Part shown: piece after piece, positions 1-64,000 of the stretch | How positions within the stretch are numbered: position 1 is the first letter of the stretch | Layout of the letters: each line of letters starts with the position of its first letter | Assembly: GCF_018977255.1 (NCBI RefSeq) | Contig: NW_024704742.1 | Span: 53,940,001-54,004,000 of the forward strand | From: Callorhinchus milii | Lineage: Eukaryota | Reading direction: 5' to 3' | Length of the DNA: 64,000 nt | Position numbers and translations under genes: made by a program | The notes under the pieces: model-generated | The model's database searches: none | What the model was told of the DNA's origin: nothing | What the model saw: the letters and a program-made list of their open reading frames with translations, nothing else

Positions 1-310
1 CTGCTCAGCAGGCTCTATCCTGCTCCACGTCCCACCATCAGCGGTCAGGCCTTCAGTCTCTGCCCCCACCCTTTAGGATTCCACATTTGCTGTGCCTCGC
101 TCCCTACCTTGCCTCTTTAAAGGCATGTCTCAAGACCATCTTCTTTGACCGCGCCTTCAGCCTACCCTTCCTGCCCTCCACCCTTCCTGATCCCAACCAC
201 GCCCACCCCCCCATATACCCCCGCCCCAGCTCAGGTCCAAGTCCCTGACTGTCCAGTGCCTTGCAACGTCCTCCCAACATGAAAAGCGCTATAAAAATGT
301 AATTTTGTAT
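1..310 (+). mobile_element. L2 LINE 3' fragment (type A tail)
   Basis: Degenerate ORF2 C-terminus (ccaccatcagcggtcaggccttcagt, 'TIGGRAFS' region), then tail ACGTCCTCCCAACATGAAAAGCGCTATAAAAATGTAATTTTG; matches the copy at 40702-42032. Confidence 0.85.
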
Positions 311-1629
311 CATATTGTATTTTGTCTCGGCTGACTTCAACCTCCAACCTGGTCCATTTTGAACACTACTTGAGCTCTTCATGCAAATGTTAGCATATGT
401 CCATCCTTCTCTGAAATATTTGAAATTAGTCAAAATTGAATCAAAGTAAAAATATTTGAGAAGAATGTAAAAATCTATGGTATAAGAACAGTTCACATTC
501 AACCTTTTCCACACACTATAAACTTATAAGCACACCAAAAATAGCCTTAGCAAATAAGCTTTACTTTTGGTATTTTCTATTATATACACAATATATATAT
601 TTGTAAATGTTTTATTTACCATAAAATTGCAATCCATACTCAATATAAATTAAAATACAATTTAAAATGTTTCAGTTACAGCCACCAAGTAAATCTCCTA
701 CAAACATCATTGATCTGTTACAAATAGGTGAGTTATGGCTCAATTGTGAATTCTATTATGATTTTTCTTTTTGTTAAAGTCACTGTTACCTGAAACTAAA
801 AGATTCCATCCCCATTTCTACACTCCTTGTCCCCATTTAACACACATTATATTTCTCACAGCCTATGTGATAACAATCCGTGTCTACCAATCTCCCAAAT
901 TGCAACTTTATTGGAAAAGCTAATGGTCTCCTGATAATACTGACATGAAAAGTTATCAAAATTGAATTTTGTAATTTCATGGTATGAAGCATTATGTTGG
1001 ATCCTGGACATATTTTATTCAGTGTGAGAATTGCCTGAGTTTCACAAAATGCAAAGCTCTCTTCTTTTGTTGTAATAAATTTATCTGCATCTTGTCAAAA
1101 CCTATAAGAGGCTTTCAAATTGATGATGTTACCAATTTTACATCACCAGGGAGGTAGTATTGATTCTAAGGAGCTTTTGTAAGTTGAGATTCCCATCATG
1201 GCATGAATCAGTATTCAGAAATAAGTGCAAATAGCAGAGAAGATGCAATTTTATACTTTTGCTTGATATTTTTTGGGGGAATAAAGGATCATGATAAAAA
1301 TGCGACCAGCCTTTTCACTTTCCAGCAAGAACAATCGTGAATGATTCATGAGAACGAATCATTTTTGCGGGAAGCTAAAACTAAGTAAATGATGCTGTTA
1401 GCAGGGAAGAGTGAAGAAATTAACCAATCGATGTTGAAAACAGTGGATGGCTGCAATTTTCATGCAGTGTTGCTTTCCAATCAGCTCCTAACACACAGAT
1501 GTTTCATGCCTGAGGTTCGGTTGTGCCTGTTTAGGTTGAGCTGAGCCAAGAATGATTTGGAAACAGTCAAAGAAGCTATATGTTTCTAACAAAATCATAT
1601 GCATTGATATCTAGAACAGAAATGCTTCA

Positions 1630-1860
1630 TAATAATAATAATCCTTGCATTTGATATAGCGCTTTATCATGTCATTGAGACATCTCAAAGAGAGAGCATC
1701 ACAGAATACATTGTAAAGTGAATTCACTGTGTATTTTGTGGGTGAAATGGAGCAGCCAATTCCACACAGCAGTGCCCACAAATAGTTGTGGATTGAGTGA
1801 CCAAATTATTATTACCCACGGAAAGCAATCTGTCAATCGATTAACAACCAGGTTTCTACT
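1630..1860 (-). mobile_element. 5'-truncated tRNA-SINE (long subfamily) with Deu-like 3' part and L2 tail
   Basis: aataataatccttgcatttgatatagcgc tail plus caatcgattaacaaccaggtttctac, shared with the 16296 and 26112 copies. Confidence 0.8.
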
Positions 1861-3059
1861 TTCTGTTTGGTAAACAAAGGCATGTTAAATGCTTAACATA
1901 CTGACAAAAGAAAAAGGAAACAAATCTGAAGCACTCTTAAAATAATCAGGTGGGGAGAGGAAAAGAAGTAAGTACTTACAATCCACATAGCAATTATTAA
2001 GAAAAAAATCTCCTACCTGAGAGGAGTTTAAAACAGCAGCTTTGTGGAGAATGAGCATTGAGTCTCACAGATCAATATATCCTGCTCCTGCGAAGATACT
2101 TCTGTTGATTGATCTGATTTTGGCTGTTGCCATTTAGCTAAGGTGACAATCAGCATCTTTCCCTGGAAGGAATTCCTGGGGAGAAGACCCAACTAAATTT
2201 TTTGGTGCTGGCATAATTTGACTAAACAGAATGTTACCTTTTAGTTGGCTTTGAGTGCTTGGATTAATTGTTAGGAATTGCAACCAGAATTCTGGGAAGA
2301 ATATTGATCTCTACTCAGCTTTATTGGTAGCAAGTTCAAAGGATATATTGTCCAGGAGGGTCTTTCTCAACATGCAGAAAGGTATCCTAAGCAGTTTTTT
2401 TTTACAGTCTTTCCAAGGAGAATTCTTTGACTAAAAGTGATTCATCACACCCCTGAAATATATTCCCCTTTAAAGAGTGATTTACTTGTAAAATTGTTAA
2501 TTATAATAATAATTGACATAAAGTGCACTGAAGTTACAACTGACAAATTAAATAACATGGGGGGTGGAGGAGAAGCATTCTCTACTTAGTTCACTACATT
2601 TATCAACTGTGTGTAGCTGTGTCTTATCAATAATTGCAAAACAAGTTTAAATTATGAATTTGAAATTAAATTATACATACAAAATTGCATTACAGTACTT
2701 TGTGGCGCACAGTGACAATTTCATTGGATTTTCCACAATGAGTGAATACTGTAAAGTAACCTTATAAATGTACATCCAAATTTTGATTTTGAGGATCCAC
2801 TTATACAACAACAACAACAAATGGATGGATATATGTAAATAAGATCAACTTTTATATTATACAATGAATGTGGCTTTAATAAAGCCCGTGATACATGCTT
2901 ATTATAACAAATAGCAAATTCATTGTTAATTTCAATATATATTCGCAAATGTGATTAGGTTCTCTTTATGTCTGAGGTAAATTACCATGAACGATAATTA
3001 GAACACTTTCCACAGAAGATAATCAATATATTTGATGCATGTTACTATTCTGCTGTGCT

Positions 3060-3138
3060 CTCTGCCCATTTAAGTGCTCCGAGATCCTACCCACATGAAG
3101 GGCACAATATAAATGCAAGTTTCTTGTTGTTGTTGTTG
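3060..3138 (+). mobile_element. L2 3' tail
   Basis: gtgctccgagatcctacccacatgaagggcacaatataaatgcaag followed by (TTG)n. Confidence 0.65.
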
Positions 3139-3577
3139 CATTAAGCACCCAGTGTGGATAGATTGCATGTGTTGTGTGTACCATACAAGCTTAGACAATT
3201 TATGCACAATTCACATATCAATCTGTGCTGGAATATGACTTGGCATACTTGTAATGCGCGATTTTAAAATCTGTCAAGAATCATTACAATCACTTCAGGT
3301 GGCTGACACTAAGCAGCCCTAAAGCATGGGTATGGCTATGACATTTTATGTTTGAGCATCTTTGTACATTATGCGCTTACAATTTTAATCTATTTAAAAT
3401 ATAATAGAGCAATCCCAGTGTGAAGTCACCTTTTTAGCACTTGCTCAATGAGCACTATCCATCTAACTCCAGTTGTATTTTCCATTGCCAGATGCCTATG
3501 AAAGTTGCACTATATTCTTTCAGATTATAATAATGCAGTGAGAAGGACAAAACACAAAATGTGCATCAAATCATTCA

Positions 3578-3889
3578 ATAATAATAAATTATAATAGTCC
3601 TTGCATTTGATATAGCAGTTTCACGTCTTCTAGACGTCTCAAAGCGCTTCACAGAATATGCTGTAAAGTGAATTGACTGTATATTTGTGGGTAAAATGCG
3701 GTAGCTAATTGTGCACAGCAGTGTCCCACAAATAGTCGTGCATTCAAGTGACAAAATTTATTTAAAAAATTTATTGAGGGCTTATTATCAGGTGTGTGGA
3801 GTTAGGAAACTTGCCCAAGCTTCACCCTGCTGGGAATTTATCTCAGGTATCTTGCTTGCGAGGCGAGTGCTCTAAACACTGAGCTACAG
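3578..3889 (-). mobile_element. tRNA-derived SINE, short subfamily
   Basis: Reverse complement starts CTGTAGCTCAGTGTTTAGAGCACTCGCC (Pol III A box) and ends AAATGCAAGGAC(TAT)n. Confidence 0.9.
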
Positions 3890-3959
3890 AGGTTAGCTAT
3901 ACTGTTCTAATTATAGTGGTTAACTTTACTGGAGGCCAACAATAACTCCAAAATCCTAT

Positions 3960-4917
3960 TCTCCACTGCCTACCACCTCTTCCGTGCGACCCTTCAAGCA
4001 CCCTCAATCATCACATCTAACGCCAAGTGCGAAGAGGTCATGGACTTCCTTATCTCTACAATTTACAACATCCGCCTGGCAGCTTCATCCTTCTGCCCCG
4101 CATTGCCTAGCACCACTCCCATTCCATCTCCCTCATGCACCCCGCCATCAGCTCCTACCATGGCCCCCATCCTACATTCATTTGCCCCCATCTCTCCTTC
4201 CTCCCTCTCTCCACCATCACAATGAAACTCACCACCTGCTGCCTCGAGCCCCTCCCCACCCAACTGCAAATCACTCAACTCTCCCTCCTCTGCCCACTGC
4301 TAGCACACACTACTAACCAGTCTCTCTCCTCAGCTTCAGTCCCACTACCCCTCAAAACCGAGATCATCATCCCACCTCCTTAAAAAAAGCCTCCTCCACT
4401 ATTCACAAAATTCAGCTCATTCAAAATCTCTGCCGCCCGCATTCTCACCCGCACCAAACTTCGTACCCCGATTACTCCAGTCCTTGCCAAACTCCACTGA
4501 CTCCCTGTCACAGAGCGGATCAAGTTCAAGATCCTCACTCTAGTGTTTAAATCCCTCCATTCCTTGGCACCCCCTATCTCTCTAACCTCCTCTGTCCCCA
4601 TAGCAGTACTGGCTGCCTTCGCTCTACTGGGTCTGGCCTCCTCCTTGTTCCCTGAATCCTTCGCTCCACCATCGGCGGACGTACCTTCAGTCAATCCACC
4701 CCAAAACTTTGGAATTGCCTCCCTCAACCCCTTTGCCTCACCCCCTCCTTCCCCACCTTCAGGTCGTGCCTGAAGATCTTCCTCTTTGACCGTGCCTACA
4801 ATCACCTCCCCTCTCCCTCTGGCTCGGCCTCGGGCTCCACCATTGTTAAGCGCTCTGAGACACCGCCCAGCATGGAGAGCGCTACATAAATGCAACCTGT
4901 TGTTTCTGTTGTTGTTG
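3960..4917 (+). mobile_element. L2 LINE (type B tail), internally deleted across the RT domain
   Basis: Pre-RT motif 'TTCCLEPLPTQL' at 4231 joins at about 4390 to C-terminal 'IQLIQN..AARILTRTK..LH*LPV'; tail GCGCTCTGAGACACCGCCCAGCATGGAGAGCGCTAC plus (TTG)n. Confidence 0.85.
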
Positions 4918-5384
4918 TACAAGGCTCCTACTTTGAATGCTTTCTTCACAGCAGAAATCATTATCCCAGCAATTCTGCAATTGGCAAGAGCTCCACTTTA
5001 ACATGCTTGATTTTTTTTGTAATTTCTTCATTAAATGCAAAATTAAAATATCCACCTTTTCATCAACCAGATTCCCCCATCTTGGGAACTTGCTGGGAGT
5101 TAGAAATGAACTCCTACAAATATCTCACTTAATTGTAATCCATTTTGTTGCCTCAAAAATGTCATTGACCATGCAGGAATAGTAGAAAACTCCCTGTACA
5201 CGAGGACAGGCAGCCCTAAGCTGTTGCTCCAGTGGAGGGTAAATAAGTTGCTGTTTCATAACATCAGGAGTATCTAGAATCAAATATCCACTAGTTTTGA
5301 AATAAATCAAAACCTGTGCGCTACTCACGCAATGTGGTTATTTTACCCTCATCAACTTTCTTCCTTTCCCTCTTCAAATCCCCA

Positions 5385-5690
5385 TGGTACTATTACATTC
5401 ACCCACTCCCTCCGCACCACCAACTCAGTCCTACTTCGTATCCCACACACTTCCATCAGTCAGTGAGCTTTCAGCCACTTTGCCCCTGCTCTCTTGAACT
5501 CTCTCTGATTGCCTCCTCCTCCTCTCCTCCACCCTCTTTGCTTTCAAACTCCATCTTAAATCCTACCTCTGCTTCTTATGCGACCTGCTGGCTTTCCCTC
5601 CCCATCCTCCACTCAGTTCAGGCTTCTAGTCTCCCTATGTAAACCACTATCTTACGTGAAAGGCACTTTGTAATACTTTGTTGTTGTTGT
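5385..5690 (+). mobile_element. Old L2 3' fragment
   Basis: C-rich degenerate ORF2 end, gtgaaaggcact and (TTG)n tail. Confidence 0.7.
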
Positions 5691-6139
5691 AGTTCCACTT
5701 AAGGAGTTTTTTTTTTCTCTACTGGTATATGGTTTCATAGGTGCCAGTGTTGTGACTGAAATTGTCTGATTCACTGTGAATTTTGCTAAACAAATTTAAA
5801 AAAATTGGATCTTGAAAGTCAGCAAAGAAACTGTTAAAAGTGTGATGAGGGTCTTAGCTGTTTCGGGGGGGGGGGGGGATGCAGTGTTGGATACTATTTT
5901 AAGAATAAATTAACAATTAACAAAAGGACCAATAAGAAGGGCAGGAAGTACAAAAGAACACTGGGACAAAACGATGTGGTTTAGAGTGGTGGAGTATTGA
6001 GTGTTTGGATTGACAAATAACACACCTTTGATCTGGATCAAGTTATATTACAGGCAGTGGGGGGTGCTTGAGGGGGTAGGTAGATGGTGATGAAGGAGGG
6101 CAATGTTGCAGAGATTGGCATTCTCCGTTCCTGTATATT

Positions 6140-6435
6140 TGGTCCAATTCCCCTGCCCACTCCCTCCATTCTGCTAACTCCGGCCTCCTGAATGTTCACT
6201 GCTCCTCCATCCCACCATTAGTGGGCATGTTGTCAGCTATTTTGTCCCCACTCTCTTGAGCCCTTTCTCTAAACCCCTCTATCTCACACCCTCACTCTCT
6301 GCATTCAGTATCCATTTCTTTGATTGTGCTTTCAGCCATTTCCCTCCTAACTCCTTTTTCTCACCCTATTTGACTTCCACTTTATCTCGTAAAGTCCGCT
6401 GAGGCATTTTCTACATTAACGTCTCTTTAAGTTGT
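6140..6435 (+). mobile_element. Old L2 3' fragment
   Basis: tccggcctcctg...cccaccattagtgggc ('TIGG') similarity to the other L2 copies. Confidence 0.6.
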
Positions 6436-7439
6436 TGACCAGTAGAAATAATCTTCTACATTTACCTAATCAGATTCCTTTATACCTTTTTCAGATCATC
6501 CCTTATCCTCCACTGAAAAAAGCCCTAATTTCTCTTTGATTCTGAAACCCTCTCATATTCGATAAAATCTGAGTGAATTCACACCGCACCTTTCTGTTCC
6601 ATATAGCCTTTATGGCTAGATAGAATATTTTGTGGTCTCCCTGGTTGCTGAGCAGTTTGTGCTCAATCATATTAAACAATATTTCAGGCCATCAAAGCTT
6701 GCAAACATCGAAATTAATATTTGATTGAATTTTACGGTTTAAAATAATGAACAATGCAATCTCAAAATTATTTATGGATTCTGTGTTCATGGTTGGCAGA
6801 CATTTGTGGTGAGGCATTTTTATTGAAGCATAGTTCAGGTTTTCAGGACAATCTCTGAAATTTGAGATCAAGCCGCTTCAGCATTTTACTGGAAGAACAA
6901 ACTTATTCAAAGCAGATAATCATCGAAACTTTCAAGTAAACCTATGCTAATTGAAAGAGATAGTATAAAAAGAACAGAATTCTGGTCTTGCACAGTTGCA
7001 TCTAAAAGAGAAAGACAAGAAGCATTTGCTACAGAGGATGGAGGAAGCTCTCTTTAGGAAAGCAGCGGCGTAAATTATGTCAATCCAAAAGTGCCTTAGG
7101 AACTCAGGAACATCTCTTGCAAGCAACTCCACATACATTGTGCTGACTCACTGGAGCTCAGCTCCACAAAATACGTGAGGTTCACTGCTGGAGGAATATT
7201 TTCTGTCCCAGGGTGCTTTCCCAGCCTGAAACATTATCCAGGTTACTATTTTTTCCACAAGCTTATAATAACTCACTGTCTTGTGAATAAAGAAATTGCC
7301 TGGTACAGCAATGGACGATACAGAACAGAAATAAAGGTGTTGGCTTGTTTTCCTCTCTGTGCTGAGATAGTTAATCTAATGACCTCAGCACAAATAAGTA
7401 GCAGTTACTAACAATTTGTCTCTCTTCTCTTTTCAAGTA

Positions 7440-7697
7440 CAATACAAAATTACATTTGTAAAGCGCTTTTCACATCGGGAGGACGTCCCTAGGCGCTGAA
7501 CAGTCAAGAGCTGATTAGGATATGATGGGGAGGGGTTGGGATCAGGGAGGGTGGAGGGCAAGGGGGGTAGGAGGGTAGCCTAAGGCACGTTAAAAGAGGA
7601 GGGGCTTGAGGCCTTGAAGGAGTCAAGGGATGGAGTGAGGCGAAGGGAATGTGGGATGGAGTTCCAGAGGGTGGGGGCAGAGAGGCTGAAGGCCTCT
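7440..7697 (-). mobile_element. L2 3' fragment (type A)
   Basis: attacatttgtaaagcgcttttcacatcgggaggacgtccc is the reverse-complement L2 tail. Confidence 0.85.
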
Positions 7698-8557
7698 CGA
7701 TATTTATAAAAAAAGTCTCTCTATTATAAAACAAATCTTGATATTATAAAAAAAAGCATAATTTACCATATTAGTGTCTATTCCTGGAATGGTAAACAAC
7801 CAAAGGTAATAGTGACATAATTCATATTGTTTTAGTGCTGTGAAATTGGAGTGGCCATTAGTTATAACAGAGGCAACTTGCAGCAGTGTAAACAGCATTC
7901 TGGGATTCCATATTTGGCCACCTCCAGCTTCTGTGAATTATTAAACTTACACATTGCATTATTTTTTAAGTACCTGAAGGCAAATATTAAAATGATGCTG
8001 AAGTTAATACTCTTGCCACTGGCTGTCAACTGTGGTGCAAAAATAAGGCGACATGTAGCACACTCAATGAATGTGTAGTTAAAAACTGAATGTACAATCA
8101 TTACTAAGTAATGGATTGCTGAAAGCTGTGCATGGTGTTAAATTCTGATGTTGGGAGAAAACATGTCACTGTTGATGTAGGCAATATGACTATAGCCTTT
8201 TACAATGCCTTTTAGTAGGATACAAACATGATTTATTATGAAGAGAAGCTGATGCAGATGTTTCTGCACATGTTCTGTGGGTTTACTTGGAGCTGTTCAC
8301 TTGGAGAAGAATGCAGACTGCTATGCTTTTATACTCTAATTACAAAATCAACCACCATAATAAATAATTATCCACACATTTGATTCAACACCTTTCCTGT
8401 CAGGAGGCCGTCCCAAAGCACTTCACGTGATATACTGTAAAGTGTATTTTTAGGCAAATTCCACTATTACAGAACTGAAGGACAAATGTGTTACTGGATG
8501 CAATATATACCATACCACATAAATGCCTTGTTTAAGAAAGAGTCAATATTGTAATAT

Positions 8558-8620
8558 ACAACAACACAACTTGCATTTATATAGCGCCCTCTACCCCGGG
8601 CGGCCTCTCAGAGAGCTTCT
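8558..8620 (-). mobile_element. L2 tail only (type B-like)
   Basis: acaacaacacaacttgcatttatatagcgccctc...tctcagagagctt. Confidence 0.65.
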
Positions 8621-9629
8621 AAGATATAATCCATTGTGAAAAAAATATAATCCATAGTGAAAAAATATACTAACAACAGGTGCCCATACAGCTGTGTGAA
8701 ACATTATAAGTAAAGCCAGCCCATGTTATTGACCTTCAACTCGGAATGTGTTTATCCTTACTATTTCACTTATATTTCTGATATTTTTTATTTACTTACT
8801 GCTGTTATATGTTGTCTCACTGTCACACAGAGAATATCAGTGAGGTCCAAGATATATCTAATCAGCCAGAGAAACCAGCAGACAGGTACTGATAGTGAAT
8901 CTAGTCAGTCACATCAGTGAAAGTCATGCTCCTCATTTCAGATGTATTTTCTTTCTTTTCTGGTTTCTTTCATTTGAGTGTGAGGTAAGATGCACAACTA
9001 ATGAATGGAATGCATTATTTCATTATGCCAACAGTCCAAGTCTTTCTACATTAAATACTGTGCTTGAAAACTGATGATATTTCATTGATATTAGGCAAAA
9101 CAATACGTTAGACGCCTTCTGCAGATAATGTACTAATGGTGATAAAGTGGAGCAATGGTCAGAAAACTAATGGAGGGAAAGCTCCTCTTACTGCTCTCTG
9201 TAATGGCCAGTATGCCTACTTTTGTAATGTCCAGGACTCCTATAGCTATTTTACTTCCAGCAGTACAGAATTCAGAGCAACAGCATAATTTATATTCCCA
9301 ACTCCGAATTGCTTTCACCGGGATCTGAAGATAGTTTTGTGGACATGCAGCTAAGGGCCTTTGCAGAGCTCCCCTGGATGGTGCTGAAAGGCATTTAGTT
9401 TTTACTGTTAGCCAGGAGCCATACGCATGATCTATTTTTTTCCAATTACACCGCAGCATTTTCTTCAAAGTTTCTGAACAGTCCATTGGATTACCAAGCA
9501 GGTTTTAAGGAACAATATTTGTACTGGGGTGAAATCAATCAACATTGTGTATATTTGGCCTGCAAATCACTCCCAAAAATGGTAGGAACTAGACAGAAGT
9601 GATATCACCTTCAGCACCCCAGCCAATTC

Positions 9630-10150
9630 TTCACAAGATCACAAGATTGGTTTGGATGAAGAAGACCTTTCTGATCTGAGCTCATACTTCACTAATACTC
9701 ATCCTACTTTATTTTAAATGAGTCCATTGTCCTGGCTTCAACCACCATTCTTGGCAACTTGTTCTAATAATTAATTAACCTCTGAGTAAAGAAAAACATT
9801 CTGACATCTGTCCTGGAATCATCCTTTGCAACTCTTTTTCAAGCCTGTAGATCCCAAGTTTGACTTATCAAGATAACTCTTCCTCTTATCATGGGCCATC
9901 ACTTCTATTCACTCTTGCAGACTGATGTGGCTTCAGAAGAGAAATTTAAATATCATAGATACTCAGACCTCAGTTACAAACTGAAATAGCATGTCAGCGC
10001 ATTCAATTAGGTACAAAAATAGTTGCAAGGAAGTGTCATTGATTGTATAAAACATCGGGGAAATAAGATATGGAGTACTTTGGTCAGACTTATTATAAAA
10101 AGCCAAGGAAACCACAGAGGTGTTTTAAGAAAGGGCACCTGAACCACAAG
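9630..10150. mobile_element. Degraded CR1 LINE fragments (both orientations)
   Basis: tcacaagatcacaaga tail and cttcaaccacc..ggcaacttgttc on minus; degenerate ORF2 end on plus at 9935-10150. Confidence 0.5.
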
Positions 10151-10511
10151 TCAATCTAATACCAATGATATAATGCCTCTTGTGGAATTTTACACTTGCA
10201 CCAATAAGTACTATTTTGCACTTCTCAGTATTGAGTAACATTTACCCACCATCTGTCTGGCATCAATTTTAATTGAACGATTTGCCTCCTCAGAAAATCC
10301 ATGAAATTCGATTTCAAGCTATCACACTTTGTTGGACCTCATCCAGTGCAAAATAAAATAAGGATTTCCAGGGTAAGGCCAAACCCTAGGTACAGTTCTT
10401 CAAAACATTATATTTCCTTGCTCTAAACAAAGCAAAAACACTTCTATCAGTTAAGAGACTAGGAGCAGGAAGCCACAGATTGTTAACCTTAACCCCTTTA
10501 TTTTTATACAA

Positions 10512-10745
10512 AATAATAATATTCCTTGCATTTGATATAGCACCTTATTTCATCATCAAGAGGGCTCAAAGTCCTTCACAGAAATGATTATAAAGTGTAG
10601 TGACTTTGTGTTTGTAGGCAATTTTATGAGGGAGAGGGATATACAACAACAACAAATTAAATTTGTAAAGGGCCTTTCACATTGGGAGGACGTCCCAAGG
10701 CTCTAGATAATTAGGGATTTAAGAAGGATATAGGAGGGAGTAAAG
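10512..10745 (-). mobile_element. Adjacent SINE tail and L2 tail fragments
   Basis: ataataatattccttgcatttgatatag; acaacaac...ttcacattgggaggacgtccc. Confidence 0.75.
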
Positions 10746-10769
10746 GAATGGATGGAGACTCTAATGGAG

Positions 10770-12050
10770 TATAAATAACAGCATGGACTGCTTAGGCTGA
10801 GTGGCCTGTTTCTGTGCTGTATATTCTTTGTAAATCTTTGTTACATTGTTTGTTTTAATGATTGAACTATACAATCATGGAAAGGTAACAAACAGCACAC
10901 AAAGGAAGCTATTTGGCCCATCTTGTCTGTACCGCTTCTTCTTCCACATCTTAGATGTCGACTCTAATACCGTTCGCTGCCTCTTTCCCTGCACCCTCTA
11001 ATGTTTTTTGCAAGTATTTTCCATCTCTTTTAAATGCTGTTATGGAGCTAACCAAGTCAATGCATTTCACATTTCAATAAGCTTCTGTGTAGATGTCTTA
11101 CAACCTCCTTTTCTTTCTTCTGGGGATAATTATTACTTTGTGGCCTTTTATTGCTGACCGTAGAAACAATTTCTCTTTATTCCCACCAAAACAGCAATGG
11201 ACTATCTAAGAAATTTTAGCAGATTAGATTCACACCTATGTTTAAGATACAGTGCAGTCTCACAACAACCTTCTCAACCCCAATTCATATCGCTCTTTTT
11301 ATTGCAGATCTTTGCGTATTTTTCTACAAAGCACAACTTTAATATGAAATAAATATATTTAAAAGAAGCTCAATGAGATCAATTGGAAATGAAGTTAATG
11401 TTGTTAAGCAGGCAGTATCAACAGGATATTAAGTGAAGCCAGTATCATTGATAAATACCCAGTCTCCTATTTTCTAACCATTTAATTACTGAAGTTGCAA
11501 CTTCACTCCATGAAATTCTACTTAAGACCCATCTTAAGTAGGGTATTAAATGTTAGAGCTATAAAGCTATTAAATGTTCTGTGAAAGTTTGAGACACTAA
11601 ATATACCAACTACTCTACCAGCAAGCAATAATGCTTTAACATTCTCAAAGAATTCCAATAAATTGTTGAGGCACAACCTGCCCTTTGTACAACCCTTGTT
11701 GGTTTGGATTTATTGCCTTTGTTCTCATTAGAAGATGTTGAATTGCTTTCTTTATAATAAAGTCCAATATTTTCCATTATATAAGTCAAGTTAATAGGTT
11801 TATAATTCCCCGGAATATTCGCGTGACCTTTTATCAAAGATTGAAATAACATCAGCTATATTCAAATCTTTTTGCACCACCCCTAAATTGAACATGTAAT
11901 TTCCACGTTTGCAGACTGTATTCTACCCTCAATTTTTCAAACACAAAATCTCAAAATCCTACCTTTTTATTGAACGCATTGATCAATTTGAACAGTTTAA
12001 TATTTTCAGTTTATTTCTATTGAGCTTTTTATTCCTGTTTAATAACCCAG
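10770..12050. mobile_element. CR1 LINE remnants including degenerate RT region (minus)
   Basis: ORF 11610-11852(-) contains 'IPGNYKPINLT' (CR1 PGNYRPVSLT motif); CR1 tail ggctgagtggcctgtttctgtgctgta at about 10795. Confidence 0.7.
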
Positions 12051-12129
12051 TGAGTCCTAGTGAAGGTGTATTGGAGAGGTTGCTAACTTTGCCTGTACAA
12101 TTAAAGTGAATTGATACCACCAATAACTC

Positions 12130-12530
12130 AGGAAGTTTAAGTCTTAGCCTCACTCCGGACTTGGAACCCATATAGCCTGCGCTGACCTTCCAATGTAGTA
12201 CTGGGGGTGTGCTGCACTATGGGAGGTGCTGTCCTTCAGATGAGACATTAAACCAAGGTCCCGCCTATTGTTCAGGTAGATATTAAAGATCTCATGCCAC
12301 TACTTGAAAACAGAAGGGATTTTTTCTCTGTGTCCTGGCCAGTAAAATTGATCATTCATTTCATGGCTATTTGTGGGACATTGCTGTTTACAAATTGGCT
12401 ACCGCATTCACCCACAAAATATACAGTCACTCCACTTTACAGTATATCCCATTCAGTGCTTTGAGGTGTCCTCCCAACATGAAAGGTGCTATATTATTTT
12501 TAATTTAGTTTTATTATTAAGGATTATTAT
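12130..12530 (+). mobile_element. Deu-domain SINE (SacSINE1/AmnSINE1-like)
   Basis: gggaggtgctgtccttcagatgagacattaaacc...caggtagatattaaagatc...tttgtgggacattgctgt Deu core, with L2 tail. Confidence 0.85.
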
Positions 12531-13374
12531 GTGTTAATTCATTGATGCTACACTATATGTCTCAGTTACTTCTCAGGATTTGCCTGAAATAATATCATCA
12601 GTGCTCACTGTTTATAGAATACGAAATATGTTTAATGCTCTGCAGGAAGTTAGTCTAAACCCAAGCTGGTTGCCAACCCAACATGTATGTCTGGGACAAA
12701 GGGAAGAGCTCAAATGGTAGCTGTTCCTAAATTCCTGCTAAGGTGAGAAATCACTGACCAGTCAGAGGCAAGATCAGATAGTATTATCTATTTAGGCAAA
12801 GTCAGGCCAAGTGATGGGGCAAGTTTGTGAGGGGTAAAACAATCTCTCGCTGACCCAGGTTCTGCCTTTCAGGCTCATCCAACTTGACCCAATTTTCCAA
12901 CAATAGTAACTGTGCAGACACATCAAGAGGTTAGCTCCACATAATGTACATCCCCAGAATAGGGCTGTGAGTGACCTCCAGTTATCAGAATCACCTCATA
13001 AAGGCTAGAGAGTAGTGTGACCTTCACAATGAAGTTAATGATATGCCTTTTCTTTCGCTTTTACATATTTTTGTCTGCCAGAAACTAGTTCTGTGTAGCT
13101 GTGTATAGTGTTTGGATTTGTGTTAATAAAACCAATTATGTTTAACCTACCAGAATTTCTGTGTCAGTTTTTATCTGTCTATCTTCCTTTGACTTTTCTT
13201 TCCATCAGTATCATTCCACATGACGAAAATTGAGACGATGTCAAAGTTAATCCCAATTCTGCTCAACTAGTTGCTTTTTAGACTTATTGGGATTTGTTTT
13301 GTTATTTGCTGTTACACATTATTTGGACATAGTGAGAAACAAATCAACTAACACAATTAGTTCTCTTTCAACAT

Positions 13375-13915
13375 CCCCCTTGGCAAATTCTATCTCATCC
13401 ATGGGGTGTATTCGTCCCTTCTCTTTTCAAATAGTGCCATCGGATCTTTAATGTCTACTTGAACAACCAGATGGGGCACTGGTTTAATAACTCATTCGAT
13501 AATAATCCTTGCATTTAAAATAGCACAATAACACAACGTTGAGACATCTCAAAGCTCTTCACATGGTATACTTTAAAGTGAATTGACTCCATTCTGTGGG
13601 CAAAATGCGGCAGGCAATTTGCATATAGCAATGTGCCGAAAACAGCCATGGAGTGAATGACCAATTTTATTTGGGGCATTGTTGGCCAGGATATGGGAGA
13701 AACTCCTTTTTCTTTTCGAATACTGCCATGGGTTCTCTAATGTCCACCTGAACAGGCAGACCTCGGTTTAAAATCTCATCTGAAGGACGGTATCTCCAAC
13801 AACGCAACATTGCATTGGAGTGTCAGCTTAGACTAAGTGATTTTGAGTCCAGCCACGGAGTTTCAATCCACAATCTTCTGACTCAGAGGCAAAAGTGCTA
13901 CCACTAAGCCAAGCT
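13375..13915 (-). mobile_element. Deu-domain SINEs (one near full-length copy plus an adjacent fragment)
   Basis: Reverse-complement Deu core; head ctgactcagaggcaaaagtgctaccactaagcc. Confidence 0.85.
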
Positions 13916-14029
13916 GCCTATTGATTATTGTAATATTCAATCTATACTGCATATTCTTTCTAATCATTTCCTTTCTTCTTCTCTTTCATTTTATTCCCTT
14001 TTTGATGCATCTTTCAGTGGGTGATTATA

Positions 14030-14320
14030 CAATTGTCTAGCGCCTTTCACATCGAGCGAACATCCCAAGGTGCTGGACAGTCAGGGATTTGAATCCAAGC
14101 GGGGGGTTGGGATCAGGAAGGGTGGAGGAGAGGGTAGGAGGGTGGCACATCGAAGAGGAGGGTCTTCAGACATGCCTTGAAGGAGGCAAGGGAGGGAGCG
14201 AGGTGAAGGAAATGTGGGATGGAATTCCTAAGGGTGGAGGCAGAGAGGCTGAAGGCCCAACCACCAATGGTGGGACGGACAGGGTGGGGGATGTGGAGCA
14301 AGCTGAGCAGTGCGAGCCGT
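14030..14320 (-). mobile_element. L2 3' fragment (type A)
   Basis: ORF 14113-14301(-) 'RPTIGGWAFSLSASTLRNSIP...SFKACLKTLLF'. Confidence 0.85.
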
Positions 14321-14479
14321 CAGGTTGATAGACAGAATTAGATATTATTAAGTATACAATATTACTAGCACAGTGCTAATTTTAAACATAAAATATATAT
14401 AGGCCTAATGAAATGGAGAAAAGGAAAATACTTTTTTTAAAAAAGAAAAAATCGAGCTGCAAATCTGCAGCACTAAATT

Positions 14480-14724
14480 GGAAAGTAGTTAGAAAAAAAC
14501 CGCGGGGAATAAGGTAAATGAGGATGTTTGTTTCTACAAGACAACATACTAAAGATAATTAAATTCCTGAAACACAAAGTAGGTCAGATAATATATTCAA
14601 GAATATGGGGTCTGGGGAAAGAGTGGGGGAGTGGGACTGATTGGGTACCTCTTCCAAAGACCCAGTACAGGTACGATGGGCCGAATGGTCTCCTTCTGTG
14701 CTGTAATATTCTATGATTCTATGA
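14480..14724 (+). mobile_element. CR1 3' end
   Basis: gatgggccgaatggtctccttctgtgctgtaatattctatgattctatg, a typical CR1 tail with an (ATTCTATG) repeat. Confidence 0.8.
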
Positions 14725-15148
14725 ATAATATTGCAGAAATCATCGGGTTGTTTTAAACAGTTTCACTGTAAAATGTTACAATGTTCCCTTGATTGTTGAA
14801 ATACTTTTTGCAGAAATAGAAATCAATAGTTAAAGTATCATTAAAATCTCGAAAACTCGGTGATCAGATAGAATGCATTCGAGACTAGCAAAGTAAATGA
14901 CAGTACGAGAAGAAAATTTGGTTGGAAATTTCTACAGCTCATTAAATACTCAACTAATGCCAAATTAGAAATAGCCTATTTTGTTCTAAAGGTCTGGGAA
15001 CACTGGTCTGGGAATTACAGACCAAAACTATATCAAGAGCAGCAAAAACATTTGGGTTTACTGATTCATGTGTATTTTCAATAATAATAATAATCCTTGC
15101 ATTTGATATAGCATTATATATATTGATTTAGCATCTTATCAGGTCAGC

Positions 15149-15752
15149 TATACATGGAAATTCCAGCATCTGGAATGGAACATGCCCTCTCTCACCGGAG
15201 AGACGCACCCTACGTACCTAACTCTGGAGAATTTTAAGAAGAGATTGGCAAGATCCAAGACTTGGGACTGCAGAATGCATGTTATAATAATATAATAATC
15301 CTTGCATTTGATATAGCGCTTTTCACGTCTTCTCGACGTCTCAAAGCACTTCACAGAATATGCAGTAAAGTGAATTGACCGTATATTTGTGGGCGAAACG
15401 CGGCAGCCAATTGCGCACAGCAGTATCCCATAAACAGTCGTGGATTGAAAATGACCAATTTATTATTGTTTTTTGTTTTAGAGGGATTATTATTAGGCGT
15501 GCAGAGTAAGGAAACTTGCCCAAGGTTTCGCCCTGCCTGGAATTGAACCCAGGTGTCTCGCTTGCAAGGCGAGTGCTCTAACCATTGAGCTACAGTACTG
15601 CTGGAGTTTAACCAACTAAAACCACATAGCTTACCACTGAAAGCACTATTTGGCAAGCTTCCCTCTGCTTCTTCAGCTAGGACCACCCTACTCATTAGGG
15701 TTTGGGCATGCAGGGTTAATGGGAACTGAGTGGGAATAATTCCTGCTCCCAG
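15149..15752 (+). repeat. Copy of an unnamed old interspersed repeat, split by a SINE
   Basis: Collinear similarity to 59940-60620 and, inverted, to 27288-28100. Confidence 0.75.
15284..15595 (-). mobile_element. Young tRNA-derived SINE, short subfamily
   Basis: Full tRNA-like head (A box TAGCTCAATGG, B box GGTTCAATTCC), Deu-like 3' part and L2 tail; CpGs retained. Confidence 0.95.
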
Positions 15753-16295
15753 CATTTATCATTTGACAAATGTAAGGTGATGCATATTGGCATTTCAACA
15801 CCAAATGCATTTAAAAACAACAAAGGATTTAATTATTCAAAAAGGCAAGTAATAACTGAGCAAGCACTGAAAGTATCATTACTATGAGGCAGCAGTTCCA
15901 AATGTTAAATGTTTGGTTGCAGTTCCATAGAATAGCAGTCAAAGAAAGTGATGAGTCAGAAAGAGCTTGACGTATCTTTCCCATGTGCGTTATATCTGTG
16001 AAGTGACAGAGTCAAGGGAAAGGACTTAAAAAGAAAACCAATGAAGACTATTCCAAAGGATGAAGGATATTAGACCTCACATCACTGAGGGAAAAATATA
16101 ATGGGAGCAATGATCCGGTTTTATTCTTCTGAAATTTGTGCCTGTCAAAATGACACACACCAGTGCTGAGAAGTGGAACACATTTTGAACACATATCTTT
16201 TGTTGGTATCCAGCACTGTGTTACTATATAGCACAATGAGATTTCCAATGTTTATATCCAGCACTACATGAGCTCCAGTGTTGGTAACTAATATA

Positions 16296-16659
16296 AGTCC
16301 TGTAGCGTAGTTGTTAGAGCACTTGCCTCAAAAGCGAGAGGACCTGGGTTCGATTCCCGAACAGATCAAAACCTTAGGCAAGTTTCCTTACTCCACATGC
16401 CTCTGTTTACCTAGCAGTAAGAAGGAAACCAGTTATTAGTCAATTGGCAGCTCACTTTCCGGGAGTAATCCTTCAAAAAAATAATGATAAATTGGTCACT
16501 TCAATCCTTAACTATTTGTGGGACACTGCTGTGTGCAATTGGCTGCTGCGTTTTGCCCACAAAATATAAAGTCAATTCTCTTTATAGTATATTCTGTGAA
16601 GCCCTTTGACACGTCCGAAGATGTGATAAGGCAGTATATCAAATGCAAGTATTATTATT
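16296..16659 (+). mobile_element. tRNA-derived SINE, long subfamily
   Basis: agtcctgtagcgtagttgttagagc...ggttcgattccc...ctctgtttacctagcagtaag...tail. Confidence 0.9.
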
Positions 16660-18064
16660 TTATATTATATATCATCAGTCAGCATGCACTTGGAAGGCCT
16701 TCCTGAAGCTGATCAAGGAAGAAGAAAAGTGCAGGCAGAATTAAAATCTTCAAGCATTTAGGTCAGACGGCCTGACGTGAGATATACTGTACAACAATTT
16801 ACATTTATATAGCGTTGTTCACATTGGGAGGACATCTCAAAGCGCTTGACATTGTTGGCTGGGTACCCAAGCTGGGGTGCTCCTATTGACTCTGATGCTC
16901 CAAGTGAAAAATGTCTTTGGTACAAACAAGCAATTGAAAATTGTCCATTTTGCTGACCGTGAAGAAAAAAGAACATTGATAAAAATAACTGTAGGGAATG
17001 GCATGGAACAGAGCAGATGAAGTAATTCACCTAAACATGCCTGCCTCCATCTGGAAATCTTGCATCAAAGCCCGGAGAGTTTAGCTACTTTGACAGATAG
17101 TTATTTTGCAATCCAAGGCAGTTCCAATAGTAATGAGAAACCTGAGAGGAGGAACCATTCTGCAGAAGATGAAGGACTGTTCAGCCTCAACACATTCAAT
17201 CAGTACTGGGCAAAAATGGCTGCAAATTCTATAGATTTTTCTAATTATCACATCACATTACCACAAGTCTCTCCGCAGTATTTGCAGCACAATTGAATCA
17301 TTATGAGTCCCGTTTTATTCTCTGCTATAATTTGTTGAACAGCCCAAACTAAATTTGTTACAATGTGGGATTTTCTTATTTACAGTTCATATTACTTCAG
17401 TGCAACTTGAACATAAGGCTAACTGCAGTTTATTATTTCTGTAGCATATCTATTTCCATGTCCCTTGAGCAACAACATTAACCAAGACATTAAATAGACA
17501 AACAATGAACTCACCTGGTCTTTTCACATGAAGAGTAAAATTAGCTGCAACAGTTGGAATTATAAGTAAACTATCCCCTGAGTACAGCACTTATGATGGG
17601 CCTTTCACAGAACTGAACTGCAAGAAATCATGTCTCCTGTTAAAATAATGTAGTGTTTTATTTGCATTGGCTAATTTGCAGAATATTTTACTGAGGATAT
17701 GGATCCACACATCAACAATCAAAACATCCCCACTTTATGGGCTACAATTTCACTTGGAAGGATACAAGTACTAGAAACCTTATTATCTGGAAACTTCAAT
17801 TAATTTTCAACATAAAAATCTATTTTTGAAATATACATATAAACGCTATATTGTGCTGTCCTTGGAACAGAAAAAAGGCTATTTCTACAGCTGAGTATGT
17901 GTTCTAAATCTAATTGATTGGAAAGAAATGTTCTGTTTCCAATGCCATTAGCTGACAAATATTTTCATGATAGGTGGATACAGAATTACTGCAACAATTA
18001 GTTTTCAATCTATCACAACTTTATTTAAAGATATTTACAGTTTTTTCAATCTATAATAGAATTG

Positions 18065-18350
18065 TAGACTGGATCCTACACTCCAGGCTGACACTCCAGT
18101 ACTATACTGGAGGAGTGGTGCATTGTTGCAATTGTCATCTTTCTGTTGAGATGTTAAACAAAGGTCCCACCTGTCTGTTCAGGTAACTGTTAAAGATCCC
18201 ACAATACGATTCAAAATGGGAAGGGAACTTTTCCCTATGTTGTTTTCACTGGTCTCCCCTGCTCCACTATTCATAAAATTCAACTAATTCAAAACTCTGT
18301 CCCCGGAATTCTCACCGCACTAACCTCCATTTCTCCATTACCCCAGACCT
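18065..18350 (+). mobile_element. Deu-SINE fragment joined to an L2 fragment
   Basis: Deu core to about 18240, then ctccactattcataaaattcaactaattcaaaactctg ('IHKIQLIQNS'). Confidence 0.7.
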
Positions 18351-19560
18351 GTGTTAGTTTCCCCAATAGACCAATCTGCTCCATTTCCTATAATCTTTAA
18401 TGTTTTTCCTCAAATAATTTTGCATTTTTTGTATTTTTCAAAAATGTACTATTAAATGCATTTATCAACCTTGGATTCAGCATCTAAGACATTGATAATT
18501 ACCCGCTGTTAAAACAAAAATCAACCTCCTAATCATTTTTCTCTGGTGATAATCCTAGTTTTTTGCCCTATTCTTACTGACTTGCTGATTGGTGGACAAA
18601 GTCTCTCTCTAATTATCATATAATAATTAGATACTCCCATTGTTTTGATATGTTATCAAAGTATAGGGTAGATATTTTAATATTGTATTAATAGGTTGTA
18701 TGTAAATTACTAAGATTTGTGTTCCATATAAATTTGGGTAAGATTTTAGATATTACCTTACTTTCTCAAAATAGATATCAAACTAAAATCCACATATTAG
18801 TTGACACTCTGATTTACTTCCAGGGTAATTTCCATGGAATTGCATCTGAAGTCCATGGAAAATGGACAGAAGAAGAAAATTTAAATCACTCCTGTGATAT
18901 CCAGCAGAGCTGTCAACTGCACAGTTTTCCACAGTGTGCAGTATTCAGATTTAATACTCATTTCTAAGATCTGAGCCTCGGTATGGGGATTGCTAATGTG
19001 CATTGTTCTGTGCAGCTATGTTCCCCAAACTCCATCTGACCAGAAGAGATACTACAGAAGCTTCAGCAATTTCAATATGGTAGTTTTAACATTGTTCTTT
19101 CATTAAAAATATTCCTGAGGTATGGAGACGATTCATTATGACAGCCAATTGAGGTTATCCACTGTTTAGGAATCATGATGGCATCTGCAGCCATTCTGAT
19201 AGTGCTATATTGAAAAACCACTATCACATTTGGTACAGAAGATATTAGTATGATTCCCAAATAGCTCATCGACTCAGTTGGCTGTAAGGAAAGCAACATA
19301 TGCAAACAGCAGCAATCTTGGAGAAAATAATACAAAAATAGAAACAAAGCTGACTGTTATCACATTGAAATTAGTACTGAGAAATGTTTTCTAATTAGAA
19401 AATAAGATTAAAGGTATTATGAATTATATATTTAAAAAAGTAATAAAGGATTTCTTATCTATCTAAAGAGGAAGTGATCCTTCTTTTGATTTGTGTGCAG
19501 ACAACTCAGGGAACAATATAGATTGTAGTAAAGCATTTGATGCAGTGACATGCAGGGGAT

Positions 19561-19873
19561 TAATAATAATAATAATAATCCTTGCATTTGATATAGCGCT
19601 TTTCACGTCGGGAGGACGTCACAGAACACACTGTAAAGTGAATTGACTGTATATTTGTGGGCGAACGCGGCAGCCAATTGCGCACAGCAATGTCCCACAA
19701 ACAGTCATATGGATTGAAAATGACCAATTTATTATTGTTTTGTTTTTTTGGAGGGATTATTATTAGGCGTGTGGAGTAAGGAAACTTGCCCAAGGTTTCG
19801 CCCTGCCTGGAATTGAACTCAGGTCTCTCACTTGCAAAGCGAGTGCTCTAACCACTGAGCCACAAGACTCCAC
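19561..19873 (-). mobile_element. Young tRNA-derived SINE, short subfamily
   Basis: Near-identical to the 15284, 21316 and 45405 copies. Confidence 0.95.
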
Positions 19874-19889
19874 TGTGGAGTCAACAATG

Positions 19890-20600
19890 TTAGCAGGCAT
19901 GAAATAGGAGAGTTTCTGATGGGAGATTTGGAATTGGCTGATGATATAATGCAATGGGTAGTTTTACATGGAGCTTTATCAGTTTGAAGAAGGTAACCAG
20001 CGGATACCAATTAATTTGTGCTAAGGCATTGATATTTACACTGGACAAAAATGACAGATGTTGGGGACAGAAACTAAGCTGTTTTAGTCGCTGATGAAAG
20101 CAAACAGAAGAAGTTGAAAATAACAGGGAACAGTTTGACCAAATACAACTGGTTCTAGATAAATTACCGAGGTGGTCTAACAAATGGGTACATTATTTAA
20201 TGTTCACAAATGCAGACTGAATAAATCAAAGAAGGAAATTCAGCAGTACATAATAAGCTAGTCTACTAGTCTGCAGAATACAGTATAGGAGAAGGATTTG
20301 TGAGTACTAGTGGAGAGATCATCCAAACCTTCAGCAAAGCATGTGACAGTAGCAAAGAGGGGGAACAAGATGCAAAGCTAAGTGATAAGGCATAAGCCAC
20401 AGGGAATCACATTGAGTTTTTACAGGACTGTAGTATAGCCATGTCTATAATATACAGTGTAAAATTCTAGTTGTTGCATTACAATAAGGACACCTTAACA
20501 TTGCAGAGAGCGCAGCGAAAGACAATAAAATTGATTGCTGGAATTGGACACATTGGTTCCTTGGAAAGATTGAAGAAGCTGTGAATTTTCATGGTAATAT
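19890..20600 (+). mobile_element. Degraded CR1 ORF2 fragment
   Basis: Decayed late-RT and C-terminal similarity (gagaaggatttgtgagtactagtgg 'EKDLGVLV'; gagagcgcagcgaaagacaataaaattgattg). Confidence 0.65.
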
Positions 20601-20602
20601 AA

Positions 20603-20685
20603 ATAATAATAAATCTTGCATTTGATATAGCGCTTTTCACGTCTTCTCGACGTCTCAAAGTGCTTCACAGAATAGACTGTAAGTG
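20603..20685 (-). mobile_element. SINE tail only
   Basis: tcttgcatttgatatagcgcttttcacgtcttctcgacgtctcaaagtgcttcacag. Confidence 0.85.
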
Positions 20686-20921
20686 ACCGAATATTTTTTA
20701 TGGTCAAAAAGTGGTAGACAAGAGAAGGCTCAGAAAAGAATTCAAGATTATTGTGGGTAGAGATCACTGAACTTTAATAATATGTTGAATGTAATGTAGT
20801 TATAAATTCCACATCAGGACATGGGCTGAAGCTCAGAAAAGGCTAGGTGGAACAGAAAGTTTAGATTTAATTACTTTATATAGAGAATTGTAAATATATA
20901 CAAAACATTATCTAAAATGAT

Positions 20922-21206
20922 AAATAATAATAATACTTGCACTTGATGTAGCGCCTTTCAGACATCTCAAAGTGATTCACAGAATATACTGTAAAGTGAA
21001 TTTACTGTATATTTTGTAGGTATATCCTTAAAAANCTATATTTATATTATATATCATATCATATTTATTAAAACTATGTCGATATATCCTTGCAGCATAC
21101 TTTCTCACAGGGAATATATCATTTGTTATTCTGTCTATTGCCTGTTACCTTTTATACAATTGACTGTACATTTTGTGGGCAAAACGCAGCAGCCAATTGC
21201 GCACAG
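20922..21206 (-). mobile_element. SINE 3' part carrying a ~137-bp AT-rich insert
   Basis: Tail plus insert 21021-21157, shared with the 31572-31828 copy. Confidence 0.8.
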
Positions 21207-21315
21207 AAGTTATAATGTAATATATCATAGCTATAATTGATATAGCGCTTTTCACGTCGGGAGGACGTCCCAAAGCGCTTCACAGAACACACTGCAAAGC
21301 CCTCAAAGCCCTAAT

Positions 21316-21630
21316 GACTCCTGTAGCTCAGTGGTTAGAGCACTCGCTTTGCAAGCGAGAGACCTGAGTTCAATTCCAGGCAGGGCGAAACCTTGGGCAA
21401 GTTTCCTTACTCCACACGCCTAATAATAATCCCTCCAAAACCCAAAACAATAATAATAATGGTCATTTTCAATCTACAACTGTTTGTGGGACATTGCTGT
21501 GCGCAATTAGCTGCCGCGTTCGCTCTCAAGTATACGGTCGGTTCACCTTGCAGTGTGTTCTGTGAAGCGCTTTGGGACGTCCTCCCAACGTGAAAAGCGC
21601 TATATCAAATGCAAGGATTATTATTATTAT
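21316..21630 (+). mobile_element. Young tRNA(Ala-like)-derived SINE, short subfamily
   Basis: CTGTAGCTCAGTGGTTAGAGCACTCGCTTTGCAAGCGAGAGACCTGAGTTCAATTCC head with TGC at the anticodon position, and an (ATT)n tail. Confidence 0.95.
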
Positions 21631-22370
21631 CATTAAAGCACTTCATAGGGTTTGCTGTAAGGTATCTTGGCTGTGTATTTTGTAGAACTAATATGGTAGA
21701 GAATTTATACACAGAAATGACCCTCTACCCAGACTGGGGTGGAGGTAGATTAAATCAATAAATTTAAAAGACAATGTCATAGCTTTGGTGAGGAAATCGA
21801 TGAGTGCTTTGTGTGAGATGTGTACTTCTGGATTTTGTATTAATAGTTTGGAATTTTTTTTATTTCTGAGACAAATGCACCAACAATGACCTTTTCTGTT
21901 TCTCTACATTCCTATTTTTACTTTTTAAAGTGTTTATGCTTCACACAGTGTGGATAAGTCACAGAATCCCTTTGGAGAAATCAGCCTTAGGATGCTCATT
22001 GCTTAAGACACTTGACTACTCTTCATGCAACCAGTATATGTTGATTCATGTACAGCATTCTTGGGCAGCTTTTAACTGAAACAAAGACATTTGGGTCAAA
22101 AATTCAGCATTGTAAACCCAGAACTCACACTAAATGCAACTACAATTGTGAATGTTACAAATGAAACTCCATGATTCTCCACTAGTACAATTATAGTTGT
22201 GGGACTATTTTGTGGCTAAAATTACAGGATTTACAAAAGAAAGATCCTGACTTCTGGCAAAGTCCATTTTATGGTCAGCACTTTGCTTTCTGATGAGATA
22301 TTTTGTTGGGCAAGTGGAAAGAATCCAAGTTCACAGTAACCAATCTACCCCTCCAAGTCCTATTGATGAG

Positions 22371-22560
22371 CCAGGCTGACTGGTCTGTCATCACCAGTGC
22401 CCTGGAGTAATGCAGACCTATCTGTGTCAAGAACTGGACTAATGAGAGAGTTGATTCAATTCGGATATTCTATTGCCAAACATTGTACCTAAGAGCCAGC
22501 TCAGTTCAAGGAGGCCACTTAGGAAGATCGACCCCTCTCCCCCCTCCCCAATAAGGATAG
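22371..22560 (+). repeat. 3' part of the unnamed old repeat family
   Basis: Similar to 60426-60620 (ccaggctg.ctgg...tgtcatca.c.gtgccctgga...gatag). Confidence 0.7.
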
Positions 22561-22581
22561 TCACATATGATATATTGATAA

Positions 22582-23409
22582 CTAGCTGTGCCCGTTGCAG
22601 CTTCTCTTGCAACAAAAGAATCCAATAGGGAATGTAGACTGACACAAAGACAGTCATTTCATCTTTATCTATTACTCATCTGGGAGGGCCCAGTGGGAGG
22701 ACCCCTTGAATATATTTTCTCTCTCAGTCTCTCAGTCTCTCTCTCTCTCTCTCTCTCTCAGGCTCTTTCTCAGTCGCTCTGTCTCTCTCTCTCAGTCTCT
22801 CCCTCTCTCAGTCTTTCTCCCAGTCTCCCTCTCTCTCTCTCTCAGTTTCTCTCAGTGTCTCTCTCAGTGTCCCACCCTCAGTCTCTCTCTCTCTCTCCCA
22901 GTCTGTCATTCTCAGTCTCTCTTTGTCTCCCTCGTACTCTGTCTGTCTCTCTCAGTCTCTCTCTCTCAGTCTGTCTCTCTCTCTCAGTCTTTATCTGTCT
23001 CTCCCACAAACACACAGTCACCACACTTTATAATTTATTCTCTCTCTCTGTCTCTCTCAGTTTCTCTCTCCCAGTCTCTCGCTCTGTCATTCTCTCTCAA
23101 TCTCTCTATCTCTGTCTGTCCCACATGGGAGTACTCTAGCTCCCATGACTACCAAAAAAAGTGCCATACATTTGTTGCAGAATATAGATGTATCTCTCTG
23201 AATGGTGTGTGCTTTCCTCTGTCACTATGTAGTTGCAGAATATGATGCATACCTCCTATTTTGGAGCTTAATTAAAGCATTTTTTAATATAGCTCATCAA
23301 AGATAGGAGATACCCACCAAAAAAAAATATGCCCCTGACACTGCCAGCTGCAAGATTGTCGGATACACCGACACACGGACAGACATTGCCGTTCTATTAG
23401 TATAGAAGA
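22582..23409 (-). mobile_element. Non-autonomous Helitron with internal microsatellite
   Basis: On minus, the 5' end is A|TCTTCTATACTAATAG. The 3' end has a hairpin GTTGCA-agagaagc-TGCAAC 8 nt before the terminal CTAG|T. No TSD seen. Confidence 0.8.
22717..23122 (+). repeat. Compound (CT)n/CTCAGT microsatellite inside the Helitron
   Basis: Directly visible low-complexity tract. Confidence 0.95.
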
Positions 23410-25094
23410 TAGAAGAAGAGATATATTTGGCATGAGTGCAGCAATACTAATTTTCCTTATTGACCAGTATCAAAATAACAGGTAACACCAGGCAGCTCCC
23501 AGCCTTTTTTCACTATTTTGCTAGTGTTTAGGTAGTGGCAAAATAAGCACTCTCAAAGGTCTTGTTCATGTGTGAAACAAATTGAATTATTGGTGGTTCA
23601 CAATTACTTTAGTTTAACACTGGCAATCTCCTCCAGAAGTAACAAGATTTGCAATGGCAAAAGGGTAGAGGTTAGTTCACTGCCAGGAAGATGGTTTTGC
23701 TTTCATTGATATTTTGATTTAGGTAGAAAACATATAATTTATAAGTCTATTTTTGTCTGTGGCAGCTAGATAACTTATTTAAGAACTCTGTCTGTAGTAA
23801 AGGTGAAAAGGTTCTCATGAAAGAAGGAAAAATCACATGCAGTGGTTTCCTTGCTTGAATCCTCATCTTATATATCAGACTAAAGTGTATAAAAGGAACC
23901 CTTAGTTTGACCATTCAAATGATAAATGATTAGGCTATTAAAATAATAAAAAAATAATAATAATCCTTTCATCTGATATATCATCTTTCATGTCAGGAGG
24001 ACCTCTCAAAGCATTTCATAGGTTTTACTGTGAAGTATTATGACTGTATTTTGCAGGCGAAGAATGGGGTCATTATACTGTGTGTGTATAAAAACACATA
24101 TTTATTTTTGGTATTATAAAGGGATTGCTTAATAAAGTACATGAGTCACAGAAATGGACTTCAATCTATTATAGTATGCCATAGACACCTACAGATACGT
24201 CACGCCTAGAGTTCTGGACAGAGATTCCAATTGGGAATTTGTATGAAGGAATTCGTAATCAAGGAATCACATGAAGAAATATCACAAATTGAAGCCCAAT
24301 TTTGCCTTGTTTTTTTTGCATTTGCCTCTCAGAGTATTGCTACCAACAGCAATGCTTTTCCACATCTATCCACATTTACAATCACTTTGCACAGGGAAAA
24401 CTTAAGTGGCCTGAAATGGGATAGTCATTGAGAAGAGATTGTGTAAAATAATAAAAGAAAACTGTGAGTACATTGATGGTCAATTTCCCAGAAAACCTGA
24501 AATCGTAGAAAGCCTACTCTCAGTTAAGTCAAATTTTATGCAGAATATCTGAGCAGTGCAGGAGTAAATTGTTTCAATTTAATAATAGTAATTTGCTGTG
24601 TATTTTGTGAGCAAACTTTAGACCACTACTGCAACTTTGTTTCCTGAAAACAATTGCAAAGAGATTTTGAACCAAACAATTTTGGATGAAACATTATAGT
24701 TCTGTTAAGAACAACTTTGAGATTTGCTCGGATATCCACAGAGATGATGCAGCATTATTAATTCATAGGCAAAGATCTTTAAATTAATTTTCAATATCTA
24801 CAAAATAAAAACCCAGATATTTTAAGGGTGTATTCTTTGTGTCAAAAAATTGGGAGAAAATTCCACGCTGCAGCACCTGGTAAGTTCTATGAAAATCGGG
24901 ATTGATTTTGGAACATCAAGAAACCCAAGAAAGTAAGCCAAATATTAACAAAACATTTGATTTATTGATGAACACAACCAATGAGAGCTGATCATCCCCC
25001 TAAACAGGGAATGTTCCAAATAAACTGACAACTCATTGGATATCATGCAAAATTTCCTACATTTCCCCTCTATTTTTCCAAACACAACAAAAAT

Positions 25095-25203
25095 CAAAAT
25101 GTATACAGTCAATTCACTTTACAGTCTATTCTGTGAAGGGCTTTGAGATGTTGAGAAGACGTGGAAAGCGCTATATCAAATGCAAGGATTATTATTATTA
25201 TTA
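25095..25203 (+). mobile_element. SINE tail fragment
   Basis: atacagtcaattcactttacag...aaatgcaaggattattattatta. Confidence 0.85.
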
Positions 25204-25229
25204 GAAGTCATTTATAGATCGTCAATTAG

Positions 25230-26900
25230 TCATTTTTTTAATCCTCCTTCCCAGTGAACTATCTTTCTGTTCCTCTTCCTACTTTTGCTCTTTGTGCCAT
25301 TTTGCTTTCAAAATTTTGCTTGTTCTGTGTTGGTTTCTTTTGCTAATATTCCTTATTCTATAAGTCTTACCTTGATCAAGTATGATCTCTTATGTCTTAA
25401 TCCTTTCCATTATTTTGCCTTTTATCCATATACCATTTTGGCTATTAATTTTTCTGAAGCAGATATTACCTCCAAAGGCTCTAGATCTTTTACAGTTTTA
25501 TTAGGCCATTTCTTGGCTTGTTCACTTCTTTCCTCTAGTTTCTTCTTCACTGCCTCTTTGAATTTTCGGTTTAAGCAGAATGCAAGCCATGGGTAAAATA
25601 CTCTTTAAATGTTCTTAAGACTAATATTTGTGCATATATTGAGCATATTGTGTGATATCTGCGTATTACTGTTTCTGGAGCAGAAACATTTCTGTTACTC
25701 CACTTTTTTCCACTTCAAATTATTGAGATCTCTAATCTCCACAATGATTTGTTCCTCTCCTTTGTACTGAAATACGTCTGTGCCAAGTTTTATCCCTAAA
25801 TATTCTGCTATTTTATGATTTATCAATGTTTCTTTTTGACTTCGATGTCTATGCTTAGCACATATCTCACAACTCTTGACACATTTTTGAATGTATTTTG
25901 TCATTCCAGACCAAAGTATTGGGTCTCTGGCTCTCTATTTAATTTTTTTATTCCCAATGTCCTGCATGTAAGTCTTTTTAACATTATTGGTATTACAATG
26001 TATAATAATTCTCCTCCTTTCTTACAAAATACCTTTGTATACTGACATCTCTTCCCTATACTGATAATAACCCCTCACTCTTTCTGGTACCTTTTTGTGG
26101 TTTCTGGCCACGTGGAGTCCTGTAGCTCAGTGGTCAGAGCACTCACCTCGCAAGCAAGAGACCTGGGTTTGATTCTCGGCAGGGCAAAATGTTGGGCAAG
26201 TTTCGTTACTCCACACACCTCTGTTTACCTAGGAGTAAGTAGGAACCCGGTTGTTAGTCGATTGGTAGATCATTTTTCCAGGGATAATAATTCCTTTAAA
26301 AAATAAAAAAAATTGGTCATTTTAATCCCTGACTGTTTGTGGGACACTGCTGTGCACAATTGGCTGCCATGTTTTGCCCACAAAATATACAGTCAAATCA
26401 ATTTACAATATATTCTGTGAAGCGCTATGAGATGTCTTGAAGACGTGATAAGACGCTATGTCAAATGCGAGGATTATTATCTCTTCCCTATACTGGTAAT
26501 ATCCCCTCACTTCTTCTGGTGCCTTTTTGTGGTTTCTGACTGTCTGATTTTAATGTATCTGATAGTATTCAAAACATTCTTTCCCTTTCCATGTGTTGTT
26601 TTACCTCTTCCTATCTATGATTAGAATCTTTTAAGTTTCTTGTTATATATAGCATCTGTGCTTCTATTTTGGCAACCATCTGTCTATCCTTATTCTTCTC
26701 ATCTTTCTGCACATAAGCTCTATTTAAAGCATCTGCCATATGGAGGTCCCTTCCTGGCCTACATCATAATATGATCCCATACTTCTATAGTCTGAATAGC
26801 AGCCTTTGAGTGGCAAAGCTTTCACTTCAAGTAGTTTGTTATCATTCTCATCTAGCAGATTTTTCCATATATGTATGATATAGCACTCTGAGACGCTACC
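25230..26900 (-). pseudogene. Ty3/Gypsy LTR-retrotransposon pol remnant (RNase H end, integrase Zn-binding and C-terminal parts)
   Basis: Minus-strand 26718-26810 reads 'QRLLFRL*KYGIIL*CRPGRDLHMADALNRA' (ADALSR motif). ORF 25695-25904 reads 'MTKYIQKCVKSCEICAKH...LGTDVFQYKG'. 'KTVKDLEPL' occurs near 25490. Confidence 0.8.
26112..26480 (+). mobile_element. tRNA-derived SINE, long subfamily, inserted in Gypsy pol
   Basis: Complete head, ctctgtttacctaggagtaagtaggaacccgg middle, and tail; flanked by a ~61-bp direct repeat. Confidence 0.92.
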
Positions 26901-27159
26901 CTGCGTGAAGGGTGTTATTTAAGTGGGTTATTATGAGTCTCACAACAACATTGCAGTGGGTATGTATAGGTCCTTGGGATTTGAAATTGAAAGGATTATT
27001 ATTTGAAACAAATGTTATTCACTTGGCAAAACATATTTTCAGGGACATCTGTTTGAACACATTGGAATAATATCACTGATACAGTAATTAGTTTGGGACA
27101 AAAGATAACTAAATGTAATTATGGAAAGTAATTTTGTTGAAGTTTTGACATATTAATTT

Positions 27160-27285
27160 ACTGTACTCAGTTGGCTAATCTATCTGGGTGGCAGTGACAG
27201 CACTGCAATTGGTCTTCATGTACCCCAGGCTATTGATGAGAAATCATCCAGGGTTTGAACTCCTGTTTGTTATCTAGTCCTGCTT
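27160..27285 (+). mobile_element. Ancient SINE fragment, possibly LF-SINE-related
   Basis: actgcaattggtcttcatgtaccccaggct...aaatcatccagggtttgaactcctg resembles, from memory, chondrichthyan LF-SINE-like repeats. Confidence 0.35.
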
Positions 27286-27287
27286 TA

Positions 27288-28100
27288 CTGGGAGCAGGGA
27301 GTCATCCCACGCAGCTCCTGTTAACCCTGCAAGCCTAAACCCTAACAGGTAGGATGGTCCAAGCTGTACAAGTAGCTGGAAGCTTGTCAGCCAGTGTTTT
27401 TGATAGCATACAATACAGTTTTAGCTGGTTGAACTCCAGCAGTACCCAAACACACACTCTGTGGTCCACAACCCTTGGCTCTCACCAATATGTGCCTAAT
27501 AATCTATGGAAATAGGTAAGCAGGCTGCAACCCTCCAGGGAGAAAATGTGCATTACTTTGCATTGACAGGGAAATTTTCAGGTGTACGTGGCCTGATTCA
27601 GTGTTAGCACTCTTACCTCTGAGTCAAAACGTTGTGAGTTCAAGACCCACATGGGGTTTTTAGAATCACATAATCTAATCTGACATTCCAATGCAGTGCT
27701 GAGGGGATGTTGCATTGTCAGAGTGCCATGCTTTGGATGAAACGTTAAATTAAGATCCTGTCTGCCTGTTCAGGTGGACATTATTCAAAAAGAGATGGGA
27801 GTTATTCCTGGTATCCTGACCAACAATCCCTCAGATAAAATTAGTCACTGACTCCATGGCTATTTGTGGGACATTCCTGTTGCAACTGGCTGCCACATTT
27901 CACCCACAAAATACAGTCAAAACCACCAGGGTATATACTGTGAAATGCTTTGAGACGTCTTGATGATGTGATAAAGTGCTATGTCAAATGCAAGAATTAT
28001 TGTTATTATTATATGTGGAATTTTCAGTCTAGTTTGAATAATCTTCAGCATGGTGATGGGTTTCAGCATGTGTCAGACACTCAGCTGACCCCCCCAAACA
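27288..28100 (-). repeat. Unnamed old repeat copy, split by a Deu-SINE
   Basis: 27288-27587 and 28015-28100 are reverse-complement collinear with 59940-60390. Confidence 0.75.
27588..28011 (+). mobile_element. Full-length Deu-domain SINE
   Basis: tRNA-like head (ttacctctgagtcaaaacgttgtgagttcaagacc), Deu core and L2 tail. Confidence 0.9.
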
Positions 28101-30391
28101 AGAGTGGTGCTTTACTGGAATGTGGTGTGAGTGTGTGCTTTTCAACCTTCACTTCAACACCCTTCAAAAGAGAACACCCTGACAAAATTGATTGCTATCT
28201 ATTCCATGAAGACTCGCCATGCAGTCAAGGTAATGAGAAAGCTGTAGAAATTGTACTCCAGTCTGGCTCATTCCTTTCAGGAGAGGAGAAAATCAAAGAA
28301 AGTTTGTGGATAATACTGCATTAAACTTATACTAAGGGAGTTGCCAAGAAGTCTGACTAATAGGTTAAAGGTAGATCTGTTGGAAAAAAATTAAACCAAT
28401 AACATGATACAACATATTAGCACAATGCTATGTTATTTGTCAGGTTGTTAGCAATAAGTGCAGTACCATTTTTTTGACATATGAATGATGTTTGATTTGT
28501 ATTCCACAGATTGGGCCTGAGCAATGTATTGTATTGCTTTTCTTTTAACAGTATGCAGCCCTATAAAGCTAATTTTGATCAATAATCCTGCCAATACCTT
28601 ACATCATGCAGGAAAAGTTTTCAACAATACCTTTATACTTTAGCAAAATGGAATTATTAACATTTTGAGATTTCTTTTAAATCACATCTTGTTCCCTTTT
28701 AAGTAATTTAATAATGAATTTGAGGAAGGGTGGTTTGAAATATAATCTTTAATTTTATGTAACTATACAATTTGCAGTGAGTCACCAGAGACTCTGATGT
28801 ACAGGATACAAATGATCAAAAGATATTAAATGATTTGCTATGACATTCAGTGAATCTGGACATTATTGCAAATTTCTGCAGGTCATCCACTGCAGTTTTA
28901 TTTCAGCTCATTTATATGTTTGCTGCTTGATTCAAAGCATTTTTTATAATGCCACAAAAAGGTGTCTCGCCATCCATTGCAACAATTATTGCCAGCTTTG
29001 ATGATTCAAGGACAACGAGCAAATTACCTCTTTGCCACAGAGCCAATGCTTTTAGAAAATTACCTGCAATTATCCTGAAATAAAATACAGGGCAAATAGC
29101 AGGTGACAGCCAACTCTGTCCTGGAAGCTGTCCATTGATGATGTAGAGCAGCAGAAAATGTGGTCATGTGTGTCAGTTGCTTTAGAAAAAGTTCACAGGT
29201 TTTTTAAAACAAAACATAGTTGCTGTCTGTTATACAGGAAGCAATGTAAATTTAAAGGGGCAATGAAAAAATGTTTGAGGTGGGAGAAAACCAAGAAGAT
29301 CTACAATATGTGAATCTACATCTATACAATATGCAACATTTGTATTTCACAAATAGTGTAACAAAGGCATGAAAAGATTGTTAGGAGGATCTCAGTGCTG
29401 CTGAGCTTTGTTCTGTTGGTTTGGTTGAAACATTTTTTTTAAAGTATGATATTCACATTTTAGAAAGTGACTTATATCCTTTACATTATTCCATCCAAAT
29501 GTGAATTTGGAAATTGTAATGGAATATTTAGCTAATTTTATTTATTTTATTTTATTTCTGTGGAAAGCTAATCTAATATACAGTAATACTGATTTCATGG
29601 AAAATGATCTCAAATCTAACTCACATACTTTTTCCAATTGACTAACTCTCGGATTCCCAGTCAAAACATATATCTGTCGTTGTAGAAGTGTCACCGTGTT
29701 TTGCTCCCAAGTCACGGTATAAATAAAATCTCCAAGGATTCTGTTACTATAAAACATGATATCATTTCTACAATGCACTCAAGAACAAATGAAGCAAATC
29801 ATACTTTGTTGCACATTTTGCATTCCATTCAATGGAAATTGCCTTCTAAATCAATTTACCTTTAAAAACTACTTGCTACACAAAACAGAATTTGCCACAT
29901 TCATACAGCACCTTGCAAACAACCTGCTGGAAATCTATCTGTGTGCCCTACACATCTCATTCATTGGCTGCCTCATAAATGCTGGCTTTGGCAAAGCTGT
30001 GAATCTACTGAATTGTATTTCATGCACTAGAGAAAGTTTTATTCATTTTGCAACAAGGTTTCTGGCAAAATGTGATGCTCCTATAATGAGGGTGAAAACG
30101 TGATATGCTAAACAGGAAGCACAACTACTACTGGAATTCAAATGTGTGTCATCCTATCCAACAGAACTCCACCTTAACGTGACCAGAAGTAGATCTTATC
30201 AAGATGGGTTTCCCATGGGAGTGTGAGCGTGACACTCATCAGATTATCAGGAGATGTCACTACTTTATAATAATATCTGTGTCTTCCTGTTACGAATAAG
30301 ACCAAGTTTCTGACATCTGTAGTGCAGTAGTCTTTGTCAATAGGAAAAAAAAGCACAGTTGTGGATAGAGATACTGGAACAACTCTTCTGC

Positions 30392-30470
30392 ATAAGAACA
30401 TAAGAGATGCTAGACAAAAGAAAGGCCAAGGTCCATCTAGTTCGTCTTCCACCTTCCTGGCAGTCACATG
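30392..30470 (-). mobile_element. CR1-type 3' tail
   Basis: Reverse complement gaactagatggaccttggcc...cttatgttcttat. Confidence 0.6.
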
Positions 30471-30884
30471 CATATACGTCCCGAACTACCTAGTTCTGCA
30501 ATGTCATGGACAAAATTGGATCTTTGGCAAGCCTCAATTTCGGAGATTTACACCTCAATTACTCTTCACAGTAAACTCCTGTGGAGCACTTTAAGATGTT
30601 TCAATGGTATGATGATATGATCAAGTGCAGCCAGAGAAGTGGGGTATGAGCTGGGCCCAATAGAAAAGTGTGACTGCAATTTTTCTGCGGAATCCTCTAT
30701 AAACAACACCTTCTGCGACAAACAAACCCCTCTGCTACAAACCGGTAAAAACTGTATGCGGCCCTGGGCCTCTGCACTGTTGTTTACTCAACGCTACTAT
30801 GGGCGGAGTGGCTCCGGACACACATACATGATGTGGAACGAGCGGGAAATAGCCTTCACTCACCCCAAGGCTCCACTGTTGTGA

Positions 30885-31100
30885 TTGTCTGTATGTCTGT
30901 GTGTGAATGTCTCTGTGAGTATGTCAATGTGTGTCTCTCTCTCCTATGTTTGTATGTATGTATGTAGGTGTATTTGTCACTGTGTCTCTCCTCTATATCC
31001 GTGCATGTGTGTTTATCAGTGTCTCATTCGGCCCTTTGAGCCGGGTTGGGGGCGGGGGGGGGGGGGGGGGGGGGGGGAGGGGGGATACAGTATTCCCCCC
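30885..31100 (+). repeat. Degenerate (GT)n tract followed by a long poly-G run
   Basis: Directly visible; G run at about 31049-31084. Confidence 0.9.
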
Positions 31101-31571
31101 TATGTCTCCAATAATTGTTTTGCAACAATCTAATATATGTTATTTCTTAATGTTTCGTTTTTATCAATAAAGTGAAAAAATATAGGTTGGCAGTAAAATG
31201 TACCTCAATAACACCAACCAAACCCCGCAATTTTCCATAACATCTCTATAAAATATTTCTGCAATTTTCTGTTGGCCCTGGGTATGAGGAACATAATGTG
31301 GTGTTTTCATCTCTCATACATATTAACCATTTAAGATACTTGGGGTGACTATAATGTACTATAATCCCAGCAAATACTTAAGAACATAGTTCTTAAACTT
31401 TCTGAAAAAACATAGCAAGCTCAAGAATGAAGTGACTGAAAAGAACTCAATATCATTGAGAGAACAAGTGCAGGAATTTCATATTTTTGTTTGTAGGTTC
31501 ATTATCATGTTAAAGCAAGGCAGCAGGAAGTATTCAGGAGGAAAAATGTTATGGCATAGAATGGGAAGAAT

Positions 31572-31828
31572 ATAATAATAATAATCCTTGTATTTAACAT
31601 AGTGTTTTATCACATCATTGAGACGTGTCAAAGTGTTTCACAGAATATACTGTAAAGTGAATTGACTTTTTTTATTATGTTTATATCCTTAAAAACTATT
31701 ATATTTCTATTATATATCATGTTATGGTTATTAAAGCTATGTCGGGTTATCCTTGCAGCATATTTTCTCAAAGGAATATATTATTTGTTACTCTATGTAT
31801 TACCTATTACCCTTTAATACAATAGACT
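31572..31828 (-). mobile_element. SINE tail with the shared AT-rich insert
   Basis: Same tail and insert as 20922-21206. Confidence 0.8.
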
Positions 31829-32919
31829 CATGGAATATGTTACCAGGCTTAGCCATTGTAGGGAATAGTAAAATACATTCAAACAACATGATAGGTTTCT
31901 TGGGAGAGAAATGTTTGAGGGATATGCTGACAAGAGAGATAGATGGCTGGGAATTAAAAAGAAACAGGTTTGTTGGGATATTACTGTCAATCTGGGCTTT
32001 GTGCTTTGAAATCTCTACCAGTCAACCCCCAAACCTGCTTCTCTCCACAGACAGCATTTTCACCATTAGCTTCATACTGTATTCCTTCATCACGTTGAAG
32101 AGAAATAAAAAACATAGCAAGCTCAAAAATGAAGTGACTGAATAGAAGGTTAAAACTAGCCTGAAGGCCAAACAGCAATATTTTGAAAGATACGAGGAAA
32201 TAAAAAGTAGTGAGAATGAAGGAGTAGTTTAAAAGACAGATGAGGTTAATTAAAAAGAGTTTTAGAGGACTAAAGAGAGTAATAAAAAGCAGATTGCTGA
32301 CAACAGCAAGTGGAATCTAAAGACTTATTTTAGCTATAGTAACTATAAACAAGTATAAAAGTTCATTACAGGATAGCTTAGGAAGAGATTGTATAGAAGA
32401 AGAGAAGAAACCTATGTTAAAAAATATTTTAAATGAGTTTTCACATCTGAACATCTGAAGATTGTGGCCAAATTCTCGAATTCTAGTGCTCCAAGACACA
32501 ACTTCGGATGAAGGAAGCTATACCATGAAAGTTTTTGTTGTAGATCCGGTCAATTCAGCTGAGAAATCTTAAATACAAGTAAATATCAATAGAAATTACA
32601 AAGAAATTAAAATAATTGAATATATAGAAAGTAAAAAGGACAGACGGAATACAATGTATGATCCTCAAGGAAATGTGACAGGGAAGTAGGCAAGGTTCTG
32701 GGCAATATTGTTGAGAACTCTATAAATAATAGAGCTATATTTGAAGATTGGATCATAACAAATGCTGCTCTGCATTCCAAAGGAAAGTGAAACACGAGTC
32801 TGGAAATTATGGAGCATTTACAACAACAACTTGCATTCATACAGAGCCCTTCTATCAGGGTAGATTATTGGAGTGCATTTAGTCTAATAAACGTGATGGT
32901 AAAATACTTGACAGTATTA

Positions 32920-33265
32920 TATAATAATAATAGCAATAAATAACAATAGTAATCATTGCATGTGATTTAGTACTTCATCACATCGTTGTAGCATCTCAAA
33001 GTGTTTCAAAGGATCTATAATAATGTGCAATGACTGTGTAGGTGAACATAGCAGTCAATTTGTGCACAGCAATGACAAACAACCATGAAATGACCAACCA
33101 ATTTTTTTACCTGGGGGATTCTTTTCAAATAGTGCCATGGGATCTTTAACGTTCACTTGAGCAATCAGGCAGGACCTCAGTTTAACGTCTCATCGAAGAA
33201 CAGTCCCTCCGATAATCCAACACTCCCCCAGCACTGCAATTGAGTGTCAGCCTTGACAGTAAGCT
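32920..33265 (-). mobile_element. Deu-domain SINE
   Basis: tcaaatagtgccatgggatctttaacgttcac...tttaacgtctcatcgaa is the reverse-complement Deu core. Confidence 0.85.
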
Positions 33266-33266
33266 T

Positions 33267-33410
33267 AAAACACAAAATATTGCACATGCTGGAATCTGGA
33301 ATCTTCGTTCTGACGAAGGGTCGTGGACCCGAAACGTTGACTCACTTTCCTTTCTCCGTAGATGCTGCCTGACCTGCTGAGTTTTCCCAGTTCTCTCTGT
33401 TTTTGTTTCA
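33267..33410 (+). mobile_element. Penelope-like terminal-repeat fragment with a minimal hammerhead ribozyme core
   Basis: CTGACGA-A-GGGTC-gtg-GACCC-GAAAC-GTT, followed by gatgctgcctgacctgctgagt as in shark Penelope-derived repeats. Confidence 0.75.
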
Positions 33411-35119
33411 GTAAGTTTTAAGTCCTCTTGTATGAACACTATGCTATAATTAGGAGCAGTGATTATGGATTTAGAAGCAAAAGGCCATGTATGCCTCACA
33501 AATCTACTCAAATTCTGAGGAAGGAACTAAATTCTAATAGCACAAATGAGAGTTATCTGGAGGATTAAATTCTACATGTGCAACTTTTATCATAGATATC
33601 AAAATGCTCCAAGACATTATCCTATGTAAAAGGCACTATATAAAGGCACGTTGTCGTTGTTTTAGATAAGTCTCAGATAACAGTCATAGAAAAACTGATA
33701 CATGAATTAAATAGATTCAAAACCATCTTAGCAATAAGAAGCAGAAGATGATAATAATAAATGAGAAAAAACTGTCTGAGGAAAATAATTAATAGAGATA
33801 CATAGGGCCTGTTGAGGATTCCCTACTATTTAACACTATTCATAAATAGCTCAGTGGTAAATACTTCATGCATCACTTAAATCTGCTTGTGATAATAAGT
33901 TATGTTGGCTCATGGATGAACAATATGAGCATTAAAATATCCAGGCAGATTTGAGCCCATCGGGGTTGAGCAGAGGAATAACACGCAGAAGAATAACACC
34001 CAGAATGTACATAAATGTAATGCATACAAAGATTTGTGTACAAAATGACTATTGATCATTCATTTGAGGTTACTGTCAATGAGGCTAATCAAATGCTAGG
34101 TTAGATCTTATATGATAATAATAATTATACTTGTATTTAGTTTTAATTGTAATAATTATATTTTGCATTTTAATAATCATACGCCTGAAGATCTTTTTCT
34201 TCAACAGTGTTTCCTGTCATCTCTTCACTATCCCCCGACTCAGTGTCAGGTTCTGAGACTCTACCCCAAGTGAAGGGCGCTAGTTTTTGTATTTTGATAT
34301 AGATCACAGCTGCAGCTATATATAGAGTTACAATATGTCATGTATATATGTATATATAATATATACACATATATATTGGAGAGCGAGTACAGAAAGTAAT
34401 CAGGATGATTCCAAGATTTACCATGTCTAAGGATGCAATAATGCTGTATGACTGGCTGTCGATTACATAGATCCTAATACTACCAAATTTGTTCTAAGAA
34501 TTTGCCTGTGACAATGGTCACATCACTTCTCAGGTATATTCTGTGAAATGCTTGGAGATATCCTCCTGACGCAAAGGGCATTATATTAGTTGCAAAGATT
34601 AGTAGTAATAATAATAATATTAATAATATAAATAAATGTGCTGCATAAATGAAGTGCCAAACAGCATGAATCATGCTGGAAATACTCTTGAAATCCCCCA
34701 AAGGAGGTGATGTCAGAAGTGATGTGAGTTACACCAGTTTGGTATAAATGCAGCTGACTTCAATTGCACCAGGATTGCTTCCCCAGTTCAATTTTCAGCA
34801 GCTCGTGGAGCATCCCATATATGGTGCGGAAACTGTGTCAATTAATCATTGTTAACATTAGCTGGCCAGATCTTCAACATTGTTATTAACTGAAATACCC
34901 AATTAAAGGCAGAAACCCCAAAATTATGCAGGGGGGTTGTTCTCTGCCTAATGACAATTTTGCAGTATAAACCTGGCTTCCCCCTGCATGTCACTAAACA
35001 GCTGAGAGTGAACAGCTTCACTCCCAGTATTCTAAGCACTCTGTAATTTTGAAAGAGAAGCTCACCAAACTGAACTTTATCTCATAGGGATAAAGAATGT
35101 TTTGGGGAAGAGAGAAACA

Positions 35120-35300
35120 TGATCCAGATCACCCCTCAACCTTCTTTGTTCCAGCAGAAAAAGTCGCAGTTCCTCAAGTCTCCTGTTATAGAGCAAACCA
35201 TCATCCCCGGTATCATCCAAGTAAATCTCCTCTGCACCCCCTCTTTCACCTTGATGTCTTTCCTAAAGTGGGGTGACCAATATTGGACACAAAATTCTAA
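35120..35300 (-). mobile_element. CR1 ORF2 3' fragment
   Basis: gtaaatctcctctgcaccccctc...gtggggtgaccaatattggacacaaaattc ('EFCVQYWSPH' on minus). Confidence 0.75.
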
Positions 35301-36385
35301 CTGGAATGGGAGGGAAGAAAAAACATCTCTCTCTGATTTAGGCTTGGAAAATGTAACCTGCTTCTAATCGCATAAATCTTTGCTGAAGGATATATTTGTA
35401 GATGTCCGATAAGAGCAGGAATGGCTCAGCTTGCTGTTCCCTGCAGTCAAACAGCTTACACATAAATAGTGGTTAAGATATTGGAGGGTACCATGGAATT
35501 GTAGTACAGTGGAAGAGAATAAAAGAGAATCAAACATTTTCAGCAGGGGGGAAAAAATACAGAATAAAGCAAAACCCATAATTAGTAAATTAAAATAAAT
35601 ATAATAATAATCCTTGCATCCAGTTGCACACAGCACAATCATGCACAGCTGAAAACAACGTGCTAGATAACTTGTGAAACACAGCCATGTGGTACAACTT
35701 TATTTTTGGGGAATTGTCAACTAGGACACCAGAAAAAACTCCCTTCTCTTTTCGAATAGTGCCAGGGAATCATTAATGTCCACCTGAACATGCAGCAGGA
35801 CCTCGCTTTTAAAAAAGGACTCTTTTGGATATTATTTCTTTCAGACTGACATTTATTTTCATATGCTGCCGTTTCTAGTTTAAATTTTAAGATGGCTGTC
35901 TGATTCTGATTCAATAGAACATAAAGAATGTGCCCAATGCAATGGATGACTGATTTGCTTGGATATCTGATATCTATTATTATAGAAGTATGCTTCCAAA
36001 AGTATTGTATGGTATCTATTGATCAGACAGGTACATGGACTAGTGGTTCATGATTGATTAGCTGAAATAATCCAATTGTTGTAGTTTTCTTTATTTTACT
36101 AATACTCAAATTCTGATTCAGGCAATATACCTATCTGGATGGCATCAAAAGCATTGGAGTTTCCTTTTATAGTTTACCACACTTTTGATACTCAGCTATT
36201 TTAATCTCAATCTTGTTCTGCGTCTTGCTGTGCGTCAATTACTCCTTGAAAAATAACTAGATGAGCACCTGCTTGAGAACAACATTGTATTATATCGGGT
36301 AGAATTGAAGAAAATATCGAAGAAAATTAATCCCATTCATTAAACATCATATTTTCACATTTATTTTGATTTAGTGTATGTGTCA

Positions 36386-36838
36386 GTCTAGCTCAGTGGT
36401 AGCAATCTCACCTCTGAGTCAGAAGGCTTTGGATTGAAACCTCATATCAGGACTTGGAAACACATAGTCTAAGATGACACACCAATGCAGTGCTGGGGGT
36501 GTGTTGCATTGTCGGAGGTGGCATCCTTCAGAGGAGACATTAAACCAAGGTTCCATCTGCCTGTTCAGGTGGACTTTAAAGATCCCACAGCACTGATCGA
36601 AAAGAAAAGGGAGTTGCTCTGGTGTCCTGGCTAATAAATTCCACATGTAAAATTGGTCACTCCCACACACAGCCATAAAATATAGCTGTTTGTGAGAAAT
36701 TGCTATGCACAATAGTGCTGTCGTGTTTTGCCCACAAAATACAGTCATCCACTTCACAGTATATCCTGTGAAGCTCTTTGAGACATCTGAATAATATAAG
36801 TCGCTATATCAAACACAAGGATTATTCAGGATTATTAT
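36386..36838 (+). mobile_element. Full-length Deu-domain SINE
   Basis: tagctcagtggtagcaatctcacctctgagtcagaagg head, Deu core and tail. Confidence 0.92.
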
Positions 36839-37269
36839 ACTGTTTAGAACTACAAAAATGTGTGTCTGCTTGGCTCTGAGATTGCCATTGACATCACTGA
36901 TGTCATTTCCTGTATGTTGGAGAGGCAATGTCACCAACATTACTTCCTGAATGGAGGAAGTAACAGTAGAGATGCACACAGCACAGTAGGTGTCGTCTAC
37001 AGAAACCTTGTGGCCCAGAAGTTGCCCACTTTTGTAGTCGAAAAGGTAATTAAAAATCAATAAAAACATCAAGGCAAAATAAACATTGATATTATCCATT
37101 AATTTTTTTTAAATCTACATCAAAAAGTCTCGATATAGATATATAGACTGGGATGAACATATACTCCAAAAGACACAATGTGTTTGTGCTGCTAGTGGCA
37201 TAGGATGTGAAATATTTTCTGTGGTCAAGGAGGTCAGGCTTTAATAGAGTAGAGGGGTGGCATCAATAT

Positions 37270-37925
37270 GGGACCACAAGACAGGTTTGAATGAAGACCC
37301 TGTGGCCCATTTGATCTCATCCTTCTTGAATACCGACCGAACCATCCTACCATCACAGCATCAAGCTGATTTTTACATTAGTCCAGAATCTCAGCTCCTG
37401 CCGCCCTTCATGGTAGCCTGTTCCTGTAATTATTTACCCTTTGGATAAAGATATATATCCTGGTGTCTGTCTTTAAATTGCACTGTTAAATTCCAAATCC
37501 AACACCTATATCCCCATGTTCTGCTTTCTCACAAAAGTATTGTTCTGATTTACTTCCCTCAATTCCTCTTAAATTCTTGTATACCTCTATAAGGTCTCCT
37601 CTGAGATGTATCTTTTCATAACCGAAGAACCCTAACTTGTCAATTGTTGCTCATAGCTCATTCCTCTAACACCAGCCATCATCTTTGTCGCTTTCCTTTA
37701 CAGTAGCCTTGGGCCCTGTGCAGCCCCCATCCCAAGCTGTAAAATGCAGGGACATGAATATTCTGGAGATTTCTTTTGGGACCAGTAAATATCTATGAGG
37801 AAAGTCCAGGAGGAGGTGGAATGAATGGGCAGCGTGAGTTTCATGATGGGCAGTTTCACGTGGGTGTGGAAAGAGCAGGTTTTGCAGAACAAATGGCCTT
37901 TTCCTATTTCACGCTTTCATACTTT
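37270..37925. mobile_element. CR1 fragments (minus 37270-37770; plus tail to 37925)
   Basis: ttgtatacctctataaggtctcctctgag ('LRGDLIEVYK' on minus); aaatggccttttcct tail. Confidence 0.7.
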
Positions 37926-40701
37926 GCAAGGCACAAAGGTCTAAATAGGTGAACAGAAACTCTCTTCAGCTGTGATCCCCAATATACCCCAGAATGATTG
38001 TCTTTTAGTCACATTGCTTTGGGATATTTTTGCCAGACTCCACAAGTGATACACAGTATTGAGAAGCTGCTGAGCATGCTTGCTCTACCATCCGTTGTGC
38101 AGTTTTGGAAATTGTATTAATATCTTTGTTTTTCCTTGGTTATTTTGGTCCAATTTTAAACTATTTATATAGGAACCTCTTCTAGACACTAGATTTCCAT
38201 CAGGTGTTCTTATATATGGTGGATAAAAATCTCATCATTGTTCCTGAGTCCATTTGATCCCCGTGCTGTCACATTTAGTCTGCTGTGATATTGCCTTTCA
38301 GGTTTTATCTGTAATAGATGCTTGTACTGCAAAATGCCGCAGTTTTTCATTTTTAAGCATTTGTACTTGACAAAAAGCCATTATCAGATTTGAAAATAAG
38401 TTTGTCAAAACAAATAAGCATGTACTCTCTATTAATATAAATCCAAATAATGATTTGCCTTTGTCCCAAAACAATATGCAATGTTTGATGATGTATCACA
38501 CCAGTGTAAGTGTTTACCAGAGCAATTTGACGAGAAATGCATTTTATATTTTAAGATTCATTCTATTGTGACAATTTTTTAGAATAATAAGAAAACTGTA
38601 TTATCCTGTACTAAAGCTAGAGTGATACAACCCTGAAGGAGATTGCAGGTCCTAAAATGTCATTTGCAATGAACGTCATTTTCAGCTGTTTTGAGTGCTG
38701 AAAAGAACTTGCTAGATAACTTGTGAAATGGGTCAGTTTTTGCCTTTCAGGAACTGTAACACTTTGCATTTAACCCTTCCCCATTTTAAAGGTCAGCTCT
38801 TACAATAAAAAAGCCTAAAAGCACATTTGGTCACAATTATTTGGCTTATGTACTAAACCAGAAGGGGCTGCTTTAACTGCTCCAACTTAAGAGTTATTTT
38901 GCCAGAAGGAAGAAGAACCAAAACAACTTCAAGGGCTAAAGTTGCAATAAAAATAAATATTTCAGGCTGCAAACATGACTGCTGCAGCAGTTTGTAAGGT
39001 GGATGCTATAATCTTCAGAGAAACCTCTGGGCCACAATTTAGGAGGGTTCAAGAAGTGCCAAAAACTATTATCGCCTGAAACATAAAAATCCCATTTTTT
39101 TGATCGAGAGCATTGTACTGGTTGATTGAGATATTTAATTTAATATCTAATTTAATGATATACATAGATTATGCAGATGTACATTTTGTTATAGGAATAT
39201 AAGCAATTTGCTGCACAGTATTCACCCATCTAGTTTGATTAAAGGAATATTCCCGCAGAACACTCCAATAATGACCTTGTCTTCAATGTGATTTATTCAC
39301 AAGATTGGTTTTCTGTTTCTTGTCAATTTATACATTTATGGGTGGCCTTCTGATCAGAGCAACTACATTTGTTAATTTCTAGGTTATATCAAGGTTGAGC
39401 ATGATAACTTCAGGGATTGTATGATCAGAAAATCTATGAAATCATGATAATCATTTAGAATTATTTTAGTTACAAAAAATGTTGCTAGTTTTAAATTGTT
39501 ATTATCACAAGATCAGTTCAGAAGTTCCTTCCACTCATTTAATACCTGTCCTAATATTCTTCTAATACATGAGCAACAAATCTGTTATGGAGCCAAGCTT
39601 GTTTTAAAGAATTCTGAAGCCCTGTGTAATTAGTATTCCTTTAAAGTAATTTGCAAGTGCTGAAATTCTTTCAACTACAAAACAACAGAATTATCCTCAG
39701 TGTGATTAATTTATGGAAGTACATTTGCTGAAACAAATCAACATTTTAAAAGCGTTCCCCGTTACATGGTGCCTGTATTTTTAGAATTATTACTGTAGAG
39801 CCATTTGTAGTGAATTTTTTATTACTGATCGTGAATCAAATTACACCAATCTTTGGAATATCGGGGTCATTCCACATTAACACTCGTCTCTTACCCAAGA
39901 CCAGGGCATTTACCAATGGACATGTGACAATGTGAATATGACTGGTCCAGTGGTCAAGTGAATAGATGTTTTTTGCTCAATTTTTTATATAGTGAATGAC
40001 TATTCATTTATTATCTTATGTTCCATTGGATGTTATTTAGCATTATTGTTATGAATGACTTATTGGTTTTTGATCCTACTGGTCAGTGGGGTTCTACAAC
40101 TTTAAATTCTAGAAGTGGGAAGTTTCTTATCTGTTGAATATTGGCTCATAAATTAAGGAATTATTCCTGGAAGATAAACGATATAGAAAGAAATGGATGC
40201 ATTGTAGTACCTTGGCAGCATCTCGGAGATACCCACTGTTTGTTAAGTAACCAGTCGATCAAAAGTTGTGGTAACCATTGTTTCACATTTCCCAAGCTGA
40301 AAATGAGCTTCTTCATCTTATAAGAAATACAATTTACGCGATTCCAGCCAAACCACATTCCGCGGGCCAACTCTGGTCCAAAGGGCCATCTAGAAATGTT
40401 CCACTGAACATTCACACTAGCCTAGATACGTCTGTGTTCGATCGGTAGTGCGTTTTCAGTTTTCTCTTGATTGAATATTTCTTGATTTATGACAGAAATC
40501 AAAAAATAATCATTCAAGGAAATGTATAGGTTGTAGGTTCAAGCCCCAGCTCGGAAGACATTGACACTCATAGAATAAGCTGACACCAGTGCAATGCTGT
40601 CAGAGGTGCATTATCAGCGGTGCTGTCATTCAGTGAAACTTTAAACCAACTTTAAAAGTCTGCCAGTTCAAATGGACATTAAAGATCCCATGACACTATT
40701 C

Positions 40702-42032
40702 AACAACAACAACAACAAAATTACATTTATAGAGCACCTTTCACATTGAGAGAACGTCCCAAAGCGCTGAACAGTCAGGTGTCGGGGCCTGAGCATGGGG
40801 GAGGGGTGGTGTAGGGGTGAGGGAAGGCAGAGAGGTGGGAGGGAGACCAAAGGCCCAGTCGAAGAGAAGGGACTTGAGATTAGCCTTGAAGGAGACAAGG
40901 GAGGAAGTGAGGTGAAGGGACCGTGGGATGGAGTTCCAGAGTGTGGAGGCAGAAAGGCTGAAAGCCCGGCCACCGATGGTAGGGCGGGTCGGGCGGAAGA
41001 CATGGAGCAGGCCGGAGCCCGCTGAACAGAAAGAGTGGGCAGGTTGGTAGGGAGTCAGCAGATCAGAGAGGTAGGAAGGGGCAAGGCTATGGATAGCCTT
41101 AAAGGTGAAAATGAGGATCTTAAACTTGATCCTCTGCGGGATGGGGAGCCAGTAGATTCGGGCGAGGGTGGAGTGATGGGGTCGCGGAGCCTGGTGCGTG
41201 AGAGTACACAAGCTGCGGAGTTTTGGATGATCTGCAGCTTGTGAAGGGAAGAGTTGGGAAGGCCGATGAGGAGGGAGTTCCCGTAATCGAGCCTTGAGGT
41301 GACGAATGCGTGGGTGAGGGTTTTGGCAGCCTGAGGGGTGAGGCAGTGGCGGAGTCTGGCAATGTTGCGGAGGTAATGGTAGGTAGTGCCGGTCATGGTG
41401 CCGATGTGGGGAAAAAAGGACAGTTCAGGGTCAAACAAGATACCCAGGTTCCTGACTGGTTTAGTGAGGTTGAGTGTGCAGCCGTGGAGGCTGATGCTGC
41501 CAGCGCCCGAGGTGTGGAGGCGCTGGCGCGAGCCAATCAGGAGGGCCTCGGTCTTGCTGAAGTTGAGCTGGAGAAAGTTGTTCCTCCTCCAAGACTTGAT
41601 ATCGGACAGGCAGTCGGTCAGGACCTCAGTAGCCCTGGAATTCAGGGTGGAGGCAGAGAGGTAGAGTTGGGTGTCATCCGCATATATGTGGAAATTTACC
41701 CCATGTCTGCGGATGATGTCACCAAGGGGGAGTATGTATAGGGTGTAAAGGAGGGGACCAAGGACAGAGCCCTGAGGAACACCACACGAGACAGTGCGGG
41801 GACTGGAGGAGAAGCCGTTTGCTGCAACGAAGTGGAGGCGGTGTGAAAGGTAGGACCTGAACCAGTCAAGGAAAGAAGCTTGAAGGCTGAGGTGGGAGGA
41901 GAGGCGGTGGAGGAGGATTGAATGGTCAACGGTGTCAAAGGCGGCGGAGAGGTCGAGGAGGGCGAGGATGCAGAGGGATCCCTGGTCACACATGGTCAGG
42001 ATGTCATTTGTGACCTTGACCAGAGCAGTTTC
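40702..42032 (-). mobile_element. 5'-truncated young L2 LINE containing the RT domain
   Basis: RT motifs plus the C-terminal domain and a complete 3' tail with (TTG)n. Confidence 0.97.
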
Positions 42033-42047
42033 CTTCTCCCTTCTCAA
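41055..42047 (-). pseudogene. L2 ORF2 reverse transcriptase fragment (5'-truncated; frameshift near 41175)
   Basis: 'LLDLSAAFDTVDH', 'GVPQGSVLGPLLY', 'YADDTQLY', 'FVTSRLDYGNSLL'; the C-terminus continues in ORF 40741-41211 ('WLPIPQRIKFKIL...TIGGRAFS'). Confidence 0.93.
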
Positions 42048-44250
42048 AAAGAGAAAGGAGTTTCACCCGGTGTTCTGGCCAACAAATCCCCCAAAATAAA
42101 AGTGGTTGTTCTCTTCATGGTTGTTTATGGGAAAATTGTTGTGCACAAATGGCCTCCACTTTCATCTAAAATACACAATCACTACATTTTACAGCAGAGT
42201 CTCTCAAGCACTTTGACATTTTTGATGACATGAAATGCGTTATATCAAATGTAAGTATTGTTATTATTACTATTATCCCAGTTCATGCACACATCCACCA
42301 CAACTGTTCAAGGGAATAACACAGAGTCACAACCATTCGCATCCAATGCAGATGAGCATTTATTGAGCAGAAAAAATGTCACACCTCCATTGGCCAAAAG
42401 CCTAATCACGTCATAGGCATCAGTGATCCATATCCCAAACAGAGCAATAGATACTGTGAACAGTGGGCCCAGCTTCAAAATGTAAATGATGTAGTATAAG
42501 CAGAAGCATCATATGAACAATATTACATTACAGCCAGATTTCACATTATTGTGGACGAGAGGTCAGATAGGATGTACTTATCCATTTCATGCAGCTTTTC
42601 TCTTTCAATGCCAGTTCCAAGCTTGTTTTATTGGCCTTGAGCTAAATTGCTGTTTGCAGACCTATTTCTGGTGTCTGAAAATCTTGTTGGAAACTTGTAA
42701 CCACCTGTTGCAACAGAAGAATGTCAATCTACACAGTACTGAAATGTCCAGGTATCTTTCTATTGCCAGGAAAACATCTGACACCTTGAAATTCATCTGT
42801 TGCCTCTTCTCAGGGATACCTGAAGACTGGCAGTCAAACTCAGCAACATTAGCATTAACTCGGATGGGTGACATGCAAAATCAGCTGGACAATACTGGCA
42901 TAAAGGTCAATATCTGCAGAACCCACTTTACAAGGCGACAACAGTAGATAATCACAAACCAGTCAAGCAATATGTCAAACTTATTCAAAGAGTGAAGAAT
43001 GAGTCTATTTTACAGAGTGATCACAGTGTGTGTGTGTATACTAATCATTGAGGCAAGTTAGAGAATCTTGGAAATATTGGGCTAACACATTTTGATCAAC
43101 TATATATAAAATCAACGGTGTGAAACTTTCAACCTTCTGTTAGATGTTCAGAATGAGCCTGAAAAGTGCTGATACAGCTTGACCTACTTGTTAGCTATTC
43201 AAAGGAGAAATTAATCAATGAAGAATCCAGGATCTAAACAAATATAAAAATAGAAAGAAAATCGACTTAAGGGTTTCACGAGTAGCAATTTCTCAATAAT
43301 GAAAACACTAATACCTCACACCAACTTGCAGTAACCTATTTTTGGAGTGGAGTTTCCATGGGTCTATTTGATCTGTCTGATAAAGAATGCAAATGGGTCT
43401 CCTTCTGGTAATAGAAAGTACACCGCATACATCAATATGGGAACTCTGGCCTGAAAGTAACATATTGCATTAAAAATCACCAAAATTGTTTTACTCGGTA
43501 CTATAAACAGAAGAGACACCAGAGATTGAAATCCTTGATGAATAGAAGAGTCAGTCTTGGATTCAGTCTGTAATCTGTTCAAAATTATAGTTTCCGCATG
43601 ATATTCATTTTCACATCTAATTCTTATCATTTCACTTGCAATGCTTACCTAATAAAGCATCAACAGAATATGTGATGAGTATTCTGAGTTATCTATTTAA
43701 TCTATTTATGGATATCAATCATATCTCATGATTTCACCACATATTTCCGGCAGCTATGAGCAACAAATTTCAAAGACCAATTTTGAATGTTCTGTACTAT
43801 AACATGTGAATCTGCAATCTCAGTCACGTACATCTTCAGATGGTACCCAGAAGGGATAGATCCAGAATAGTCATTGCTGATGAGGCTAATGCACCCTCAA
43901 GGTGGACAGTAGATTGGAATGAAGCGAAGGATTATCCAACCGAGACCCCTCCAATGCTATTTACTTTGATTGCTTTTCATTTCCTCCATCAAATGTTACC
44001 TCCTTAAACTTCACTCCCCTCTCTTGAAGGTAGTATTGTTTTTGATCAGTCAGATGTCTTGACACATAAAATCCTTCACTATTGCTAATGAATATTCAAA
44101 TTGACTCATGTCAGAAGGATGCTTCACAAGGTTTTACTAAGGTGTAGTTACTACATATTTTGTAGATGAACAGTATATACTTTAGATGTGCACTTTAGGT
44201 TCTTGCTAAATAAATCTAGGAGAATAGTAGGGTATGTCAATCAATGAATC

Positions 44251-44353
44251 ATAACAATAATCCTTGCATTTGAAATTGAGCTTTTCACGTCTTCTAGACG
44301 TCTCAAAGTGCTTCACAGAATATAGTGTAAAGTGAATTGATTGTATATTTGTG
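44251..44353 (-). mobile_element. SINE 3' tail downstream of the U1 retrocopy
   Basis: CACAAATATACAATCAATTCACTTTAC...GAGACGTCTAGAAGACGTGAAAAG...AAATGCAAGGATTATTG on minus. Confidence 0.9.
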
Positions 44354-44388
44354 AATCATACATTATCCATACTCTGATCCTTGCATTT

Positions 44389-44531
44389 TCCCCCACTACC
44401 ACAAATTTTGCAGTCGAGTATCCCGCATTTGGGGACATCGCAGGCATCAGCACACCCGAAGTGCAATGGGTTAGCCTCGTCCTGGGAGAACCACCTTCAT
44501 GATCATGGTGTCTCCCCTGCCAGGTAAGTAT
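44389..44531 (-). pseudogene. RNU1: U1 snRNA retrocopy (nt 1-143, 3'-truncated in stem-loop IV)
   Basis: Minus strand reads ATACTTACCTGGCAGGGGAGACACCATGATCATGAAGGTGG...CCATTGCACTTCGG...AAATTTGTGGTAGTGGGGGA. It includes the 5'SS-pairing end, the U1A loop ATTGCAC and the Sm site ATTTGTG, and lacks the final ~21 nt. Confidence 0.95.
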
Positions 44532-45054
44532 CAAAGTATCATCCTTTGTATATTAAAACTATTTTCTATTAATTCTTAGGAAATCTAGCTCTATGTTTTA
44601 TATATCTATGGGCATGATAAGCACTTCAATAAAGTAAAGAAACACTTAAATTTTCAGCTACTGGATGTATAGAGAATTATGGATACCCTGGAGTGAATAC
44701 AAGCCAAAAACCTTATCAAAGGCTTCAGATGAAGTTATAAAGTCTTAGAGCAAAGCTAAACAAGTTTACAGCTGTTATCTGAACCTTTAGATAAGATTAC
44801 AGCTTAAATCACGCCAAGCTTTTTTCTTAATGTAATAGTTTGTGGGGATATTTTAATCTGTTTGAGTCAATACATTATAGGTTGTCAGCATTTGTAGAGT
44901 TGGCCTATCAGCTAATTAATGTGTAATGTATACAGTTAATGATTAATGATAGTGGCCAAGCTGATCAAGTGAAGTAGCACACAGTGGATTGAGCACAGTA
45001 TTCATACCTTTCTGCCTTTGACTGCCATAAAAATGATTGAAATGTCATAAAAAC

Positions 45055-45290
45055 TTTAAATTACACAATGGTATGACATTGAAAAAGGCCATTTGGTCTA
45101 ACTAGTCTTTGCTGGTGTTTGTACTCCACACGAGTACCTACCCCTCCTTATTCCCCTCTTCTATACCCCTCTATTCCTTTTCTCCATCAGGTATGCTTTC
45201 TCTTCAGTACATTTGATTTAATTTGCTTCAACCAAGGCTTCCAGCAGCAAGTTCCACATCCTCACCACCCTTTGTGAGAGGTAGTTCCTC
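45055..45290 (-). mobile_element. CR1 3' end
   Basis: aaaggccatttggtc...gcttcaacc...gcaagttccacatcctcaccaccctttgtg. Confidence 0.7.
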
Positions 45291-45404
45291 CTAAACATAT
45301 GGGGATGAACTACGAAGAATAATAAGATAAGTCAAGGTTCTGCAGTCACAAAAAGATAGTTCAGAATGTAAGTTATAGAGGTATATTAGATACTTAATGG
45401 GTAC

Positions 45405-45725
45405 ATAATAATAATAATAATAATCCTCGCATTTGATATAGCACTTTTCACGTCTTCTAGACGTCCCAAAGCGCTTCACAGAATATACTGTAAAGTGAAT
45501 TGACTGTATATTTGTGGGCGAACGCGGCAGCCAATTGCGCAAAGCAGTGTCCCACAAACAGTCGTAGATTGAAAATGACCAATTTATTATTGTTTTTTTT
45601 TGGAAGGATTATTATTAGGCGTGTGGAGTAAGGAAACTTGCCCAAGGTTTCGCCCTGCCTGGAATTGAACTCAGGTCTCTCGCTTGCAAAGCGAGTGCTC
45701 TAACCACTGAGCTACAGGACTCCAC
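45405..45725 (-). mobile_element. Young tRNA-derived SINE, short subfamily
   Basis: Complete copy starting GTGGAGTCCTGTAGCTCAGTGG. Confidence 0.95.
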
Positions 45726-45729
45726 AGTT

Positions 45730-46370
45730 CAGTGAAGACAGCAGGTGGAAGAATGGGATGTGAGCAGATCGGGGAGTAGGGCATTGTCGAGGCGTCAAGA
45801 GATTTGAAAGTAAGAGTGAGAATTTTGAAATTGCTCCATTCTGCAACAGGGAGCCAGTGGAGCCTGCCAAGAACTTAGGCGATGGGAGTTTGGAGCCTGG
45901 TACCAGTGATTCACTTGAACCTTGTTAACATGGCACTCGGGAGACTGGTGAGGAGCGCATTGGAAAAATCAAGGCAGGAGCTGTCGAATGCACGAATGAG
46001 AATTTCAGCAGTATTTGAAGTAAGATAGGGGTGAAGGCAGGTGATGTGTAGAGCTGGAGGAAGTAAGTCCTGATCAAGGACCAGTTGTGGGATAGAAAGG
46101 ATAACTGGGGATCAAACCTGACACCGAGGTTGCATGCAGGTTCGGTGAGTCTGAGGGAAGATTAAGGAATTCCCAATCGCAGGTGGGAATATGTTGATGA
46201 GAACCAGAGGATGGTTTTCATCATGTCGATGTTCAGCTGCAGAAAGTTAGCACTCATCCAAGCCTTGATGTCAGACAAACAGCAGTCAGAACATTCATAG
46301 AACTAGGTCACCACTAGAGGAAGAAAAATAGATTTGGGTATCATCCATATACATGTGGAGGTTGATGGAG
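45730..46370 (-). mobile_element. Old L2 RT/C-terminal fragment
   Basis: Minus 'NLHMYMDDTQIYF' at about 46325-46363; 'SDIKAWMSANFLQLNI'. Confidence 0.8.
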
Positions 46371-47164
46371 GTCACATTTTCTTGCTTTAGTGCTGCTTCA
46401 CCAGCTTAATCCAAACCTTCATTCCATGAAATGCCAGACTCCACTGCGGCAATAACAATGGGCCATTGTTACAGGGTGACAAAACATGGTACCAACGTTT
46501 AATGGAGCTGGTGGGTGGTGGGGGAGGTGGAGTTCACATGGTGTCAACCATGTCAAATTGAATGGTTTAACTATAATTTTAATAATATCATCACATGTCA
46601 CATTTTCCACCCACTGGGAACACAGGAACATTTGGCCATCAAGCATACTTCATTATTAATTCCTCAAGATTTGTACAGATTACAGGATTCCCAGTAACAG
46701 TTTCAAATTATAGCACAATCTTACCTTGCTTGAAGTACTGAAAAATGCCTCACCACTGTATTAAGTGACAGTAACACTCTAAAAAGACAGTCCAGGAGCA
46801 CATTTCAAACCTAAATAAAGTTTTACATCAATTCATTGAAAAATGAGTGGTATGAAAATTTGTGAATCGCTTAAGCAAGCTCGTTAATTTCTTAAATGCA
46901 ACTCCATATATAAAGCTTTCTTGTTGGTTGATGAAAATATTGACGACGACAACAACAACTTGCATTTACATAGCATCCTTCATGCGAGGTAACATTTCGG
47001 AGCGCTAAACAATGTCGCAGATTGATGCGAAAATTATTTAGACAATATTCAGATAGACACCAAAGATAGAAATAACTGGGTAGTTATTAAGATAGATCTG
47101 AGGGACACTTGTATCACCATTTTTCTACCACATAAGTGGTACAAAGGGAAAGCATAACATTTTT

Positions 47165-47630
47165 TATTATAGTACATTATTATTTCTGCTTCTGCGTGCT
47201 GTAACAGAGTCAGACTTTTATACTTCATACTCAAGATCATACTTCATCTCCCAATCCTGATAAAAAGATGAATGCATACTCATTCCTTATGTGACTTTCA
47301 CAATTAGTACACAGTCACTACACTTCACAATAAAATCCTGCGAAACACTTTGAGACTTCTCGACAACATAATAAAGCCCTATAACAAATGGAAGGATTAT
47401 TATTAACAGCCACAACTGAGTAAAGTTACAAGGGGCCCTCACAGAATAATTGTGTGCAGATAGGTCAATATTGAGTGCAAATAATATGTGGATGGATAGA
47501 TGTTTATCTTTGAAGATCAGAAAGTACTTATTCAGAACTATTTAATCGGGATTGGGAGATGAAGTATCTTCTTGTGAAATTCTGACACTGTTACAGCATG
47601 CAGAGGCAGAAATAATAATGTGCTATAATA
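47165..47630. repeat. Fold-back/MITE-like element with ~100-bp inverted arms
   Basis: 47165-47275 is the reverse complement of 47530-47630 with few mismatches and one indel. Confidence 0.75.
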
Positions 47631-47729
47631 TATAGTGCAAACTGTGCTATTTCTCAATGATGTAAAGCATTAGCATTTGTGAACCTAGATCACAATCATT
47701 AATCGTTCACTGTGGACAAAATTACACAT

Positions 47730-47917
47730 TATAATAAAAAATAATAATCCTTGCATTTGATATAGCGCTTTTCACATCTTCGAGATGTCTCAAAGCGTTT
47801 CAAAGAATATACTGTAAAGTGAAATTGTGTATATTTGACTGTTTATTTGTGGGCAAAATGTGGTAGCCAATTGTGCCGCTTGTGAGGCGAGTGCTCTAGC
47901 CACTGAGCTACAGGACT
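47730..47917 (-). mobile_element. Internally deleted tRNA-SINE
   Basis: The head (gagtgctctagccactgagctacaggac) is fused directly to the Deu-like 3' part. Confidence 0.8.
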
Positions 47918-48774
47918 AAATATCTGGAATGTTACAGTATCAGGTCATTCAGCTGGATAAGAGAGGTACAGAGGCACTCACTTTTGATTTCAATGCTTTG
48001 TTCCGTGACAGGTCCATATAATGAAGATTAATTGGAAACATTGATATTAAACAATAGGAAATAATTAAAACAATTAAAAATAGGAAATATCCTCCAAGTC
48101 TATGTGATATTAATTAATACCATTAATTAATTATACATTAATTAGATAGCTACATAAACAAACAGGAGTAAATCATTCAGTCCATCAAGCTATTTTACTA
48201 CAGTAGTTGATGCAGTTCTTTATCTTTCGAATCCTATTTTTCTGTCTTTTCTCCCTTAATTACGTTACTTCCCAAAAAGAACATTATCTGCAGGGAATAC
48301 CCTATGCAACAGGTCGTTTCTGTCAGGCATACAGCTGCAGTGAGGATATGCTAAGCTCTCTTTATTCTGGATTGCCCTACAAGAGTCCCTCATCAATTAC
48401 TTTGTCAATTCTCTATATTAGTTTACACACCTCAACCAGATCATCTCTTACCTTCCTCAGCTAAGGAAGAGTATAACCCAGCCTCTGATATAGCTGATTG
48501 GCTGTTATTCTCCACAATTTTACCAGTCTAAAGCAAAAACAAATTGAACTCAAAACATTAATCTATCATTGAAATCAGCATTATTCAATCCTGTTTCGTT
48601 ACATTCCAGAGATTCAAATTCTCATCAGCACTAACACCACAGTGAGTTGCAGAGTGTTAGCAGGATTTGAACCATCTATAAATAGTAGGGAGCTTCCCCA
48701 CAAATACTCTCTCATCCAAATTCACCCAAAACATGTTTTACATTTAAATGGTGTTGATACATTGCTGGCATCCA

Positions 48775-49297
48775 GCACCAGAACTCTGCACCCTCATGTC
48801 CTCTCCTTCAGCAGGCTCCAGAGCCAATCACCCCCATTCTCACCCAACTCCTTTGGCTCCCATCCCCCAGAGAGTTCAATTCAAAATCCTCATCATCCCT
48901 TTTAAATCCCTCCACAGTTCACCGTACCTCTGCGTCCCTCTTAAATCCTACCAAACCACCAGCTCCCACCAGATACTGGCCTGCTTCACATCCCCCGCCC
49001 TATCCGCCCGCCCACTGGACCATCAGGGGTTGGATTTTCACCTGCTCCCACTCTCTGGAATTCTATCCCAAAGTTCCTTTGCCTCGCCCTTTCCCTCCTT
49101 CATGGTCCGCCTGAAGACCTTCCTCCTTGACTGCGTTTTCAGTCACCTTCACCCCTTCCTCAATCCCACCCTCCTTGGCGCCCACCCTTTTCGAATCTAA
49201 TCCCCAGATCAAGTGGAAACTCTCGATTGTCTAACACCTTGGGACATCCCCTCAATGTGAAAAGGATTATATACATTTGTTGTTGGTGGTGGTGGTG
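48775..49297 (+). mobile_element. L2 3' fragment
   Basis: 'PQRVQFKILIIPFKSLH...LKTFLLD' and the L2 tail. Confidence 0.85.
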
Positions 49298-50074
49298 TGA
49301 ATTGCCAATTGTTCTGTATGTTTGCCGGCAGAACAAAAGTTACTACACTTCAAAATAACATAATTTTGTCAAGTCTTTTGAGTCACTTTGACTTGATAAA
49401 ATGCTATTGCAAATACACAGATTCTTTATTTTTATTATCTACACCACACTAACACCTTTAGCTGTTTAGATGTAGATATTTGTCCAACCCCTATCAAATA
49501 ATGTATTAACTTTAATGGGAATACAGACCACAATAAGGGAGGCACCAGTTTCAAAACAACTGTGTCCACAATGTGTACAAAAAAATCAATATATTCTTAC
49601 ACAATTGGAAATGTTAAAATGATAGTTTACATTTTATGAAATATCATTATTTTTAAACAGTGACAGCCATCATCGAGACTTCTACTAAAAATTAAACACA
49701 ATTAACTACCAAGGTCTTTCTTTCATCTATTTCTGAGATTCATTTCAAATTATTTTTGTTTAAACAATCTACTGATGGCCCAATCAGAGTAAATAGCTGG
49801 GAGGAACTGTTAATTTCCACAATGTAACGGAGGTGGATAAAAATAATTTTTCAGGATTCCATTTTGACTTCAAGCAAAACATTCAAAGAACATACAATGT
49901 TTGATATATTGGCATATATAATGTATAATTTCTCTGACATTCAGTTGTCATTGTTTTCTTACTCACTACTGTGCATGCGGAACAACTACCTTTTCATTCT
50001 AATCTACAATGATACTTATTAATTTTAAATCTGTCTCCACTAGTTTTCTGCTCAGGGTTTACATCAAATAAAAC

Positions 50075-50975
50075 AATAATCCTTGCATTTGATTTACAAC
50101 CTTATCACACTGTCCTGATGTCTCAAAGTGCTTCATTCAAGCCATGACCCGCTCTGCCTTCTCTCACCTCCGTAACATCACCCAACTCCGCCACTACCTC
50201 ATCCCTCAGGCCGCTGAAACTCTTGTTCGTGCCTTCATCACCTCCAGGCTCGACAATGCAAACGCCCTGCTTGTCGGTCTTCCCAACTCCTCCCTCCACA
50301 GGCTGCAGATAATCCAGAGCTCTGCAGCCCGTGTCCTCTCCCGCACCAAACCGTGATCCCATCTCCCCCACACTCGCCTGACTCCACTGGCTCCCTATTC
50401 TTCAGAGGATCCAGTTCAAGATCCTGGTCCTCACATACAAAGCCCTCCATGGCCTCGCCCCACCCTACCTCTGCGACCTCCTAACCCTCTACCAACCCGC
50501 CCGTTCCCTCCGCTCAGCCGGCTCTGGCCTGCTCCACGTCCCCCGCCCCAACCGCCCCATCATTGGTGGGAAAACCTTCAGCCACCCTGCTCCCAACCAC
50601 TAGAATTCCATCCCACAGTCACTCCACCTCCCACTCTTAGCCTCCTTCAAGTCCCGACTCAAGACCCTCCTCTTCGACCATACCATCGGCCACCCCCATT
50701 TGCCTCTGCTCCCTTCCCTCCCCAACCCCAGCTCAGGTCTGAAATGCTGTACTCTGTCCAGTGCCTTGGGATGTCTTCCCAACGTGAAAGGCACTATACA
50801 AATGTAATCTTGTTATTGTTGCTTCACAGTATTTTGGCTCTTTATTTTGTAGGCGAATGCGCAGCCAATATCTGCACAGCAATGTCCCCAATACAGCCAT
50901 GAAGCGAGTGACCAATTTTATTTGGGGGATTGTTGGGAGGAAGGAGAAACTCTCTCCCTTTTTAAACAGTGCCAG
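50075..50975 (-). mobile_element. Deu-SINE split by an L2 (50075-50135 and 50820-50975)
   Basis: SINE tail on the left, continuation on the right; tgcttca duplicated on both sides. Confidence 0.75.
50137..50820 (+). mobile_element. Young 5'-truncated L2 (type A)
   Basis: 'AFITSRLDNANALLVGLPNSSLHRLQIIQSSAARVLSRT' and a complete tail. Confidence 0.95.
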
Positions 50976-52984
50976 TTGTTCCGCATACCCAGTACTCAGT
51001 AAGAAAACAATGACAACTGAATGTCAGAGAAATTATGCATTACATTATCCAACATGCAATTAAGTGCTTTACTCAAATGGCTTTTTAACAAAGCTGGTTA
51101 TTCTAACATAAGTATAAAATCTAGTTTCCAGGTTTGGCAGCGTAGATACAATTCAAGCAAGGAATCACATAAATTAATTTATTTAGCCCAAAGGTTCTGT
51201 TAGATAAAAGGGATTGCAGTTAAAAATAGGATTGCCTTGATGTGGTACACAGGCCTTCCAGAAGAAGAAATATTTGCTTCAATTTGCTGCAAAGCATCCA
51301 CACAGTGAGTGGATTTATTGGGTTTAGTGTTGGAAGTATGCAGCATGTTCAATAGACCATTTTTGTTTAACAAAAGGCAAAGGTTTTTTATTTTACAAAG
51401 CTGTGGAAAAATGTTTCCAAAACAAACATCTATTTTCCAAAAAAATATACATGGCCAATTACTTTTCGTTCTTCCATTTAATTGTTAAGAGAATTACGCC
51501 TTTGTAATAGAATTTTCATACATGACATTACTTCTTGCAAAGGAGTTTTTGAGAATCTCTGAAAAATGAGAACGCACTTGTATGCAGTGAATATGTGTTG
51601 TTAATGGATTTATCAGGTCAGAGTACACGAATAAGACTAGATTTATTTATTTTGGGCTGGCAATGAATAGCATTGCTAAAGCAGGCATTAACCACAAACC
51701 ATGGCACTAATACTATTATTTTTTTAACTATATTACCTCACAAAAGCACTGAATAGTCATAAAATGTGTGACATAGGAGACAATCTAGACTACTGTCCTC
51801 CCACTTCAAGGAATCTATTCCAGAATAAAGAGATGAAATTCTCATCACTCACTGCTGCAAGGGTTCAAAAAAAATTATTTTTCTCTCTCAACCCAGTTGA
51901 GAATGGGAACAAACTCAGTGGAATAAGATGTCCAGGACTGACAGTCTCAGTCTAAAGCTACACAAATGACTAGCGTGCAAAACAGAAACAAAATATTGGT
52001 GTTATGGAATTCTCTTTGTAGACAAAGTTTTAACCTCAATCTAACTCATACTACACCCGACTTGATCGTGTTTGATGTAACACTGTGGGCCAAATGTGAA
52101 ATATGTCAATTTCTCAACATTCACATCAATCATTCACATTTATATCAATGCATTATAGGAGGAAAACAAGCAAACTTGTATTATGAAGTGAAAAATAGAA
52201 TGCTTCAGAACATATTCCATGTTTTAAGGAATGTGTTTTGAACTAATACAGTTTCCTACTAAACGCCCCAATCATGATTACCAACATTTACACAAACACA
52301 TTGCAAATGTTGTGTAAATAGTTGTGGCACTAGTGTTAGTGTCATGGTTTGTGGCCACACTTTTGATGTGTATTTCGCTGATAAGGCAGACAGCATACCT
52401 ACTCATATATCAGTTCATTTATCTCTGCATAAAAGAGACATTCTGTTTGAAAGATTTTTGTTGGGCAAGGAAATGGCTTAAATAACAACACTGAGTTATA
52501 TATAACTGCTATCTTGGGGTATTTTTTCAACATCACTTTGGAGGACAGATGTGTCCAATAATACTTACTGTCATAGAAAGAGGTTTCCCATAGGGACCAG
52601 GTGTTGCATTCATTTACAATTTTATCTGAAACATGTTCTTTTCAAAGACTTACAGGCAATCAACAAATGCTATGCGACTTTTTCAAGTAGTTAAGAAAAT
52701 TGAGGGTGTTGTCAATGAAGGTGACTACATCACTCACTTTCTATACTACTGGCATGTGTGAGATCCCCAACTGGTGTAATTGTACTCATAAGCCTGTCAG
52801 CATTGTCAAAAGTCATTTTGCCAATTCATTGACACTTTGTTTAGGAAAACCTGATATCATCTTCTCAGTAGCTAGACAGTACAGCACGTTTTATTTGCTC
52901 TTGCTGCTTTCACCTCATGCAGCCTTGAGCCCACAGGCTTCCCTGACACTTTGTTGACAAGTTGTTGTTGTTCTTTTAAAAAAT

Positions 52985-53600
52985 GGCCTTTAAACGTTCC
53001 ATGACACTATTTGAAAGAGAAGGGATTATCTCCTGGTCTCCTGGCTAACAATCCAACAGATACGTTGATCATTCACTTCATGAATTGGCTGCCTTGTTTG
53101 AATATGAAACATGGTCACAATAATTTACATTTACAATAACAAGTTGCATGAATATAGCGCCGCTCATGCAGGGTAACATCCCAGAGTGGTTGACATTGGT
53201 AGTGCACAACAATGAGTTGGTGGGAGAGGGGAGGTAACCATAGGCAGGGTTGAAGAGGAAGGTCTTCAGGCCTGATCTGAAGATGGGGAAGGAAGGAGCA
53301 AGGCAGAGGGATAGAGGAAGAGTGTTCCAGAGTTTTAGGGTGTCGAGGCTGAAAGTGCAGCCACCGATGGTGGAACAAAGGGCACGAGGGATATGCAGGA
53401 GCCCGGAGCCAGTTGAGCAGAGGCAACAGGTAGTGGGTTGGGGAGTAAGCAGGTCGTAGATGTAGGGAGATGCCAGCGCATGAAGGGATTTGAAAACAAG
53501 TGTGAGGATCTTGAAATCCATTCGGCTACATGTAGCCAGTGGAGCCTGACTAGGACTGGTCTGATGAGGGTACAGAGTTTAGTACGGTCATTACACATGA
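52985..53600. mobile_element. Deu-SINE fragment (+) abutting an L2 3' fragment (-, 53135-53600)
   Basis: ORF 53078-53521(-) 'FKILTLVFKSLHALASPY...STIGGCTFS'. Confidence 0.8.
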
Positions 53601-54114
53601 TAGCAATTGATTGCACAGCACTTTCAGATGGTTCATCAGTGACACCAGACTTTTGACACCCAGATAATGGTGAGAAAGCATCATCTAAAGAACCTTCACA
53701 AAGAGGTTAGTTTTATGGTCTGCCCAAGAAAAGTACAACTGTTAGCAAATAAACTGATACTTTTACCTTAAAAGTAACAGAAATGTCAGTACAGTAAAAA
53801 CATCATCTAGACAAGTTGAATATTACAAAAATGTATGCTCAGTGGATTGGATGCTCTTCTATTTGGCAGCAGTGTGCAGTGTCAGTGATATCACTGGAGC
53901 CCTTCATTATATTCTTCCTAAATTGTTCACTGGTTCCAGTGTTGGCAGAATCAGGATTACAGTCAAATGGTGATGGGCTCATCCTTGCTAGTCTTATTGA
54001 AGTAATGCTACTTAACTCTTCCTTACAAACTAACTGGAGTTAACTTTTCCCCTCCCAGTTCTGGCAAGCTTTCTCTTTGAGTGCAACTTGGATTTTTGTC
54101 ATATTTATTTCTGG

Positions 54115-54533
54115 TTATCCACTCTCTGAGAGGAGTTCGTCACATGCCTTTTCTTCAAATCCCTCCACTCCTCTGAACCCCCCTACCTCTCTGACCGCCT
54201 CTCTCCTCAAAACAGTACTCGTTGCCTTCGTTCCTCTGGGTCTGGCCTCCTACTTGTCCCTCCCCCGAATCCTCCGCTCCACCCTCGGCCGCCGTGCCTT
54301 CAGTCACTATGCCCCGAGGCTCTGGAACTCCCTTCCTCACTCCCTTCGCCTCATCCCTTCTCTTCCTACTTTCAGGTCTCTACTGAAGACCTTTTTTTCG
54401 ACCGCTCCTTTGGTCACCTTCCTCCCCCTCCCCCTGGCTCGGCCCCGGGATCCGTTACTGTGAAGCACTCTGAGACGCCATCTGGCATGGAGGGCGCTAT
54501 ATAAATCCAACTTGTTGCTGTTGTTGTTGTTGT
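54115..54533 (+). mobile_element. L2 3' fragment (type B tail)
   Basis: 'STLGRRAFSHYAPRLWNSLP'; tail GCACTCTGAGACGCCATCTGGCATGGAGGGCGCTATATAAATCC plus (TTG)n. Confidence 0.9.
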
Positions 54534-54579
54534 TTTCTCACATATCCAAATGAATTGTTCTGCTTTACCTAAAGGTTAA

Positions 54580-54850
54580 AGCATAACATAGGAACATAGA
54601 GTGGGCTATTCGGCCAATTGAGGCTGTCCCACCACTATCCAAGATCATGGCCAACCACAACACAGTACCAGCTTCCTGCTCGTTCTGCATATACATTGAT
54701 ATGTACAGTATTTATTTATTTGCCTTCTAAATTTTTCAATTGATTCTGCCTTCACTGCCCTCTGAGGGAATGAATTCCACACTTCCACCATTTGCTGTAT
54801 GAAAACATATTCCCTTATTTCACTTTTAAATGGTTTAGCCTCAAATTTAA
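54580..54850 (-). mobile_element. CR1 3' end
   Basis: ORF 54645-54872(-) 'IREYVFIQQMVEVWNSFPQRAVKAESIEKF'. Confidence 0.8.
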
Positions 54851-55004
54851 GTCTAAGGCCTTGAAGCATCATAGGTGAGTTGTTCTTGGCATATGATGCA
54901 TCCTGTGAATATATATACTATTGCTAAGCTTTGCCAGTAGGCAAAATATATTTGTAATCACTTTAACATTATAGACCATTAAACACGGTTAAATTAACGA
55001 TTAT

Positions 55005-55569
55005 GTTTTATTATGTATTTTGCTTAATATGGAAGTTACTTAATGTTTGTATTACTGTGCCTTTAAATGAGATCCTGCTGAAAAGTTTTGTAACTTTGAT
55101 AGTAATGGAAAGTGTCTGTTTTTCCTTTATTTAATGTCCTTATGTAGTGATGTAGAAAAGAGATGTGTGACTAGAGGCTTCCGTATGCAGAAGTTGGAGG
55201 GAGTGTGTTGATAGTCTCAAACTCTGAGAAATAGAATGTAGCAGCGGGGAAGAGGAAGCAATGTGAGTTGTTTGAAGTCTTTGTTCTCTTAAGTATAGAT
55301 AGCATGGGTTAATGGTCAAGGATAGCATTTGACATTTCTATTCAGGGACCGGTATAAGTATTGGTCACTAACTAGCCTGAAGCTGGACTGTCATCCGGAG
55401 GTTAGACGATAAAGAAAGAAACTTACATTAAGCCATTCCTTTGATCAGTAATACAGTACGCCTTTCTGTATCATGCATATTGCAATATAAAGATTTCTTA
55501 AATGGAACATCCTGTCTCTGTGAGCTTGATTATCTTGGTGTCCGAAAACATCAAAAGACTTATATGTCA
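55005..55569 (+). mobile_element. Possible solo LTR
   Basis: TG...CA-compatible ends, TATA-like ggtataagta and a polyA-like aatataaag followed by a short U5-like segment; no TSD verified. Confidence 0.25.
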
Positions 55570-55571
55570 CT

Positions 55572-55603
55572 AATTTAATTTAAATTAAATTAAATTAAAT
55601 TTA
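55572..55603 (+). repeat. (AAATT)n microsatellite
   Basis: Directly visible. Confidence 0.85.
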
Positions 55604-55634
55604 AAAACAATGACAATAAATTACATTTATAATG

Positions 55635-56020
55635 GTCAGAAATTATGGGTTCAAGCTCCACATCATGACCTTGAACTCATATAGTCTAGGCTGTAACCCC
55701 AATCTGGGGTGTGTTCCATCTGTGAAGGTGTCATCCTTTGTGTGTGACTTTAAACCAAGGTCCTGGTTGCCTGTTCACGTGGACGTTAAAATTCCCATGG
55801 CACATTTCTGAAAGAGAAGGGAGTTTCTCCCAGTGTCCTGGTCAACAATCCCCTGAATAAAATTGGTCATTCTACTTCACGGTTGCACATGGTTATTGTG
55901 CATAAAATGATTACCACATTCCCCTCAAATACACAGTCACTCCACTTTACAGAAAATCATGAAGTCCTCCCAGTGTGAAAGGTGTTATATTAAATGTAAG
56001 AATTATTAGGATTATTACTA
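55635..56020 (+). mobile_element. Deu-domain SINE
   Basis: gggttcaagctcc B box, Deu core and tail. Confidence 0.85.
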
Positions 56021-56449
56021 TTTATTTCAATCTGATGGTTTACAATGGTCATCAAACCTCTATAGTAAATTATCCCCTTCTTATTCATTGTGCTGAAGTC
56101 GGGGGAGGAGAAATGTTTTACACTCAAGGATTATCTTTAGGAATAGATTGTTGTACATCACTTGGTTCAGCCTGAGCTCACAGGAGGGCTGCTGGAAAGC
56201 AAAATTAGCGGCATATATAAATGCTGGTGAGAACCAAGCAAATTAAATCAGGGATGCCTCTAAGAAACATTTGATCACAAGTAAAATCAAGTTATTCTGG
56301 CATTATATAGCACTGGAGAAGCTACTTCTGTAATCCGCTGTTCACATAAACATTGGAAAGAGTAGAGTGATAAAAGTGATTCTTTCCTTGTGGGTCTAAC
56401 TAATGAAGACAAATTCAAGCACTTTTCCATTATTTTCATTAGAGGAAAA

Positions 56450-56790
56450 GTTAAAGCTCTTCAGCCATGAAAAGTCACATCTCAGAGGAGATCTTTTAGA
56501 GCTATGTGATTATAAATGAGATTGAGAAAGTAAACCTACAAACAATACTTTCAGATATGCCAGTAGAACAGAACAAGAGGGCATAGGTTCGGAATAGCAA
56601 AGTGCAATTTCAGGACAGATATCAGGAAGTATTTCTTTATCCAGAGGATCAGCAATAACTGGAACGCTTTACCAGAAAAGGTTATTTGAGGCGTTGGACT
56701 TATTGGCCGTTTGACTCATTTAAGAAACACTTTGATACTCTAATCAGAGAATGGTAGAATGGGTATTCTGGAAGGATGAGATCAAAGCCT
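56450..56790 (+). mobile_element. CR1 ORF2 3' end
   Basis: 'LRGDL', 'RTRGHRF', 'FRTDIRKYFFIQRI..WNALP'. Confidence 0.8.
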
Positions 56791-57589
56791 TTTATGATAA
56801 TAATGATCCTTAAATTTTATACGATGCCTTTTATATCCAGAGGCTGTTTATATACGCTTCACAGGAATTGACTGTAAAGTGCAATGGCTATCTTTTCTGT
56901 TGGTGAAATAAAACATATTCTTAAAAAGCTTAAAACCTATTGTAATGTTATCATCCATACCGCTCAGTTTTTTATATATATGACTCAACCAAGACCCTGT
57001 CAGTCATCTTTCCTCTAATGAAAATCAATTCAGCTCTCTTAATCTTTCTTCATAATTTAGACCAACTAGGTCTAGAATCACTCTTGTCACTCTACATGAT
57101 GAAGAAACACACCAGGACTATCTTCAGTTTTAGAATTTTTTTGCGTATTATTTTCTCCTGCAACTGTCCATTCTTGTAAGCAGTCTCTTGTGTTCTGCTT
57201 CCATTCTACTCTTGCAGTGCTGAATACCTCAGAACTACCAATTACCCTCTTGAAATAATCTACTTACTGTACGGGTATAGTCTCATTCCACCACTGTGTC
57301 AAAGTCTCTCAGAACTAAATTACAGACCCCACTGATTGTTTTCCAGACCAAAGTTTCTTAAAACAAAGTGCAATTTCAGGACAGATATCAGGAAGTATTT
57401 CTTTATCCAGAGGAACTGGAACACTTTACCAGAAAAGGTTATTTGAGGCCAGAGCGTATTTTCAACCTCATCACAATATCTGAATCTACGGAACTCACAA
57501 CACATGGAATCTAAAAATATTTTTTACAAGTACATTGAGAATATATTACGCCTCTGCAAGAATGGTTTTTAATCTAGTTTGAAAGCTTG

Positions 57590-57722
57590 TTGGTGCAAAT
57601 TAGCTGCTGTGTTCACATTCACAGTCACTACACTTCACAGTAAATCATATGAAGTGCTTTGAGGTGTCTTAAAAATGTGAGGAGGCACTACATCAAATGT
57701 AAGCAATATTATTATTATTATA
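57590..57722 (+). mobile_element. Deu-SINE tail fragment
   Basis: caaattagctgctgtg...cagtcactacacttcacag...aaatgtaagcaatattattatta. Confidence 0.7.
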
Positions 57723-59317
57723 GACTGTGCAAAATTTAATGAGTTTGTTGATGTATAGTGAATCCATCCATCCTTGTTTGGCTCCATTTTCTTCTTTCTC
57801 TTGCATAGAATTTCAAAAAAAGATATGGTTTCAATATTATGGCTTTAACCCCTTTAATACCAAATCCATCACCAGTTGAAATTTTGGGAGTTAGCAATTC
57901 TTGGATTGAATCATCAATATCTCATGCATAATTCCAATTAGAGACAGGAGATATATTCTCAACAGAATACAGAGGTGAATATCTAAATAAGTCTATTGAG
58001 AGTGATATGGACAATTCACATGTCTCTGTCAAACAGATTGCAGTTAATTGGCTCCAAACTAGTTTTAAAGCAGACACTATCCTCTTTTACACAACTAGTT
58101 TGTGTCCTGAGGGAAACCTCTCTCCTTCTGCAACCTATCTGATTTTCCCAGCTCCGATCTGTGAGTTAGATCTCCTATGCCTGTGCATACCAGTGATCAT
58201 ATTTGATAATGAAAAGCTGGAATTGGAATGGAGTGAGTAGGCTTGGCAATATTTCCTGCCTTGTGCACTTCTTCATGCCATGTCATCTCAATGATGTCAA
58301 GACATTCACACGCACATGAACAAAAACAAGAATTAAAGGATTTTATGGAATCTCTGCTCCCCAAACAATAGCAGCGTAGTCATGAAAACATTCTCAACAG
58401 AGCTTTCCAATTTTCAAGCACATCGCCTGACTTCTATTACCGTTATCTGAGTGGTGGAGATATTCTTAAAACCATTGTCATGGACATTCATGCAATGACG
58501 TCAATATGTTTGTGCACATGGATAATGCATTGTCTCTGTCTCTGAAGGATGTATAAAGGCATTTTGTGCTGGGTTTTTAGGATGCCAGAACTACGAGAAT
58601 CAGTAGTTTTGCTGGAGTCAATCTCACCTCAATTCCACCTCTGGAAATAAATTCTAATGTAAAATTTCCATTTTTCTGGTGTCAAAAGGAAGAAGATCTT
58701 ATTTGGAGTTGGAGTTGTCTGCCAACAAAATAAAGTTAATATACCTTATAATAGACCATTCAAAGTATTTAGAGACTTCCTCTGATGTGAAAGACATTTT
58801 ATCAACTTTAAGGATCATTCATTATTTCATCTTCCATTATTTGTGCATAGATGTCTTCCAGCTTGATAATACAAAGTCATGGTATCAGAGCACAAGACAG
58901 GCAATATTATGTGCATTCACAGGTTTTTTAACATTACTGCATAAGTCCTGGGATGTCATTAAAAATGTATTATTGTGGTGTCCATTTCCCAAATAATAGA
59001 GGCAGAATGTAACCAAGGGTGAAGTAACACATCTGATGTTCAAGTATATTTTGTGACCTCACTACCTTTATTTAGGTAGTAGACATTTGAGATGTCACGG
59101 AAACGCAATAATGCTCTATATCAAATGCAAGCATTATTATTATATTACACACATAAATTTCTACAAGAAGTACTTATGTGATGACGTCAAAACTTCTACA
59201 CAAGCATGAAATGTAAGTTAAGTGACTTGCTGAAGCCCAGGGGTAATGTAATATGAGGAAAAGGCTCAGAATAAGCCAATACACCCAGTTTGCACCTCAT
59301 TTTGACCTGGAGCATAA

Positions 59318-59595
59318 ACAATAACAACAACAACTTGGATTTATATAGCGCCCTCCACACCGGACGGCGTCTCAGAGCACTTTACAGTAACTGATCCCAG
59401 GACCGAGCCAGGGGGAAGGTGACCAAAGGCACGGTCAAAAAGAAAGGTCTTTAGCAGAGACCTGAAAATGGGGAGGGAACGAGATGAAGGGAGTGAGGAA
59501 GGCAGTTCCAGAGCCTCGGGGGATAGTGGCTGAAGGCACGGCCGCCGAGGGTGGAGCGGAGGACTCGGAGGACGAGGAGGAGGCCAGACCCGGAA
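59318..59595 (-). mobile_element. L2 3' fragment (type B)
   Basis: Reverse complement of 54250-54530. Confidence 0.9.
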
Positions 59596-59939
59596 AGCCA
59601 CTTTTAACACAAACTAGTTATTCAGGAAGTAGGAAACAAATGCCGAGTAAATTCATTGTTTATTTCAGAACAAAGATACAATTAGAATATAAAGTAATAG
59701 GAATTTCGAGATTGAAACATGAGGAGCTAATCATAGTTATTCTGATTAAAAATTATGAGCTTCTGAACTCAGTTATTATAAAAGCAGTTAAGGCTGAGTC
59801 TATCAACACTTACAAAATAACTAGATAAATATGTGCTGAGAAAATCAATTGAGGATTGGAAGAATATTAATAGCTAGAGATATCCACATTTTCTATTGCA
59901 GAACTAATAGAAGACAGCATTAAGGGGTTAAGGTTTTTT

Positions 59940-60620
59940 TTGGTCAGCTGGGTGTCTGACACATGTGGAAACCCATCAACATGCTTAAGGGTATTCAAAC
60001 CAAGCTGAGAATTCCATGCATCCCACCTACACATGGAAATCCCGGACATAGATTGTTGGAATGGAATGTGCACCCTCTCCCTGGAGGGAAGTATCCTGCT
60101 CACCTAATTCTAGAAAATATTAGGCATCGGTTAGCAAGAGCCAAGGCTTGGGGACCCCAGAGTGTGCTTGGGACATCCTCCCAATGTGAAAGACACTATA
60201 CAAATGTAATTTTGTTGTTGCTGTTGTTTGGGGTACTGATGGGAGTGTAACCAGCTAAAACCGCATAGCTTGCCATTGATATTGCTGTCCAGCAAGCTTT
60301 TTCACTGCTTGTCCAGCTAGAACCACCCTAAGCATTAGGGCTTTGGCATGCAGGGTTAACAGGAGCTGAGTGGGATGACTCCATGCTCCCAATGACTGGT
60401 CTGCCTTTCCAGGTCCTGCAGATGAGCCAGGCTGGCTGGGTTGTCATCAGCGGTGCCCTGGAAAACTGCGGACTCACCTGTCTCAGGAACTGAACTACGG
60501 AGACCACCACAGAGGGATGGCTCGATTCCGACATTCCATTGCCAGGCATGTCACCTTGGAGCCAGTTCAGCTCCAAGGAAACCCTGCTTACCTTTCCCCC
60601 ACCCGCCAAAAGGAAGATAG
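59940..60620 (+). repeat. Most complete copy of the unnamed old repeat, with an L2 tail inserted at 60164-60226
   Basis: Matches the 15149, 22371 and 27288 copies; perfect 9-bp hairpin at 60554-60578. Confidence 0.75.
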
Positions 60621-63384
60621 TTTGTTAAGGTAATTGAGCATGGAAAATGGAAAGAACAGGTTTGGTAGGTCAAATGGCCTTTTCCTCTTTATGTCCCCAA
60701 AAGGAATATAAATATTGGGGGCATATTAACCATGAAATATAAAAGTGCTTCCTCATGGTTAAATCTCACAGAAACATAATCCTGATATGACCAATATGTT
60801 ATAATTACAGGTCAATATATTATTGACCATCAGCGATTTTGATGAAAGCGGCTTGAAAGCACAAGCTTCTTTTTTGTTCACACTAAGGTTTCATTTGAAA
60901 TGACTATTGTTGCATTCCAGTGATCCAAAGGAAGCCTGCTGTGAATCTAAAGTAAATCATGCATCAAACTCACTCTTTTAATACAATATTCCTGTATTTT
61001 TGGGACCTAACTGCCAGAAAGTCTAAGGGTTAAGACAATCTTCATTCCTTAGCTAATCTTAACTTAATTAGTGCAGATCCCATCTGGAAGCTCCCAATTT
61101 TTTTATTCTCAACACCTGGCCTTGTGCCAGCAGATTTTAAAAATATTCGAAATGTTACTTGTCTCTCTAGAATCCCTGAATGTTGTGAACAGCAGGGGCT
61201 TCGTGAACAAATCCCCGCACAACTCTTCCAGTTACTGCCCTTCAGACAGAGCTTGTTACATTCATCACCTTTTCCTTTTTATGGCTAAGAAAGTTTGCAA
61301 TCCAATTAGCTAATTTACTATTAATTCCATCGTGGTCGTGAGAGTCTTACTTTCCCCCCAAAAGGTTTCGATACCATAAATCATAATAGCTCAGTTCACA
61401 CAGTTCTACAAACGTCAGCAGAAACCTGAAATGGATTTCCAGATTGTAAGTGCTTCTGTAGCATCTTTTATTTTCTAAAATATATATCTTTAAATAGCTC
61501 ATACTGGTATAACTATAATATTGGTGAATCCAAGTACTGTGAGAAACCGTTAATCATAGCTGGAAGTAATACCACATCACTGTTTGGGACAATTTAATGG
61601 TTGATTGTGATATCCACAAAGCAGAACATCAACATCACAGGACTGATAAGAGTTTATAACAACACTGTAGCAATCGGTTTATGAACTCCTTGTGCAGTAT
61701 AAAATCTAAATGAAAATTTTCACCTGATGTAAGTCATGTCCTGTTTGGTTCCAATTTCAGTATAAATTCTGCACCAATCTCTTAAATAGAACATAAAATT
61801 ATGCATGAACATGTGATTTATACACCAGAATGTAAAGTGGGTGGTATATGTTACAAACCTTTTTGACAAATGAAATAAGTCGGCAACAATTGTAGTTGTC
61901 TGTAAGCACTGTTGGGCTAACATGATTTGTACAGGCTTAAAGTTGCCTGTTGGGACAGAGCAGTTGCTGTGGGTTAAATGGGTTTATTCTGCTGTTCCTT
62001 GTTGTTGCAGATTTAAGTATAATTTAAGCATTTGTGAACTAAGCTAAATAAATGGGCAGACGTCGAGCATTTGTAAGGTACTTTAGCCAATTGATTTGTA
62101 AAGCCATAATGTCTGAGCTGTGTTTTAGGAAATACATTTATGTGCTTAATTTAATTTGGTTGGAAAGAGCAGTTACTAGTTTTGGGTTCATGATCATTCC
62201 TGCACACTCGGTCCCATAGGTATAGGTACTTGTATGTGATGTGAGTCCAGCACCAGTTAATGAATACAAATTGTCCTACAGTAAAACTGCAACAATTTGT
62301 CTTTCCAAATAATCAGCTTGGACAGTTGAGCAGTCTTTTCCCCAATGGGTTTCAGCAGCAGCTAAGCCATAAATGATTGGGATGAAGGAAGTCCCATATG
62401 TCTTCTCATAGTTTGTCTCCTCTCATGAAGAATATAATGCTGCTGTTTAATAAATATTCACATAACTGCAAAGGGTGCAGATTATTTCTTGGGCCATATA
62501 TTTGTAGTATTTTGTATTTTATGTTTGTTCACTGCTAGCTTCAGGAAGTACACTAGGAATAAAATTGTAAAGATCTACACAAAACAACTGGTAATGAATT
62601 ACCCTTAAGTGCTGCTTTGGTGTCAACTAGTGAACATAAATATAGAATACCAGGTCAGGGCAGACCGGCTAAATGTGTGATCCTCAGTTGATATGCATGA
62701 GTAGTGAAGATGCAAGTCCAAAACAAAGAAAGGAAAATACGACTCGATAATTCTTTCTTATAGTATATTATTTTGAAAAATGCACTGGAGATTTTTTTCC
62801 TCCTGTAAGCTGTCTTCATCACAAATTGTCTGCCATCGTGTCTGGATAAACACACATCAGCACCAGTGAGTCGTAGGGCATGGATGAACAGTAATATTGC
62901 ACTTATAATAGCATAATGGAGGGTGGATGTTAAAGTGGAAAACACAGAAAAAAATCTGGTTATTCTGAGATGTGACATATAAATTACAAGTATGTCATTC
63001 TGAGAAAATACAAATGAATCAAGTATTTTGTGTGTACTAAAAGCATCACTCTATCCTGCTGGACTTGTAAAATCACAACTCTCCAGTGATTTCCCTTTAA
63101 CAACACTAAGTTCAACTACAATTACCTAGAGCTTTGACAACTGAAAGGTAGGTATGAATACAAATCAAAGTTCATTCGCACTTGGTTGCTTTGACAGGGC
63201 TGGATGAAAACAGGGCTTTTGTAAATTGCGCTGTGATTTATTTTTCGAAGATGTCTTTAAGGCCAAAACTGTGCCAAACATTATGAAGCCAAGCAGAGGT
63301 TTCAGCTGTAGTATTCTTTTGATGGAGAAGTTATAGATTTAGATTTATCTGAACATTTTATTGATCTACTGTGTTTTTGACTGA

Positions 63385-63597
63385 ACAAAACTGGGAGTTT
63401 CTCCCGGTGTCCTAGCCAACAATCTTCCGGATGAAATTGATCATCACTTCATGGTTGTTTGTGGGACATTGCTGTGTGTAAATTGGCTGCCGCAATTAAC
63501 TACAAAATACAGTCAGTTTACAGTAAAATCGAGTGCAACACTTTGAGACATCCTCCCATTGTGAAAGGCAGTATATAAATGCAAGGTTTATTTTGTT
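63385..63597 (+). mobile_element. Deu-SINE 3' half
   Basis: gggagtttctcccggtgtcctagcc...tttgtgggacattgctgtg...tail. Confidence 0.85.
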
Positions 63598-64000
63598 CTA
63601 TTTTATTTTCAGCAGTTCATTGCTTCTTCCAGCATTTTGTATTTGTGCCATTTTGGGAAACATGGATTTTGCATGAAATGGCTTGATTATGTCAAACTCA
63701 GTAGAATAGAATGGTCTACAAATATTAAAAAAAACACAAGTCCGGGTTAAGATTACAGTGTTAATTATGACTGGTGATTTTCCTCATTGGACAAATATTA
63801 CCAATCTTACTAATTTAACATTTCAAAATAATGGAATATTTCAAAGTAGAATTTCACAGCAGTGAAGAATTGCACTTACACAGAGGAAGGGGATAGGAAG
63901 GGAAATAGCGTAGTAAGAATGGCTTCAGTACATTACCTGATAGCAGTGAGCATTACATCAATGCTCCCTTCCCTAACATGCTCCCTGCTGTTGATGAAAT

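What the first reader, a model, noticed from the sequence alone, without database searches (positions are those of the whole stretch)
44251..44531. U1 snRNA head fused to the L2/SINE 3' end: SINEU-like chimera
Seen (minus strand): U1 nt 1-143 starting exactly at the U1 5' end, joined without a poly(A) to AAATGCAAGGAT, the terminal motif of this window's L2-dependent SINEs. A 23-nt spacer and a ~100-nt SINE tail ending in AAATGCAAGGATTATTG follow. No U1 3' end, and no snRNA promoter recognised upstream. Established: snRNA-LINE template-switch chimeras (U6-L1) and U1/U2-headed SINEU families in crocodilians. Inference: an L2-mediated U1 chimera, or a member of an undescribed U1-headed SINE family in a cartilaginous fish. 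It retains the splice-site-pairing end, U1A loop and Sm site, and places a consensus donor CAGGTAAGTAT on the plus strand (44521-44531).
Basis: partly seen in the sequence, partly recalled or inferred. Interest (0 to 1): 0.8.

Follow-up and report, generated by a model that had tools for sequence, protein, structure and literature searches.

The report
One-off U1 retrocopy beside SINE fragment
This is a single, recent, promoterless copy of most of the spliceosomal U1 RNA lying next to an older, separately inserted SINE fragment, not a new U1-headed mobile-element family, although the same genome does hold a different repeat family headed by U2 RNA.

Summary
The anatomy is as described, but the family reading fails. 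U1 nt 1-143 is 142/143 identical to 11 identical U1 genes. The junction occurs once in the 992-Mb genome, and this is the only near-identical dispersed U1 copy. The ~100-nt SINE tail is most likely a separate, older insertion: it has its own 9-bp direct repeat, differs more from its family (5/94 versus 1/143), and a look-alike locus runs straight across it. What remains is U1 plus a 12-nt SINE end. The likeliest origin is an L2-type reverse transcriptase that primed on a SINE/L2 RNA end, copied about 6 nt and switched to U1 (p about 0.6), as published for U6-L2 and U6-SINE chimeras. The empty site was not seen. The scan earlier noted a similar one-off 7SK-CR1 chimera in this genome. More interesting, outside the window: a dispersed ~520-nt poly(A)-tailed family headed by U2 nt 1-54 (133 junction matches), and tandem L1/Tx1-type LINEs with a U1-like 5' stretch. 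Both resemble crocodilian SINEU/Tx1. My paper searches found neither reported from cartilaginous fish; Repbase and Dfam were not checked.

The parts
44389..44531 (-). U1 snRNA retrocopy, nt 1-143, 5'-complete; ends at the last base of the lower 5' arm of stem-loop 4, just before its internal loop
   Evidence: Rfam; 142/143 identical to the 11 identical genes; fold of the gene's stem-loop 4
44377..44388 (-). 12-nt SINE/L2 terminal motif without SINE body and without (TAT)n tail
   Evidence: 92 of 96 distinct exact occurrences in held DNA carry a TAT-like tail, and this is the only one lacking both body and tail
44377..44382 (-). 3' copy of a candidate 6-bp target-site duplication (AAGGAT), overlapping the motif's end
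   Evidence: weak alone (null P 0.08)
44541..44546 (-). 5' copy of the candidate 6-bp target-site duplication
44532..44540 (-). 9 nt between the candidate duplication and U1 nt 1. A G plus U1's first six bases occurs twice in tandem, one base apart; the genes have C at -1. Inferred 5' extra nucleotides, with the G possibly copied from the cap
   Evidence: seen directly; gene flank; interpretation is inference
44361..44376 (-). 16 nt of inferred host target DNA (most of the 'spacer')
   Evidence: shared exactly with one locus on C4
44352..44360 (-). 5' copy of 9-bp direct repeat TATGATTCA; its last 2 nt overlap the SINE fragment start
44254..44353 (-). 5'-truncated tRNA-Ala SINE 3' fragment: 94-nt body plus short tail; separate, older insertion
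   Evidence: 90% to the neighbouring full SINE; 5 of 94 differences from the consensus of its 17 best matches
44245..44253 (-). 3' copy of the 9-bp direct repeat, beginning with the tail's TAT unit
44521..44531 (+). consensus 5' splice donor formed by the antisense of U1's 5' end; no evidence of use
   Evidence: seen directly; no host exon found

Best explanation
Two independent retrotransposition events 16 bp apart. First, a 5'-truncated tRNA-Ala SINE landed in host DNA and duplicated 9 bp (fairly well shown, about 0.85 on its own). Later an L2-type reverse transcriptase carrying a SINE or L2 RNA nicked a site reading AAGGAT, primed inside the RNA's terminal motif by microhomology (so no (TAT)n tail was copied), copied about 6 nt, and jumped to U1 snRNA at the internal loop of stem-loop 4. 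It copied U1 to the cap end and was joined with 9 extra nucleotides, leaving a 6-bp duplication (all inferred). The product has no promoter and lacks the SINE stem-loop, so it is a dead end.
For: Single copy: junction 1 match, control 0; U1 24-mer 12 matches, i.e. 11 genes plus this copy. SINE fragment independent: 9-bp repeat at its two ends, the longest among 29 truncated copies, null 0.15-0.33%; older than U1, 5/94 versus 1/143, Fisher P 0.038; a C4 look-alike of the spacer continues into the sequence after the fragment (P 0.0005 on 20 nt outside the searched pattern) and not into the fragment's start (P 0.44). RNA origin of U1: exact 5' start, no promoter, end at a loop. L2-type hallmarks: most held SINE copies show 4-6 bp as their longest end repeat (45 of 56); L2-clade TSDs peak at 3-5 bp and about half of zebrafish ZfL2-2 copies have 5' extra nucleotides (PMC4245944, passages). 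Precedent: U6-L2 and U6-SINE chimeras with 1-9 bp TSDs (PMC4476161 section 10). Two older promoterless U1 copies also sit just ahead of an L2 end (L045) or SINE end (L044), with other junctions.
Against: The 6-bp duplication is weak (null P 0.08), and 4-6 bp repeats are also common between unrelated copies (null 73%). The C4 look-alike does not confirm the left side: the TSD model scores P 0.15 and 'the 12-mer is host DNA' P 0.085, neither significant. Its similarity is not significant over longer flanks, and no further copies were found. Only about 6 nt would come from the SINE RNA, and the same hexamer occurs inside U1 at nt 102. Published U6-L2 chimeras are mostly 5'-truncated, and same-orientation template switches in human are mostly U6. 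L044 and L045 show no TSD. No dispersed U6 copy abutted an L2/SINE end by BLAST against my two references (0 of 14).
Confidence: 0.6

Rival explanations
1. The 12-mer was already in the host DNA (an earlier micro-insertion of a SINE end, or chance), and U1 is a tailless retropseudogene inserted in front of it by an L1/Tx1-type enzyme or during break repair.
For: L1/Tx1-type elements with open ORF2 frames of 1151-1154 aa exist in the genome. Very short SINE ends occur (window 15093). The C4 look-alike fits this model slightly better on the left (P 0.085 versus 0.15). Tailless copies end at single-stranded regions (PMC5322556, passages).
Against: No duplication of 8 bp or more flanks U1 (longest 6), whereas the tailless copies of that paper were defined by 8-35 nt TSDs. 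The motif lacks the tail that 92 of 96 occurrences carry. No SINE body remnant lies upstream. The tandem repeat of U1's start is left unexplained.
Confidence: 0.2
2. One event made the whole 290-nt structure: the enzyme copied ~100 nt of SINE, then local DNA and a second SINE end, then U1.
For: Same orientation and close spacing. 5' extra nucleotides of fish L2s often derive from flanking DNA (PMC4245944, passages). The age contrast is modest (P 0.038) and assumes a consensus-like source SINE.
Against: 9-bp repeat bracketing the SINE fragment alone; C4 continuity across it; the best genomic matches to the tail are 92-95% identical while U1 is 99%.
Confidence: 0.12
3. The locus is a member of a U1-headed SINE family (SINEU-like).
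For: snRNA-headed elements do exist in this genome: a U2-headed family and U1-like heads on L1/Tx1-type LINEs. The Rfam search scored only 42 candidates.
Against: Whole-genome pattern counts give one junction, one dispersed near-identical U1, and one other spacer match, which has no U1 beside it. The LINE heads are 76-80% to U1 and are not the source.
Confidence: 0.02
4. Assembly artefact joining U1 gene sequence to an unrelated locus.
For: U1 is almost identical to the tandem genes, and the junction was not checked against reads.
Against: It carries a private CpG change, starts exactly at nt 1 with no gene flank and stops at a loop. Four samples of one study hold 87-91% of the sampled words of the 3.1-kb stretch, which does not test the junction itself.
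Confidence: 0.03

Closest known systems
U6-L2, U6-Mon-1 (platypus) and U6-AnolisSINE2 (lizard) template-switch chimeras (Doucet et al. 2015, PMC4476161; abstract, passages, sections 6 and 10 read)
   Same: snRNA 5' of an L2 or L2-dependent SINE 3' end, same orientation, short TSD, unique junction per locus
   Different: U1 rather than U6; 5'-complete and 3'-truncated instead of mostly 5'-truncated; partner part only 6-12 nt with no tail repeat
SINEU of crocodilians (Kojima 2015, PMC4494074; parts 1-4 of 5 read, all of the main text)
   Same: U1-derived 5' part, no promoter of its own
   Different: single copy, no shared master, no poly(A), L2-type end rather than Tx1 mobilisation. The U2-headed family found elsewhere in this genome fits SINEU much better than this locus does
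Tailless snRNA retropseudogenes (Noll et al. 2015, PMC5322556; passages)
   Same: 5'-complete, 3'-truncated at a loop, no poly(A)
   Different: no 8-35 nt TSD; a SINE terminal motif sits at the 3' junction
CmiSINEs (SINE2-1_CM, SINE2B-1_CM), partner L2-2_CM (Luchetti et al. 2017, PMC5499810; part 2 of 6 and passages)
   Same: the window's SINEs have a tRNA-Ala head and an L2-like 3' end, as described there
   Different: assignment is by description only; I did not align to the published consensus

Membership tests
SINEU (this U1 locus) | 5' head derived from U1 or U2 | tested here: met
SINEU (this U1 locus) | many dispersed copies with the same junction, from master copies | tested here: not met
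   1 junction match; 1 dispersed near-identical U1
SINEU (this U1 locus) | 3' poly(A) tail | tested here: not met
snRNA-L2/SINE template-switch chimera | snRNA joined in the same orientation to the partner's 3' end | tested here: met
   12-nt terminal motif abuts U1 nt 143; very short, so origin from the partner RNA is inferred
snRNA-L2/SINE template-switch chimera | one short TSD bracketing both parts | tested here: inconclusive
   6-bp repeat, null P 0.08, offset by 9 nt
snRNA-L2/SINE template-switch chimera | partner's terminal repeat tail at the 3' end | tested here: not met
   no (TAT)n after the junction motif; explained only if priming was inside the motif
snRNA-L2/SINE template-switch chimera | both parts absent together from the empty site | not tested
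   no reads laid and no relative genome held; the C4 look-alike is inconclusive on this side
Tailless retropseudogene (L1 type) | 3' truncation at a single-stranded region | tested here: met
   ends before the stem-loop 4 internal loop
Tailless retropseudogene (L1 type) | TSD of 8-35 nt | tested here: not met
   longest repeat 6 nt
SINEU (U2-headed family outside the window) | snRNA head, shared junction, dispersed copies | tested here: met
   U2 nt 1-54 at 96% in the consensus; 133 junction matches versus 9 control; 17 of 23 dispersed U2 hits share the body
SINEU (U2-headed family outside the window) | short, non-coding, poly(A)-ended | tested here: met
   about 500-550 nt, A-rich end; longest stop-free frame 87 codons. 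SINEU is described as under 500 bp, so this is slightly longer
SINEU (U2-headed family outside the window) | mobilised by a Tx1 partner with target preference | tested here: inconclusive
   no shared sequence in 30 of 43 zf-RVT loci examined; 10- and 13-bp repeats in 2 of 13 distinct full-length copies; target preference not tested

The most novel reading that the evidence does not exclude
This chimaera-type genome repeats the crocodilian SINEU story independently. It holds an undescribed U2-headed, poly(A)-tailed short retroposon family of at least about 130 copies and young L1/Tx1-type LINEs with a U1-like head, and the U1 locus is a fresh snapshot of the snRNA-capture step that seeds such families. 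That the U2-headed family is a real retroposon family is likely (about 0.9); whether it is undescribed is open, because Repbase and Dfam could not be searched.
Probability: 0.45. Interest if true: 0.6.

Novelty: new member of a known kind. Interest (0 to 1): 0.35.

Why it matters
The locus itself matters little. It would add U1, and a cartilaginous fish, to the known snRNA-L2/SINE template-switch chimeras, and suggests that a stringent L2-type enzyme can switch template after only about 6 nt. The U2-headed family matters more: SINEU was reported only from crocodilians (PMC4494074), and how promoterless snRNA-headed SINEs are transcribed is left open there. A second lineage would allow a comparative test.

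Tried and rejected
U1-headed family: rejected by pattern counts. Upstream flank as a decayed SINE body: no profile hit. Recurrent U6-L2/SINE chimeras: 0 of 14 dispersed U6 hits had an abutting L2/SINE end by BLAST against one SINE and one L2 from the window; one of the 14 gave no alignment at all. Host gene: Pfam scans of 26 and 133 stop-free frames found only an L2-type reverse transcriptase and an integrase zinc-finger fragment; short exons would be missed. More copies of the C4 look-alike: none. Partner LINE for the U2-headed family: none among 30 zf-RVT loci; tail locus L169 has no body and no frame over 75 codons. Utopia as its source: the paper has no mention of shark or Callorhinchus (PMC4640811, passages); not compared by sequence. 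Earlier scan notes near the window: none; by words for a U2-headed SINE: none.

Full report
Observation. The minus strand carries U1 nt 1-143 at 44531-44389 (Rfam 122 bits), then AAATGCAAGGAT, a 23-nt spacer and a ~100-nt SINE 3' end. The motif is strongly enriched in the window (21 matches against 0.93 expected) and ends tRNA-Ala SINEs. The genome holds 11 identical full-length U1 genes on contig C24 among 20 Rfam matches from 42 scored candidates. The copy differs from them at one CpG base and has none of their upstream sequence (score 12, null mean 12.8, genes 114). Earlier scan notes call the genome elephant shark. The SINE fits the description of CmiSINEs with partner L2-2_CM (PMC5499810, part 2 of 6 and passages), but I did not align it to the published consensus.

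Not a family. The junction 22-mer matches once in 992 Mb with up to 2 mismatches. A U1 internal 24-mer matches 12 places: the 11 genes and this copy. The spacer matches one other place, on C4, with no U1 beside it. Kojima separates SINEU from independent chimeras by shared structure from master copies, and all SINEU have poly(A) (PMC4494074, parts 1-4 of 5). This locus meets neither condition.

The SINE tail is most likely its own insertion. TATGATTCA lies at both of its ends (44360-44352 and 44253-44245), and the 3' copy starts with the tail's TAT unit. A repeat of 9 bp or more arises in 0.33% of random flanks and 0.15% of mismatched SINE pairs; it occurs in 2 of 56 held SINE copies with intact 3' ends and at least 85% identity, this one included. 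The fragment differs at 5 of 94 bases from the consensus of its 17 best matches, a set biased towards it, against 1 of 143 for U1 (P 0.038). The C4 look-alike continues into the sequence after the fragment (P 0.0005 for 20 nt outside the searched pattern) and not into its start (P 0.44). Against this, the likeness is not significant over 250-300 nt flanks and no more copies were found.

The U1 unit. What remains is U1 plus 12 nt. The copy stops at the last paired base before the internal loop of stem-loop 4. The motif has no (TAT)n, unlike 92 of 96 occurrences in held DNA. Its last six bases recur 9 nt upstream of U1 (null P 0.08). In those 9 nt a G plus U1's first six bases is repeated in tandem, while the genes have C at -1. 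I infer priming by microhomology inside the SINE/L2 RNA end, about 6 nt of copying, a switch to U1, copying to the cap, and joining with extra nucleotides. That the G copies the cap is from recall of LINE behaviour, not tested. Short TSDs and 5' extra nucleotides are typical of L2-clade elements in fish (PMC4245944, passages). U6 chimeras with L2 and L2-dependent SINEs are published for platypus and lizard (PMC4476161, sections 6 and 10). The left side is not settled: the C4 locus gives P 0.15 for this model and P 0.085 for 'the 12-mer is host DNA', L1/Tx1-type elements with open ORF2 exist, and the first six bases of the motif also occur inside U1. No reads were laid on the locus, so the empty site and the presence of the junction in other individuals remain open.

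Other snRNA copies. Of 9 non-gene U1 matches, two more lack promoter likeness and lie just ahead of a partner end: L045 (147 of 164 identical; L2 3' end starting 6-9 nt later) and L044 (140 of 164; SINE 3' end 18 nt later, 83-87% to held copies). Their junctions differ and neither shows a TSD, so they are candidates only. None of 14 dispersed U6 hits abutted an L2/SINE end.

Function. The copy has no promoter, no stem-loop 4 and no SINE stem-loop, so I expect it to be inert. The plus-strand donor is inherent to an antisense U1 5' end; scans of 26 and 133 frames found no host exon.

Found on the way. Of 47 U2 matches, 23 are not full-length gene-like copies, and 17 of these share a non-U2 body. 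The junction pattern matches 133 places (control 9) and the 3' end pattern 149 (control 1). The consensus, built from 30 junction loci, is about 540 nt: U2 nt 1-54 at 96%, a unique body with one 12-nt match to U2's 3' loop, and an AATAAA/A-rich end. Copies are about 79% identical to it; 28 of 30 tail loci, found by a different pattern, carry the body. Direct repeats of 13 and 10 bp flank 2 of 13 distinct full-length copies. No partner was found among 30 of 43 zf-RVT loci. Separately, tandem two-ORF LINEs carry a ~40-nt stretch 76-80% like U1 nt 10-50 ahead of ORF1 in 6 of 12 fetched stretches, and in 7 of 7 loci found with one head. The label L1/Tx1-type rests on zf-RVT and layout, not on a tree. 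Crocodilian Tx1 families with U1 heads are described in PMC4494074.

Literature limits. Searches for SINEU with shark, with U2/Keno/Tx1 and with retrotransposon and for U1 chimeras listed no report of these elements in cartilaginous fish; most hits were seen as listings only, with passages read from PMC4640811, PMC5753468, PMC5786205 and PMC5322556. Repbase, Dfam, subscription journals and all supplements were not seen and could hold the U2-headed family.

Verdict. The finding is a real, single, young U1 retrocopy, probably an L2-type template-switch product, beside an older SINE fragment: a new member of a known kind. Interest 0.35, of which the locus alone would earn about 0.2; the rest is for the U2-headed family it led to.

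Noticed in passing
L097, L123, L129, L158, L159, L176 and others (e.g. G000:C1:42551200-42551715, minus strand): Dispersed ~520-nt family headed by U2 nt 1-54 with a shared junction, unique body and A-rich end; 133 junction and 149 tail matches; SINEU-like; partner not found. Not present in the window.
   Followed up: partly
L208, L212-L214, L218-L226 (contigs C122, C147, C171, C217, C464, C757, C837): Young tandem L1/Tx1-type LINEs, some with open ORF2 of 1151-1154 aa, carry a ~40-nt U1-like stretch (76-80%) ahead of ORF1.
   Followed up: partly
L045 (G000:C1:53423929-53424300): Full-length promoterless U1 copy (90%) followed after a short T run by an L2 3' end with (TGT)n tail; candidate U1-L2 chimera 560 kb from this window; no TSD found.
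   Followed up: partly
L044 (G000:C4:22747095-22747420): Full-length promoterless U1 copy (85%), a 17-nt linker resembling the start of the U1 3' flank, then a SINE 3' end of similar age; candidate chimera from a 3'-extended U1 precursor.
   Followed up: partly
L046-L050: Diverged U1 variants that keep a 3'-flank-like sequence and, in L046-L049, weak promoter likeness; probably DNA-level gene duplicates.
   Followed up: no
L058, L059 (contigs C1270, C1019): 3'-truncated U6 copies at 95% identity embedded in (TC)-rich simple repeats.
   Followed up: no
L088-L094 (contigs C388, C1093): A second tandem U2 type, about 91% identical to the main U2 cluster and with different flanks, on small contigs; variant genes or foreign DNA.
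   Followed up: no
window 40720-42040 (-): 5'-truncated L2-type LINE with reverse transcriptase frame (Pfam RVT_1) and (TGT)n tail.
   Followed up: partly
window 15080-15113 (-): SINE/L2 3' end of only about 21 nt plus tail, showing that very short insertions occur.
   Followed up: no
window 25698-25934 (-): Integrase zinc-finger fragment (PF17921), probably an LTR-element remnant.
   Followed up: no
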